Origin: Convolutriloba macropyga
Lineage: Eukaryota
Direction: 5' to 3'
NCBI RefSeq assembly: GCF_964194025.1
Contig: NC_134473.1
Location: 53,568,001 to 53,632,000, forward strand
Length of the DNA: 64,000 bases
The notes beneath the pieces were generated by a model, which made no database searches, was not told the origin of the DNA, and saw nothing but the letters and a program-made list of their open reading frames with translations. The position numbers were made by a program, and so were the translations under genes. Below, in pieces: positions 1-64,000 of this stretch; within the stretch, counting starts at the first letter, position 1, and each line of letters opens with the position of its first letter.

Positions 1-1557
1 TAAGACTTCACGATAACCGTTGACTATGAAAACGACAACACCCAATAAAGGCAAATATCAAAAAATTAAGAAGAAAAATATGAGAAGAAAGTGTCGAAGC
101 CATTTAAACCATGTTTTTCTGTGAAACTTTACGTATGAACCATTGAAGTTCTTCTCTAAGCCAAAGCAACCATCAATTTTAAGATAATGGGCTAGAATTT
201 CAAAAGGATTCAAAATTACAAAAAAAAATCCAAACATTTTTTTAAAAAAAATTATGAAAACTCGTGCATCGAAGCCGTAACAGTCGTTTAATTTTGGTTC
301 AAATAGAACGGAGTGGGATCCGATAATTACTGAGACTGACATACAGTTCAAGAAAATATTCTTAAAATAGCTTTCAACGGAAGTCATTAAATACGGTAAG
401 TTATGACTTGATTGGAGAAGAACACTATTTTTAAAACATTGGTTATCAAGATGACATCACAATAAGTCTTATGACTATGGAAACAACAACAAACACAGGC
501 AAAAATCAAAAAATCAACAGGAAAGTGCGAGAAGAAAGTGTCGAAGCCATTCAAACCATAAGCTTTTCTCTGAAAATTTTATCCATGATCCCTTGAAAAT
601 GTTTCCTGAGACAATGGGAGGTATCAAAATCAGGATAATGTGATAAGATTTCAAGAGGAACCAATATTACGAACATATCCAAAAAAAATTTTGAAAAATT
701 TTGAAGTCTTGTTGCATTGAACTCATATTACAAATAGTTAGAAGACAAAAACCTTTAGCCAGAATAATTTTGGTTCATTAGAAAAGAAGGGGGTCCTGTC
801 ATTACTGAGACTTACTTACAGTTCACGAAAGCAAGTGTATGATCAGTTAATGTTAAAAAAATTAGCGAAAAACCAGTTTTAAAGTCTTAACAGCCATTAG
901 CTGTCCAGTCAAAGCTCTAGATAGGTTCAATTAGTGCTCATTGTCAACAAATCTATGCCATAGGACTCCAAAAATTTAGTACAACGTCAAAAAGAAAATC
1001 AAAATTTTACTTAAATTTACGAAAACTAAGAGTCTAAGCCAAAAAAACAAGATTGATTCCTTGAAGACGAATTTTTTGTTCTTTGGGCCTCATTAGAATG
1101 TAATTCGTGTTGTCAATATTGGAACTGCTATTTGAAAACTGACTAGACTCTAGGTGACTGCATTTTTTTGATAGTACACTTTCCTATGAGACCAGAACCC
1201 TTCTTTTTATCCCCTTCGTTAGTCTATTAGGAATTCAAAATTGACTCATTTTGTGGCGTAAATTGGAAATTGGAATTAATATTTCTATTAAAAAAACTTG
1301 ATTTGAAAAATTGTACTAAAAGTGAACAAAATCATGCCAAATATCCCGTTGTTCACACAAAACTTCAATCCTCAATAACTCCTCCAAAAAAACGAAATTC
1401 AAAAAAATCTCTTTAGTTTCCAATTCTACGCTGGACGTGCTTTTTAATGATACAATTCACATTTCTCTACGATGAATATGTCGATCGGCCAAAATTGACT
1501 GAAGAAAAAAACCCATTCGAGTATATAGTTCCTCCCCCCACAAGTGGGGTCGGAACA
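1..1557 (-). mobile_element. Non-autonomous DNA element with internal tandem repeats (same family as 12979-16640); second copy at ~1951-3565
   Basis: 1521-1557 is the reverse complement of the terminus at 12979 (ttgttccgaccccRcttgtggggg...aggaactatata). The interior matches the ~540-bp repeat units at 13800-16640 in reverse. Confidence 0.7.
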
Positions 1558-3955
1558 ATAAAGTGAGCTTAGATGAAGGGAAAATGAGACAAAAACTAAA
1601 TTTGCTTAACAAAAAAAGAAATAAACCAGAACACTCAGCACTAAAACAAACAAATCATTTTAAGAAATAATTTTAAAATCAGAACCGTTCAGAACTGGAA
1701 ACAAATTGATTGAAAAACAAAAATTACAAAAAATACTAACAGTCACGCAACTAAATTGTCGCGACTAAACAAAAAACAGAAGTATTAGCTATACTTGAAA
1801 ATACTGAAGCCGGCATAGCTTGCCTAAACGAGACCAACTAAGGTAGGAAACCGCCCCCGCAAATTTAGAAGACTATACCCTAGAAGGAAACAACAAACAC
1901 AGCCGATAATGACCTGCAATCTACATCAAACACCGATTAAATTATGAGCTAATACGCCAAATTACGCATCAATGAGACAACAAAGATGTTTGGCTTTCGC
2001 AAATCATCAATAAGACTTCACGATAACCGTTGACTATGAAAACGACAACACCCAATAAAGGCAAATATCAAAAAATTAAGTAGAAAAATGTGAGAAGAAA
2101 GTGTCGAAGCCATTTAAACCATGTTTTTCTGTGAAACTTTACGTACGATCCATTGAAGTTCTTCTCTAAGCCAAAGCAACCATCAATTTTAAGATAATGG
2201 GCTAGAATTTCAAAAAGATTCAAAATTACAAAAAAAATCCAAACATTTTTTTTAAAAAAATATGAAAACTCGTGCATCGAAGCCGTAACAGTCGTTTAAT
2301 TTTGGTTCAAATAGAACGGAGGGGGATCCGATAATTACTGAGACTGACATACAGTTCAAGAAAATATTCTTAAAATAGCTTTCAACGGAAGTCATTAAAT
2401 ACGGTAAGTTATGACTTGATTGGAGAAGAACACTATTTTTAAAACATTGGTTATCAATATGACATCACAATAAGTCTTATGACTATGGAAACAACAACAA
2501 ACACAGGCAAAAATCAAAAAATCAACAGGAAAGTGCGAGAAGAAAGTGTCGAAGCCATTTAAACCATAAGCTTTTCTCTGAAAATTTTATCCATGATCCC
2601 TTGAAAATGTTTCCTGAGACAATGGGAGGTATCAAAATCAGGATAATGTGATAAGATTTCAAGAGGAACCAATATTACGAACATATCCAAAAAAAATTTT
2701 GAAAAATTTTGAAGTCTTGTTGCATTGAACTCATATTACAAATAGTTAGAAGACAAAAACTTTAGCCAGAATAATTTTGGTTGCATTAGAAAAGAAGGGG
2801 GTCCTGTCATTACTGAGACTTACTTACAGTTCACGAAAGCAAGTGTATGATCAGTTAATGTTAAAAAAATAGCGAAAAACCAGTTTTAAAGTCTTAACAG
2901 CCATTAGCTGTCCAGTCAAAGCTCTAGATAGGTTCAATTAGTGCTCATTGTCAACAAATCTATGCCATAGGACTCCAAAAATTTAGTACAAAGTCAAAAA
3001 CAAAATCAAAATTTTACTTAAATTTACGAAAACTAAGAGTCTAAGCCAAAAAACAAGATTGATTCCTTGAAGACGAATTTTTTGTTCTTTGGGCTTCATT
3101 AGAATGTAATTCGTGTTGTCAATATTGGAACTGCTATTTGAAAACTGACTAGACTCTAGGTGACTGCATTTTTTTGATAGTACACTTTCCTATGAGACCA
3201 GAACCCTTCTTTTTATCCCCTTCGTTAGTCTATTAGGAATTCAAAATTGACTCATTTTGTGGTGTAAATTGGAATTTGGAATTAATATTTCTATTAAAAA
3301 AACTTGATTTGAAAAATTGTACTAAAAGTGAACAAAATCATGCCAAATATCCCGTTGTTCAGACAAAACTTCAATCCTCAATAACTCCTCCAAAAAAACG
3401 AAATTCAAAAAAATCTCTTTAGTTTCCAATTCTACGCTGGACGTGCTTTTTAATGATACAATTCACATTTCTCTACGATGAATATGTCGATCGGCCAAAA
3501 TTGACTGAACAAAAAAACCCATTTGAGTATATAGTTCCTCCCCCCACAAGTGGGGTCGGAACAATAAAGTGAGCTTAGATGAAGGGAAAATGAGACAAAA
3601 ACTAAATTTGCTTAACAAAAAAAGAATTAAACCAGAACACTCAGCACTAAAACAGACAAATCATTTTAAGAAATAATTTTAAAATCAGAACCGTTCAGAA
3701 CTAGAAACAAATTGATTGAAAAACAAAATTACAAAAAATACTAACAGTCACGCATCTAAATTGTCGCGACTAAACAAAAAACAGAAGTATTAGCTATACT
3801 GGAAAATACTGAAGCCGGCATAGCTTGCCTAAACGAGACCAACTAAGGTAGGAAACCGCCGCCCTAAATTTAGAAGACTATACCCTAGAAGGAAACAACA
3901 AACACAGCCGATAATGATCTGCAATCTACATCAAACACCGATTAAATTATGAGCT
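1..3955. repeat. Tandem segmental duplication, ~2.0-kb unit (1-1950 repeated at 2011-3955)
   Basis: Position 2011 restarts 'taagacttcacgataaccgttgac' as at position 1. The copies are near-identical with scattered SNPs and homopolymer indels until 'attatgagct' (1950/3955), where they diverge. Confidence 0.95.
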
Positions 3956-5748
3956 TTTAGAAACGAAAACATGAATCAGAAAGCAAACAAAGACAAGAAT
4001 GTATCACTATAAAACAATTGTACTGTACATAACAAACATCAATGTATCACCACAGCTAGAAATAAGAGCGGACCCAATCACAAAAACACCAAATAACGAA
4101 GCTCACATAAATTCTAGGGACATCAATGGAAAACAACCAATGGTTGGAGTCAATGATCTAATCACTAACAGAACAGGAAAAATAATTCAAAAATGGCATG
4201 ACAAGGAAAACTTTATATTAACAAACGTTTATGAAGCTACGCACAAAGAAGGTGGAAACTAGATGTGCACCTAGCCAAATCTAAACTAGCCAGCTTATTT
4301 GATAATATTTATGTTTCCAATGAAAGCCATACCCAACTTTGACCATATACAACTGTAAGCACCTATAACATAGAAAAACCAATCTAATCACATAACAAGA
4401 TTAATTGGGAAAAGTACAAAAATCATATCTTGCATTATTCAGATAACGTTATTGTGAACACAACAAACAAAATAGACTTAGAAAAAAACATAGACATAAT
4501 TACACCAAACATCCAAGCTGCATACAAGGAGAGCATATATGTGAATAAACACATAACTACCAACCACCACTAAGTTAGAACGAAAAAGAAACAAATTAAC
4601 GAATCAAAGATGAAACGGAGAACGAAACACCACCCAACATCGAATAATTTTCAACCAAATCAATAAACCAATAAACAAAATAGTGAAAATAAGCAAAAAA
4701 AACAATGAAACAACAAAAAAAGTTAATTGGCAAACTAAACCCAGCAAAAAAACGTGAAAACTTCTAGAAAGCTGCAAAAATTTTACTCAACCAAAGTCCG
4801 AAAAACTTCGAAAATTAGCATTGAATAATCAGGAAGCTGCAGATGTTTTCGCCGTAAAACTTAAAACAACAAAGAAAACGAATGAATCAAAAACATATAA
4901 AGCAAAACGCCACGAGGAAATTGTTTCACTGCAAATAAGAGAATCAAATTTCAAGACAACCAATCTATGTGAAGAAGAAAGAAAACACACGGAAGTAAAA
5001 CCTGCAACTCTTAAAAGTATCTTAAGAAGTCGTAAAAATATCGCACCTGGACCTGAAGGAATAAATTTTCAGTTGATAAAAACAACTACCTTTAGAAACA
5101 ATAGAAAATTTAGCGCAAACAATTCAAATATCAAAACAATTAGGTCATGTACCGGCCCAATGGAAAACTAGAATTGTAACAATGATACCAAAAATTAGAT
5201 AACAAAACGCTGAAGGGATACAGACCATTATCATGAACATCTTGCCTTGGAAAATTATGCGAGAGCCTTGTAAATGAACACATGGTAAATCACTATTGAA
5301 AAACAACCTGATCGGAGATCAACAAAGCGCCTACAGATCTGGCAGATAAACTACAGACAATCTTCTCACTCAAACAGAAAAAGCGACAACAAGCTTTAAA
5401 TGGAAAAGTGCCACAGCTGATGCCTTCTTAGAGGTTGAGCAAGCTTTTGACTCTGTATGGCACCAAGGTATCTTATACAAGCACATTTAAATTAAGACAC
5501 CGTGGTGGATCACAAAATGGACTAGCAGCTTGCTAAGTAACAGAAAAATTAAATTAAATTACAACCAAGCAGTTTCTACAAGCTTTACTTCCGAAGTAGG
5601 GGTCCCCAAAAGGAGCATTATGAGCCCAATCTTATTCAATATGTATGCAAGCAAACCGAAATGTAAAAATACATCAATTTCACAATATGCAGATGATATC
5701 GCTATATACTGCACACATGAAAAACATGAAATAACTAACATTTGTTAA
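3738..5748 (+). mobile_element. Decayed LINE ORF2 (APE endonuclease + RT); its 5' part is duplicated at ~1734-1950
   Basis: Frameshifted translation gives LTVT(Q/H)LNCR...ACLNET (APE start), APGPEGI, MIPK, YRPLS, AFLEVEQAFDSVWH, GVPKRSIMSPILFNMY and QYADDIA (RT motifs). Confidence 0.9.
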
Positions 5749-5816
5749 CCCGAAGCCAGATCAAGATGTATCAATCTCCTTTGCAAAACATTTTATAAAG
5801 AGAAAAATCAAACAAC

Positions 5817-6313
5817 GGTGGATGGGGACATCTGAGAGGTATGACTCGAGATGTTAGCTGAAGCCATTCAAAAGAGAATAGAAAAACGGAAGGAGGGCAG
5901 AGAGGAAAAAAGAGAAAACGAAAACTAAAGAAAAAAAGGAAAAAGTGGATGCGGATGTCTTGGGGTAAGACTCGAGACGTTAATTGAAACCATTCAAAAA
6001 AGGAAAGGGCAGAAAGGAAAAGAAAAAAGAACAAAAACTAAGGCAAAATTCTTAAACAAAGGTGGATGCGGACGTCTTGGGGTATGACTCGAGACGTTAG
6101 CTGAAGCCAACAAAAATAGTGGCAAACTTTCAAAATTTTAAATCAAAGATAAGAAGCGGAAAAGTAAAAAAGAATGCGGACGTCTTGGGGTATGACTCAA
6201 GACGTTAGTTGAAGCTATCAAAACGTAGCAAACTCTACCAAAAATCTAAATCAAACAAAACAAAAGCGGATATGGAATTCTTGGGGTATGACTCGAAACG
6301 TTAGCTGAAACCA
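5817..6313 (+). repeat. Array of five ~50-nt hairpin-forming cores separated by A-rich spacers
   Basis: Core GGTGGATGCGGACGTCTTGGGGTATGACTCGAGACGTTAGCTGAAGCCA and variants at ~5817, 5944, 6061, 6172 and 6267. Confidence 0.85.
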
Positions 6314-7004
6314 TCCAAAAATACACTGCCCAGGCTAAACGTTTATTTTTCTTTTTGTATGTAAATGCCTTCTTCACAACCCGACAAACCAAAGCAGCGA
6401 TGGACACCAAATCAGAAAGATCAGTGTGGGAGACTGGACTGATCACGGGAATCAGTCTAGATCTTGAAATTGATCTAACTCCAGGGTGCCCGTAAGGGAG
6501 GGCGAGGGCAGCATGATCGTGGGAATCATGCTGAGACCTTGTTAATGGCCTCACCTTCTAACTCCAGGGTGCCAGTAAGGGAGGGCAGCATGATCGTGGG
6601 AATCATGCTGGGGCCTTCATACTGGTCCCATACTCTAATCCCGCTTGGGAACAACCCCTCATCTCCGCAAGGTCAAAAAACCCCTCCGCAATAAGAGGAA
6701 CAAACCACATGCCAATGAACTCAAAGTGCACAAGCCTGCTGTTTTTCCTCTGAAAGGGAGGACTGACCGCCGGTGGTGCTCAGAGCGTGTCTCTCTTTCA
6801 TTTTCTCTTATGACTTTATTCCTGTCTTCCATTTGCTATAAGCTTCAAAACCAACGACAGGTCACTGTGCTCTCAGTGCACAAGCCGGTTGCTTGTCCTC
6901 TGAAATGGGGGACTGGCTGCCAGTGGTACACAGCGGGTGCCTCTCTTTCTGGCTTTCTCTCTTTTCTCTTTTCTTTCTTCTGATCTGAAAACTCTTTTCC
7001 TTCA

Positions 7005-7007
<3 letters not shown>

Positions 7008-7040
<33 letters not shown>
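7008..7040. repeat. (CT)n microsatellite
   Basis: Direct observation. Confidence 0.95.
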
Positions 7041-7041
<1 letters not shown>

Positions 7042-7269
7042 ACTGCCTTTCTTTTCTCCGACTTCAACTCTGCCTCTTTCCTCCCACGAATACACAAAAA
7101 AGACACCTGGAATCCCGCACCAAGTAACTCATTCAAACCAACTTCACTGCCTCCATACTCCAAACAAGCAATCAACATAAACCACTAGAACCAAACGAAA
7201 TTACCAAACCCAAATGCAAACCAAAGTGAAAGCGCGGTTTAAAAGGTGGCGTAAACTACCACTTGAGAA

Positions 7270-10200
7270 ATCGCAATTAGCAGTTCACTGCTAATTGAGT
7301 ACATTAAAAATTATATCAAAAAAGAGCTCTTTTCCAGTCCGACACTTTGCTTGATCTAGTCTTATGGATATTGAAAGTCAATAATTATCAATATAGGATT
7401 CCAGGAGCTTCACAATATTTGAGCAAGATATATTGTTAAAAAACTTAACGGTCGGGTGCCTTGAATAAACAACTTTTTTCGGTAGATAAAATAAGGCGGT
7501 ATCTTTTTCGTTAACAATGTGACCAACAAACAAATTAATATGTTTTCCATGATTATGTTCTCCATGTTTAAATAATGGTGGTCATTTGCTGCGCTGAATG
7601 GCAGATTTTAAATTATTATTATTCTCAGTGCAGCCCTTGCACTTGCACTCAGTGGCTTTAGCTAGTGTATCGCGATGGATATGAGGCCACCAACAACTTT
7701 TCTCTGGGCTGAGCATAGCAAAACTGCCGGGATGAGAAGAATGTATATCTTCCACAACAGTTTTTTTAACTGCCTTATATCTTGCAATCCAGTCGTCGAT
7801 GCATTGACATCCAGTCTTTACACTGAGATCTTCACACAGTGAACGAATGTAATATACAGTATACTTAAGGAGCCTATTTTTCAATTTTTCATCAACACTC
7901 ACCGTTCAGTCTTGTTCTTCGTTTAGGATGCAAACTTTATCAGTCAGTATTGCCCAGAGGGATTTGCTGAATAATTTTTTCACCGCTTCTGAGAAAATGG
8001 TCCTCTGATTCATTTAGCGAATTGTTTATTGTTAAGGGTGTCCTTTGTGACGTAGACCTCTTTTGATTCGTTCGGGGCGTAGAAACGTTTACAAGAGAGT
8101 TTTCTCATTCCAGGTTGTGGTTGAGCGTGACTCTAGATTTTGATGGCGTTGATGTTAAGTTCGACTTTGGGCGAGGCATTGAAATTCTATTTTTTGAACT
8201 ATCGGTTTTTTGAAGCAAAGTTGTAGTGGAGGAAGACAACCAATCAGTTTGACAAATTTTTGCAAAAAGCGAGGAATTTTTGGATGAGCTGTTATTATAG
8301 GCAGAATTTGTGGTATGTATTGTTTTCGCTCTAATTTCGTAATTGATTTTGCATTTATTTGGTTTGATGTTTAATGTAGCGCCTACATTGCCTAATTGTT
8401 TACATTGTTCGCATTCTTGTGTTTGTAACTTTTGCAGCGCAAAATAATTGTTATCAGGTGAATGAGTGATCTTAATGTGTGTCAGTTGCAAAACTAGATT
8501 TATTAATTCCGTTTGACCGCTGTGACATGATTGCCCAAATTGTTTTCCTACTATTGTTGCTGATTGAATTCGAGTTCATTAAAACCATGTCTTTTTTCAG
8601 TAGTGTCTCAAAATCCAGAGTCAAATGAAAATAGTTCGGGAGCCAAAAACAATTGGTCCTACGGTCTTCAGTGTTTTGTTTTAATGCGGCTCACAATCCA
8701 GATCAGAACGCACCACATTTTAGTCGAACCTCATGATTTGAGTTGTAAATGCATTTTTTTGTGTTTGACTTGATTGTCGCTTCTATTTCACGAAAATTTT
8801 CTTTATAATTTTGCTCACTTGAAACTCACTTGAAACAAAATGGGATTTATAGATGAGCAAGATTGGGTATAAATTTACTGATATAGTGAAAGGATGTCAA
8901 ATTAGCGAAAAATTTTAAGATTTTTAGGCAGCGGTATAGCCAAAATTGCAGCCGTTCAAGTCCCGATTTTGCAGTGTTATTTTTGCAGATTGATGGGTAA
9001 ACTATTTGAGACATCGGTTTACGTAGTTCATATGTTATAAGTGTGAAGAAACAAAAAAAAAATGAAGACCGATTACTTTATAGTCTATAGTCTCTTGAAA
9101 TTCAGCAGTCTTTTCTGTTTGAAAGTAGAATCCCCTGGTTCTCCATGAATGAGGTTAACTCTGCTATGTTTAGATGTGTCAGAGTGTAATTGAAGCTCGC
9201 TATAGACATAATACAGATCTATTTTCGTAAAATAGCTTTTTGACCGTTCGAGTTTCAGTCAAGTTTTGTTATATCAAATCAGTAAGCATTTCGATATTTG
9301 TCATTTGGTACTTATTTTAAAGTTGTGCTTTGCTGAGTACTCTGGATTCAAATTCTACTTTCAATGAGTAATCTTTTTAAAAAGTTTTGACTGTCGGAGC
9401 AATGACATTTTCATCTGAGCAAAATTAGTTTTTCAATTCGGCATTCTTTCCGCTAACTATTAGTTTCTTCTGTGACTTTAGTTTGGTAGGTTGTAGATAA
9501 GCCCTTCTCCTAATCCTGGAAACTGAGTAGTGATTACTGGTTACATGCGGCATTGGGATTGAAAGCTGATGTTGTTAATTGTTTTACCAGTGTCAAGTTG
9601 CTTTTGCACTACTGCAAGGTCAAGCCGTCAACATCATCTTTCGTCAACATCATCAGCAGTCCCCACAACATCTTTTGGCCGTCTTCTACAGCTGTAAGCT
9701 AAAAGGTCTGTGATTTCGATTTGTTAGATGCAAGTAAAGTCCGTAGTTTCAAAATTACACTATTGGTTCATTAGAGAAATATTTCAGTTCTTTTTCGTCG
9801 GTTGCTGGATTCGATGAGGATGTTTGTGCTTCTTTCAGAATTCTTGTATTTTTAGCTTGTGCCCCGGTACGTTATGCACACCCGCGAGAGAGAACGTGTC
9901 ATTACATAATAAATCATTACGTAAGAAATTCGAACGTGCGTGTGCTTGTTGAGGTGCGAATAAAACGCCCTCACTAAGCAGCGGGGTACAAACAGAAAAG
10001 ATCCGAGTATTCTTGTTACGTTACTGCAGACACTTCACCCATCTATCATTGCCCTACTTTTATGTTTCCATTCTAAACCTGGACATCTTGAGTTTTCCCT
10101 TTAGCTGCTGGTTTACTCATTATTGTTGCGATGTAGTCATCATCCGAGCTTTCGAATAAATAATTAAAATTCTGTCAGTACAATTCGCTGTAACTAGTGA

Positions 10201-11830
10201 TACAGTAAACAGTCTCCTTTGCATCGTCATCTTCTGCAGTCTTTTTTATTTCATTATTTTTTTGCCAAGATTGAGTTTGTTTTTTTTTGTTTTCACACAC
10301 ATACGCGTAAAATGGTTGACAATTTTACAGTTTTGCCTCGAACAAGGCAATTAGATCTATGATTCTTGTAAAATCGTGTATCGCAATTTCGAGAGTTGTT
10401 GGAATTTCTATTTTATGGGTAAGCATTCACGTTGCAATTGAGGGTTGGGGGTTGTCGATTGTAATTTTTGTTCGGATTTCCGACTTGGGAATTGTTAACC
10501 ATGTTGACGGCTTGATTATTTAACCAGTTTTGATTTATTTTTTTGCTGATTTTTCATCCCCATCTCCATATGAATTGCCTTTTCCAATTAGCTATTAGGA
10601 GCAACTTCTGCGAAGATGTTATTTTTTTGTATCAAAATCGAAGATATTAGCGATGAATATATCACGAAAAACGGAACTCTCTTCATCTCTGATTCTGCAG
10701 TTTTCAGTTTGTTCTTTTGAGTCTGCTGCAGATTTCTACTGCCTCGGCTTTCTGTTTTTTAAGTGTAAAAAAACGTACCGGTTATGCGTGATATGGAGAC
10801 ATCTTCTGAAAGATTCCTCTTCTATTGCCTTCCAAAGATCTGGATTGTGAAGATTGTTTTTCGATTTCGAGTTGCGTGTGCGTGCTGCTAAAAATTTGAC
10901 TTCCTTCCGTGCCAATGCATGAAAGATAGATAGATTAGTGAAGCTGTAACGTTGCCGCATATTCCCCTCGGCTTGTCTGCACATGTGGTGCCAATTTCGT
11001 CGCTGCCAATTTGATGCCAATTTTTTTACATCGATTTTGCAGCGCTACTTTGGGTTGAGCAATCTCATTCTGATTGTTGAGTATGACATTCGAATATGCT
11101 CTTCATATGTAGGTTCTTCTGGATATGCTACGCCTGTTCGTGGATAGTTGAATAAGATTTCTAAATGTATGTTTATTTTGCGAAGAGGGCTAGTTTCCAT
11201 TACTTGATCCGTGTTTCAGAGTTGAGCGGAGCTAGTCTTTCCCCAATTAGCTTCGATGTGAAGAGAGATTTTTCCAGATTTCTTTGCTGACTGCCCTATG
11301 TGATACTGCCTTGGAGTGTAATTTGGATTTTTCCAGAACAAAAATTACTCTACAAAGTTCAGACTTTGCGTCGCAATTGCCTTCTATAGTGCTTGCGCAG
11401 ATTTAGTTAATTCTTTGGCTTTGACAAAGTTTATTAGCCAGCTGAAGTTTATGAGGTCTGTGTCGGACATCAAACTATTTTGAAAAGCCCACCATGGAAC
11501 CCTCTGTGATGTAAACGATGGAGATTTCATTTAATGAATACTTCTAACAAAGGAAGGCATGCAATAGGCTTTCTAATAAGAGATCATGCAAAAACGTTAT
11601 TATAAAAACAAATTGCTGTGTGAGGCAAACGTCAATAACAGGAATATAAAATCAGAGCGAGACAGGAGGATGAGGAACAAACAATTAAGATGAGTGGACG
11701 GTCAAATGTTGAAAGGAAAGGAGGAAGCGATCGGGATAATTTGTGAAGATGAACCCTGGAAACTTAGCTACTGAAGCGGAACTTCAATTCAACTTATGAG
11801 ATAGGATATGTGAAGACAAATGATATGATG
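7270..11830 (-). mobile_element. Heavily decayed Ty3/Gypsy-like LTR retrotransposon remnant
   Basis: 7582-7902 encodes an integrase zinc-binding region (EDIHSSHPG..AM....CWWPHIHRD....ATECK). Integrase-core remnants (SRHPTVK, IRLDQA) lie at ~7330-7480. Decayed gag/pol-like frames run to ~11200, with a possible LTR at ~11505-11830. Boundaries are approximate. Confidence 0.65.
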
Positions 11831-12978
11831 GTGGCGGATATTTTGATTGCGATACGGAATTGACAAATTGAAAACACGTGAAACTTGGACAGTATTTTGT
11901 CAAAGAAAACTTTATTATTTTTGGCAACAAAATATTTTTCCAGCTTAAAAAAATGTTAATTGAACAAAACGGAAAAAGTTTTGTTACTTAAACGAGTTAA
12001 CAATCAATTGTGATTTTGAGGACAAAAACCCGTCGATCCAAAACCATCCTTACCCTTGATATCAATATTGGAATCAGAAATTAAAATCAATATTGCACAA
12101 GTATAGTACGTTGTAGATTCCAAATAAAACTATAAGCTTCAAAAAATCATTCAACGCAACAGCACCACTAATTGACAATTCAACAGCGTGGCTTAGTTTT
12201 CCGACAAACATTAAGATTTTGCCCAAACAGCAGTCTCAGGAATATCGTCTAAAGTAAAATATGGCCAGCACAAAAATATGGCCAGCACAACGTATCATGA
12301 ATGTGGAAGAAAAATCACTTTGGATATAAACTTTTACTAACAGACATTTCATCCCTCGGGCGAAAAACAGCAGCAATTCCGAAAGTTTTACCTCTAAAAA
12401 ACATCAAAGGTCCTAACAAAATCAAAACTTCTAGGTTAAATAATTGGAAACTAATGAGTTATCAGATGAAAAAAACGAACAAACAAAACAAGTCACCAAA
12501 AATACAGAAAAAATTATGGCACGTTTTAGGACACAGCAAACAACAGTTGGGTGGCAAAAGTGGATAATTTTAACTATTAAATTTGGAACTACTAATTTTT
12601 TTGATTCGCATTCGTTATTTGGAACTTAAAGTTTTATTGGATTTGGGCGGCGCCTATACTATCATTAACAAGTTCAGGGCTGATATTGATTGTTTGTGGA
12701 TTAAAGTATATTGAAACAAGACAGTCTCTCGCAACAGTTTAATATATTTTCAAATGACGCAATTGCTGAAACCGAAAGATAGTAATATCAATTGAATTTA
12801 AGGATTCAACCCAAACAGATCAAATATAAGTCGAGGTTTTAAAAGGACGTAGACGACACCTTGGTCAAGTTTTATTCATTATTCTAGCATTGACAATTAA
12901 TTACAGTCAATAAAATGTCAGAAAAATTGCAAACACGAGCTATAAATGCCCAATTAAGGAGCACAGCAACATCTATTT

Positions 12979-15900
12979 TTGTTCCGACCCCGCTTGTGGG
13001 GGAGGAACTATATACCCAAAAGGGTTTTTTGTTCAGACAATTTTGGGCGATCCATATTTTCATCGTAGAGATATGTGAGTGGTATCATTAAAAAGGTCGT
13101 CCAGCGTAGAATTCGAAAGTAAAAAAGATTTTTGAATTTCGTAGTTTTCGAGGAGCTATCGAGGTTTAAAATTTTTTGTGAACACGTGATATTTGCATGA
13201 TTTTGTTCACTTTTAGCGTATAATTTTTGTTCAATTTAAGACTTTTCTATAAAAATATTATTTAAAATACACATTTCACGCTACAAAATGAAACCATTTT
13301 GTGTTAGCAATAGACCAATAAAAAGACTAGTTTTGGTGTCATGAGAAAGTTTACAATAGAAAAAACTCGAAGTCAATTTCAGAGCTGTTTTTTTTAGAAA
13401 ACGTTTCCTATTTATTATTGTTTTTTTAGTTACTTACAGAATAATCACTGTTCATATCGAGGTTCCGTTAAAAACAAACATCATTTTTAGTCAAATGATA
13501 CCCATTCATCAAAATATTGGTTTTCAAGGAATCGCTCATGTTTTTTCTTGTCTTCGACTCTTGAGTTTTCGAAAACTTAAATGAAATACTGATTTACTTT
13601 AAGCTTTTATTAAATTTTTGGAGTCCTATGGTATTGATTAAAGTGGGCAAAAATTGCAATCGGATTCCTAATGAGCATTAGGTAAACCTATATAGTGCTT
13701 TGCCTGGACAGCTAAAGGCTCTTAAGACTTTAATTTTTCCAAATAAATATTCGAAAGTTTTTTCTGAATTTTAACAGATATTAAACTTTTTTCATGAACA
13801 GTAAATCAGTCTCAGTGCAGGCCACTTTTTCTTTTACTGCAACCAAAATAATATGGTGCGCGATTTTATTTTAAAAAAATGGAATTTTTGTAATTTTGGT
13901 TCCTTTTAAAATCTTATCTCATTATCCTAATAATGATGGATCCCATTGACTTGGAGAAGACTTCCAATGGATCTTAGATAAAGTTTTCAGAGAAAAGCGC
14001 GTGGTTTAAATGGCTTCGATATTTTCTTCGCGCACTTTTCTACTGAAATTTTTTGTTTTTGCATATATTTGTTATTGTTTTCATAATCATAACACTTATT
14101 GTGTTGTAACGTTGATGACTTATGTAAGAGTAAAAAACGTTGTTAGCTTTCTATTGAGGCATAATTTGGCGTATGTATTGACATCCGTTGAGAGCTATTG
14201 CATTTAGTGGCTGTTTATAATTTTGAGACATTTTTTAAAATTTTTTCTTGTACTAACCCTTATTAAACTTATTTTCATGAGCTGTAAGTCAGTCTCAGTA
14301 ATAACAGGACTCACCTCATCTTTACTTCAATCAAAACGAATCAGGTAAGCTGATTTATCTGCTAGATTTAATTTTATGACTTCGATGCGACGAGTTTTTT
14401 ATAATTACAAAAAAAAACCGGAATTTTTGTAATTTTGGTTCCTTTTGAAATGTTGTCGCATTACCCCAATATTGATAGTTCCCATTGGCTCGAAGACAAC
14501 TTCCCAATTGATCATAGATAAAGTTTTCAGAGAAACGCGTGTGGTTTAAATGGCTTCGATATTTTCTTCGCGCACTTTTCTACTGAAGTTTTGGTTTTTG
14601 CATATATTTGTTATTGTTTTCATAATCATAAGACTTATTGTGTTTTCACGTTGATGACTTACGTTGGAATTAAAAACGTTCTTAGCGTCCTATTGAGGCA
14701 TAATTTTGCATATTTATTGACATCCGTTGAGAGCTATTGCATTTAGTGGCTGTTAAGAATTTTAAAAGACATTTTTTGAACTTTCTTCTAGTACTAACCC
14801 TTAATAAACTTTTTTTTCATGAACTGTAAGTCAGTCTCAGTAATAACAGGAAATACTTAATGTTTACTCCAACCAAAATGAATCAGGTAAGCTGATTTAT
14901 CTGCTAGGTTTTGCTTTCATGACTTCGATGCGACGAGTTTTCATAATTTCAAAAAAACCGGAATTTTTTGTAATTTTGTTTCCGTTTGAAATGTTATCGC
15001 ATTACCCCAATATTGATTGTTCCCATTTGCTTAGAGAAGACTTCCAATGAATCAAAGATAAAGTTTTCCGAGAAACGCGTGTGGTTTAAATGGCTTCGAC
15101 ATTTTCTTCGCGCACTTTTCTAATGAATTTTTGGTTTTTCAATATATTTGTTATGGTTTTCATAGTCATAACGCTTATTGTGTTGTAACGTTGATGACTT
15201 ATGTAGGAGTAACAAACGTTCTTAGCTTCCTATTGGGGCATAACTTTGAGTATGTATTGACACCCATTGAGAGCTATTGCATTTAGTGGTTGTTAAGAAT
15301 TTTAATAGACATTTTTTGAATTTTTTTCCAGTTCTAACCCTTATTACACATATTTTCATCAGCTGTAAGTCAGCCTCAGTAATAATAGGGCTCACTTCAT
15401 TTTTAATTTCAACCAAATTGAATCAGTTAAGCTGATTAATCTGCTAGATTTTGCTTTTATGACTTCGATGCGACGAGTTTTCATAATTTCAAAAAATCGG
15501 AATTTTGTAATTTATGTTCCTTTTGAAATGTTGTCGCATTACCCCAATATTGATAGTTCTCAATGGCTTAAGAAGGAGGTAATGGACCATAGATTAAGCT
15601 TTCAGAGAAAAGATTATGGTTTAAATGCCTTAAAAAAATTTCTTCTCGCATTTCTGCCATTCCTTTGGTTTTCGCCTGAATTTGTTGTTGTTTTCATAAT
15701 CATAGGATATACTGTGACGTCTCATTGATGACATATTGATGACAAATATCCTTGTCTTCCCATTGAGGCAAAACGTGGTTTACTTTTGGACTTTCCTTGA
15801 AAGCTCTTGAATTTATTGGCTGTTATTTAAACCTTTTAAACCTTTTAAAATATTACACCTTTTCTTTAACTGTAAGTCAGTCTCAGTAATGAAAGGTCCT

Positions 15901-16640
15901 CCTTTTTTACTGCAACTAAAATGAATCTTCTTAGCCTTTTGCCTTCTATTGGTTTATGACATAGATGCCGCAAGTTTTTACAATTCTTTTTTTTTCGTTT
16001 TTGGATATTTTTTGTAATTTGGATCCCTTTGAAATTTTATCAAATAATCCTAACATTGATAGTTCCCAGTGGCTTAGAGAAGACGTTCACTGGATCAAGT
16101 TTTCAAAGAAAAATTTATAAATTAAAGGGTTTCGACAATTTTTTGCACTTTTCTACTGACTCCCTGATTTGTGCCTGCTTTTGTTGTTGTTTCCATAATC
16201 ATAAGACTTATTGTGATATGTTATCGAAGACTTAGGAATAACAAACGTTCTTATCGTCCTATTGAGGCATAATTTTGCGTTTATATTGACATCCGTTGAG
16301 AGCTATTGCATTTAGTAGCTGTTAAGATTTTCAATAAACAATTTCTGAAGTTTTTTTTATAGTACTAACCCTTAGTAAACTTATTTTCGTGAACTGTAAG
16401 TCCGGTCTCAGTAATAACAGGACTCACCTCATTTTTATTTCAACCAAAATTAATCAGGTAAGCTGATTAATCTGCTATATTTTGCTTTTATGACTTCGAT
16501 GCGACGAGTTTTCATAATTTCAAAAAAAACGGAATTTTTGTAATTTTGGTTCCCTTTGAAATGTGATCGCATTACCCTAATATTGATAAATCCCATTGGC
16601 TTAGAGAAGACATCCAATGGATCATAGATAAAGTTTTCCG
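12979..16640 (+). mobile_element. Non-autonomous DNA element carrying ~5-6 tandem ~540-bp units (Helentron/DINE-like architecture suspected)
   Basis: A unique 5' segment starts ttgttccgaccccgcttgtgggggagg. The motif 'aagttttcagagaaa' then recurs at 13981, 14521, 15061, ~15597, ~16097 and 16631. An inverted homolog lies at 1-1557. Confidence 0.7.
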
Positions 16641-17555
16641 AAAGTTAACGTACGTGATTTTAATTTGAGGATAGATTGATTTATGAATACCAGTTCTCAT
16701 AAGAATTGGTAAATAAGACGCTACTAGAACAAAGTTTACGTAATAGCGATAATTACACGCTCAATAATAGCCTCCCGGGTGGACGAGCTTTGAAAAATGT
16801 AACATTTGCATACCAGGTTTCTTCGTTTTTTTTTTCTAGTTTACTTCCCAAACTGTCTTTATTTCAAAAGTTGGCCTCATGTGCTCTATGTGGTTAAAAA
16901 TATCAAGGGTTGTTTTGATTAAGAATTTTGAACAAGCTCCTAAAAGACTGTAATGAAGGGCTTTCTTTCTAAGATTCTTCTCCCAGAGCAGAACTGAGAA
17001 CTCAGTTCAATAATCAGAATTATACTTCTGAGCCTGCAGATTGGTAGGTCATCAACTTGGATGATCGTTTAGAGGTTTCCAGAAATGATGGACGGTTAGA
17101 GTAGGCATTAGACGTCCAAGCTATCCTTACTTTGAATGACCCCAAATTAAAATCAGCTTGGCAAGACGTTTTAAACACAAGTTTTTGCTACTGTGTACAT
17201 GATTGTCTTCCCTGTATACATGACAATTTACCACGAGAATACATTTTAATCTTTCGATGTTTCCGCTTCGTAGCAAGACGTTTAAATTAATTTGAGTACA
17301 CATGAGGCTAAGAGCACTGAACTGCACCTTGCTCGGTAAACCGTAGGACTCAAAATAGAGTCGAATCTATCAAAGACTACACCGAACAAAACGCGTTGAG
17401 ATCACTCTCATAAGACCATGTAAATATATTTCTTGGGTTCTTCTTAAACCTGACCAACTCAAAAGCAAAGCGACGTGAAAGCTAGTATTCACTTTTTAAG
17501 GAGCTGAGTAACTCTGCTTAAAAAATTGCTTTTACAGAGCTAAATTAAGATAACA

Positions 17556-18022
17556 TAGCCGGCAGATTGCCGGAATAGCTGCGAAATAGACTTGCGTGCC
17601 GTAAAATACAGATGGAAAAAGATACAGAATTGAGTTGATAATAGTTATCGCCGCCGCCTATAAAACTTACAAGTTTATTTCAAAGGAGGTTGTTTTTTGG
17701 GTGCAAAAAAAGTTTCCCCGTCGCGTCTCGAACCGGCGATCTCCGGATTAACAGCCAGTCGCCTTAACCACTCGGCTGTCGGACCATACAATCTGTTTTC
17801 TTACAATCAACTTTGTTTTAGGAACAGATTCTGTTTCTGAATAACCGCAATTAAGGTCACACAGAAAGCGTGAAATCAAGCGCGAAAAAGCCATTTAAGC
17901 AGTGACGAGACAGAATGTTCTAGAACAAATGTAAAACGAAAATAAAGCGTCAGACGACGAAACAAAAAAAAAACCAAGAGCACCGCAATATAGCTACGCT
18001 CAGCTTACAGCTTCGCAGCTAT
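17556..18022. mobile_element. Short non-autonomous element with 11-bp (sub)terminal inverted repeats and an internal tRNA-like sequence; degenerate copy at ~24635-24860
   Basis: atagctgcgaa (17575) and ttcgcagctat (18012-18022) are inverted repeats. A hairpin ccggca-gat-tgccgg lies at the left end. The left half recurs at 24635 and a right-end-like motif at ~22352-22383. Confidence 0.65.
17713..17785 (-). pseudogene. tRNA-derived sequence (Asn GTT-like anticodon loop); tRNA pseudogene or SINE head
   Basis: GGTCCGACAGCCGAGTGGTTAAGGCGACTGGCTGTTAATCCGGAGATCGCCGGTTCGAGACGCGACGGGGA has an A box (AGCCGAGTGG), a loop CTGTTAA and a B box (GGTTCGA). The acceptor and T stems pair poorly. Confidence 0.75.
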
Positions 18023-18422
18023 AAAAAAACAAATAAACGCAAATCTTTTAAGTTTTGACACCCAGGCAACTCTTCGCAACTGCGGCAGAACGTTAAAGGT
18101 TTTACATATACAATATCAATATTTTAGAGTCAGGAAAATCGACCATAGATTATCTTCTATAAAACTACAAAACTTGCTCAGGACTTTTATTTCAGATGTT
18201 CTTTTTAAATCTCCTTATTAAAATTCTCTTTATTTTCAAATGAATAACCTAAGCTTTAAGCATCTAATGCACTACATGAAATTCTTTTTCATCTAATACC
18301 TTCGAAAGAAATTTCACAAGAAGGAACTTTCAAAGCAGATACAGAAAGCCAGAATATGTATTTCGTTTCTGCCAGACAGTTAAGAATTGAAGCCTCGGCG
18401 AAATTAGCGTTTGAAAACAATT

Positions 18423-18607
18423 TCATTTCTTCAAAGTTTTTCTTAAAACCGCCATTCTCTGTTTATGCGCCTCGTTTCCCATGTTCTTTCTGGATGACGA
18501 GTGGACATTGGATCCCTTAGAGAAGAGGTTTGACAATGCAGAAGACGAGGGGTCATCCGAGTTGGGAGAGTCAGAGAAGCCAGGAATCCACATGTTGTAA
18601 TTCCTCT
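18423..18607 (-). CDS. TAF12: TAF12 coding exon 6 (last)
   Basis: tttcag acceptor, phase 1. Encodes (E)RNYNMWIPGF...NEAHKQRMAVLRKTLKK*, matching the TAF12 C-terminal signature ERQWNMWIPGF...EAHKQRMALIRK. Candidate AATAAA signals on the minus strand at ~18229-18234 and ~18186-18191. Confidence 0.96.
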
Positions 18608-18999
18608 CTGAAATTAGACTGGTTTTATCCACTTAATGTTAAAAAAACATTCAAATTAAAAATTGCTTTGTTTTAGCTTTCTTGTTTCTTATATATTCAA
18701 ATGTATACGCCAAGCCGTCTTTTATTTAAAAAAATAAAATTGAAGCTACCACAGTCTGAAAAATAGCCCAAAGCGATACACGCAGAGATTGGTGCATTGC
18801 TTACGCTGGAGGCTCCAACATTTCCTTAATGGATTCATATTGAGTAATGAAAGCTGACTCGCGAACCTTCATATCCAGAGAATTTTTATATCAATTTGTC
18901 AAAGTCAAAGGCTATTCATGTTGTTCTCTTTATTAGTTTGACAACACACAAGTTCTGGTAAAGTTTAAAAAACGCGAAAACGTCACATTTGGAGGCTAC

Positions 19000-21650
19000 T
19001 CTCTTTTAACGGCGAGGGGGGGGGGGAGCTGAGCGGGGTTCAGTTTGAGCGTCGGGGGTAATGCATGAAATGAGGTAGAGATTAAGAGGGGGTTGGGTAG
19101 TGTAAGTGCAACTCAGTCAGAACCAACCCTCTGCAACCCGAATTTATGTCACGAGAACACTTTCGGTGGATCGCATAATTAGAGACTAGTGAGACTTAAG
19201 GCTCAAAAACTTAACTCCCTCCGGTGTAACAAGCTCACATCATTTTTGAGGGCGAAAAATCAGATGGTCGGTCAGACCAGTACGAAAAATTGTCCAAAAA
19301 AGATTTATTCTGTTTTGGTCCCCAGCTTATAACTTTTCAACCCCGCCACAGGTGTTATTTTTGCTACATAAAAAAAACGCTTTTTAACAACAAATAAAAT
19401 GAGGAGAAAAAAAGAACACTAGGTGTTGAAACGGAACAGATCCAAATAGACCAGCAGGGCTAATAATTGCTACAAATTTTGTTTGAGAGCAATTAAAAAC
19501 ACCATGGTCTTCTTGGTTACTTGGGTTTCCAATCGGGCCTACTTCAAATTGATGTAATGGATTTGTTTCACGTATTTATGGCATTTTCATCCTTGATTTC
19601 TGTGATTTAGTTCAGATTCGCAGCTTACATTTTGTGATAGACGGAACCTTTAAGCAGGAAGAAATTAGGATTAATAATGATCAATGATAGAAAAATTCGA
19701 GAAGTAAAACGTAGCGGGCTCAGTTGTTCGTATATTTGGGCCAATTTTACAGCTGGCCGAGTAAAACACTTCAGCGGCTTTTCAATCACAAGATAAAGCA
19801 GCAGTTTGCCGAGGCAAGGGAAGGTCCTTGTTACGCATCCCAAGGGCCAATATAATCTTCGAGTCCGATCTGCTAGGACCCAAACGATATCCTTCACCTC
19901 AAATTTGAGTTCAGGTATAGTGCACTATTTCAGATGGTCGGTGACTAGTACGAAAAGTTCTCTAAGAAAGGATTTATTCTGTTTTGGTCCCCAGCAGCTT
20001 AGTGGGCATATAAGTTTTCAAACCCGACGCATGAACAATTGTTGCAACATAGTAGAGGCTATTTAACAAAACAATTTGAGGTGCAAAGAAAAACACTGGG
20101 GGTGAAAGTGAATAGATCCCAAAAGTCCAGCCGGACTAATAATTGCTAAAGACTTCGCTTGCGAGTAATCAAAGACATCATGGTTTCTTTGGTGACCTAG
20201 GTTTCCAAATCGGGCCTACTTCAAATCGATGTAATTGATTTGTTTCACGTAGCTTTGGCATTTTTGTCCATGATTTTTGCGATTTTGTTCAGATTCGAAG
20301 CTTACATTTTGTGATAGATGGAACATTTCAAAAGGAAGGAAATTAGTATCAATAATTACCAATGACAGTAGAATTCTGGAGGACTAACGTTCCGGGGTCA
20401 GTTTTTCGTATATTTGAGCGAATTTTACAGCTGGACGAGTAAAACACTTCAGCGGCTTTTCATTCACAAGATATAGCAGCAGATTGCCGAGGCATGTGAA
20501 ATTCCTTGTTATGCGTCGCAAAGGCCATTACAATCTTCGAGTCCAATCTTCCGGAACCAAAACAATATCCTTCAGTTCAAATTTCGTTTCCGGTTTAGTC
20601 AGCTTTTTTCTAGGGTTCTGAGTCGACACAAATCCTCTGACAAGTCTCATCAAGATGGCGTGTCAAAGTTAAATTCTCAATGAGAAAAACAGCGGACACG
20701 TTAAAAAAGGCACGTCCATGGAAAAACGGATTCGTTGTCCAAGGGCTCTAATCTTAATCATCAATTCTGATATGTCTCAATGGCACGCGTTGACCAAAAC
20801 TTCCGTGGAAATAGGGGGAGTGGTGGCGGTGGGTTACAGTGGACGGGATTTAGGGTAAGTGGGAGTGGGGTCTAAAATCTAAGAACCACCCCTTTACATC
20901 ATGAACTGATGTCAACAGTTTCGGTGGATCACATACTTAGCGACTAATGAGTCGTAAGGCTCTAAGAGAACTTGATGCCGTCGGGTCTTGACCTGTTTAT
21001 CTGGTTTTTGATGGCGAAAAATCATATGATCAGACTATTACGAAAAATCGCATAAAAAGAAGCATCTTCTGGTACCCAAACGATATCATTGTTCGAATTT
21101 GGATAATGGTTTTGTTTGCTTTATTCAAAATTCAAAGCTGGGGCGAACCTTCTGACAGATCTCCTTCAGATATCTCCTCAAAGTCAGATTCTCGATGAGA
21201 TGGAAAGCAGACATGTTGGCAAAAGCTCGTCCAAAGAGAAACGGATTCAGTGTAAAGGGCTCTTTTTTCATGATCACTTCTGACATGTGTCAATGGTCTC
21301 GCGTTGACCAAACCTTCCATTTTGTGGGTTAAAAATTTGTCCCATAAAAATTTTGTCCTCGCTTCCTTGTTATTAACAGCCTTCATTATATAGGATTCCT
21401 TTATTGACCTCGAAAGGGGTTTTCAATTGAACCAGCTGAAGAGCCGCTTCAGATACTCAAAACCTTCTTGTTTGGGTGACTATCGATGACAAAACAAGCC
21501 AAGTCAATTTGTCGGATCCCAGGTTCCGAAGAACACCTGTTTGACTATCTGTACGAACCTTTCCCTCGATTTGGGTTTCTAAAACTTTTTTCAATATGCT
21601 TTGTTTTTCTTACGTGCCTTTGGCATTTGGTTCCTTAATTCCCGGAAATT
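19000..21650 (-). mobile_element. Rearranged BEL/Pao LTR retrotransposon remnants (pol C-terminus), including a ~670-bp tandem duplication
   Basis: KDIVWVLADRTRRLYWPLGCVTRTFP...FTRPAVKLA (19700-19900, again at ~20400-20580) and VNARPLTHV (~21290, ~20780) are typical of the BEL/Pao integrase tail. 19261-19920 resembles 19931-20600. Confidence 0.8.
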
Positions 21651-22422
21651 TGGTTGGATTATCATTCACAGCTTCCATTTTGTGACAATTGAAACATTTT
21701 TAACCGGAAAATATAAAAAATAATCGATGCCGATAACAAGTCCATTAAACTTGCGGGTTTAAATCTAGCCTCCGTTACTAGGACCAAGATAACTTCTTAA
21801 TATTTAATTATCAATTATCACCACCAAAAACTGACATAAATTGAAACCGAAAATATTAGACAGTTTTCAAACACTGTAGATTTCAACTATTGCAATGCGA
21901 CGCATCAAAGTAAATGGTGCCGCTCAACCGTAAACGACTATTTGCTCTCCAACAATTTGCGCAGTGCTAACCTACCTAACAAGAGCCGAACCGTAATTTT
22001 ATGCCGTCGGGTTGCATGTTGAATATAGCTGAAAACTGGACTTTCCGACGTAGAATATAGATATAAACAGATAAAGATCGGAATTGACGGATCCAACCTC
22101 TAAAACCTCCTCCATTTTTTGGGTTAAAATTAATGTCCCATAATTATGTTGATCTCGCTTCATTGTTATTAACAGCCTTCATTATATAGGATTCCTTTAT
22201 TGGCCATGAAAGGGGTTTCGAGTAATCTCAATTGAACCAGCCGAAGAGTGGCTTAACATGATCAGAACCGCTCTTTTGAGCTTTGCAGTGTGAAAATGTA
22301 AACCATAAGTATCTTCAGACGAAAACACGAAAAAACTAAGAGTTCCTCAGTATAGCTTTGCTTAACGTAAAGCTCCGCAGCTAAATTAAAAAAATATAAA
22401 AGCATTTAAGGTTGAGACTCAC

Positions 22423-22525
22423 CTAGAGATAATTGCACGTCTGATGTTTCTAATGTAGCTGCATTTCTATGCTGCGCAATTTGGCAAGAAGCAGTGATCG
22501 TCTTCTCGATGAAGTCATCTGCAAT
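22423..22525 (-). CDS. TAF12: TAF12 coding exon 5 (histone fold)
   Basis: ctccag|IADDFIEKTITASCQIAQHRNAATLETSDVQLSL-G|gtgagt; 103 nt, phases fit both neighbours. Confidence 0.96.
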
Positions 22526-23684
22526 CTGGAGCATACAAACGAAGCGTCATTGTACATCACAACCCTTGATCGTAGGTTAATCTAAGCTAATTAAAAAATC
22601 TTTCAATCTGGGCTTCCAATTGGTCAGAACGACACTAGAGCGTCGATGATGGTCTGAAATGACTTTAAAGTCGAATAATGTACTCTCATTTCACCATGAG
22701 GATATTTATAGTTGAAGTTCACCCACTTGTACTGCTCAAAATGATAAATGCATCTTTCCACCATTTTTCACATTTAACTCTCGAGGTACTGAGTTAATGC
22801 AGGTGGAACCTTTATGTTCCGGCCCACTACGATCAGGGTGGCAAAAATAGAAAGTTTCATCAAATATGGCTGACAGATTGTCGGACACCTAGCTGGGTTG
22901 AGCTTTAAAATAGAGTTTTTATATAAGTGAGTGCGGTAGTAATACATGAGAAAAGTAATAATACATGAAAAGTAATAATACATGAAAGATCAGAAAAAGA
23001 TATCACACGATTGACCTAATCCCAAGAGTGGCAAATGAGCTCAAGTGAACCAATTTAGAAGCTCTAAGAGAGTGGCAAATGAGCTTAGGGACTCAACTTT
23101 AGGAGCTGAGTGGGAAAAGTGTCAGCTCAGACTTATTTGCGGTGATCGAAGTTCGTAAGAAAAATCGTGGAAGACGACGAATTAAAAAACGGCAGGACAA
23201 GTTATGAATTACAATTCAAAGATTATTAATTTACCAAACAAAACTCAGGACTTCAAAATTACTAGGATTGGACTACGAAAACCAATTACAAAAGGCCAAA
23301 AAACTCGAAAAACAGAAAAACTAGAAGTAAACCTAAAGTTTTTGAACAACGAAAAACATTATTATATCACTCAAAAATTAGAGTAGCAAAATTTCACGAC
23401 GTAAAACATGTTTTTGCCTCTATTTCCTGTGTGGACGTGACCACTACTCCAATTTGACACAAAACGCGTGAGCAGGAACTTGAAAAAACGGAGCCTCCGA
23501 TAAACCACAAATTCTTTGAATCATAAGCTCCTTGAACCGTGAAAACCACGACGTCAATAACCGTTTCGCCATCGTTTCTTGGCCTTTAAATTATGAAGGA
23601 TGAAAATCACTGTGATCACTTAGCAGCGTTACTTTCTACGCAACTAAAAAGCGTCGTACAGAATCTTAGTTGAAGGGAACTTAC

Positions 23685-23739
23685 TTCTAACAATAGGTTC
23701 TGAACATCTTCGTCCAACTCTTGATTCGGATCCACTTCA
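23685..23739 (-). CDS. TAF12: TAF12 coding exon 4
   Basis: tttcag|T-EVDPNQELDEDVQNLLLE|gtaagt; 55 nt. Confidence 0.96.
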
Positions 23740-24326
23740 CTGAAACAAATTAGCAAATCAAATCAACACAACCACTTTATTGTAGAAAATTTTTACCATA
23801 AATAATAGAACTAACATCAGCAATTTAGTGCCGATTTGATGCAGCATTTGTTATAATCCATAAAAGAATTTCTAAAATGATATAATCGCAACAGTTACAT
23901 TGACAGCTATGCTTTTATTGGACATATATCAAAAGAACTGCAATCTTGAGGTTTAATTTTCAAAAATGTAGTTATAGCGAACACAGCCTCTCGCTAGTGT
24001 GCGTAGACACAATATTCCAACCCCGCTCATTCACACTCCAGGCTTAATTATCTAACAGTTGAAGCAGAGACAGGAAACTTTCAAAATAAAAAAAAGAAAT
24101 TCAAATTTGTCAGTTAAATTTTGATAGATTGTGAAATAAGACAGGCGAGTATAGAAGTGAGGTTAAAACTCGTAAGAACATTTTAATTTCATTTCACTAG
24201 AATGCGGGAAAAATGAGCTCAGCCAAATATTTGATTGAAAACATGAAGTAAACTAAAACAATTTTTCGAGCAGGAAAAAAAACGAAAATTTGAGCACATA
24301 TCAAACAGTAGTCTTTCATGTAACAG

Positions 24327-24495
24327 CCTCATAATTATCTAACTTGGTGACGTCCACTTAATTTCGATTAGATTTTGCATTCTAAATTTAGATTTATGAG
24401 CGCAAAAGTCAACAAAATGACTTGTAACACAATTATAGACCCTAACAATGCAATCGAAAACAAATAGGGGTCACTCAAGTTAGATAATTATGAGG
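24327..24495. mobile_element. MITE with ~28-bp terminal inverted repeats
   Basis: cctcataattatctaacttggtgac ... gtcactcaagttagataattatgagg; TSD not resolved. Confidence 0.75.
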
Positions 24496-25412
24496 TAAGT
24501 CATGAGTGAGGTAAGTCATGGAAGCTGAATGAACTTATGACACATAGTTGAGTGGTTGGTTTCCTTGACGTCCTAGCGCGTGATTAGATGGTAGTAAGAA
24601 ATAACAGGGCAGAATAACTACGAAAATTATTAATATAGCGGGCAGACTGCCGGAATAGCTGCGAAATGGACTTGCAAGCCGCAAAATGCAGATAGAAAGA
24701 TACAGAAATGAGCTGAAGTTAAAACGTTTTTTTGTTCAAAGGGGTGCATCATTAAAAATTTTTGGGTGCAAAAAGTTTTGACAATTTAGAGGTTTTAGCC
24801 CCAATCCCCGGCGTAAAAATCTGAATCATTAACCACTAGGTTATCAGGCCTTTATCACTGCTTATCTTAGATAATTTTATGGGCGCAAAATTCGACAGTA
24901 GAGTCTTTCCAATCCGTGATTCTGGATGATCTTACCAACTCAGTTATACTAGCTTTGCAACTGCACCGACAATCACCTTCATAGTAACAACAGACTTCAT
25001 TTCGGAATGAGAGCAATTGAGATCAAAAAATCACAAAGTCTAGCGTACAAAAGTCACTAGGGAGAGAAAGAACGCTCTATAACAGAAGCGCAAAAATGGC
25101 CAAGAAAAAATTCTGCATAAAAAATGCTTACAATTGTTCAAAAAAAATGTTTACGATGTTTACAATTGCTTTATTTTTCGCTCGAAAGCAACTAATAAAA
25201 TCTAAATAAAACAAAAGTCATCAAACACTCTGAAACAAAACCCTAATCATCTATTCTTCTTAAGTACATGAGTGCTCATTGACAGGAAAGACAAATCCTT
25301 TAACACTCACATTTAATTCAAAATTAAAAGGGAGAAACTAACAATTAATCGTTAAACTATTCAAAATGCTATATTTCTTTACAAACAGATTTTGTGACTA
25401 AGAAGAACATAC

Positions 25413-25744
25413 TTGACCAAGTCCTGTATTCTACTTCTGTCCAGCAACTCAGCATGTTTTAATTTCGGATTTGGAGCAGCAGTACTTTCTAAAGTTGAAA
25501 ATCTGGGCTTCGGAGCACCTCCTAGGGCAGTTCTATTCAACCCGATTTCCAGATTAGCTGCACTTGCCAGTCTGGCCGGATTAGGAGCCACAGGTCTGGG
25601 CAAAGGATTCGAGGGACCGGTGTTCACGATGTGCACATTCTGTTGTTGGAGAGCGGGTGCCTGTTGATTAGCAGCAGGTTGGAATGCATGTGATGGTCTG
25701 GGGGCCGGAGCTATGGGCCGAACTCCAAACTGCGCTGCATTTGG
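25413..25744 (-). CDS. TAF12: TAF12 coding exon 3 (Pro/Ala/Gln-rich region leading into the histone fold)
   Basis: tttcag|PNAAQFGVRP...HAELLDRSRIQDLV-AA|gtatgt; 332 nt. It splices in phase to give QDLVN-EVDP. Confidence 0.93.
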
Positions 25745-26051
25745 CTGAAAATATAGAATAATGCAAGTGAAGATATGTCAGATTTCGGGGGTGAATGATG
25801 AGATTAAAAAGCCATTGATGAGATTAGAGCTCAATCAAACAGGTCATAAAGTATAATTTATCCGCTGTGACAAGGAAATTAAACATCAATTCCTTTATGT
25901 GTGCTTCATGACACAAAAAGCATCAATTTAATCCAAAAACTTGTTAAAATAAGTCAGGTGATGGACTGGATTCCTGGCATAAGAAACCCATCAAAGTTTG
26001 TAATCTAGTAACAGATCAAAGATAATTTAGTAGACTGAAGAGGATACTTAC

Positions 26052-26231
26052 AGATGCTATTGTGTGGGGTCTTATGACTACTCTTTGTAACTGTCCACCT
26101 GCCGTTCGTGGTCCTTGTAACAGCGTAACTGGTTGTCCGCCAGGTCCACTCAATCGGGCAGGGGTTACTCCTCCAGAACCACTGACAGTTCCCGGAGCAC
26201 TGATTATTTGCACCGTCTGAGGGGCTCCACT
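26052..26231 (-). CDS. TAF12: TAF12 coding exon 2 (Gly/Pro/Gln-rich)
   Basis: ttttaag|SGAPQTVQIIS...VIRPHTIAS|gtaagt; 180 nt, phase 0/0. An alternative cag acceptor 8 nt upstream (exon start 26239) would be phase 1. Confidence 0.85.
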
Positions 26232-26439
26232 CTTAAAAGCTGGCAAATTGAGAAATACATTTAAAATAATGAAGGTTATCATTTATGCTCCAAAAAGGAA
26301 TAATTATGCCTATAGTAATTCTGTTTCAATTTATCAGCTAATTTACGAAATCAAAAGTAGTATGAACTATTTTGATCAAATATACTTTGGCATTCTATAT
26401 TTACAAGTGACGTCTTGATAGTGCGTCGGCACTATTCTT

Positions 26440-29400
26440 GTTTTGTTACCGAATTAAGTAACAACAGAACACCCAAATGTTGTCTACAAAAGACTGCTGC
26501 GGCACATTAAAGAAGTCTTTGGTGAAGTTCGGCTGCTGCTGCTTCTGCCAAAAGTGCCTCACTTGACATCGGAATGCAAACTCTTTGATGCTGAAAGCAT
26601 TACAGCCCTCTCAAGCAATACCTGTGCTTCGAGTGTAATAGCAAACGATAAAGCATCAGAACTAAAACTGTGCCTAGGAAGCCCAATCAACTGTGCATCA
26701 GCTTGCAAAACAACAGGAAAAGCTTCTTGGACACACCACCGTGTAAAAGCTGCCATCGAAATATCAAACAGACTAGAAAACGTGGAAAACCCACATCTTT
26801 CATGGCGGCATTTGGACCAGTTAGGAAAGAAAAGTGCGAAGGGAAGCTATGAAAATGCAAACAAACGCGTAGAGCATTCCAATAAAGGGTATACCTTAGT
26901 CCATGACAAAAACTTGACGAAAGGATACATCAAAAGCAACATCGGAGCAGTGGAAGACAACCTGGAATTTCAGGGAATTCCGGAAACCAAGCGAAAAAAG
27001 TTGACCAGACTGTTCCGATACGACGAATCTAAGCCACTCAGGGCCATTGTAATTGAAATGGGATCCCTGGTAAATTAAAAGCTCTTAAAGTCGGCGCCAA
27101 AAACAAACATGACTGATCTGAAAATCCAATTATCATCAGCCCAACACTGAAATAAACTGACTCAAGAGAAGAGCGTTAAAAATTCAAATTGCATCGACAT
27201 TTCCTTACTGCAGTTGGCTCGCCAAAAAACTTTGATATAAAAACCTCTATCAGCAATTTAAAAAAGATGAATAATGAGAACAAGCAGAAGAGAGCTAATA
27301 CTGCTATAGCAGCAAGCAACGATAGCAGAGAGTAAGAACGGCCATTGAAATTACTACTTGTTAAGATTGGTGACAAGCGTTGAAACAGAACTACAGACAC
27401 GACGCAATGAATATAGCAATATTCAATATTTGAAGCATCTTCGACCTCAACGGACGAGAGAATTTTCAAATTACAATCAAGTAAGTTGCCGCAATGTCAT
27501 ATCCTTACCGACAATCGGTCGATACGATCTATAAAAACAAGACCAAGAAAGTGCAGCAATTAGCAAGCTTAGCCACGGAGGAGTTTTGATAGCAATTGAA
27601 AGCGACATCCAACACGAACGACCGCAGATCAACGCTCCTGCAGGAGAATTCGATGTCCTGAAGAATAAAAGCAACAACGATAACTCCATTTCTTGCTGTC
27701 TATACAATCCTCCAAAAGACAGTAAATTTATGACTGTTGCTGAACTGATTTTGAAAAGCTAGAGTCGAAATCGAACAAAGAGAAAGCATCACACAAAATT
27801 ACCTTTATTGTCATCACCAGTGACCTCAACCTACATCAGACAAATTAGGGATACATTTCATCCTTGTGTCCCTGAAAAAACAATGTTTTGGAAATCCTGT
27901 TGGAAAATGGTTTCCGAGCACTTCCCACCGAGTGAAAGAAACAAATGGTGGTTCCTCACTGACCTTCAGCAATACGTAATGACAAGTAATGAAGACTGAG
28001 ATGAGATCCAGTTTTTGTTTCAGTATTAAAAAGTGCTCGGAACATATTGCACAGACATCAAAATTACAATAAATTTGGAAGCAATAGTTTAAAGAACTTT
28101 TATCTGTTCTGGTACAGCAACGTGACTTTTTGGTTCAACCAGGAGTATGAACGCTTCTGGTAGAAAATAATCAAAACTCACATCCCGATACTAACCAAAC
28201 ATCATGCAGTCCTACGGCCGAGGACATCGATGGTTATTTGACAAATAATTAAGAAATAAATAGGCCGAAGGAACATGAATATTATTTTCAGACACTGAAC
28301 AAAAATAAACGGGACCAAGACCTTCACATTCAATCAGATGTTTTCCAAAACAGATGTCTCAGTGTAATTCAGAAACCGAAGCAAGCGAAGGAAGCCAGTC
28401 CTCAATGCCAGTGACCACGCGATACAAAGGTGTTGTAAGGGCAAACGAGACCAAGCCAACGCTTTTTCACGACTGTATTTAATGAATAGGGTCAAATAAC
28501 TGTCCCAACAAAACTTCAATATCAATAGAAAAAAAGCAGAACTTCAAGCATAACAGAAATAGATCTTTCCCTGAGCTTTCAAATTTTGATGTGACCCCAA
28601 TAAACAAGGATGGTGACAAAATGGAAACTGAGATCTAGATTAACCACCTTACTCCGCAATATATCTAAATGTTTTAAAAAGGTATCCTCAAGTCTCTCCA
28701 GAGTCGTCTAGAAAATCAAATGAACTTAAAACAGTTGCGCTCTCGCAAAGCTAGATCTGCAACTTCGCAATTGATAACTTTTTTCGATTTCCTATAAAGC
28801 ATATTGCACGATCTATTATCAAGTGAACTAGGCGTACTGTACTTAGACAAAGCGTTCAACAAAGTATCACACGACCAACCGCTCAAAAATCTGGAAGAAT
28901 TGGGTCTAGGAGGCAACTCACAGAAACTGCTTTCGTCTTATCTCCTGGGACCGAAAATAGTTAGTCTCTATCTCTGAACAGAACTCTGACGTCATTACTG
29001 TCACAACCGCTGCTCCACAAGGATCCATTCTACGCCAACTGATGTTTTTGTTAACGACCTTCCAGAAGATTGAAGAAATCCAACAAGGTTGGCTTTTGCA
29101 TCTAACTTTAAGATCATGGCATGCTCGAAACGTGAAACTCTGCGAATGCTATTCAACTCTGGTGTGAATAAATGCTTCTGAATGTTGGGAAATGCAATCT
29201 GCAAATTCTAAGGGCAATGCGCAGACCAACCCAGAAAGACCTTGGCTTGATTATTGCAAGCAGCTTGACCTGGATAATTGCCCCCCTCCCCAAAATCCAC
29301 ATCAGCGCTTTTCCAGATAAAGAACATAACCGACTAAACGTCGGAAGAATTGCTCTCAAACGACTAGTGGGAGCTCTAATGAATTGCAGCCTGCTTCAGT

Positions 29401-29520
29401 CGGGGTGGGGGAGGAGGGAGGGAGGGGGAGCCTATATGGGTCTAAGAAGTTCAATAGTGGGCTTCAAATAACCACATTAGAGATTAACAAATACCACTAT
29501 TAAGATTTAAGTAAAACATA
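26440..29520 (+). mobile_element. Decayed LINE (CR1/L2 group): Cys-rich ORF1, APE and RT remnants
   Basis: ORF1-like frame at 26477-27170 (Cys-rich start, FQGIPE). APE motifs SHGGVLIAI and CLYNPP at ~27570-27715. RT remnants LYLDKAFNKVSH and APQGSIL at ~28830-29040. Confidence 0.85.
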
Positions 29521-30845
29521 ACCGACAAAACGCCGGAAGAATTGCTCTCGAACGACTAGTGGGAGCTCTAATCAATTGCAGCCTGCTTCAGTCGTGGGGG
29601 GGGCTAAATGGGACTAAGAAAATCAATAGTGACTACTTTCTCCATTTGACTACTTTCTTTTGAAATCTTTCACTTGACTTCTTTTGAAATCTTTCAGGCT
29701 GTTGTAGCTCACCTCGGTTCGGATTTGTGCATGCAGAGCCATATAAGAGTACTGGCAAAATTAGTGACTTGTAGAGTCCGAGCTCGATCTCTTGTCTTAC
29801 TTGAAGAGCTATGTTTCGTCGAAGTAGGTAGAGTACTTTGTTCGCTTTTTTCAGTCGTTCTTCGATATGTGTCTTCCACGTCAGGTCATGGGAAACATAG
29901 ATGCCGTAATCTTTGATGACTTTGGATGACTCTAGTTTAGTGCCCATAAGCTCGTAATTTTGTGTTTGACCTCTTATGCTCAGCTTTGCACATTTGTCCA
30001 TGGCTAATTTCATTTTATTTTCGTTTACCCACTGTTCAATACCATTGAGATTGTTTTGAACTTGCCAAAACGTTTTCTTCACTGCAAGAATTTTTAGGTC
30101 ATCCGCGAAGATAAATGGGTCAGAGAAAACTAACACATCAGGTAGGTCATATTGCACGATCTATTATCAAGTGAACTAGGCGTACTGTACTTAGACAAAG
30201 CGTTCAACAAAGTATCACACAACCAACCGCTCAAAAATCTGGAAGAATTGGGTCTAGGAGGCAACTCACAGAATTTGCTTTCGTCTTATCTCCTGGGACC
30301 GAAAATAGTTAGTCTCTATCTCTGAACAGAACTCTGACGTCATTACTGTCACAACCGCTGCTCCACAAGGATCCATTCTACGCCAAATGATGTTTTTGTT
30401 AACGACCTTCCAGACGATTGAAGAAATCCAACAAGGTTGGCTTTTGCATCTAACTTTAAGATCATGGCATGCTCGAAACGTGAAACTCTGCGAATGCTAT
30501 TCAACTCTGGTGTGAATAAATGCTTCTGAATGTTGGGAAATGCAATCTGCAAATTCTAAGGGCAATGCGCAGACCAACCCAGAAAGACCTTGGCTTGATT
30601 ATTGCAAGCAGCTTGACCTGGAAAACTGTCCCCCCTCCCCGAAATCTACATCAGCGCTTTTCCAGATAAAGAACATAACCGACTAAACGTCGGAAGAATT
30701 GCTCTCAAACGACTAGTGGGAGCTCTAATGAATTTCAGCCTGCTTCAGTCGTGGGGGGGGGGGCTAAATGGGACTAAGAAAATCAATAGTGGGCTTCAAA
30801 TAACCGCATTAGAGGTTAACATATACCACTATTAAGATTTAAAGT
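28801..30845. repeat. Local duplication (28801-29520 repeated at 30150-30845) flanking a ~520-bp copy (29631-30151) of the neighbouring LINE segment 31910-32391
   Basis: Near-identical sequence blocks; ORFs 29001-29204 vs 30349-30552 and 29633-30157 vs 31498-32256 give matching translations. Confidence 0.92.
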
Positions 30846-31497
30846 AAAAAAAATGGAACCAGTTTCGGCGCAATTTTCATGACTTTTAGTATTAAATTGC
30901 CGCCAATTGAATTCAGCTGCTTGAAATTGTGATTGAGAGAGAATTTTAGATCACGCGAAACGCAAAAAGTCAAGGGCGTAAAAGTCACTCGAAAAATTAA
31001 AATTGTCAAGCGAAAATTTTGCATAAGAAGAAGACACACGTTTACAATAATTGCTATGAACTTCGTTCAAGAGCAATTTAAAATGGCACCAGTTTCGGCG
31101 CACTTTTCATTTGACTTTTAGTATTAAATTGCCGCCAATTGAGTTCAGCGTCTTGAAATTGTGATTCAAAGAGAGAATTTTAGATCACGCGGAAAAGAAC
31201 TTAATACCTTCCAGGCGATAACTGTTATCCCTTCTTTGAGGGCGAAAAGTCGAAAGGATCAGACGAAAAATCAGTCAAGCAAAAAATCGCATAAAAAGAC
31301 CGCAATAAAAATATGGCACATGCATCTGAGGGGTACACTTGGCTGGGCAGCACAAAAGATCCCATAATCGTTTAAAAACGAAAAATTAAATTGCAATACA
31401 AGGGTTAGCTTAAGCGCCTGGTGTTGCAAATTGTTGTTGTTGTTGTTGTTGGGGATTTACAGTTTTCACTGAGGGGATTTTCGTCCCAGTCGTCGTC

Positions 31498-34312
31498 TTA
31501 GAAAATTGTCCTATTATTTCTGCAGTTCTGACAGTCACAGCATAGATGCCAGCTACAGATGTTATTTTCGTCGAATCGCTCGTTTACAAACTTCCACATG
31601 AAATTTAAAACTCGATTTTTAAGACCTTTTTTCGTATTAAATTCAATGTAATTTTCTATTCGATTTGCTAGCCTGCATGTACGGAAAAAGAAATCATTTC
31701 TAGCCTTTTCAGTTCTGGTTTTCGGGAGCTTGAATAATTCATTTGTTCTCCCTTTTTCTGAATTTTGTTTCAGCATTGGTAAAAAGCTATCGTCTTCTGT
31801 CAATTTCGATAAAAGTAGAATGTCATTTAGTTGCATGAACATTGGTAGTGGTAGTATGTTAAGAAGTCTCAGTTGATTTGGATACGGCATGACTTTTTGT
31901 CCAAGGATCCATTTGACTACTTTCTTTTGAAATCTTTCAAGCTGTTGTAGCTCACCTCGGTTCGGATTTGTGCATGCAGAGCCATATAAGAGTACTGGCA
32001 AAATTAGTGACTTGTAGAGTCCGAGCTCGATCTCTTGTCTTACTTGAAGAGCTATGTTTCGTCGAAGTAGGTAGAGTACTTTGTTCGCTTTTTTCAGTCG
32101 TTCTTCGATATGTGTCTTCCACGTCAGGTCATGGGAAACATAGATGCCGTGATCTTTGATGACTTTGGATGACTCTAATTTAGTGCCCATAAGCTCGTAA
32201 TTTTGTGTTTGACCTCTTATGCTCAGCTTTGCACATTTGTCCAAGGCTAATTTCATTTTATTTTCGTTTACCCACTGTTCAATACCATTGGTTGTTTTGA
32301 ACTTGCCAAAACGTTTTCTTCACTGCAAGAATTTTTAGGTCATCCGCGAAGATAAATGGGTCAGAGAAAACTAACACATCAGGTAGGTCATTGATGAATA
32401 TGCAAAACAGGAGTGGTCCGAGAAGAGAACCTTGGGGTACCCCACTTGTTACATCTAAAGTTTCCGATCTTGTGTTGTCTACCCGAACGAATTGTTTCCT
32501 ATTGTCTAATTAGTCAACGATAATTTCTAATAGGCAACCTCCCACTCCAATATTTGCAACTTTTTGTACAAGCTCAAAATGCGGCACTTTGTCGAAAGCT
32601 TTGGAGAAATCTGTGTAGAATGCTACAATTTCGTTGCTTGATTCGTTATCGAGTGCGTCGTGAATTGATTTCAAGAAGGATAGCGTATTTGTATTAACTG
32701 AGCGTTTTTTAACAAATTCATGTTGGTGTTCTGTTAGGAATTTTTCGAAGTGAGCGTATAAAGCTGAACAAATGCATTTCTCAAAAACTTTACTGTCAAT
32801 GTCTAAAAGAGAGCCTGTCGGTAACTTTCTACTTTCCGTCTGTCATCTTTTTTGTAGATTGGTGTCACAGCTGCAATTTTCCAGGAGTTTGGGATTTTTC
32901 TCAGTCGTTTTATCTGCTTGAAAAGTACATTTAAATTCTTACTTGTTTCGCGTGCTGTACGTTGGAAAAAATGCAGGCGGTATGCCATTTGGGCCTCGCG
33001 ACATTGTGGCATCTAGCGAAAGAAGTATTTCGTAGATTGCTTTCTTTGAGATTTCGAAGTTTGTAATTTCAGGATTTCTCAATTTTACATCTTGTATACT
33101 GAAAGGAATTTTGGGTGAGAACACTGAGTGAAAGAACTCGTTCATCATGTTGACTTGCTCTTGCATTTTTGTGCTCTGTTGATTTTCTTTGATTAGTAAT
33201 TTTGGAAGGCTGGGTGATTTTTTCAGGCTTTTCAAGTGTTTGAAGATTGTACCGGTATTTCCTGCACGCATGATTTTCTCCTGATATTCAATCCTGTCCA
33301 GTTCCGATGATTCTATCAATTGGTTTTCAAGTTTATGAACTTCTTGTTTTCGATAACTTGTGGGTTTTTCGGATAAGAGTCGGTTTTGGGTTTGTAGTCT
33401 CTTCATGTTGTAAGAAGTGAAACTTGATATCCAGGGAGGTATACTTTGTCGGTGTCTAGTTCTTTTGGGGACGTGGACCTCGAATATTTGATCCATGTAC
33501 TGGTAAAATTCTTCGCATATGTTGTTTATGTTAGTGAAGCAAACTGGTTTGAAGGGTTCAGTACTTAAAATATTATTTATGCTTTCGTAGTCAGCGTTTC
33601 CGAAACTTCTAAAATTTCCAAGAGTTTCTTTGGCGTATTGGCGTGGACATTCTAGTGTTAACTGGATTGATTTATGATTGAGGAAAATTTCTCGTCGAGA
33701 TGTGCCACCAAATTACAATTTTTGTAAAATGCTACATCTAGAGTGTTCTGCCCACAGGTGGGGAAGTTTATCATTTGTCTGTATAGGGATTCCTCAAACA
33801 ATTCAATGACTTCGTTTTCTTCTTCATTTGTACTTGCTAGAGTTTTCCAGTTAACATCAGGACAGTTTATATCCCCACATAAAATGGTCATTCTTGATTT
33901 AGGAATGATTTTAAGGAGTTTTTTGGAAATCGTTAACCTCGTAACGGTACGGGCTAGTTCTTGGGGGGTTGTAAAAGGCACAAATAAAAATTTCGTTCTC
34001 AGCTAATTGTATTTTGCAGACAAGACTAGAATCCGGTTGCTCAGAAATGACTCTTTCGGAGATGAAGGAGTTCTTTACTGCTATGAGGGCGCCTCCGTGG
34101 GTATTTTTGTCTTGATCCATTTGTCTATCTTGTCGGTAGATGCAATAGTCATTTAGAAATAGTTCAGATGATGGAATGTTATCATTGAGCCAAGTTTCAC
34201 AGAGACATATAACGTTGTAGTCTGAGTTTATTACAGCATTTGCAAACTTAATTCTCCTCTCTACGTTCACAAGGCTCCTTACGTTTAGTTGCAGAATGTT
34301 AACAAGACCTAG
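31498..34312 (-). pseudogene. LINE ORF2: APE endonuclease + reverse transcriptase (several frameshifts/stops)
   Basis: ILQLNVRSL, ICLCETWL, YRQDR..HGGALIAVK, FYNPP, CGDINCP, TLDVAF; [35 protein letters not shown]; C-terminal WHLCCDCQNCR. Confidence 0.95.
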
Positions 34313-35211
34313 TCAGTTTGACTTGGTTTCTACGGAGGCAATCTCCACTTTCGCACCATCGTTGAATAGTTCAAATTTCGAATTTTGAGTTTATCTCGAG
34401 GAACTCCTTCTGTCAACAGTTCTCTTCTCTTTTTCAGAATCAGGTTTTCTTTGAGGGCATCTTCTTTGCTGAGAGCTGGTAGCAAGTAAAAATTTCTCTT
34501 TGCTAATTCCTCTCGATGGTCAATACTTTTGACTAAGGCTAGCCTGGCTTCATGTTCGTTAGCGACCGTTACTAAAAGAGTTCTTGGTTTCTTCCGTTCT
34601 CTCTTGAATTCACCTAGTCGTTTGAGTTCCTTCACTTCAGGCCTAACGCCTATTTCACTCAGTATTTCATTTACTTCGTCAGTTGTGGGGACAAGATTTT
34701 CAGCTTTTGTTTTGTTATGATCTTCAGGGATCCCTTGTATTCTGAAGCTTTGTTTGATGTTGTCGACGCCTTTCTCTTTCTTAATTAACTTTCCAAGTTT
34801 CCTATCGGTCTCCTGTGTGGATTCCACGGAGACCACGGCAGCATACGTTTTATCAACTATTTCACAAGTTATTTTGATGGCGGTTTCTATCTTTTTGTCT
34901 ACAAGCTGAGTCAATCTCTTTTCCATGTTTTTGAGTTGATTGCTAAAGTCCAAATTTTCTATCTTCTCGGTCATGTTCGCCATTGTTCTGCATCTTATGA
35001 ATTTATCTCGCTCGTTTTTGTCCACGCATTCATTGCAGAGAAGCATAATGTTGTTTCAAACATCTATTATCCCGTTGAGGGAGGCCGAGGAAAGTCCTGT
35101 GCAAATTGTCGTCATGTGTATATGACAGTTGCAGGCAACGCATGTATATGTTTTCTCTTGTGCCTGTATTGGCTTGTTACAGGTCTTACAATTTTTTCCC
35201 ATTTGTTTCAT
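34313..35211 (-). pseudogene. LINE ORF1 with N-terminal PHD finger, coiled coil and RRM-like region
   Basis: ATG at 35211 gives CKTC..CVAC.CHIH...C...CNEC (C4HC3 spacing), with one in-frame TGA at ~35057. It continues through FRIQGIPE, KRLGEFK and KPRTLLVT. An apparent 1-nt deletion lies near 34372. Confidence 0.88.
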
Positions 35212-35472
35212 AAGCTCTGATCAATTCCAATTGAACTTAATCAGCAGGAGTTTCACAAAATAATTTGATGAAGACTTAAATTTTTGATCGATTCCAACTG
35301 AACTGAATCAATAGGATTTTCACAAAAATTTTGAATAGAAATTGCGATAGGGCTTAACAAAAGCTAAACGATTTTGCTTAAATTGCCGACTGGGACTGAA
35401 AACTGGTTTTGATCAATTCCAATTGAACTCAATCAATAGGAATTTACAAAACCAACTTAGTGCTAGACTTAC

Positions 35473-36060
35473 TCAAATTTTGGCTGCGTTTCGTTTCTTT
35501 TGCTTTTTCTTTCGTTGCTGTTGAGACGGGCTGTGTTTCTTTTTGATAATTGCTTTTAGATTGTCGCCGTGATTTCGTACAATAGTCAGGGTTTTGATTT
35601 CGAGATGTGGTGCAAGATGTAGTTGGCTGTAGCTGCGAACAAGTTCTTTGTCCTTTTGCTTTCGCCTCGAGAGAAGGTCCTTTACGATGTGTAGAACAGG
35701 TATTCCCGTTCCCTTCAGCTCTTTGTAAACGTCTGGTGCTCCTTCTCTTACGCAGTAAACTATTCCAACTACTTTATGCTTGATATTCTTGATTTCGTTC
35801 ACAAGTTGTTCTGGGGTAAGTGGCTTTCTGGGGTCTTTGCGGGGGCTTGTCACAGAGTTATTGATTAGATCGTGCCAAATAATCAACTGCTCGTTTTTCG
35901 GTATCAATCGAAGTCGTTTTTGAATAATTGACTTATCTTGAGCTCCTCGGTGAAGATTGTATCCTGGCTTCGTGATCACTTGTCTGGATAATCGCTTCTT
36001 GATGTTTGTCCACCTCTCCAAAGAATGGTGAAGAGAACTTGCTCCAATAACAATTACCAT
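35473..36060 (-). CDS. ORF0 of the LINE: SGNH/GDSL esterase-like protein with a basic C-terminal tail
   Basis: Intact 195-aa ORF. VIVIGASSL (block I Ser), KPG (block II), LIIWHDLINN (block III-like) and SQLHL (block V His) occur in SGNH order. Confidence 0.65.
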   Translation of the reverse strand: MVIVIGASSLHHSLERWTNIKKRLSRQVITKPGYNLHRGAQDKSIIQKRLRLIPKNEQLIIWHDLINNSVTSPRKDPRKPLTPEQLVNEIKNIKHKVVGIVYCVREGAPDVYKELKGTGIPVLHIVKDLLSRRKQKDKELVRSYSQLHLAPHLEIKTLTIVRNHGDNLKAIIKKKHSPSQQQRKKKQKKRNAAKI

Positions 36061-36585
36061 TTACAAACAAGGGCCACCACGGCAGCCCTGAACAAACATT
36101 ATAACCTATTTAATAAGCTATTTAATAAGTTTATCGCAACAAAATTAGGCTGGGTTCAGAGAGGGAAAAGATGCTCTAGCAGACTATTTTACTAGAGAAC
36201 AGAAAAAGACCTGATGAAACCTGTAGTCTTTCCCTTTATAGCCCAGCGTGTAACCCCCATTACCGAAAATATAAATAGGGGCTATAATTTTTGAGGGCGG
36301 GGCAAACACATGAAGGACTCGCAAAAATTGAACTGCTTCACGTTGGTCACGAAGTAGACTTTTCGTTTAAAAAATTGTCCCATCAAACTTTTTTGATCGA
36401 CTTTAGTTGTAAATTGAAAATTTCAGTGACACATTTATAACTTATGTTTAGGTATAATAACTCTGCTTCGTGTATTTCTTCGATAAGAATTTCCTAATTA
36501 AATTTCAGAGAAGTGTGTAACCGGACAAAACATTAACTTTTACGCATGTACTACAGTACTTATCTAATAATTAATTACTTCTTAC

Positions 36586-36678
36586 CATGCGAATGTTTTG
36601 CGCACCCGACGGTGGAATCTGAACTCGAATGTTGCTAGCATTGTTTGGAACTTGATCGCTTCCTGAAGAGGGCTGCAT
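36586..36678 (-). CDS. TAF12: Probable TAF12 first coding exon
   Basis: ttttag|aagttct ATG MQPSSGSDQVPNNASNIRVQIPPSGAQNIRM|gtaaga; 93 nt, phase 0. Its composition matches exon 2 and it completes a 948-nt ORF. No homology support for this low-complexity part. Confidence 0.72.
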
Positions 36679-37117
36679 AGAACTTCTAAAATCGAATATT
36701 TTTTGTATATCAAAAACTTTCATGCCGTTTGGGGTGGGTAAAAAATTTGGTGCGAACAGATTTCTGACGTTTTCTACAGCCCCCTCTCCAAATTATAGCC
36801 CACAAATAGGGATTTTGGTTCAATTATACTTATGTCATCGGACAATATTGGGATCATTTCCGTTTGTATGGGACGCCGGCGCATTGAGCTCACGCCACCG
36901 AGTCATAGTATAGAGCTACGCTAAATCGCAAAGCTATTTTTGTCTGCTGTATTCAATCACGTCAGACGAATCCTTTCTCTCGCTGCCAAATGAGGTCGTA
37001 AGTATTATCAAGTATAATCTCCGTGCACTTTATGCTGATAAGGATTTGGTTGGGGGTTTCTGAAGCACTTTACTTCTCGCGTGTAAAAGCTGAAGAAAAT
37101 GTTCCAAGTCAAAAACT

Positions 37118-37285
37118 GGATCTTTTCCGTTTGTGCCCCCCCCCCCCCCCAGCTTAGTGGGCGCATATTATTTGCACCCCCAGACGCACGTGCAATATTT
37201 TTACATATTGATTTACTATGTAATGGCACAAGCTCTGTAACTGGGGGGCGCATAACGTACTGGGGGGCACAAACGGAAAAGATCC
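37118..37285. mobile_element. 168-bp MITE with 24-bp TIRs and a perfect 8-bp TSD (Merlin-like termini)
   Basis: ggatcttttccgtttgtgcccccc ... ggggggcacaaacggaaaagatcc, flanked by caaaaact at 37110-37117 and 37286-37293. Confidence 0.92.
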
Positions 37286-37299
37286 CAAAAACTATTTAA

Positions 37300-39550
37300 A
37301 TTGCGCACTAGGAATATTCAGCTAAAGTTAGAGAGTTAAATGAAATTAATTTTAAAGAATAAATTTATAAGAAGATGGAAATAGCATGTACAATGCTTTC
37401 ATAAACGTTTTCAGTACTACTCAAGAGTTCCACGCCCCACTTATAAAAAGCTTTCAACCAGAAAGAAAAATTGCTGAAAAAACCTTGGCTGACAAAAGAG
37501 TTGAGAGAAGAAATCGCCAAAAAACATAGAAATTTTTTAATATCTGGAAAAATAACCCATCGGAGCAAGCGCATACCATTTTCAAATATCAGAGAAATTT
37601 AGTTAATAGGCGTTTAAAAACAGCCCAAAACGAGTTTTGCAAACAATTTTTCAAAGAACTACCAACAAGTAAAGAACAATTTCATCAAAAAAAGAATTGG
37701 CAAAGCAAGGGAGTGTCTCGTTATAGACAAACTAGTCGACGGTGAAACAGAAGTAGAAAATGAACTTGATATTGCAAATTTTCTCAATAGAAGTTTTCAA
37801 AAACTAGGCTTATACAATGGACAATATGTGAACGCTCCAAATATTTCTCGCATAGAAGTTAGGGAAAAGTTTTGCTTCAGAACAGTTACACTAAAAGAAC
37901 TATATGATGCCATCGATTCACTCGACAACAATAAGTCTCCGGGTCCTGGAGTTTTTAATGCTTGGGCAATCAAGGCAGCAAAGCTTTCCAATCGGAACCC
38001 ATTTGCAATTTGTTTTTAACACATGCATTAGTCAAAATATTTTCCCGGAAAATTTAAAAATTGCTTTCATTAGTCCGGTCTACAAAAAAGTGGACGTAAA
38101 AATTTGCGAGAACTATAGGCCTATCTCAATTACTCCAATGTTTGCAAAAATCTTTGAGTGTACACTTTTCAATCAGGTTAACGAATTTATACAAAAATAA
38201 AAAATTTTGAACGGTACACAGTTTGGATTTCAAAAACATAAGTCTTCTACAGATGCTGTTTTACACTTAATCGAAGCATTACAAGAAAATTATGATAACT
38301 TAAAAATTTCAGTTGCTGTTTTTATTGATCTAGCTAAAGCATTTACTTCAATATCGCACGAAATTTTTCTCAAAAAAATTGAAGCTTACGGTTTTTCAGA
38401 GAGTGCAGTTGAATTATATGCTTAATTTCTTAAAAACAGACAGCAGTGTGTTAAGATAAATGGTGCTTCCTCAGAATGGTTGGAAGCAAATCATGGTGTT
38501 CCACAGGGAACGGTTTTAGGGCCACTAGTTTTTCTTCTCTGTATTAATGTTTTTTCAGAAAAAGTACAAGGAAACTTCGACATAATTCAATTTGCTGATG
38601 ACACGAGTTTCCATTTCAGCAGAAGCAATGTCAGCGAACTGGAAAAATATGTTTTTGAAATACTGGAGAAAACAGATAATTATCAAATGCAATACAAATT
38701 AACCATGAATACCGGTAAAACTGAACTTCTTTGCGTCTCGAAGGAACATGAAAATATTGATCCAATAGTTTTTCGGGGACAAGAAATTAAACCACAAAAT
38801 TACTGCAGATACTTGGGTATAATAATCGATTCTAAACTAAATTTTCATGTACAACTCAACAAAGTCCTATCAAATATGGCCACAGCGATGAGATCCATAT
38901 ACCTTTTACGTTATCAGTCTGGAAGCACGATTGATGCTATTCAAATCCCTAGCCCTTTCTCATTTAACATTCAGAGCTCTTTTTTTTCAGAACTTGAATT
39001 TCTCTGCAATTCAGCGAATTAATCGACAAATCAATTGGGGTATTAAAGTTTTCTATATGAGAAAAAATTGATAGATCTACAGATCTCTTAGTAAAATCTG
39101 ACATTTTGCCTGCAGAAATTTTAATAAGCCAGATGAGTGTTTCAAAACTTAGGAATGATATTTCAATATTGAAAACACACGGCACTGAGAGTTTTTGTCT
39201 AAGTGGTAATGTCTTAGTAAGAAAAAACAACAGAACTGAACAGCTAATTCTCTTAAGGTCGAGCAGTCGATCAATACAAAAAAGAAGCATCCAAAAGTGG
39301 ACTAAAATTCCGCGTGATGTCCGGACTATCAGATCAAAATCAATGTTTAAACGCATGTTAAAACATCATCTGCTCCAACAATTCAAACTTGTACCGTTAG
39401 AAAGGAACGTTGGTGGCTTCGAAAGTTATTTTTAACTTTAGAAAACGGAACCACTAATTTTTTTTTAACATTGTACTGATTTTGTTTATATAATTTTAAA
39501 CTTGTAATATTTAAACCTGGGTTATATTTTCAATTTACTTGTTTGAAAAA
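37300..39550 (+). mobile_element. 5'-truncated decayed LINE (RT domain; CR1/L2/Crack group)
   Basis: KSPGPG, PVYKK..CENYRPISI, QFGFQKHKSS, FIDLAKAF, GVPQGTVLGPLVF, QFADDT, RYLGIIIDSKLNF. Confidence 0.92.
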
Positions 39551-39789
39551 AAGAAAGAGTTGTTACAGACGAAAATGAAGAAGTTTTATTGCTTGAGCTG
39601 AATTCATGAGCTGAGGTTTTAATTATGCTCGTTTGTTGCGGTCATATCAATGGTTAATTTATCTTGGGTAATTTTGCCAATTTTCTCTAATCGGTTTCGG
39701 ATTTTCTCATGGTTATTCTCACCCGCATTGGTCCCTGTTAGTTACATTAAGAGATTACAGGTTTAAATGCTTGACGAATCACGTTAAGA

Positions 39790-40804
39790 ACAAACATTCC
39801 TTGACGTATCCCGTCAAGGTCAAAATCCGAGATGATTCCCACCAGTGACAATTGGGGTCCCACACGGATCACTGCTCGGGCCGATCTTATTTTGCATATA
39901 CATCAACAACCTGTCAGATGCCCTCAGATTTGGCGTACCCTTGCTCGCGGATGACCTAAAAATACTCCACATTTGAACACCAGCAGACCAAGTACAGAGT
40001 AACCTCGACGCACTGGAAGACTGAGTCACCCAAAACAAAATGGGTCTAGCTATTGAAAAATGCGCCAAAATTTTGTTCAAAGGTCCAGAAAGCCACTTCT
40101 ACATGTGTGGAAGTCTCCTCCAAACCTCAGCTGGTGTAAAGAACTTAGGGATTCGGTTTATCCACTTAGAAGAAAGAATGAAGAAAGCTAACCGAGTCTT
40201 CTATTCCCTAAGAAATGTAGCCTTTAAAGTTGATATGTGCATCAAACTGAGACTTTACAAATCGATGATTCTACCAGTTCTAATGTACGGATCCTCGTGC
40301 TGTAACTTAAACCGAGGAGATATGCGAAACTTGGAACGGTTTCAACGAAAGTTTGTGTCCTGGATAACAAATAGCAAGACATTGAGTTACATCGAACAAC
40401 TACGTTTGTCAAATCTACTACCCTTGCCAATGTACTATCAGGTCAATGGTCTTCTACTACTATCAAGTCTTCAACAAATTCAACCGACAAATACATAACA
40501 GCTGGTGCTGCCTGGAAACAGATCAATGAGAAGAGACGATTACTTTGATTTAACGAAAAAACGACTCGAAAAATCCACCCAAAGTATAACCAACAGACTT
40601 CATTACAGCTTTGACTTCGGAAATCAACACGGCCTAAAACACAGAATTCTAAAGCAGATGTGGAATGATATTATGATTCGGTACAAACGAGAAAAAGTCT
40701 ACACGTGGCAGATCTGTTGTGACTGTCAACACTGCAGAGACACATTGAATAATTTTTTATAACTGTTTTGATCGGAAGAAATCCCTTCTGTGAAGAAAAT
40801 CCTC

Positions 40805-40839
<35 letters not shown>
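39790..40839 (+). mobile_element. 5'-truncated LINE related to the 31.4-36.2 kb family, with (AAC)n tail
   Basis: GVPHGSLLGPILF, LADDLKI, YKSMILPVLMYGS, LLPLPMY, WQICCDCQHCR; (AAC)n at 40805-40839. Confidence 0.92.
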
Positions 40840-40840
<1 letters not shown>

Positions 40841-40876
40841 TTCTGATGCTTTTCCTTTTGTTCTGTTAAAATCTGG

Positions 40877-41512
40877 TTAACTATTGGTTATTGACTCCTG
40901 ATCTGTTTCCTCCGTAATATTCTTCGCCTGCAAAATAACCTTGAGCCCTCTCGACCACCCTTGTCCGGATGACACAGCAAAGAAAATGTTTTGAGTTGTT
41001 TCAGAATTGCATTGATTTTCGCCACCCTGAAGTAGGAACAGAAGCGCATATGCATTCTGAGGACAATTGAAAGGGCACTGTGCATTTATTAAATCAAGCC
41101 ATTTCTGGATGACCTTTCTTGACGTTTGTACCGTTTTTACCCTACTTTTAAGTTTTCTGATATCTTCCTCGGCATTCTCCAGCTCCCGAGCTAACACTCC
41201 CGCTCATCTACCAGAGCGACACATTCCCTTGTTTTGCTTTCTGCTTGGTTTTAGCCTCTTCCAAGTCCCTGTTCAACATATCAAACTGCCCCCGCAGGTT
41301 TCCCGCTTATTCTCAAGTAAACTTTTTGTCTCTAGAAGTTGCTCATGTAACCTTTGATTTTCTAACTTTAACTGCCGAATGTACTCTTTGAGCCGAACAC
41401 CAGCAACTCCCAGCGTTTCACTGTTGTTTATCTTTTCTGCTGCACTTCAATTTTCCCATGCAGCTAACTCAGCTGCATCACAGTGATTGGAGCTCTGTCC
41501 ACGATATTGGGT
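40877..41512 (-). pseudogene. Frameshifted gene remnant: long coiled coil followed by a C-terminal J-domain
   Basis: Heptad-like segments (LKEYIRQLKLENQRLHEQLL; LARELENAEEDIRKLK) are followed by NAYALLFL / AKINAILKQLKTFSLLCHPDKGGREG / LKVILQAKNI across two frameshifts. A tttcag acceptor lies at ~41513. Confidence 0.65.
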
Positions 41513-44176
41513 CTGAAAATGAATCAATGGTTCTACATATCTTTTATTGTATTAACCGAAAATCCGATAAACCTGGTACCTGACTATTGACTTCACTCCG
41601 TAGAGTTTGACTAGATAATAGTAGTAGTCGCCCACTGGTTTTGATTTTGTAATTCCTACGTATTACAAAATACAATTAATCCAGTTTATCAATTTCAATT
41701 TAGTCTATTTGGGAATAGAATTAGCAGTTTGTGCTAAATGCTAAACTAGAATGCTTGTGTCAACCTGACACAGTTCAACTGAGGTCCTTCTTCTTGTCAA
41801 TTTTTTTCCCCAGTCAGTAGTCTGGGATGATGGAAATGCCCTAATTCCCCTCTTGAATTAATGGGTTGCAGAGCAAAAACAGGACCGGTAACACTGCGTC
41901 CCATTATTATTGACAAAAAACACACACGCATGACACATGTAATGATTTTTATGCCACTAAAAATAGTCATCAAACTTATGGTGTCTTCCCTGGCCACATG
42001 CTAGATTTGTTTCGTTTTACCAAAGAAAAAATTAAAAATTAAGAGTTAGTGGCACTGGTGCCCGTATCCGAAGTCCATGTTGAATTACTCTAAGATTTAA
42101 TGTTCATATAAGCTCTCTTGTCCCAGGAAAATTTTTCTTCCTGTTATTGCTTTTCTCGAGTGTCTTAACTTTTGGGTGAGAACAGCCCTTTCCGTGGTGC
42201 ACTACTTGATCAACTGATGTTAACTCTGTGATTGGGCATCTCATCGGGCTTATCAATCAGTTTCAGTCGTCGGCCATATGTAATCGATGACCCGTTCTAC
42301 AACTCAATTGTGTTCGGGTACAAGGGTTTGCAATTCGTTAATGTAAAATTTCTGTTAAACAACTGGTCCATGTATCAAAACTGTGGTCAGAAGACGCCCA
42401 AACTGGTACTTCCTCGGCACTAAACGCATTTTCTATGTCACAGACGACAACTCTAGCGTATTTACTGACTTAGAGTACTCCTCCCGCTCTTTCCGGGTAG
42501 ATTTCCAGAGCGTTTCGTTGATTTAAGAAAACTTGGTATAATTCCCATTTATTGGTGTAGTTAGAATCATAGGCCGAATATTAATTTTTAAATAAATGTG
42601 CAACTAACAATTTGCCTTGAAGAGAAAAAAATTTTATGCATGTTCTTGAAGTAGAGTTTATTAATTTCCTGAAATTTTGAAAACAAAACATTTTAGGAGA
42701 AATATGTAACACTTCCAGGAAAATAAATTTAAAGCAATCTAATTGAGTTCTCCTAAGCCTTCTTGCAAGAAATTTCAAATTTCTTTAATTAAAAAATAGA
42801 TCCTCAGATTTGTAAAATTTGCTAATTTCATTAACTTAGTTAATTTTTATTTAAATTTGTTTACAGTATACTGCAGAACAATTGTAGTGATTAGTCAGCG
42901 TGATCTTGTGCAAGAAGTTCCATCAAAACAAACAGGGATTGGATTTTGATCAGTCAGGGAATATAAAGTACTATGCGCTATTATCATCATCTTCAATCTT
43001 GCAAATATGCGGGTAATTTTTTTGAATTTTAAATTTCACGATTTTAAATAGGGTTTGATTAAGAGTGCTTGATAAACAGATCGATGAAAAAGTTTATAAA
43101 AATAAAGTTAACAGCTAGGACGCCACATAACCGGTTAGTTTGTTTACTTAAGACAACCGGAAAAGGAACCAGTCTTCCATTAATTTTTTTTTACTTTTCC
43201 TTAGCTAGCTGGTGCAGATTGAAGCCTGATTAGGCGATGATTTGCTCCGGAAGTGTTCTTGGCTGTTGGCAATCTTGGCTGAATTTTCCAAGCCGCCTAG
43301 ACTTGACTATATCTTATTTGGCATCCATTATAATCAAAACTTCTTTCTTCTCCGGAACCTCATGCTCCTCTTTCTAATTTTTTTGTGTCTTCTGGTAGCC
43401 CTCGGAAATGAACAAACTAATTGCGGTTATAATTTTGTTGGCTTCAATGAAAGTTTCGTTCTTATACTTTCCTTGCATTTTTGCAGCAGTTCTGTCCACA
43501 ACCATTACATGAGCTGATATTTGTTCAACATTAATGCAAGTGGTCTTTACAGCAGTTCACTTCTTATAATCTACAAATTCATGTAGTTTTTACTACATTT
43601 TCTGCAGGTGCTAGTGATTAGTCACTGGGTTATTTATCATTTATAGACAAGGCACAATCTTTCTGCATTTCAGAGTGCACTTCAGTCTTCCATGAACACT
43701 TTTTCACTTATCTTTAGCAATCTGGTGCAGAATGAAGCCTGATTTGGCGATGATTTGCTTGAAGACTTTTTTTATGGCCTCCACCCACTTTTCCTTTGAG
43801 TGAAGAAATGATTTGGCTGCAACAATTATAAGTGATAGGAAGCAAAAAAAATAGGAAGAAAGAAATAAAACAGGAAAGTAATCGGAAGACCTTAAAGTAA
43901 AGATGAGAAGAAATACATTAAGTTTCAGACCCACAACAAAAAAATTGTGAATAAGTAACAAAATCAGAATTATAAAGAAATTGGATATCAAATAATATCA
44001 AACGCAGAAATTAGAGGTCTTCTGAACGTGTTTGTTTTATAGTGGTTCCAGTCTGATAACATCAAGATAGTTGTAGACACAACAAAATCTCAATAAACGG
44101 CCGATAATTAGCCAAATTATATTGCAGTTAACCACGTATTTAAGCAGACTCTTTTCCGATTAAAAGTTGCCCATGC

Positions 44177-44961
44177 CTAGGCCTCGACTCATGAAAAGAC
44201 TTTACATGTCTAGTAGGGGGCCAATATTGACTATAATTACACGGTAGAGCTTCCTAGTTAAAGTCGAGCTATTGTCTTTTCATGAGTCGAGCTAAAGATT
44301 TTTCATAACTAAGAAAGTTCAGCTAAGGTCTTTTTATGGGTCCACCATTAGTCTTTTCATAAGCATAAGTCTGCTTTTTTCAGAATTCAAATTTTTTTCT
44401 GCTTCTGTAGATACAGAAGCAGAACCACAGCAAGACTAAATAGCTTTGGACCAGAGCAGTCCAACTTAAAAAACAGTTGGAAAACTGCCAAAAGCTTGAA
44501 GAATTTTGTCAAATCTTAAAACAAAGAGTTATGTCAGTTTGAGTTTAATACGACATTACTTGATTCAATGAAACCAGCTAGCTGAAGTGTATTGGTCCTA
44601 GTCCTATTAGCCATGACAAAAATTCGGCGTTATTCAGTTTGTTTTCTCTTCCAAAATTGTGAGCTATCTCTTTAAAAACTAATGCAGGTTTATGAGGGAT
44701 TTGTGGTTCTTCTGAATCGTAAAAGATACAGGAGCATACATGCTGACTACACCAATGATGGTCTCATGAAAAGACTTTAAATGGACATTGCTGGCAAACA
44801 TATTGCTGAGATTAAGTCCAGCCCAAATTTTGGGTCAAAACGTCTTTTGAAAAATTTTTGGTCCTACTAAAGTCGAGAATGTCTTAAAGTCCAGCTAAAA
44901 TCTTTTCATATCTCAATTGAGTTGAGTATGGTCTTTTCATAAGTCTGTACTTAGACCTGGG
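44177..44961. mobile_element. Probable MITE with imperfect TIRs and repeated subterminal motif (catgaaaagac / gtcttttcat)
   Basis: Left end ctaggcctcgactcatgaaaagac; right end gtcttttcataagtctgtacttagacctgg. The motif recurs at ~44275, ~44351, ~44765 and ~44901. Confidence 0.5.
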
Positions 44962-44969
44962 TGCCGCAC

Positions 44970-46870
44970 TAGAGTTAGCAACGTCATTAAGTTTGCCCAA
45001 GTATGCTCCTTTCTTCAAACGTTCCGGAACCGATAATTTGTTGGGACATATCAGAGATTAAAAAAAGCTAAAAATTCGAGATCGAAAAGTTGAACGGCAA
45101 ACAGTTGAGAGTTTTAGTCGATGATCTACAATGCAGCGCATGTTCAAGGAGTTAACTTCCTCTGCTAACCTAAGTTTGATTGATTACAACCAAATGATTA
45201 ATTTAGATCAACGTCTAAGGGTTGTTTTACTACGCTGAATTTTAAATTAATCTGCTCTGACTTCGAGCTCCGGAGTCCAGTTCTAAGTAAATTAGTCACA
45301 CAGGCTGATTGCCGATGTGAAATATTTTGAAGGTTTCCACCTGCAGAAGGATTTTATGGGAATATCCACTGTAATCTCGTCAGTTGAAATGCACTGAAGC
45401 GAACTAATTTTTTTTGTCGTGACCCGAATTGAATTGCTTTTGCTTCACTATATTTCAGCATATTATTCATAGAGAAGATTTTTGGAGAAAATCGAAACAA
45501 ATCTGGCTGTCTTCAGCAGTTATTATTGAGCTTTGTAGTGTTTTAAAGATTTTTCACGTAGATTACTTCCAGTCATGCAAGCGGCACGTAATGACTTTCT
45601 AAATGTATTTAACGGGAGCTCTGGTTTTCAAACTACAAACCAAATGAGGACTCTTCCACGTCCTTAAGCTTGAATAAGTAATCTTGTTGATTTTTTGTGA
45701 TATACTTTGTTGTCGTTCACATCTTTTACATCTTCCACGTTTTTCTATCGCATATTTCACATCATTCACGTTCTTGGACATCCACGTCGGTCTGCGTCAC
45801 TTTCAACTATAATTGATGACTAATTGTTTTGTATAATTTACAAAAATTAATAAGCCTCGTTAAAAAGGAAAAAATAGTCGCGGTTTACTTTGATTCATTT
45901 GAAAACGGTCACCCACTGTCTCTATTCAGCATTCCGGTTCAACAATGACTCCGTCCTCCCCCTTTCAGAAATTAATGGACATGATCTAGTGAAGCCTTTC
46001 AGTGTTCTGATATGAAAAATATCGCTCACAGACTAATGTAAAAATTGGACTTTTTTCTGCCCCATGCAAACAACCAGTGATTGTCACTGCTTCCAGTGAA
46101 CGCTTTTTGCAGTGGAAATGTGACAATTATTGTGTCAGGAAGCAATCCGCGTTGGATACTGTTATCAGACCAATTCGCGATGAAGATGTCGCTTATTGCG
46201 TAATTTTACAATCTTCAAAAATTAAATTTTCAGCCTGTTCTTTTAGAGTGCCGTAGAATTGCTCCACTGTCTCTCCGCGTTTTTGTTTTGTAGAGAAGAG
46301 GATGTAGCTATCAAATTTGACATTCCTTGGTCTTATAAAAAGCATATCCCGGAATTATTTAGCAGTCAAGTCCTAGATGACTTTGTGTGGGAGTTTTTGC
46401 GTCAAATTCAGTCGAACTTCTGCACTTCAAACATAGAAGTGAAACACGTTATTGGTCACAAGGTGCCCATTGTCGATCTCCTCAAAGAATTTCAGTTTCT
46501 ATGGTCTTTGACATTTGATTTCCCACTGCAGATATTTTGGCTGCCTTGAAATTGTCTTTCTCATTCTTCAAAATCCTCTGGACTTATATTGATTCCTAAT
46601 AACTTGACTTAGCTTCAAATTCGACTTCCTTTGAATTATCTGCAAGAACATTGTCTAGAACGATGTTTTTTGTTGCCCAAATTGGGAGTTTGACCTGTAT
46701 TCTCCACTTTTTCCCATCTGAACGGTAGTTTCTTCGTATTTCTTTCCGAGAAAGGCTCGATTTATAGGTCTTTTTCCCGTGAATCTCTACTGTTCGCTGC
46801 TGACTGCCGTATGTTTTTCTAGTTAACTGTATTTATCTCCTTCAACTGTGTCTGAGGTCCAATTACACGT
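44970..46870 (-). mobile_element. Highly decayed LINE (ORF1 and endonuclease remnants)
   Basis: Fragmentary APE-like motifs (DIFI..W.DNSI at ~46150-46190; RK-GG-GV at ~45950) and a long decayed frame upstream. Confidence 0.45.
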
Positions 46871-47399
46871 GAATTTTAAGCATGCGTGATTGGCGACTGA
46901 AAAATTTGAGTAGGATTGTTTTTTTATTCACAAGCATTGTGTTGCAATTTATTGGGCGTTTTCGTTCCGCGAAAACCACCATTAATAGGGTTTACTAAAT
47001 TTCCGTTTTTAGTTTTTTTTAGCATATCCGTTCAGATAAATCTACTTGTTTAATTTATCTTTTACAACTTAAATTAAATATTTGAAGAGACCAATTGAAA
47101 TATAAATTAAGTTCACAAGAATGAAAATTTCGTTTCATAAATGGAGCTGAACAAAAGATTCGATCATCAACATTTCACTTAGTGATGTGAAAAAGAGTTT
47201 AAACAAACAGCTAGAATGCAAACAAATGAAACAAGAAGATTGTAAACTTAACAGGCAAGTGAATAAATGAATTTTAAAGTTATGATCCGGCAGTGATTCA
47301 TGCAACGGAAATGAACTAGGGTTAAGGTATGCCAATTAGAAATTATAAAAGAAAACATCAACTGAATGTTAAATGCACAAAGTAAGTTTTTAAAAAATA

Positions 47400-50300
47400 T
47401 GAGATTTGAACATCATATATTTTTTCTATACAAAATGAGTCAAAATAAAACGTTCCGCAAGTATGTGGGCTCAATTTTGTCGCATTTTTTATTGTCTAGG
47501 CAAACTCCAGGAGACGTTTTATTGTCGTAAAGTAGGGCCAATAGTCTGGGCCAGTTCTTTAAACACGCTTAGTTTCTCGCATTTGTACGCGGTTTTCAGG
47601 GCAAGGACGCTGGGAAAAATTTTCCTCAGAAATCAAAATATATGCTGTCTGCTGAGATACATTGTTGAGAGTTACACTGTCAATCCAAGTTAAGGGCGAC
47701 CAAAATAGATTCAATAAATATAAATTATGCATTAAGAGATCACTATGAACAAAGATTGCGTTTAGTTTCAGATATCGACGCAATCCTAACATTTGTACAA
47801 GCGAGCAGATATGGTTGATTTTGATTTATTCTTATCATCCGATAGTCGCAACGAAAGACAAAACAGAATTTAGCATGATACAAATAGTAGCCTAGCTATT
47901 GATTTGCATCTATTGAAAAGTCAAAACAATACCGCAAAATGTCATGAAAAGAAATAAAACACACAATTAAATTTTAGATTTTTGAAGGAAAACTTTAATA
48001 TCACATCAACGTGGCTAATCAACAATTATTTGCAATTAAAATTAATTTTTTGTTGGCATATTTGTAAGCCTACAATCAAAAACCCTCACATGGGCGAGCA
48101 ATAGTGCACAAAAGATTTTGTTTGAACTCTTAAACTCTGACAATTTGTGTCATGTCATCATAGCTCATAATAAGAGTCGTCTCCAATTGTGGGCTCAAAG
48201 CGTCAGCATTCATGTTTTTCTTCGCTTCAGCACCCCCCACTGAACAAGTTCTCTTTGATTATTGCGTAGGGAGAAATATCTTAGACACAGTATTGAGTTT
48301 TTAAACATTTTACTATTATTAACGGTCTTGCAAATGATGTATATGAACTTGTTGGATCAACGTTGAATTTTTTGAAGATTTGTTGGATCAACGTTGAATT
48401 TTTTGAACTACGTTTTTAGTTAAGAACTGAATTTAGGAATTATCGACATTAAGTTACTTGGAAATTCACATCAGAACTTCGCAAAGTGAAACTTATTGAT
48501 GGATGAATGCTGCTAAAACTTGATTTCTGTCATTACAGTTTTTGTATAAATAATTCCTCAAGAACTGAATGTACCCCATGGAAAAAAATGAAACCCACAA
48601 TAATAAAAAGGACCAAATCGGAGCGTTGATCTGATCAAATTAAAACAATTAATATTTCTTTTTTCTAACAAAAGGGCTTTTATAAACCTATCAATTTCAA
48701 TATTCCCCATACGGACTTTACAAACACAGATTAAAAAAGCTCCAATAGTTACTCGAGGCTGAACTCGAATCATCTCAGGCATCTTTCCAACTCAGGCATC
48801 TGAAATTTGTTTGTTTAGTAGTTATTTCTTTATTTTAAACAATGTTTTTTCTTATTTTCTGCCAGAAATTCTGATTAGGTGTCAAAGCAAGTATAAAAAT
48901 TTTAAACGTGTACAGTTATTTTTCGCAAGAGAATCCCTAACTTAGCGCTGAAAGTGAAGTCTATTAGCGCTGTTTATAAACACTTAACTTCAAAAATTGT
49001 TAGTTATTTTTATAACCACCCAATCAATAACGCAGATAAAGCACTTGAAAACTTCAAAATTGCTAATGTGCAAAACTTCTAGTGCAAAATTTTTGTTTGT
49101 CAGTAGAATTTTAATAATCTTTCACCCAAACGTTATCAAAAGATGCCAACAATGAAATATGGTAAATGAGATCAGATTTTTACGTTAGATTGGAGGTGCT
49201 CGCTGTATCAGAAACCCCATGTATGTTTTACAATTGAAATTTGGGACGCGCAGCCGAACTATTGGTTGCCTAAACTGATCGGCACAAGTGTTTTGAATGA
49301 ATTGGAGTCACAGTAGTTATAAAAAAGCTCAAAAATGATATATTTCCTGTGGCCTACGTTTTACAATTTCAATATCTCTGATATCCCAGATTTACTACGA
49401 AATTTTAAATGTACTTTTCAGGACATATAAAGCATAGGATGAATCCATTTTCTGGTGGAGAATCTTGCATAGTTCGAGTGATTTTTTTGATGTATGAATG
49501 ATGCTAAAGTGTGAGTTCTGATAATCCAGTTTTTGTATGAAGAATTCTTCAAGAACTGAATTTGCCCCATGGAGTAAATGAAGACCAAAGTTATAAAAAG
49601 GACAAACTCGGAGCGTTGATCTGATCAAATTATAACAATTAATGAAATTTGTTTTATTTTAAAATGGGGCTTTCTTAAACCCATCAAATTCCATATTACC
49701 CATACCGATTGTACAAATGCAGATTGAAAGAACTCCAATAGATTAACTCGAGGCTGAACTCGAATCAGTAAAAAAATCCAGAAGTATTCCTTAACTGATT
49801 GTAGACAAAAATTTCGCAGTTTAGGTATCACACTGCAGTTGCTAATTAATTGTGAGCTTGATGCAAAACAAATATAAAATTTTAGATAGATGGCTTTCTT
49901 AAATTTTTTCCCGAACTTATAAGTTAATGTGCCTAAAAATCCTTCCAAAGGTTTGCTTAGTTTTTTTCAATTAGAACCATTTTGTTGAATGTCAAAGCAA
50001 GTTTATAAATATAAAACGTGTACAGTTACTTGTAAAAACGTGTAAAACATACTGAATCAATAACTCAGAGAGAACCTGAAAACTTCAAAGATGCTTATTT
50101 TATATTTTACATGCTGTATCTTAAGAAAAGCTTTATAGCGTTATTCCAAGAGTATTTTATGGAATTATGAATGTTTTGTTTCCGTTTTTCGTGATTTCTT
50201 GTGCGAAAGTTTTTGTAAGTCTGTCATATTTTAAAAATCTTTTACTTAACTGTTATCAAAAGGTGCCAACCATAAAACATGGTAATTGAGATTAAAAATT

Positions 50301-53300
50301 GCGCTAGATTGGAGATGCATCAGAAATCCCATAAAAGTTTTACATTTGAAATTTAGGACGCACAATCAAAGTATGGTTGCCTAAACTGATAGACGCAAGT
50401 TCTTTGAATAGAATGGAGTCACTGAAGTTAAAAAGCGCAAAAAACATACAGAGCATCGGATAAATCGGTTTTCTGTTGAAGTATCTTGCAAAGTATAAAT
50501 CAAAATTTTTATTTTGATGTATGAATGATGCTAAATGGTGATTTCTGATAATGCAGTTTCTGTATCAATATTTCCTCAGGAAATGAATAAGCTCCATAAA
50601 GATAATTATCAAATAAACATAAAAAGACAAATTTGGAGCGTTGATGTGAACAAATTATAATAATTAATGATATTTGTTTTATTTAACAGAAGGGCTTTCA
50701 TAAGCCTATCAATTTCCACTTTACGCATACGGGTTGTAAAAATACAGTTTGAAAGAGCTGCAATAGAGTTACTTTAGGCTGAGTTCCAATCATCAAAAAT
50801 TTTCTAGAAGTATTCCTTAACTTATTTTAGACGAAAATTGTGTGCTTGAGGTATCAGAGGGCAGTTGCTCATCATTTGTGAGTTTGATTGCAAAAAAAAT
50901 ACAAATATTTAGGTTGATGGCTTTCCCAAACTTTTTCTGGAACTTTTACGCAAAGTCGTCTAAAAATTCTTCCAAGGTTTTGCCTAGTATTTTCATTTTA
51001 GAAAATGTTGTTTCTTTTTTTCTTCAAAAATTGTGACTAGGTGTCAAAACAAGTATAAAAATATTAAATGTGTACCGCCACTTTTGCAAGAGAATCATTT
51101 ATTTGCAAGTTCGTCGCTTAATTGAGGTTTTTCGCTTATTTGCAAATTTTATCTTAAAACGTCGTTTTTTTAAAACGGGTCTTAGAGTTGTCGAAAGCTA
51201 ACGAAAAGGAATTTAGGAGTCCCATTTTTTGTGTGCATTCTAGTGCAAAAACAATTTTTGGTTTAGCTTGTATAGAAAAAATGTCTGTTCATAAAATATT
51301 GGTATAGAAAACTAGAATTAGACCCCAAAGACGTTTCCGATGCCTTATAGGCTTTCCCCAATTTTTCTCACTCCGTGTGTTTGTTTGTGTGTGTTTTATG
51401 TCGGTGTGTAGTTGTTAGATATTGTTTCATGAGTGTTTTTTGATGTTGGGCTTTGTATTATATTTTTCATCAGCTTCTTCACAGGTAAATTTTTCATTTG
51501 TTTCTTAAAGGACACACTGGGGTCAGGAGTTGGTCTGTATGACCAAATCTGATCCACAAAACCTATTGTCTTGCTGTTTCATACTATTTCGATTTGTTTC
51601 TGGTGCAGTTGATTTATATTTATACATACAGGTAACTCAAAACTCAGGTTAGAAGTACCCATGAATCGCAAAAAGCACCATTTATTTTTGTTTTTGAAAC
51701 CATGAAAAGAATTTGGTTTGATGCAAGTTTGTATGTGAAAGGAATTTGGATCGTCACAGGTTTGTATATGAACAATTTGGCTGGATGGAGTTTTGAATGA
51801 AAAGAATTTGGATGGAACTATGAAGAGAATTAATCTAGGCTTTAACTAGGGTCCTCGACCGTGTAATTTAATTCAATATTTACCCCCACCTGAAATTATT
51901 ATGTCTTTTCATAAATTCCAGGTCTCGACTGAACATTAATTGTGCTAAGATCTCTGCAACTCTTGGGACTGGAGCCTTTGTGTCTTGGTCAAGGCACTTC
52001 ATATTATTTTCAAACCACCTGTGTTTATGCCCATTTAAATTTGAACCCATAGGGCCAATTGCCCGGAACAATTCTGTAAACACGCTTAGTTTCTCGCATT
52101 TGTACGTGGTTTTCAGGTCAAGGACGCTGGGAAAAATTTTCCTCAGAAATCAAAATATATGCTGTCTGCTGAGATACATTGTTGAGAGTTACACTGTCAA
52201 TCCAAGTTAAGGGCGACCAAAATAGATTCAATAAATATAAATTATGCATTAAGAGATCACTATGAACAAAGATTGCGTTTAGTTTCAGATATCTACGCAA
52301 TCCTTAAGTTTGTGCAGCACAGCAGATATTGTCGATTTTCATTTATTCTTATCATCCGAAAGCCATAAAGAAAGACAAAACAGAATTAGGATAATACAAA
52401 TAGTAAACAGCTGATCAAATTATAACAATTAATATTTCTTTTTTAACAAAAGGGCTTTTAAAAACCTAGCAATTTCCATATTACCTACAAGGATTTTTCA
52501 AATACACTTTCAAATAAGCTCCATTAGAGTTACTCGAGGCTCAACTCGAGTTATCAGAAAACTTTCAGAAGTATTCCTTAACTTATTTTATACAAAAATT
52601 TTTGTGCTTTAGAAATCAGAATAAAGTTGCTCACTAACTGTGAGTTTGATTGCAAAACAAATAAAAAATTTCAGTCGGATGGCTTTCCCAAAATTTATCC
52701 AAAACCTTTGAAAATATGGCATCTAAAATTTTTTCCAAGGGTTTTACTTAGTACTTTTTCGTATTTTAAACAATGTTGTTTCTTATTTTCTGCAAGAAAT
52801 TTTGATTAGGTGTCAAAGCAAGTATAGGAATATAAACCGTGTTCAGTTAGTTTTTGCAAGAGAATCCTTCTTGCTAGAGCTGCAGCTGAACTCTACACGC
52901 GCTGTTCTTAAGCAGTAAACATCAAAACTTGTTAGCTGTTTTAAAAACGACTTGATCAACAACGTAGACAGAACCTGAAAAGTTCAAAAAAGCCATTTTT
53001 AACTTTTTTTCATGCTTGACATCAAGAAAAGCCTTCAAAGTTTTTGTTAGTCAGTAGAATTTGAATAAACTTTTACATAAAGGTTATCAGAAGATGCAAA
53101 CCATGAAACATGGTATTTGAGATCAAAAGATTGCGTTAGATTGCTCGCTGTATCAGAAACCCCGAATAAGTTTTACATTTGATATTTAGGACGCGCAATC
53201 AAAAAAATCCAGAAGTATTTCTTAACTTATTTTAGACGAAAATTGTATGCTTTAGGTATCAGATTGCAGTTCCTCTTTAATTGTGAGCTGATTGCAAAAC

Positions 53301-54720
53301 AAATATAAAAATTTAAAAAGATGGCTTTCCCAAATTCTTTCTCCACAAACTATAACACGAAGGCCAATAAAAATTTTCCCGAGGGCTTGTTTAGTAGTTA
53401 TTTTTTTCCCAATTTTAACAATGTTGGTTCCTATATTCTGCAAGAAATCCTGACTAGGTGTCAATGCAAATACAAAAATATAAATAGCTCACAATTTGTT
53501 TCTTGCAAGAAAAAATTTTTAACTTAGAGCTGCAGTAGAGCTCTATTAGCGTTGCTCATGAGCAGCCAAATTCAAAGATTGTTAGTTATTTTGAAAAACC
53601 ATTTGGTCAGTAATGCAAGCAGAACCCTCAAAATTGTTCATTTTTTATTTTCTGAATAATTGACCTACAAAAAAAGCATTATAAGCATTATTGCAGGATT
53701 ATTTTATGGAAGGTTTCCATTTTTGCAACTCTTGTTTCTGTTTTTTGTGTTATGTGGAGGAACACATTTTCTAAGCCACAAAATGTTAACAATCTCATAC
53801 TTAACGCTACCAAAGGTGGCAACCATGAATTATGGAAATTGAGACCAAAAACATGCGTTAGTTCGGATATGTTTGCTGCATCAGAAACCCTATAAAAGTT
53901 TCCTCTCTGGTAATTGGGACGCCCATTTGACGTAGTGTTTGTCTAAACTGACAGACACACGTCTTTTGCATAGAATTTTATCATTGAAATGAAAAAAGGA
54001 TCAAAAAATGACAAGCTTACTCTTTTTCATGTCTTAAATTTTAAATATCTGTGATAGACCAAATAAATTTAGATATTGTTATTGGGCTTTTAATGCCATA
54101 CACCGCATCGGTTAAATTGGTTTTTATTGGAGTATCCTGCGAAGGAGGTTTTGATTCCTGGCACTCTTCAGCAAAAATCAGCGCTTACTCAAGAAGGGCA
54201 AGTACTATCGTCTCTTCATAATGAAATTAGTTGCGTGAAATTGCCAACATAATATATGGAGTCCTCTTTCTCCATGTTAACTCACAAAACGCAATTCAGT
54301 GCAATTATGGAAATGATGTATGAAGTCCTTTTTGTCCATTATAACTCAAAAAACGCAAAAAGTGAAATTTAATCCTGGGATGCCACATGGAAGCGTTTTG
54401 TCTCCTTAAAACATTATTCTAAAGTCGAACAATTGACGGGCAAACGCGTCTTTCAGTGCCTTTATCCTTTGTTGTTCTTTACGCCCTATTTAAATGATGA
54501 AAGCTTCAAAATGTGATTGTCTGGTGTCTCCTCACCAATAATTAAACGTTACCAAAGAAATGTCAACCATGAAATATGTTTGCTTTCCATTAGGGACGCC
54601 CCAACGAAGTATTTATTAACTAAACAGATAGGATAGACATATGTTTTTGAACAGAATAATGTAACTGAAGTAAAAAAGATTTTCAAAAGAGATACACTTC
54701 CACATTCTCCATGTTTTTTA
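47400..54720. repeat. Degenerate long-period (~1 kb) repeat family, continuing at 59440-61900
   Basis: Recurrent anchors: ggagcgttgatctgatcaaatta (~48620, 49610, 50635, 60183) and atcagaaaccc (~49207, 50319, 53152, 53880, 61007). 47560-47890 is almost identical to 52078-52400. Confidence 0.85.
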
Positions 54721-54992
54721 GTTTCAATATCTATGACAGCCCAGATCTACTATAATAATAATAATAAAAATAATAATAATAATGAATTTTTCAGAATGAT
54801 CAAATACAGACATTATACAAAACAACTTCTTTCGTAACAACAAATTGTGATCATTCGAGAGAGAGCACCAAAAAGGCCGTTGGCCTGTCAAGTTGTGCCT
54901 CCAGAGCAAAATATGAACTAGCTAGTGTAAAGACTGACTGCATATTCAAGTTTTAATATATATAGGAATTGTCAACTAAGCCTATTTTTTTT

Positions 54993-57830
54993 TCACCAAA
55001 ATTCATTCAATAATTCTTTATTTAGTAAAATATAATTATCTCGAAACATATGTAAGAAACATTCCGTTCCTTCTGTTTTTAAATTTACAATTTCTTGAAT
55101 AAATGAAAAATCAAGTCTTGCGATTATGTTGAAAAGATTTCTTACACGTTCAGTTATTGATTTTTTTACATGTGTAGTGTTTTTGTTTATTGTTTTCAAT
55201 TTCTTAATTCTATGTTCTGTTGAAAGTACTGCATTTAATTCGTTATCCGATATTATTCGCGTTCTTAATTTTTTTGCTTCTGACATACTTATGTTTTTTA
55301 CAAGTTGTTTCAATAGCTCATATACATGGAGCTCAAAAACTGAGAAGATTTTGAAGTTCTGACTAATTTCTGACAAATTAACCCCCTTTTTTAATGAGTA
55401 AATTAACCGTAATATCCTGTTTTGTGCCCAATCAATTTTCTTAAGATCTGTCTTGTTGCCACAGCCGTAAACTAAGACACCATATTGCACAATGGGCTGG
55501 ACATAAGTTTTATACAACTTCACAAGTGATGGTCGTCGAAAAAATTTTTTGAATTGGAACATAGCGGCTGATACTTGAGTTAATTTGATCTTAACTTGTT
55601 TAATGTGTTCCTTAAAGTTTAGCTGGTTGTCTAAATAAACCCATAAATTTTTCAAATTTTCACTAATCTTCAATTTGTGGTTAAGTATTTCTAGATGATC
55701 ACATGTGTTCTTTTCATTGGTCATCATTAAAGATGATTTTTCATCATTAATTGTTAATTTGTTTGCTGTCATCCATTCAAAAACTCTTGTTAGGCAATTT
55801 TTGTAGTTTTCGTTTCCATTTTTTAGCGATCCATAAATGTTAGTGTCATCAGCAAATAAGGTTACTTTGTTATCATTGCAAACTGATGGAAGGTCGTTAA
55901 TATATATCAAAAACAGTAGAGGACCCAGTACTGAGCCTTGTGGGACGCCACAGTTTACCAGTAGTTTATCCGATTTCTTATTTCCAATTTCAACATATTG
56001 TTTCCTATCTTCTAGAAAAGACTTCAAAATGTTGTGAGCAGGTCCGCGCAATCCATATTTGTATCATTTGGTTAGTAGGTAACTGTGATTCACTGTATCA
56101 AAAGCCTTTGTCAGATCAATGAAAGCACAGCACGTCGGTTCTTGTTTATTCATGTTATTCCTTAAATATTCAACAACTTCCATTACAGCATCAATTGTAC
56201 TTTTCTTTGATTGAAACCCAAATTTTTCTTTTGATAAAACGTCATATTTTATAAGAAAACCAATAAATCTTCTGTATAATATTTTTTCAAGAACTTTCCC
56301 GAAGACAATAGTGATATAGGTCTATAGTTCGATGGATCCAATTTGTTGCCTTTGGTTTTGTAGAGAGGGAAAACTTTTGCTACTTTTAAGCATTTTGGAA
56401 AATATTGCTGTTGTAAGCATCTGTGGAATAAAATTGTTAGTGGTTCACAAACTGCATGATTTACTGACGTTAGGAGAACATTACTTAATTTGTAGCAATC
56501 AGTTGATTTTTTGCTTTTCAAATTTTTAATGATATTGAAAACTTCTGTGCTTGACGTCTTTTCGAGAACTATACTGCTTTGAATGGGTTTCACTGTCTTC
56601 AGGTAATCAACTTCTTTGTGACGTTTTTCTAATTCTCTGCCAATAGTAACAAAAAAATAATTCAACTTATCCACATCAACCTGGCAAATATGGTTTTGTT
56701 TTTCTTCTTTGATATCTTTTACTAAGGTAGAAAAGTGTTTTCGAGTTTTTCTGACTGCTTACTTTTTGCTCAAAAATGTTTGTTTTATGCAACCTGCATA
56801 GAGCTTTAAGTCTATTACTCAGCACACGATGTTGTTCTTTCACTTCCGCTCTGCCTGTTGCAATGTATTTCTGCCAAAATTTACGTTTCTTTGTAGCTAA
56901 ATTCTTCACATGATTGTTGACCCATTGTTTATCCCTTTTAAAATTGTTAGTGGTTACTTCCTTAGCGGGAATAATTCTTTCTTTCGCTTCATAAACAATT
57001 TCTTGAATTAAAGAAAAACACTCATCAATTGCTACAGATTCCAAATCATTTTTTATTTTTCTGCAGTTTTTGAAAACTTCAAAATTGACATTTATTCTAA
57101 CTTCTTCGTCAGACAGTTTGTGTAGTTGATTCAAAACGAAGGTTTTTTCTTTATTTACTTCCAAAAACAATTTTTGAGAAGTAAAGATAACAGTATAGTG
57201 GTCAGTTACGTCGCTTTTGATAATTTTAGTTTCACTTTCAATGTTTGAAAAAAACAAGTAAATTGCTGTTTTAGATTGTCTGGTTTCACGAGTACAAAAA
57301 CCCTGATTAAAACAAAGTTCCAGACCTAGTAAACGAAAATAATCGCAAACTTTTTCAGCGTTTCGACTTGATATTAACATGTCTACGTTAAAATCACCAC
57401 AAACTAGGTGTGTATAATCAAGAGTATTTAGATCAGTAAAATGAGTATCTAGTACTTCTACAAAATTATCAATTGCGTAATTGGGTGCCTTATACAGTAC
57501 AGTCACATAAATTCTCTCTTTCTCTGAGTGCAATAGCGTAGTCAAAACTTGTACATGTTTGTTTGTTGTTTTCTTTACTTCGTTACTTTCATACTTATTA
57601 CCAACATAAAGAGCTACACCCCCTCCTCTCGTTTCTCTGTCACATCGAAGCAATTTTCCATACCCATTTAAATTGTATGCATTTGGTGAACAATTTTCTT
57701 TGCACCATGTTTCAGTGAGAGCTATAACAGTAGGTTTGGATTGTACACTTTCAATCAAAACTTCTAGAAGTTCAAAGTTTTTGTGTATCGATCGTACATT
57801 TTGAAGAAAAATTGTAAACTCCATGAGCAT
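54993..57830 (-). pseudogene. LINE ORF2 (APE + RT) split by frameshifts near 56675 and 56250-56300
   Basis: QNVRSI, IALTETW, RGGGVALYV, LYKAP, CGDFNVD, TDHY; SNYRPISLL, FIDLTKAFDTVNH, GVPQGSVLGPLLF, LFADDT. Confidence 0.95.
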
Positions 57831-58447
57831 TAAGAATCTTCGCGCGCTGAGATTTGATGAAGATTTACGTTCTTCAATTTTTAAGGTTTGTTAAATCTGG
57901 TTATTTCTTTTTTTTTGAAAAAAAAAAATGCTAGCAGACTGCGGAAGTCGCAGTAGCTGTTTATAGTAACTGATTTGAATAAGGGTTTGCCGTTCTGGAT
58001 TCTCGCGAAAGTCGCAAGACTTAATGGACTGGCTTTCAGTTTTTTCTAACGAGCAAAAGAAAGAACATTTTCCGCGGAAGTCGCAGTATTTGTTTTTTTA
58101 CCTATGAATCCGTCTTCTACCAAACAAAATCACAGACAGATAAAAGTTAAAAATTATCCAGTTTAATTGCAAGTGTTTTTTATGCCTAGCTCAATTGAAT
58201 GTCCAACTAACAAAAAATAGTATGAAATATGAGGTTATCTTTTTTTACCTTTTCCTAAATTTTCATATTTTGCTCCGAGACAACAGAAAATATTTAGTTC
58301 TATAGAATTTATATGATTCATCAAACGAAAAGTTTAGGATTACACAACTCAGTAACACGAGGACAACAATTAAAGCTAGCATCAATTATATGTTAACACA
58401 AGGCAAACATTGTATAAACATTTACTCAGCACCCAATTTTTCTCCCA

Positions 58448-59239
58448 TCATTTTTTTTGCTCAGGTGACAAGGACGCATATAGTCTTAATACTCGTTCCT
58501 CATCAGTCAATATTTCTCGATGCATGCGTTTATGAGTGTTTTTTAGTGCAATTGCATTTGCGCCTGTTCTATCCCTATTTGCCATGACAGGATTTTGCAG
58601 CTTTACGAGATCAATTGCATCATTTACTTTCACGTACTTGTTATTTCCATTAGTGCCTTTACATAAAACTGAAACCTGACAGTTGTTAGTCACAGTAATT
58701 AAGTTTTTATTCTCAACAAGTTTCTTGATAAACATAACCAATGGTGGCAATCGCTCTTTCATCCATATGTTTTTTCCATTTAGGTCGTTTTTCAGAGTTT
58801 TGAGCTTTCTTCTGTTTTTGTAAATTTCAATCTTGTCATTGAAATGCACAAATTTTACAATGATTGATGGCATCAGATTGTTTAGCAAAGGTCCTGGTCC
58901 CGGTAGAATATGAAAAGCCTTTAATCGGCTTTCAGTTATTTGTACGTCATCTTTTTTGTATAGTCGGTTCAAAAAAACCAACAGTTCCTTGAGAAAACTA
59001 TCCGGATTTCGCGCATCAAAGGGTGGGTTATCAATTATAATTGAATCCTTGCTCAGATACCTTTCTTGATGCCTTAACCTGACATCAATTGCAGAAATGA
59101 AGTGCCAAACTTCAGCTAGTTGCTTGTTGGTTTCTTCTTTTTGAGCCCTAACCATCTCCACAACTGTCCTGATAGCAGCCCTCGTTGATTCCTCAGGTAT
59201 TTGGTTGATAACGTTTTCAATGTTGACATCCATTATCAA
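58448..59239 (-). CDS. LINE ORF1 (coiled coil + RRM/CTD-like nucleic-acid-binding protein)
   Basis: 263-aa ORF upstream of ORF2. A coiled coil is followed by QERYLSKDSIIIDNPP, AFHILP, SIIVKFV and NIWMKERL, the usual ORF1 motif order. Confidence 0.8.
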   Translation of the reverse strand: MIMDVNIENVINQIPEESTRAAIRTVVEMVRAQKEETNKQLAEVWHFISAIDVRLRHQERYLSKDSIIIDNPPFDARNPDSFLKELLVFLNRLYKKDDVQITESRLKAFHILPGPGPLLNNLMPSIIVKFVHFNDKIEIYKNRRKLKTLKNDLNGKNIWMKERLPPLVMFIKKLVENKNLITVTNNCQVSVLCKGTNGNNKYVKVNDAIDLVKLQNPVMANRDRTGANAIALKNTHKRMHREILTDEERVLRLYASLSPEQKK

Positions 59240-59439
59240 TTAACACAACAATATTTGATCCTAAATGAAAGATAAAGTTCGAAAAAAAAACGTAAGCTGT
59301 AATGTTTTAAATAGAGAATGTTTGAAGCGCAACGAAGTTCTAAAACGTTTAAGCTAAGCGCAACCGCTCATTGAAGGTCATTTATTGTGTTCTGTAAATT
59401 TATACTGTATTTATTGTGTTCTGTAAAACTTATTATAAA

Positions 59440-61900
59440 CGTTATACTGTGCTCTTAACGCCAAATACATTATCGTTTAGAGCCGATTTCGTTCATAGCG
59501 TCCTGGGAACGAATTAAAAAGGGTCTTCACATTTCTTAAAGCAAATCTGGCAATGGTTCACTCACGAACGGCAACAAATATCATCTATTCATAATAAATT
59601 TAGTTGTGTGAAATTATCGAAAGGACAAACGGATTCCTTTTGTCCACGCTAACTCAAAAAACGCAAAAAAGAGATCTTTAACCCCGGGAACGCCATTTAG
59701 AAGCAATTTTCTCCTTAAAATTCTAGTCAATTGTCAAACCTTTATGAGCAAAGGCGCATTTCCGCGCTATCACTCTTTTCTGAACACCCTAATTAAATAA
59801 CGAAAGCTCCGAAATGTGATTTTCTGGTTGCTCCTCCCACTTGGAAGAAAGAAAATTTATCAAATCTACTTTTTGAAATCATCTGCATAATCTGCATAAA
59901 TCGAAATCATCTGCATAAAGAGGGTAAGAAATGATTACATAATGAAAAAAAAAACAAAATAAAATTAGCAGATAATAAGTTAGTTCAAATCCTCTACGCT
60001 AAAATGTTATTTGAATTTGCGTTGGAGATAACCTGTTACATGTCAAAAACCTTTTCTCGGACAAATATAAAGCGAAAAATTCTACAAGACCCGGCGGCCT
60101 AAATTTTAGTATTTTAATGCGTCTAAGGATTGAATTTGTCCCATTGTGACAAAAAATTCATAAATAATGAAAATACATTTTCGGAACGTTGATCTGAACA
60201 AATTATAAAAATTACTGGTGTTTAATATATTTAACAAAAGGCTTTTACCCATACGGATTTTATATAAACAGAATGGTAGAACTCCAAAGGAATCACTCGG
60301 CGACCTGCCTTCTTAGTGAGAACTAAGTACATATTAAATTTAATTTCAAGGGAGCCTAAGGCAATTAGAGAAGAGCTGCGACCGCTTCCACCAGAGCAAG
60401 ACCTCGCATCATTAAAAAATTGCAGATATATTCGCTAAAATAATTTAGACCCAAATACTGTACTCTAGTTATCAGATTACGGTTGCGAATTAATTGAGAG
60501 TTTGTTTGCAAAACAGTTATAAAACTTTTCCATAAGTTTTTAAACAAACGTTTTTCCGAGATTTTGCTTAGTAATTGTTTCATTTATACCATCTTGTCTA
60601 TTAGTTTTTGCACGAAATTTTGATGAGGTGTGAAAACAAGTATGAAGATTTCAGCTCTGCGGCTCAGCACTACTAGCGCTTCTCATGAGCAGCAAAAATT
60701 GTTAGTTATTTTAAAAACCACTTAATCGGTAACGCAGACAGAACTTGAAACCCGCAAAACTGATAATTCTATCCTTTGCGCATAGATGACGATCAATAAA
60801 AGCTTTAATAGCATTATTGCAAGATTATTTCATGGAAAGTTGGCATTGTTGAAAGTCCTATTTCCGTTTTTATATGATTTCTGATGCGGTTTTTGTGCGT
60901 CAGTAGAAATTTAGCAATCTTTTACTTAACCGTTATCAAAAGGTGCCAATCATGAAACATGGTAATTATGACCAAATATTTACGTTGGATTGGAGCTGCT
61001 CGTTGTATCAGAAACCCCAAGTAAGTTTTACATTTGAGAAATGGGATGCACAATCGAAGTATTGGTTGCCTAAACTGAGACGCATTTTTTGAAATGGAAC
61101 GGAGTCACTGAGGTTAAACAAATCTCAAAAAAGATATACTTCCCCTTTTTCAATGTTTTAAAATTTTAATATCTGTGATAGCCAAGATATACTATGAAAT
61201 TTTAGTTGTGCCTTTAATGCAATACACAGCTTCGGTTAAATTTGTTTTCTGTTGGATTATATTGCAAAGAAGTTGTTGATTCCTCGCACTTTTCAGCACA
61301 AATCTGGGCATGGTTCACTCAAGAACGGCAGCAACTATCTATTTATAATGAATTTAGTTGTGTGAAATTATCGAAATGATGTGTGAAGTCCTTTTTGTCC
61401 ATGTTAACTCAGAATACGCAAAAAGTGAAATTTAGTCCTGGGATGCCATATGGAAGCGTTTTTTCTTCTTAAAACTCAAATCCAAAATCAAAGACTTGAC
61501 GGGCAAATGCGCCTTTCAGTGCCTTCATCTTTTTTGTATTTTCTTGTACAGCCTTAAAAAACTTTGAAAGGTGCGAAATGTGATTTTCTGGTTGCCCCTC
61601 ACTCGTGCACCAAAGATGATTTATCAAAGCTATATTTTCAAATCAAAATAGATTTTTTATAGAACCAGGAATTATCTGCAAACAGAGGGTAAGGAATAGT
61701 TGCATACTGAACAAAACAAATAAAATTACGAGCGCATAATAAGTTAGTTCAATTTTTTGCACTAAAAAGTTATCGCACCTATTTGAATTAGCGTTGGATA
61801 TAACTTGCTACGTATCAACAACCTATTCTCAGGAGACAAAGTTATAGAAAAGAAATCTACAAGACACGGCCGTTCAATATTTATTTTTTAATGTGTTCTT
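59440..61900. repeat. Continuation of the long-period repeat family
   Basis: 59540-60120 resembles 61310-61890 and 54170-54530; anchors are shared with 48600-53900. Confidence 0.8.
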
Positions 61901-62018
61901 ATGTAAATGTATGCAATTCGCTTCGTTTTTGAGAAAGTTATTTAATCAAATTGAGAGCAGGTTGTTGGAAAAAAGTGAGATTATACGACGAATCTCGCTT
62001 TGTTAGAATAAATCTGGT

Positions 62019-62147
62019 TCAAATTTCCAAATTGATAGCAGTGGTTGCGCGACCAGCCAGCAGACCTCCCGGAGATCCGGATTCTTCGTCAGAGCTCAGG
62101 TGTTCGGCAAGTCTACGGTAGTGGGCCATCTCAGCTGCTATTTCTGT
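62019..62147 (-). CDS. Probable terminal coding exon of a second gene (TEIAAEMAHYRRLAEHLSSDEESGSPGGLLAGRATTAINLEI*)
   Basis: GC-rich island with a strong ttttatctttcag acceptor, an open frame to TGA, and a downstream AATAAA (~61880-61885, minus strand). Phase 0 is assumed. Confidence 0.55.
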   Translation of the reverse strand, partial: TEIAAEMAHYRRLAEHLSSDEESGSPGGLLAGRATTAINLEI

Positions 62148-62617
62148 CTGAAAGATAAAATGTTCTGTTAATCAGTATTAGAAGCTGTTTATATGCAGAT
62201 TAGTTGCATGCTTATTTCGTAACCTCGCCACAGTCTGAAACATCATAGCACTTGGCCGCATATAAAATTTATAAATCTACTCCGTATCGGCCACCCCCGT
62301 GCCGTCTACAGTTGCAGTTACAAATTATGTTTTGTTACATAGCACGATGCTATGTTAGAAACTGCACCTGCGTCTGGTAAAAGTTTTTTAAGCCCACTCC
62401 GGGGGTGTAAACAGATTAGGTTCTCGTCTGGAAAAGCCCTCGAGGGATTAAATGCATGGGTTAAATTAATAGACTATCATGCTTGCCTTTTCTTTGATGA
62501 GCTGTTGTATCTTCTTGTATGCATTGGGAGGCACATTTCGGTTCTGTACTAACTCCTTCAGCTGATATATCTGGAACAAAAAACGACAATATCTCTCAAT
62601 TTTTACTTTTTAAACAG

Positions 62618-62822
62618 NNNNNNNNNNNNNNNNNNNNNNNNNNNNNNNNNNNNNNNNNNNNNNNNNNNNNNNNNNNNNNNNNNNNNNNNNNNNNNNNNNN
62701 NNNNNNNNNNNNNNNNNNNNNNNNNNNNNNNNNNNNNNNNNNNNNNNNNNNNNNNNNNNNNNNNNNNNNNNNNNNNNNNNNNNNNNNNNNNNNNNNNNNN
62801 NNNNNNNNNNNNNNNNNNNNNN
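62618..62822. other. Assembly gap (N run)
   Basis: Direct observation. Confidence 1.
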
Positions 62823-64000
62823 GTGCGTTCCGTTCACCTATCAAGTTCCGACCCCGCTCATCCACATTTTGGCATAAAAGTCTGCCCAATAAGAACAGAT
62901 AGAAAACAAAAAAAATTCAAATAATTTTCAAAAAAATGTATGTTAACAAAGATCGCCTCAAACGCAAATAACTCAGTGCAGCAAAAATGTCGCATTACAT
63001 TGATGAGATCAGCCATTATTAAGAAAGCAAGTCAAGACGAGCAACAAAACCAAACAACAATAACAACAAACATTAATTACATCCAAAACTTTATATCCAT
63101 TAAAAAAACTCACAGAAGCTCAAAATAGCGTCGGATAAAACTAAAACTAAACAAAATAAGTTGTTCTTCACTAGAAAAGGTTTGGGAACACTTTATAACG
63201 GGCTTGTTAACGATTAGACAAAAAAGAACAAAAAAACCAGCAAAGACAAAAAACTTGCTTATATTTCTAAAAACAATTAATTTCAATGCAAAGAAAACCA
63301 TTAGACGTTAATTGAAAATATCCAATACGTTTATGATCACACGCTTCTCTAGCAGGGCCTTAAGACCTGTCATCAAAATTTTTTTCGGTTACAAAAAGAC
63401 AACAAACAGAGACAACAAAAAATTCATTTGAGATTTGCAAGAAAACGCTGTCGAAGCCTTAAAGCCATATTTTGGGCCTCAAAATATGTTGAATATATCT
63501 TTCCACGAACATCAAAATGTGGTATAGCGGGGAATCATAGGTGAGAATACGTAACAAGTAGACCAAAAAAGGAAAAGGGCAAAATTAATTAACACTTTTT
63601 TTCGAAAACAATTACTTTCAAATTAATGAAATCCATTAGCTACAAAATGGAATTGAAAAAATTCCTCTATGTGTCTAAGGGAAGCGCTTAGGACTTGCAT
63701 TTTTTCAGAATATGTCTTAAGTCTACAAAAAAAACGTTAAGTATAGACAAAAATCAAAAATTAGTTTACTTTTTGTGCAAAAAACCCCCCTGTAGAAGCC
63801 AGTAAATTCATAACGAAGTCTTTAAAAAGATTAGAATTTGTTACTTGCACCTATCTTTAACATATAAGACCTGTAATTAACCAGACAGACTAGGTAACAA
63901 ATAGACAAAAACGAACAAAAAGACAGCAAAGATAAGAAAAATTGGCTTATATATTTTAAAAACAATTAATTCAAAAGAAAAATATTAGACGGCAACTGAA

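Follow-up and report, generated by a model that had tools for sequence, protein, structure and literature searches.

A conserved in-frame UGA-CUA junction between ORF1 and ORF2 in an APE-type LINE family, a probable site of stop-codon readthrough

Placing a leaky stop codon between a polymerase and the protein encoded upstream of it is a strategy known from viruses. The sequence UGA CUA is used by Sindbis virus, ONNV, and PSIV (PMC13517186). At the opal codon of the nsP3/nsP4 boundary in the alphaviruses (UGA CUA in Sindbis virus, UGA CUA GAC in ONNV) and in the dicistrovirus PSIV (UGA CUA UGU), it divides an abundant upstream product from a polymerase that appears as a rare fusion. UGA-CUA(G) is also a tested leaky context, whose initial six bases, out of seven, are universally conserved; readthrough is 1.5% with UGA-CUA alone and 31% with OPRL1, and CUAUUA works as well (PMC4132726). 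In the vertebrate genes with this context (OPRL1, OPRK1, AQP4, and MAPK10), UGA-CUA is invariant and the seventh base is mostly G, about 12 nt are enough, and structure is not needed (PMC4132726). In MoMLV Gag-Pol, a structural or RNA-binding protein is produced in surplus, and the reverse transcriptase appears only rarely, fused in frame across a single stop.

For LINEs, the production of ORF2p from a bicistronic RNA has been described as an open question, with stop-start coupling, reinitiation, internal ribosome entry (IRES), and 2A named as the routes; readthrough goes unmentioned in that review, which dates from 2013 and deals with how non-LTR proteins are made (PMC3894237). The known routes, namely, UAAUG coupling in SART1, reinitiation in L1, and 2A in single-ORF elements, share the aim of little ORF2p and much ORF1p (PMC5972666, PMC3894237, PMC3708506). 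Unlike the family considered here, none of them involves an in-frame join of ORF1 and ORF2 across a leaky stop, and our full-text literature searches found no description of UGA readthrough in a LINE. Noma et al., in 2000 (DNA Res 7:291), are said to have reported Arabidopsis ATLN LINEs in which some orf1 and orf2 share one frame with an amber codon between them and to have suggested suppression; these elements belong to the plant L1 clade and differ from the present family in having UAG instead of UGA-CUA.

The window analyzed here, a stretch of 64,000 nt from Convolutriloba macropyga, carries on its minus strand an element that, judging from its coding content, is a copy of an APE-type LINE (non-LTR retrotransposon). 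Its features are as follows.

35473 to 36060, minus strand: upstream ORF0, 195 aa, with an ATG start and a TGA end; part of the element, with homologues in related copies
34330 to 35202, minus strand: ORF1 of the window copy, with a Cys/His finger, a coiled-coil-like stretch, an RRM-like part, and an LKIRN tail; a broken ORF
34372 to 34373, minus strand: site of a one-base loss relative to other copies; L001 has one more A, and repeat contigs have a base inserted behind 34372
34313 to 34315, minus strand: TGA stop, the end of ORF1 in intact family copies, in frame with ORF2; all 12 junctions have TGA at the corresponding position
34309 to 34312, minus strand: CTAG directly 3' of the stop, consisting of CTA (the Leu codon next to the stop, seen in all 12 junctions) and G
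31498 to 34312, minus strand: ORF2 (AP endonuclease and reverse transcriptase, by Pfam), decayed

The finger, the RRM-like part, and the upstream ORF0 suggest, but do not prove, an affiliation with the CR1/Jockey group. ORF1 of the window copy gives a weak Pfam match to the C1_2 zinc finger over 35220-35059 and is interrupted by a premature stop at 35058-35056 and a frame change at 34372; ORF1 of the family had no match in Pfam or in a PDB sequence search. In ORF2, Pfam recognizes Exo_endo_phos in the first open piece and Exo_endo_phos_2 and RVT_1 further along, and the reverse transcriptase matches, by sequence, the solved L1 ORF2p and R2 proteins. This ORF has at least 5 frame changes as well as in-frame stops and ends with TAA at 31500-31498. 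ORF0 of the window has no Pfam match and is not joined in frame to ORF1; its homologues in L002, L004, L007, L009, L010, L011, and L091 lie in frame 0, 1, or 2 relative to ORF1. A 39-nt junction probe allowing up to 3 mismatches detected no further copies in the window. The listed sequencing runs that contain this stretch include none recorded as RNA. The window copy is dead and cannot express anything, and since it is also frameshifted, any claim of readthrough applies to the family and not to this locus.

The minus strand at the junction reads ...ACC AAG TCA AAC TGA CTA GGT CTT GTT AAC ATT CTG CAA CTA AAC GTA AGG AGC, exactly as given in the first-pass annotation, which had placed TGA at 34315-34313; CTAG lies at 34312-34309. 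The further statements of that annotation, that ORF2 follows directly behind the TGA without an ATG ahead of the first APE motif and that one base has been lost near 34372, also agree with our data. Behind the TGA, 133 codons are open, beginning with LGLVNILQLNVRSL; the endonuclease motif lies five codons past the stop, and the first 64 codons include no ATG. Ahead of the TGA only 25 codons are open (TQNSKFELFNDGAKVEIASVETKSN), and ORF1 of the window copy (ATG at 35046) runs in a different frame, ending at the TAG at 34332-34330. Both L001 and the high-depth repeat contigs (runs X1 and X2) have one base more, a minus-strand A, between 34373 and 34372. Once this A is restored, ORF1 reads ...LKIRNLELFNDGAKVEIASVETKSN up to the TGA at 34315-34313. 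Thus, it is the base loss at 34372-34373 that puts the ORF1 tail of the window copy out of frame with the TGA.

Conservation of the junction was assessed on natural copies rather than on a built consensus, using 12 junctions from ten subfamilies and at least 8 samples; the ORF1 identity is 45 to 97% (L001 being 97% identical to the window copy in ORF1), and, as copies of one family, they are not fully independent samples. TGA CTA is present in all 12, and ORF2 is always in the frame of that TGA, with zero spacer. ORF1 reaches the TGA in 10 of them, the exceptions being the window copy and L008, whose tails are frameshifted and whose ORF1 stops at a TAG; the earlier proposal that ORF1 ends at this TGA, in frame with ORF2, and not at 34330 therefore holds for the copies with an intact tail. 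A sense codon replaces the TGA in none of the 12 junctions, nor in the high-depth contigs from the same genome (depths of 1119 and 98), in which TGACTAG is unchanged and the base missing from the window copy is present. Among 42 ORF1 homologues found, P0001, P0002, and P0020 end in ...[VL]ETKSN. Directly behind the TGA, ORF2 is open for 944 to 947 codons in L004, L007, L010, L011, and L091, and the APE motif of the family begins 4 to 6 codons past the stop. As for whether CTAG is retained across subfamilies, CTA is kept at the nucleotide level in every junction, but the following G is not invariant, being found in 9 of the 12, with T in the other 3.

The conservation of these six bases is confined to a narrow stretch and is seen at the level of nucleotides. 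All 12 junctions use CTA for the Leu behind the stop, whereas 4 to 5 synonymous codons serve for the invariant Leu residues at +14 and +42. In the alignment of nine non-redundant subfamilies, mean identity is 57% over 150 nt downstream of the stop and 32% over 30 nt upstream, no invariant run other than TGACTA exceeds two columns, and of 50 third-codon positions just 2 do not vary, one of them the A of CTA. The 5' context of the stop shows no conservation. Two other sites in the same elements serve as internal controls: ORF2 itself ends with TAA (5 cases), TAG (3), or TGA (1), and the ORF0-ORF1 junction has a gap of 20 to 170 nt, an ATG for ORF1, and all three relative frames (0, 1, or 2). These data bear on the possibility that the in-frame TGA-CTA is an ancestral accident, passed on by simple inheritance, with ORF2 expressed by some unrelated route. 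The family copies do share ancestry, and the window contains 8 TGACTAG heptamers where 5.3 are expected, so that the heptamer by itself is unremarkable; its weight comes from its position at the junction and its conservation across copies, and only the one at 34315-34309, of the 8, sits at a LINE junction. However, the hexamer never varies even though synonymous and neighboring sites are close to saturated, and the combination of TGA with a following C turns up again in lineages that do not group as nearest relatives on the ORF2 tree. We already regard chance or simple inheritance as disfavored and, indeed, as very improbable.

In line with the original description of the junction, there is no conserved ATG for ORF2. 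Its first Met is found at codons 4 to 250, depending on the subfamily, and in most subfamilies lies past the endonuclease motifs with the catalytic Asn and Glu; an ATG occurs among codons 1 to 10 in four subfamilies (L004 at +4, L003 and L007 at +9, and L010 at +10). This arrangement invites comparison with termination-reinitiation, in which ORF1 synthesis would end at the UGA and some ribosomes would restart without an AUG at or beside the CUA, producing a separate ORF2p, as proposed for human L1. ORF2 translation is tied to ORF1 termination in L1 (PMC5972666) and in SART1 (PMC3894237), and AUG-independent termination-reinitiation has been attributed to human L1 ORF2 in work cited in PMC5972666, so that a start codon is not strictly required for a separate ORF2p. 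The zero spacer, which makes the stop adjoin the start of ORF2, and the ATG within 4 to 10 codons in some subfamilies would also fit reinitiation. On the other hand, the known coupling sites consist of a stop overlapping an AUG (UAAUG), and no AUG overlaps or abuts the stop at any of our junctions, in contrast to coupling of the SART1 or calicivirus TURBS type; no conserved structure resembling the one in SART1 was found downstream. Nor does reinitiation explain the choice of UGA over UAA and UAG, the choice of CUA over other Leu codons, or the fixed frame of a junction at which the length of the ORF1 tail varies in whole codons only. In the census of LINE loci described below, the in-frame class always has TGA followed by C, whereas all three stops occur in the other-frame class, which must rely on coupling or frameshifting. 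Taken together, these observations make reinitiation unlikely as the route to ORF2p in this family.

The stop context and the comparative data favor readthrough over AUG-independent reinitiation, and programmed readthrough yielding an ORF1-ORF2 fusion, as first suggested for the window copy, is in our opinion the best reading of the junction and probably the correct one. In functional relatives of the window copy, ORF1 and ORF2 form one reading frame cut by a single UGA, with CUA and a G or U next to it. The majority of ribosomes would stop at the UGA, releasing ORF1p as an abundant RNA-binding protein, and a few would read the UGA by a near-cognate tRNA, yielding an ORF1p-ORF2p fusion of approximately 1250 residues with the endonuclease and the reverse transcriptase. 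The copying enzyme of the family would thus probably be made rarely and as a fusion to the RNA-binding protein, with the product ratio set by the stop context alone, in a manner similar to Gag/Gag-Pol of gammaretroviruses and nsP123/nsP1234 of alphaviruses.

Downstream stimulatory RNA structure was considered and rejected. RNAalifold applied to ten junctions over 140 nt gave -1.56 kcal/mol and no covarying pair, and the folds of single junctions, with z-scores of 0.02 to 2.6, were none of them better than their own shuffles. With no conserved 3' structure, the efficiency of readthrough may be low. The pattern also differs from retroviral type III readthrough, since UGA is the stop here, a C comes next, and conserved downstream structure is absent. 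The 2A StopGo motif D(V/I)ExNPGP does not occur in the ORF1 tails or ORF2 heads of the family.

The motif of the element equals the UGA-CUA(G) (type II) context of PMC4132726 and PMC13517186, and the likeness to individual systems extends further. The nonamer of ONNV is identical to that of L005 and L011, and the nonamer of PSIV is identical to that of L002; downstream of the stop, OPRL1 has CUAGGC and the window copy has CTAGGT. The differences are also clear. The alphaviruses and PSIV are RNA viruses, several of them with an extended downstream stem-loop, and their fusion is cut by a viral protease, whereas the LINE is a genomic element with neither a conserved structure nor a protease. MoMLV is an LTR retroelement with a protease and belongs to type III, with UAG, a following G, and, about 8 nt on, a pseudoknot. 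In the vertebrate genes, readthrough adds a short C-terminal extension of 13 to 30 residues to a host protein, whereas in the LINE it would add a whole enzyme of approximately 945 residues, encoded in a mobile element.

The fusion could also arise if the stop were removed or redefined: A-to-I editing might turn UGA into UGG, selenocysteine might be inserted, splicing might remove the stop, or the host code might read UGA as sense. UGA does encode Sec, and editing can make it a codon for Trp; in addition, the database protein P0006 has W at the position of the stop. This W, however, comes from a gene caller using another genetic code: TGA is present in the DNA, and translation of the locus does not give that protein, so we rejected a natural sense-codon variant in P0006. 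A host code with UGA as sense was likewise rejected, since intact ORF1 and ORF2 contain no other in-frame TGA. A search of four intact elements at E values up to 1 yielded neither a SECIS element nor any other Rfam family, apart from a sub-threshold match to the histone stem-loop. The junctions lack a conserved duplex on which an editing enzyme could act, and the A of the UGA has a 5' G, a poor neighbor for ADAR. No conserved GT follows the stop region. Such an altered stop is thus hardly to be expected in this family.

Beyond this family, single-stop in-frame ORF1/ORF2 junctions were found at seven loci from six lineages, and all seven have TGA followed by C. At one of them, the sequence is TGA CAATCA, consistent with the CARYYA readthrough motif. 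Another 20 loci have ORF1 in a different frame; their stops are TAA (8), TAG (6), and TGA (6), with TGA followed by C in only 2. Counted by lineage, TGA followed by C is seen in 6/6 in-frame versus 2/19 other-frame cases (Fisher p of ~2e-4, computed by hand). The in-frame trait is scattered on the ORF2 tree, where at least 4 changes are needed to account for it, and it therefore recurs. A scan of prokaryotic genomes and viral contigs revealed no relatives.

These counts raise the prospect that leaky-stop readthrough is a general and overlooked third LINE route to ORF2, in which an in-frame UGA-C (UGA-CUA, UGA-CUN, or UGA-CAAUCA) without a start codon has repeatedly arisen, or been kept, in unrelated APE-type lineages and the active enzyme is an ORF1p-ORF2p fusion; we give this broader proposal about an even chance. 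If true, it would provide a built-in explanation of cis-preference and of the low ORF2p:ORF1p ratio. If readthrough in the present family is confirmed, LINEs can work with a Gag-Pol-like ORF1p-ORF2p fusion, which would bear on cis-preference, particle stoichiometry, and the interconversion of single-ORF and two-ORF LINEs. With the two ORFs in one frame and split by the best-characterized leaky context, the translation question can be tested by a short reporter. There is a practical side as well: gene callers and transposable element annotators that require an ATG for ORF2 will misannotate such elements, and callers that use another genetic code wrongly merge ORF1 and ORF2, as happened with P0006. 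Finally, L090, a single-ORF relative, encodes the 2A-like sequence GDIELNPGP ahead of its finger, APE, and RT.

A single LINE spans the minus strand of the window from about 36060 to 31498 and contains three ORFs:

36060-35473, minus strand: ORF0, upstream of ORF1
minus strand: ORF1, comprising a Cys/His finger, a stretch resembling a coiled coil, an RRM-like portion, and the conserved tail ...LKIRN-LELFNDG...
minus strand: ORF2, with AP-endonuclease and reverse-transcriptase domains

This copy is dead. Its ORF1 is interrupted by a stop at 35058-35056 and has a tail that is out of frame from 34372, and its ORF2 carries at least 5 frame changes plus in-frame stops. At the ORF1-ORF2 junction, the TGA at 34315-34313 and the CTAG at 34312-34309 (minus strand) described in the first-pass annotation are both present. 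ORF2 indeed has no ATG near this stop: the frame past TGA-CTAG reads LGLVNILQLNVRSL..., with the first ATG not before codon 65. The TGACTAG heptamer by itself is ordinary (8 in the window versus 5.3 expected), and only the one at 34315-34309 sits at a LINE junction.

As had also been noted, ORF1 of the window copy stops in a different frame, at the TAG at 34332-34330. The proposal that restoring one base would join ORF1 to the frame of the TGA proved correct. A word search with ORF1 yielded 42 relatives, and the closest of these (proteins P0001, P0002, and P0020, 90-97% identical) terminate in ...LELFNDGAKVEIAS[V/L]ETKSN, matching the restored reading. The DNA of L001, another copy of the family, carries one additional A, which would fall between 34373 and 34372 of the window; its ORF1 end reads TGA CTA GGT. 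We also compared Logan contigs from two sequencing runs of the same organism, X1 and X2, over window positions 34050-34650. The repeat contigs, with depths of ~1100 (X1) and 98 (X2), have the extra base without which the window is shifted, show TTT in place of the window CTT at 34306, and are identical to the window over TGACTAG. Thus, the predominant form of this family in the genome has an ORF1 that terminates at the TGA in question and shares the frame of ORF2.

DNA of the ORF1/ORF2 relatives (L001 to L011 and L091) was retrieved from ENA, Logan, and JGI assemblies, giving 12 junctions that represent 10 subfamilies and no fewer than 8 samples, with ORF1 identity to the window of 45-97%. All 12 contain TGA CTA, with ORF2 in the frame of that TGA and zero spacer. 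Of the CTAG whose conservation was to be checked, CTA is invariant, and the last position is G in 9 junctions and T in 3. ORF1 runs up to the TGA in 10 of the 12 junctions; the exceptions, the window copy and the decayed L008, have a frameshifted ORF1 tail ending at a TAG, and both nonetheless have TGACTAGG in the ORF2 frame. In five natural copies (L004, L007, L010, L011, and L091), ORF2 is open for 944-947 codons past the stop. The apparent W at the stop position in protein P0006 is not a sense-codon variant: the DNA has TGA, and the gene caller used another code.

A comparison of nine non-redundant subfamilies gave a mean nucleotide identity of 57% across the 150 nt behind the motif and of 32%, approximately random, across the 30 nt ahead of it. 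TGACTA is the only invariant run of more than 2 columns, and just 2 of 50 third-codon positions never vary, one being the A of CTA. The Leu after the stop is encoded by CTA in all 12 junctions, whereas the invariant Leu residues at +14 and +42 use four and five codons, respectively. As internal controls, the ORF2 stops are TAA (5), TAG (3), and TGA (1), and the ORF0-ORF1 junction has a 20- to 170-nt gap, an ORF1 ATG, and any of the three frames. Readthrough at the UGA-CUA junction, producing an ORF1-ORF2 fusion, is well supported by this comparative evidence and appears probable. The main rival, AUG-independent reinitiation at the stop, a route described for L1 ORF2p (PMC5972666, PMC3894237), seems considerably less likely. 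The position of the first Met past the stop varies by subfamily, from codon 4 to codon 250; in most subfamilies this Met falls downstream of the endonuclease LN.RSL and ETW motifs.

A UGA with CUA directly behind it constitutes the type II readthrough context, as in Sindbis virus, ONNV, and PSIV; the ONNV nonamer UGA CUA GAC is that of L005 and L011, and the PSIV nonamer UGA CUA UGU is that of L002 (PMC13517186). UGA-CUA alone gives 1.5% readthrough, ~12 nt are enough, and CUAUUA works too (PMC4132726); the conservation pattern of this known context is the same as in the LINE family. RNAalifold, applied to the 140 nt past the stop, detected no conserved structure (-1.56 kcal/mol, without any covarying pair), none of 6 single folds was more stable than its own shuffles, and four intact copies contained no SECIS or other Rfam element. 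Of 200 shuffles of the 120 nt behind the stop in the window (34196-34315, minus strand), 199 fold better than the native sequence (z = +2.6); selection to keep the stretch unstructured, or simply its coding composition, may account for this.

Described LINE routes to ORF2p include UAAUG coupling in SART1, as well as IRES and 2A (PMC5972666, PMC3894237); readthrough or fusion is absent from the 2013 review of non-LTR protein biogenesis (PMC3894237). Full-text literature searches found no report of LINE readthrough. Some Arabidopsis LINEs reportedly contain in-frame amber codons (Noma et al. 2000).

An endonuclease-alignment scan of JGI metagenome contigs yielded 80 LINE loci from many lineages, and in 28 of them an ORF of 150 codons or more stops close to where the endonuclease begins. 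At seven of these loci (six lineages), the upstream ORF is in the ORF2 frame with one stop between, and in all seven that stop is TGA followed by C (CTAGAA, CTAGAC, CAATCA, CTCAGA, CTCAAT, CTGCAG, and CATTCA). Five of the checked lineages (L013, L015, L034, L039, and L072) have an ORF2 that lacks Met for 85-326 codons; ORF1 of L015 is a homolog of the ORF1 of the family (E 1e-7). The distant L013 (TGA CAATCA, positions 3489-3497) fits the CARYYA hexamer of plant-virus type I readthrough, but behind UGA instead of UAG. In contrast, where ORF1 and ORF2 differ in frame (20 loci), the ORF1 stop is TAA (8), TAG (6), or TGA (6), with TGA-C at only 2. By lineage, TGA-C is found in 6 of 6 in-frame versus 2 of 19 other-frame cases (Fisher p ~2e-4, hand-computed). 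In a maximum-likelihood tree of the 28 ORF2 proteins, the in-frame class appears in at least 4 places amid out-of-frame lineages, and the starred branches force at least 3 changes of the trait; it has therefore been repeatedly gained or kept, always with UGA-C.

At 18 of the 20 other-frame loci (L018 to L079), ORF2 has the same offset from ORF1, the -1 frame, frequently with a 10- to 65-nt overlap. This shared offset hints that the common alternative may be -1 frameshifting or coupling through the overlap. A related LINE, L090 (4001-7321; ORF2 28% identical), has a single ORF of 1106 residues with, in order, a 2A-like GDIELNPGP motif, a PHD finger, APE, and RT; relatives from the same kind of sample thus use another recoding device. 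The LINE APE-RT protein P0063 is filed in NCBI under the bacterial MAG "Candidatus Thiodiazotropha taylori"; its most likely source is contamination by DNA of the host animal.

Conservation across the family extends to the third ORF, ORF0, which is ~200 aa long and has a basic tail:

window 35473-36060, minus strand: ORF0
L002 4256-4873: ORF0
L004 4224-4829: ORF0
L011 273-986: ORF0
L091 2397-2999: ORF0

Its frame relative to ORF1, which has its own ATG, is 0, 1, or 2. The window ORF0 has no Pfam match, and a weak Lipase_GDSL_2 match is on record for the relative L008. GT follows the ORF0 stop in 4 of 7 copies; the window sequence, TGA GTAAGT, looks like a splice donor.

The window also holds a partial second copy, the 3' part of the same ORF2 (29633-30157, minus strand, ending ERFQKK; region ~29000-30800), flanked by a few-hundred-base unit with ~3 occurrences on the minus strand. 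In the 3' untranslated part, a short (AAC)n run sits immediately past the ORF2 stop of the main copy (~31415-31445, minus strand) and likewise in L002 (~8740-8760), from a subfamily with ORF1 58% identical.

Follow-up and report, generated by a model that had tools for sequence, protein, structure and literature searches.

In the window, that is, the whole 64,000-nucleotide stretch of Convolutriloba macropyga DNA analysed here, the minus strand carries a decayed LINE in which a separate small gene for an esterase-shaped protein comes first. We take this gene, ORF0, to be a true part of an APE-type LINE, its first cistron ahead of a PHD/RRM ORF1, and to be an accessory gene for a basic protein of about 200 aa with the SGNH fold; we put the probability of this reading at roughly 0.8. 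What carries it is the structure of the gene, its linkage to the LINE, the fold of its product, the conserved Ser, Gly, Asn and His residues and the constraint seen between lineages, all of which we regard as established. A first-pass annotation of the same DNA had proposed an esterase-like separate cistron in a tricistronic non-LTR element, and both the fold and the linkage support that proposal.

Results

Layout of the element

The element reads, in order, leader, short 5' UTR, ORF0, hairpin spacer, ORF1 and ORF2. Its features in the window are the following:

36118..36151, minus strand: leader of about 33 nt, shared by otherwise different ORF0-bearing LINE lineages
36061..36105, minus strand: 5' UTR, with a 12-codon upstream ORF (36099-36061) and the conserved motif GGCWGCCGUGGUGGCC
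35473..36060, minus strand: ORF0, 195 codons plus stop, ATG start, uninterrupted, predicted SGNH-fold protein; S8, G33, H63-D64, N67-N68 and H148, block V Asp absent, K/R-rich C-terminal tail at residues 166-195
35212..35472, minus strand: ORF0-ORF1 spacer, in which a unit of about 58 nt that forms a hairpin occurs three times
34330..35211, minus strand: ORF1, with a predicted PHD finger, long helix and L1-type RRM-like domain; disabled in the window copy
31498..34312, minus strand: ORF2 (APE endonuclease and reverse transcriptase), with at least five frame changes; stop at 31500-31498

An intact ORF of 195 aa, co-oriented with the PHD ORF1 and about 260 bp upstream of it, had been noticed in the first-pass annotation, and the gene stands as described there: it starts with ATG, contains no stop and is separated from the ORF1 ATG by 261 nt. 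The ORF1 boundary was off by one nucleotide, the ATG lying at 35211 and not at 35212. The two downstream genes are disabled, as had also been said, ORF1 by an in-frame TGA (35058-35056) and, compared with the family, by a gap of 1 nt near 34372, ORF2 by its frame changes. The window ORF2 matches Exo_endo_phos_2 (E 8.6e-7), and the ORF2 of an intact relative matches RVT_1 (E 9e-25). An (AAC)7 run located 3' of ORF2, at 31450-31431, may be the 3' end of the element.

The ORF1 product (ORF1p) looks like a complete protein made of a PHD finger and an L1-type RRM. Its best matches among PDB sequences are the PHD fingers of Pygopus and MLL3 (E 0.12-0.7), and in Pfam it matches zf-RRPl_C4 at E 1.4e-5, below the cut-off of that model. 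The RRM comes from a low-confidence structure model (pLDDT 49.5), whose top three matches are all the RRM of human LINE-1 ORF1p (Z 7.3, 6.8 and 6.1); this model also gives PHD matches, which like those to the RRM are suggestive. Since ORF1p looks complete, ORF0 would be an extra gene rather than the esterase portion of an ORF1 that has been split.

Predicted fold and conserved residues of ORF0p

We are confident that the ORF0 product (ORF0p) has the SGNH/GDSL hydrolase fold, as judged from its AlphaFold2 model (pLDDT 87.5, pTM 0.83), in which five parallel strands form the three-layer alpha/beta/alpha fold. Foldseek gave the GDSL lipase 1z8h as best match (probability 0.99, E 1.3e-3, TM ~0.4), which is borderline by itself, and the fold was settled with a Foldseek-independent aligner. 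In this search of 48,161 chains, nearly all of the best 50 (Z 10.8-6.8) were SGNH/GDSL hydrolases or SGNH-fold domains, the top match reaching Z 10.8 over 155 residues and the clear exception being one alpha/beta-hydrolase chain at rank 49. A second structural look found 74 chains at Z >= 8; the structure alignments cover 134-166 residues, with an rmsd of 2.7-6.2. The comparison with SGNH hydrolases that the first-pass annotation had called for is thereby answered in favour of the esterase-like fold. Sequence models find nothing: the Pfam models Lipase_GDSL and Lipase_GDSL_2 gave no match for ORF0 itself, nor at E <= 1 for 70 members or at E <= 10 for 19 members, and a profile search of PDB sequences returned no meaningful chain, the ZfL2-1 esterase included. 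Homology to SGNH enzymes therefore rests on the predicted fold together with the motif order.

This order is that of the SGNH blocks I, II, III and V. In the model, block I (G-A-S8-S9) comes directly after beta1 (strand 2-6), G33 of block II after beta2 and N67-N68 of block III after beta3, one or the other being the candidate oxyanion Asn, while H148 of block V is in the last loop. The blocks had been picked out from the letters as GASS (6-9), PG (32-33), LINN (65-68) and QLHL (146-149); these motifs are no chance occurrence. Residue conservation, counted in 70 diverse relatives (24-58% identity), is high at S8 (67, 96%), G33 (65, 93%), N67 (61, 87%), N68 (67, 96%) and H148 (67, 96%). The block V Asp (DxxH), correctly reported as missing from the window copy, is absent in 70/70, where position 145, three residues before the His, is taken by Q, S, R, K, A or T. 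Furthermore, H63, four residues before N67, is kept in 68 of the 70, and the residue on beta4 that may pair with it is C103 (46/70) instead of a Ser. The Lys/Arg-rich tail is equally genuine, with 12 K+R among the last 30 residues and a whole-protein pI of 10.6; across the family, the median pI is 10.5 and the K+R fraction of the tail 0.43.

Some SGNH enzymes, those of carbohydrate esterase family 2, operate with a Ser-His dyad. ORF0p could likewise be an active acyl-esterase with such a dyad, possibly aided by the conserved E154 or D64. Another view is that it keeps the SGNH fold as a non-enzyme, forming a basic RNA-binding or scaffold module comparable to the Oskar OSK domain and acting on the element RNA, for example on the downstream hairpins. 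The block V Asp missing throughout, the pI of about 10.5 with its K/R-rich tail, the Oskar OSK domain among the structural matches (5a4a, Z 8.6) and the stable hairpins found 3' of ORF0 in several lineages all point this way, as does the proposal of arginine-rich, structured-RNA-binding peptides for esterase-type ORF1ps (PMC3905857). However, a purely structural role needs none of the Ser, Gly, Asn and His residues that very divergent members have kept at the frequencies given above, dyad enzymes do exist among SGNH proteins, and RNA-binding and enzymatic roles are compatible. We consider an ORF0p devoid of catalysis rather unlikely.

Linkage to the LINE and constraint on ORF0

The nearest genomic copies are collinear with the window through 5' leader, ORF0, spacer, ORF1 and ORF2. 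Thirty loci, the window among them, were taken from the surroundings of the best ORF0 matches. In blastn comparisons, ORF0, spacer and ORF1 are continuous in 28 of these; most alignments begin at window position 36107-36150, and most extend into ORF2. When copies are picked by ORF1, ORF0 lies upstream in 21 of 24, the remaining three being without a listed ORF0. Moreover, the succession of ORF0, PHD ORF1 and APE/RT is kept in six divergent LINE lineages (42-59% aa identity). The check called for by the first-pass annotation, whether ORF0 always sits upstream of ORF1 and ORF2, speaks for its proposal. As the copies consist of one unbroken leader-ORF0-ORF1-ORF2 stretch, we infer that the retrotransposed RNA was tricistronic, and ORF0p would be made from this RNA. 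Among public sequencing runs, none recorded as RNA contains the stretch, and the four runs that carry it behave as DNA contigs.

Comparison of the coding sequences between lineages places ORF0 under constraint: dS is saturated and dN is 0.14-0.75 (dN 0.145 for L041 and L045, which share 79% aa identity). The intactness of copies within the subfamily was dropped as a selection test because it is biased, the copies having been picked by ORF0 score and the ORF1 frameshift of the window itself inflating the ORF1 count; between-lineage dN and dS were used instead.

The survival of ORF0 beside a broken ORF1 and ORF2, to which the first-pass annotation had drawn attention, is true of the window copy and could suggest a host gene, domesticated or independently selected, that happens to lie beside a dead LINE. 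It is not special, however, as ORF0 and ORF1 decay alike in the young subfamily: of 25 full-length copies, 10 have an ORF0 interrupted by a stop or by a frameshift, and a broken ORF0 often accompanies an intact ORF1 part, and vice versa. Depth estimates give about 16-21 near-identical ORF0 copies, always within the element, and the window ORF0 is itself one codon shorter than the family majority. Over only 585 nt at 2-5% divergence, escape from disablement is expected, so that an intact ORF0 is unsurprising. It reflects the small size of the gene and not domestication, and we find the host-gene explanation hardly credible.

Leader, 5' UTR and spacer

The leader, the last 12 nt of which are partly repeated at 36117-36106, is found 5' of window-type (L026), L046/L029-type and L036/L037-type elements, and the sequences downstream of it differ among these types. 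Contig depth drops about 16-21-fold and the contigs diverge at 36107-36162. In the 5' UTR, the TAA of the upstream ORF abuts the ORF0 ATG; L038 and the close copies listed are built in the same way, and L042 has a UGAUG overlap. The small hairpin of the 5' UTR has a stability not above that of shuffled sequence (z -0.4 to -1.8).

We also looked for an internal addition of the leader before ORF1, which would correspond to an ORF0-less messenger. Two junctions were tested, with the leader end at most 30 nt from the ORF1 ATG or at the TTTTCAG site of the spacer, and no genomic copy has either of them; the positive control pattern, in which the end of the leader runs into the window-type 5' UTR, was found in 5 genomic places.

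The three hairpin units of the spacer lie at about 35458-35400, 35331-35278 and 35244-35217, the third ending 5 nt before the ORF1 ATG, and have z values of -6.1, -2.9 and -2.3. Hairpins alike in build and unlike in sequence occur in L042 (z -4.9 and -4.4), L034 (-4.4) and L046 (-3.3). The number of spacer repeats varies among genomic copies.

The ORF0 family in BEL/Pao elements

The ORF0 family amounts to at least 908 clusters at 50% identity (E <= 1e-3). Among the best 150 of these 908, nearly every protein stands alone, with a length of about 110-290 aa and in most cases of 185-235 aa. Young BEL/Pao LTR elements carry homologues at 38-40% identity, placed after the primer-binding site and before gag. 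These homologues are intact, 207-212 aa long and 5' of a gag-pol with the domains Peptidase_A17 (E 3e-37 to 8e-39), DUF1759, RVT_1, rve and DUF5641; at no fewer than 16 loci, an ORF0-like gene is co-oriented with pol and precedes its C-terminus by 8.2-8.7 kb. Upstream of the gene there is a tRNA-type primer-binding site, which ends in TGG, complementary to the ...CCA end of a tRNA, and which is present at L040:510 and at L056:2622, 3 nt past the conserved 3' block. A location of the ORF0-like gene inside the BEL LTR was ruled out, as each tandem unit of 10.2-10.4 kb has a single such gene, which follows the primer-binding site. In this genome the ORF0 family supplies a 5' accessory gene to retroelements of no fewer than two unrelated classes, namely several LINE lineages and BEL/Pao. 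The first-pass annotation had named homologues independent of the LINE as evidence that would speak against its proposal. Such homologues literally exist, in BEL/Pao, but they are retroelement-borne and not free host genes.

These findings bear on whether ORF0 came from another element and was inserted upstream of, or co-opted by, a single LINE subfamily, making a recent chimera in which it has no function in retrotransposition. The presence of the family in BEL/Pao does imply at least one move between elements, and in a quick tree one switch between the LINE and BEL/Pao contexts suffices. Yet the layout is old, since lineages only 42-59% identical, with saturated dS, have retained ORF0 and its catalytic-type residues, and the common leader precedes ORF0 and does not separate it from ORF1. 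A recent chimera is accordingly very improbable.

Discussion

Esterase domains in LINE ORF1 proteins are said to have been known since the work of Kapitonov and Jurka in 2003. The esterase-type (type IV) ORF1p is found in CR1/L2, RTEX and Penelope-like elements, for instance in zebrafish ZfL2-1 (Schneider et al. 2013, PMC3905857), and the best current idea of the role of the esterase is membrane targeting (PMC3905857). Like the ORF1p of the ZfL2-1 type, ORF0p is a retroelement protein with a predicted SGNH fold, encoded upstream of the RT gene and keeping Ser, Gly, Asn and His. The likeness extends to a strongly basic, arginine/lysine-rich peptide such as type IV proteins carry. A conserved His may be a further common trait: in ORF0p, H63 lies four residues before N67, a candidate oxyanion Asn, as H191 does before N195 in ZfL2-1, where this transposon-specific His is paired with a buried Ser, S228 (PMC3905857). 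Unlike the type IV proteins, ORF0p makes up a protein of its own, about 200 aa long and beginning directly at beta1; it has no coiled coil and bears its basic peptide at the C-terminus, and it precedes a separate, apparently complete PHD + RRM-type ORF1 (the RRM being drawn from the low-confidence model). It also differs from the ZfL2-1 esterase in being without the catalytic Asp and in sharing no sequence similarity with it in profile searches. A type IV ORF1p has its esterase within ORF1p after a coiled coil and has no RRM or other RNA-binding fold, and the window LINE is not built in this way; a pairing of esterase with RRM/PHD inside one ORF1p has never been seen in Repbase (PMC3905857).

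The GDSL esterase ORF3 of bdelloid rotifer Vesta LTR retrotransposons and Athena Penelope-like elements (Rodriguez et al. 2017, PMC5408684) resembles ORF0 in being an extra, separate esterase ORF common to different retroelement classes in one genome. ORF3 lies downstream of pol, was identified with the sensitive method HHpred and has retained its invariant catalytic residues, whereas ORF0 occupies the 5' end, ahead of ORF1 or gag, occurs in LINEs and BEL/Pao and is missed by the Pfam GDSL models. In the form seen here, such a 5' module of retroelements is not described in the literature that we searched.

Among non-transposon proteins, the OSK domain of Oskar shares with ORF0p the SGNH fold, an incomplete catalytic set and a basic character, and Oskar is linked to RNA granules. 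Oskar is a non-catalytic SGNH protein whose hydrolytic activity is entirely lost (PMC3905857); in the ORF0 family, by contrast, 96% of members have retained Ser and His. PAF acetylhydrolase Ib alpha and E. coli TAP/TesA, the reference enzymes for ZfL2-1 (PMC3905857), are small single-domain SGNH hydrolases, as ORF0p is predicted to be, and belong to its best structural matches, within which they show the highest sequence identity (16-17% for PAF-AH, at Z 8.4-9.0). Both differ from ORF0p in being cellular enzymes with a full Ser-Asp-His triad and no retroelement context.

By analogy with the esterase of ZfL2-1 ORF1p, ORF0p may assist the assembly or the localisation of the retrotransposition particle on charged membranes, and the K/R-rich tail may serve to bind the hairpins 3' of ORF0. 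We put forward a broader proposal only tentatively, and hold it to be somewhat doubtful as a whole: that this SGNH-fold family without a Pfam model is a portable 5' retroelement cassette, long kept in LINEs and BEL/Pao, present in at least one other organism and needed for propagation, and that the LINE RNA is truly tricistronic, the hairpins conserved in the spacer giving access to its downstream genes, be it by reinitiation, shunting or internal entry. If so, there would be a third protein in the LINE life cycle, and the esterase function would have evolved or spread independently of ORF1.

In conclusion, ORF0 offers a natural experiment, in which the esterase is a separate small protein beside an apparently complete RNA-binding ORF1p and occurs in two unrelated retroelement classes. 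This arrangement argues that the esterase function is distinct from RNA packaging and is useful to target-primed and LTR-type replication alike. As more than 900 clusters were missed by domain libraries, such ORFs have probably been overlooked in transposon annotation. Finally, the three-cistron layout and its conserved hairpins raise the question of how the downstream genes of a LINE RNA are translated.

An esterase-like ORF heading a three-ORF LINE

The LINE is read on the minus strand of the window, and its parts are as follows.

35473-36060, minus strand: ORF0, ATG start, 195 codons, uninterrupted
35211, minus strand: start of ORF1, as read from the sequence, 261 nt downstream of ORF0
35058-35056, minus strand: in-frame TGA in ORF1
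near 34372, minus strand: 1-nt gap in ORF1 relative to its family
34312 to a stop at 31500-31498, minus strand: ORF2, with at least five frame changes

The first-pass annotation had described an intact 195-aa ORF, co-oriented with a PHD-bearing ORF1 and about 260 bp before it, and disablements in ORF1 and ORF2; both the layout and the damage are as it had stated. The N-terminus of ORF1 displays a Cys4-His-Cys3 pattern (CKTC...CVAC...H...C...CNEC). ORF2 carries an endonuclease signature (Exo_endo_phos_2, E 8.6e-7), and RVT_1 is found in an intact relative (E 9e-25). In a related copy (L031:2994-3971, oriented), a single open frame of 325 aa takes in both the end of ORF1 and the endonuclease, the corresponding region of the window being about 34400-34270.

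Other repeats are present in the window. A 5'-truncated, RT-bearing LINE remnant at 37800-40800 (plus strand) has a C-terminal CCDCQxCR motif, as in the ORF2 studied here; an RT fragment at 29636-30160 (minus strand) is a further LINE remnant, and a ~200-nt unit is present twice (30555-30352 and 29207-29004).

The window's own 1.18-Gb assembly, searched in six frames with ORF0, gave 2,777 first-look candidates, of which 150 were scored, all of them significant. The 30 best loci, the window itself among them, were fetched, and in 28 the alignment with the window continues from ORF0 across the spacer and into ORF1; in most it begins at about 36107-36150 and in most it extends into ORF2; the spacer length varies solely by the count of ~58-nt units. 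In public contigs of the same organism, depth falls about 16-21-fold from 36075-36161 to 36162-36248 and the contigs diverge at 36107-36112, which sets the 5' limit of the repeat and points to about 16-21 copies of the window subfamily. Because picking copies by ORF0 introduces a bias, ORF1 was used as a query as well: among copies of at least 79% identity holding the start of the searched ORF1 part, 21 of 24 have an ORF0 match just upstream, among the matches listed from the ORF0 search. The order ORF0, PHD ORF1, APE/RT is also kept in distant LINE lineages (loci L032, L034, L035, L036, L042 and L046), whose ORF0 proteins are only 42-59% identical to that of the window. The 21 copies and this conserved order argue against full-length copies beginning at ORF1, and the genome check proposed at first pass thus came out in favor of linkage.

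Leader and upstream ORF

The window (36151-36118) and loci L026, L029/L046 and L036/L037 share a ~31-nt motif upstream of ORF0, with ...GATAAACTTATTAAATAG as its end, and the sequence 3' of it differs from lineage to lineage. This leader placed directly ahead of ORF1, or at the spacer TTTTCAG, would be the sign of an ORF0-less messenger; no such copy was found in the genome, in a search whose positive control, a junction of the leader with the ORF0 5' UTR, appeared at five places. At window 36099-36058 (minus strand), an upstream ORF of 12-13 codons terminates exactly at the ORF0 start, likewise at L038 and L042; the junction is UAAAUG in window-type copies and L038, and an overlapping UGAUG in L042. 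This abutment may reflect termination-reinitiation coupling of ORF0 translation.

Fold and conservation of the ORF0 protein

No Pfam family matched ORF0, nor 19 or 70 of its relatives, and profile searches of PDB chains with the ORF0 family found none. AlphaFold2, given 19 relatives, produced a confident model (pLDDT 87.5, pTM 0.83). When this model was aligned, independently of Foldseek, to 48,161 representative solved chains, the best 50 (Z 10.8 to 6.8, 134-166 residues) were nearly all SGNH/GDSL hydrolases or SGNH-fold domains: acetyl-xylan esterases, GDSL lipases, PAF acetylhydrolase, sialate O-acetylesterase and OatA/PatB, as well as the Oskar OSK domain, viral haemagglutinin-esterase and phage tail proteins. 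The sole clear non-SGNH chain, an alpha/beta-hydrolase, ranked 49. Foldseek by itself was borderline (E 1.3e-3); its list, when re-examined, held 74 chains with Z >= 8, again SGNH enzymes. The structure-prediction check suggested at first pass thus yields a predicted SGNH fold (best Z 10.8), and the blocks read from the sequence fall at the expected SGNH positions on the model: G-A-S8-S9 at the end of beta1, G33 after beta2, W-H63-D64-x-x-N67-N68 after beta3 and H148 in the last loop.

Conservation was counted in 70 relatives, 24-58% identical to the window protein. The residues kept are S8 (67/70), G33 (65/70), H63 (68/70), D64 (64/70), N67 (61/70), N68 (67/70), R105 (64/70), H148 (67/70) and E154 (65/70). 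The block V Asp reported as missing is indeed never found three residues before H148 (0/70). The family is strongly basic, with a median pI of 10.5, and the Lys/Arg-rich tail noted in the window protein is a family trait (43% Lys+Arg).

The family profile was run with HMMER against the full set of 1.84 billion cluster representatives and retrieved 908 clusters with E <= 1e-3, 566 of them with E <= 1e-10; the best 150 of the 908 are nearly all stand-alone proteins of about 110-290 aa, the majority 185-235. One distant member, P0082, had no match at E <= 1e-45 in the window's genome, so the family is present in at least one other organism.

ORF1p and the spacer hairpins

The best matches of the ORF1p N-terminus are the Pygopus and MLL3 PHD fingers (E 0.12-0.7), and zf-RRPl_C4 was hit at E 1.4e-5, below the family cut-off. 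A low-confidence model (pLDDT 49.5) contains a beta-alpha-beta-beta-alpha-beta unit at residues 150-244, whose three best matches are the human LINE-1 ORF1p RRM (2w7a, 2ldy and 2yko; for 2w7a, Z 7.3, 88 residues, rmsd 3.1), ordinary RRMs coming next. As modeled, ORF1p appears complete without an esterase.

The unit repeated three times in the ORF0-ORF1 spacer folds as a long hairpin. At window 35398-35460 it reaches -21 kcal/mol (z -6.1; 0 of 200 shuffles fold as well), and the last copy stops 5 nt short of the ORF1 start codon. L042 (z -4.9 and -4.4), L034 (z -4.4) and L046 (z -3.3) have hairpins that are built alike but differ in stem sequence. The hairpins are candidates for binding by the basic tail of ORF0p or by ORF1p, and equally candidates for reinitiation or shunting to reach ORF1. 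Between them, at window about 35398-35385 (minus strand), lies the short motif AGTCCCAGTCG, also seen in the L046, L032, L034 and L035 spacers and conserved across LINE lineages despite differing surrounding spacer.

Selection and decay

An intact ORF0 beside broken ORF1 and ORF2 could suggest domestication. In the young subfamily, however, ORF0 and ORF1 decay to a like degree, so the intactness of the window ORF0 is no sign of it: 10 of the 25 full-length copies carry an ORF0 broken by a stop or frameshift, and broken ORF0 is frequent in copies with an intact ORF1 part, and vice versa. An ORF of 585 nt would often be intact at a divergence of a few per cent, and domestication is therefore very unlikely. 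The window ORF0 is one codon shorter than the family majority. Against other lineages its synonymous sites are saturated and dN is 0.35-0.68; for two ORF0-like copies borne by BEL elements (79% protein identity) dN is 0.145. These sequence comparisons point to constraint on ORF0 visible between lineages.

ORF0 homologues in BEL/Pao elements

About 80 of the 150 scored matches are homologues 38-40% identical to the window protein; most of them are open over 209-231 aa, and they precede long gag-pol frames. The polyproteins contain Peptidase_A17 (E 3e-37, 8e-39), DUF1759, RVT_1, rve, Integrase_H2C2 and DUF5641, a set that is the signature of BEL/Pao. In at least 16 loci the ORF0-like gene shares its strand with the pol C-terminus and precedes it by 8.2-8.7 kb, and head-to-tail pairs 10.2-10.4 kb apart have one such gene per unit. 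The sequence TGGTCCGCCGACCCGGA resembles a primer-binding site and is complementary to the 3' end of a tRNA with CCA; it is found at L040:510, 1 kb upstream of the gene, and at L056:2622, 3 nt past a ~500-nt block that forms the element's end in nine further copies. The spacing, the single gene per unit and the primer-binding site together place the gene inside the element, between primer-binding site and gag, a position deduced from these landmarks rather than from both LTRs of any one copy. A quick maximum-likelihood tree has one branch (SH-aLRT 97) that splits four BEL-borne from eight LINE-borne proteins, and a single switch of context would thus suffice for this 12-protein sample.

The L040-type family is abundant and very young: at least 150 places in the genome are 96-100% identical over a 200-aa pol segment, open frames of some 2,280 aa are frequent among the copies, and several of the head-to-tail pairs at 10.2-10.4 kb belong to it. 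Tandem ~27-nt units fill the 1.2-1.4 kb directly upstream of the gene in one BEL/Pao family, and an ~82-nt-period array lies further upstream, both within the element leader. A long GC-rich hairpin also begins 4 nt past the stop of the BEL-borne gene, as seen in minimum-free-energy folds only; together with the LINE spacer hairpins, it suggests structured RNA 3' of the gene in both element classes.

L041:4-1474, L044:73-1453, L045:1-1476 (oriented, gene on plus): ~27-nt and ~82-nt arrays
L039:2126-2225, L040:2167-2215 (oriented): GC-rich hairpin after the gene, minimum-free-energy fold

Relation to known transposon esterases

The esterase of zebrafish ZfL2-1 ORF1p has the triad S143, D279 and H282 and the oxyanion residues G165 and N195, while its H191 and S228 are conserved in transposon esterases only (PMC3905857). 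The S-G-N-H spacing is similar (25, 34 and 81 residues in ORF0; 22, 30 and 87 in ZfL2-1) and, by sequence positions, the near-invariant H63 stands four before N67 as H191 does before N195; its possible partner is C103 (46/70), versus Ser in ZfL2-1. Type IV esterase ORF1ps belong to CR1/L2, RTEX and Penelope-like elements, and no RRM or other RNA-binding fold occurs in any esterase-containing Repbase ORF1p (PMC3905857); unlike these, the window LINE would unite RRM-type and esterase functions in one element, as separate proteins. Passages citing earlier work in PMC3905857 and PMC4120745 place esterase and PHD domains within ORF1 of CR1-like elements. In bdelloid LTR elements, a GDSL esterase is a third ORF 3' of pol, and it is also found in Athena elements (PMC5408684). 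Our full-text literature search, of incomplete coverage, found no description of a stand-alone esterase cistron before ORF1 of a LINE, of a BEL/Pao element with an esterase gene ahead of gag, or of the ORF0 sequence family.

In conclusion, the first-pass reading of the esterase as a separate cistron in a three-ORF LINE is supported by the SGNH-fold model and the genomic linkage. ORF0 is too divergent for domain models and lacks the triad Asp, its family is common to LINE and BEL/Pao elements, and the window copy is one decayed member of the ORF0-bearing LINEs. The kind of protein, a retroelement esterase, is already known; its predicted form as a separate 5' cistron, paired with a full ORF1, would be a variant on it.
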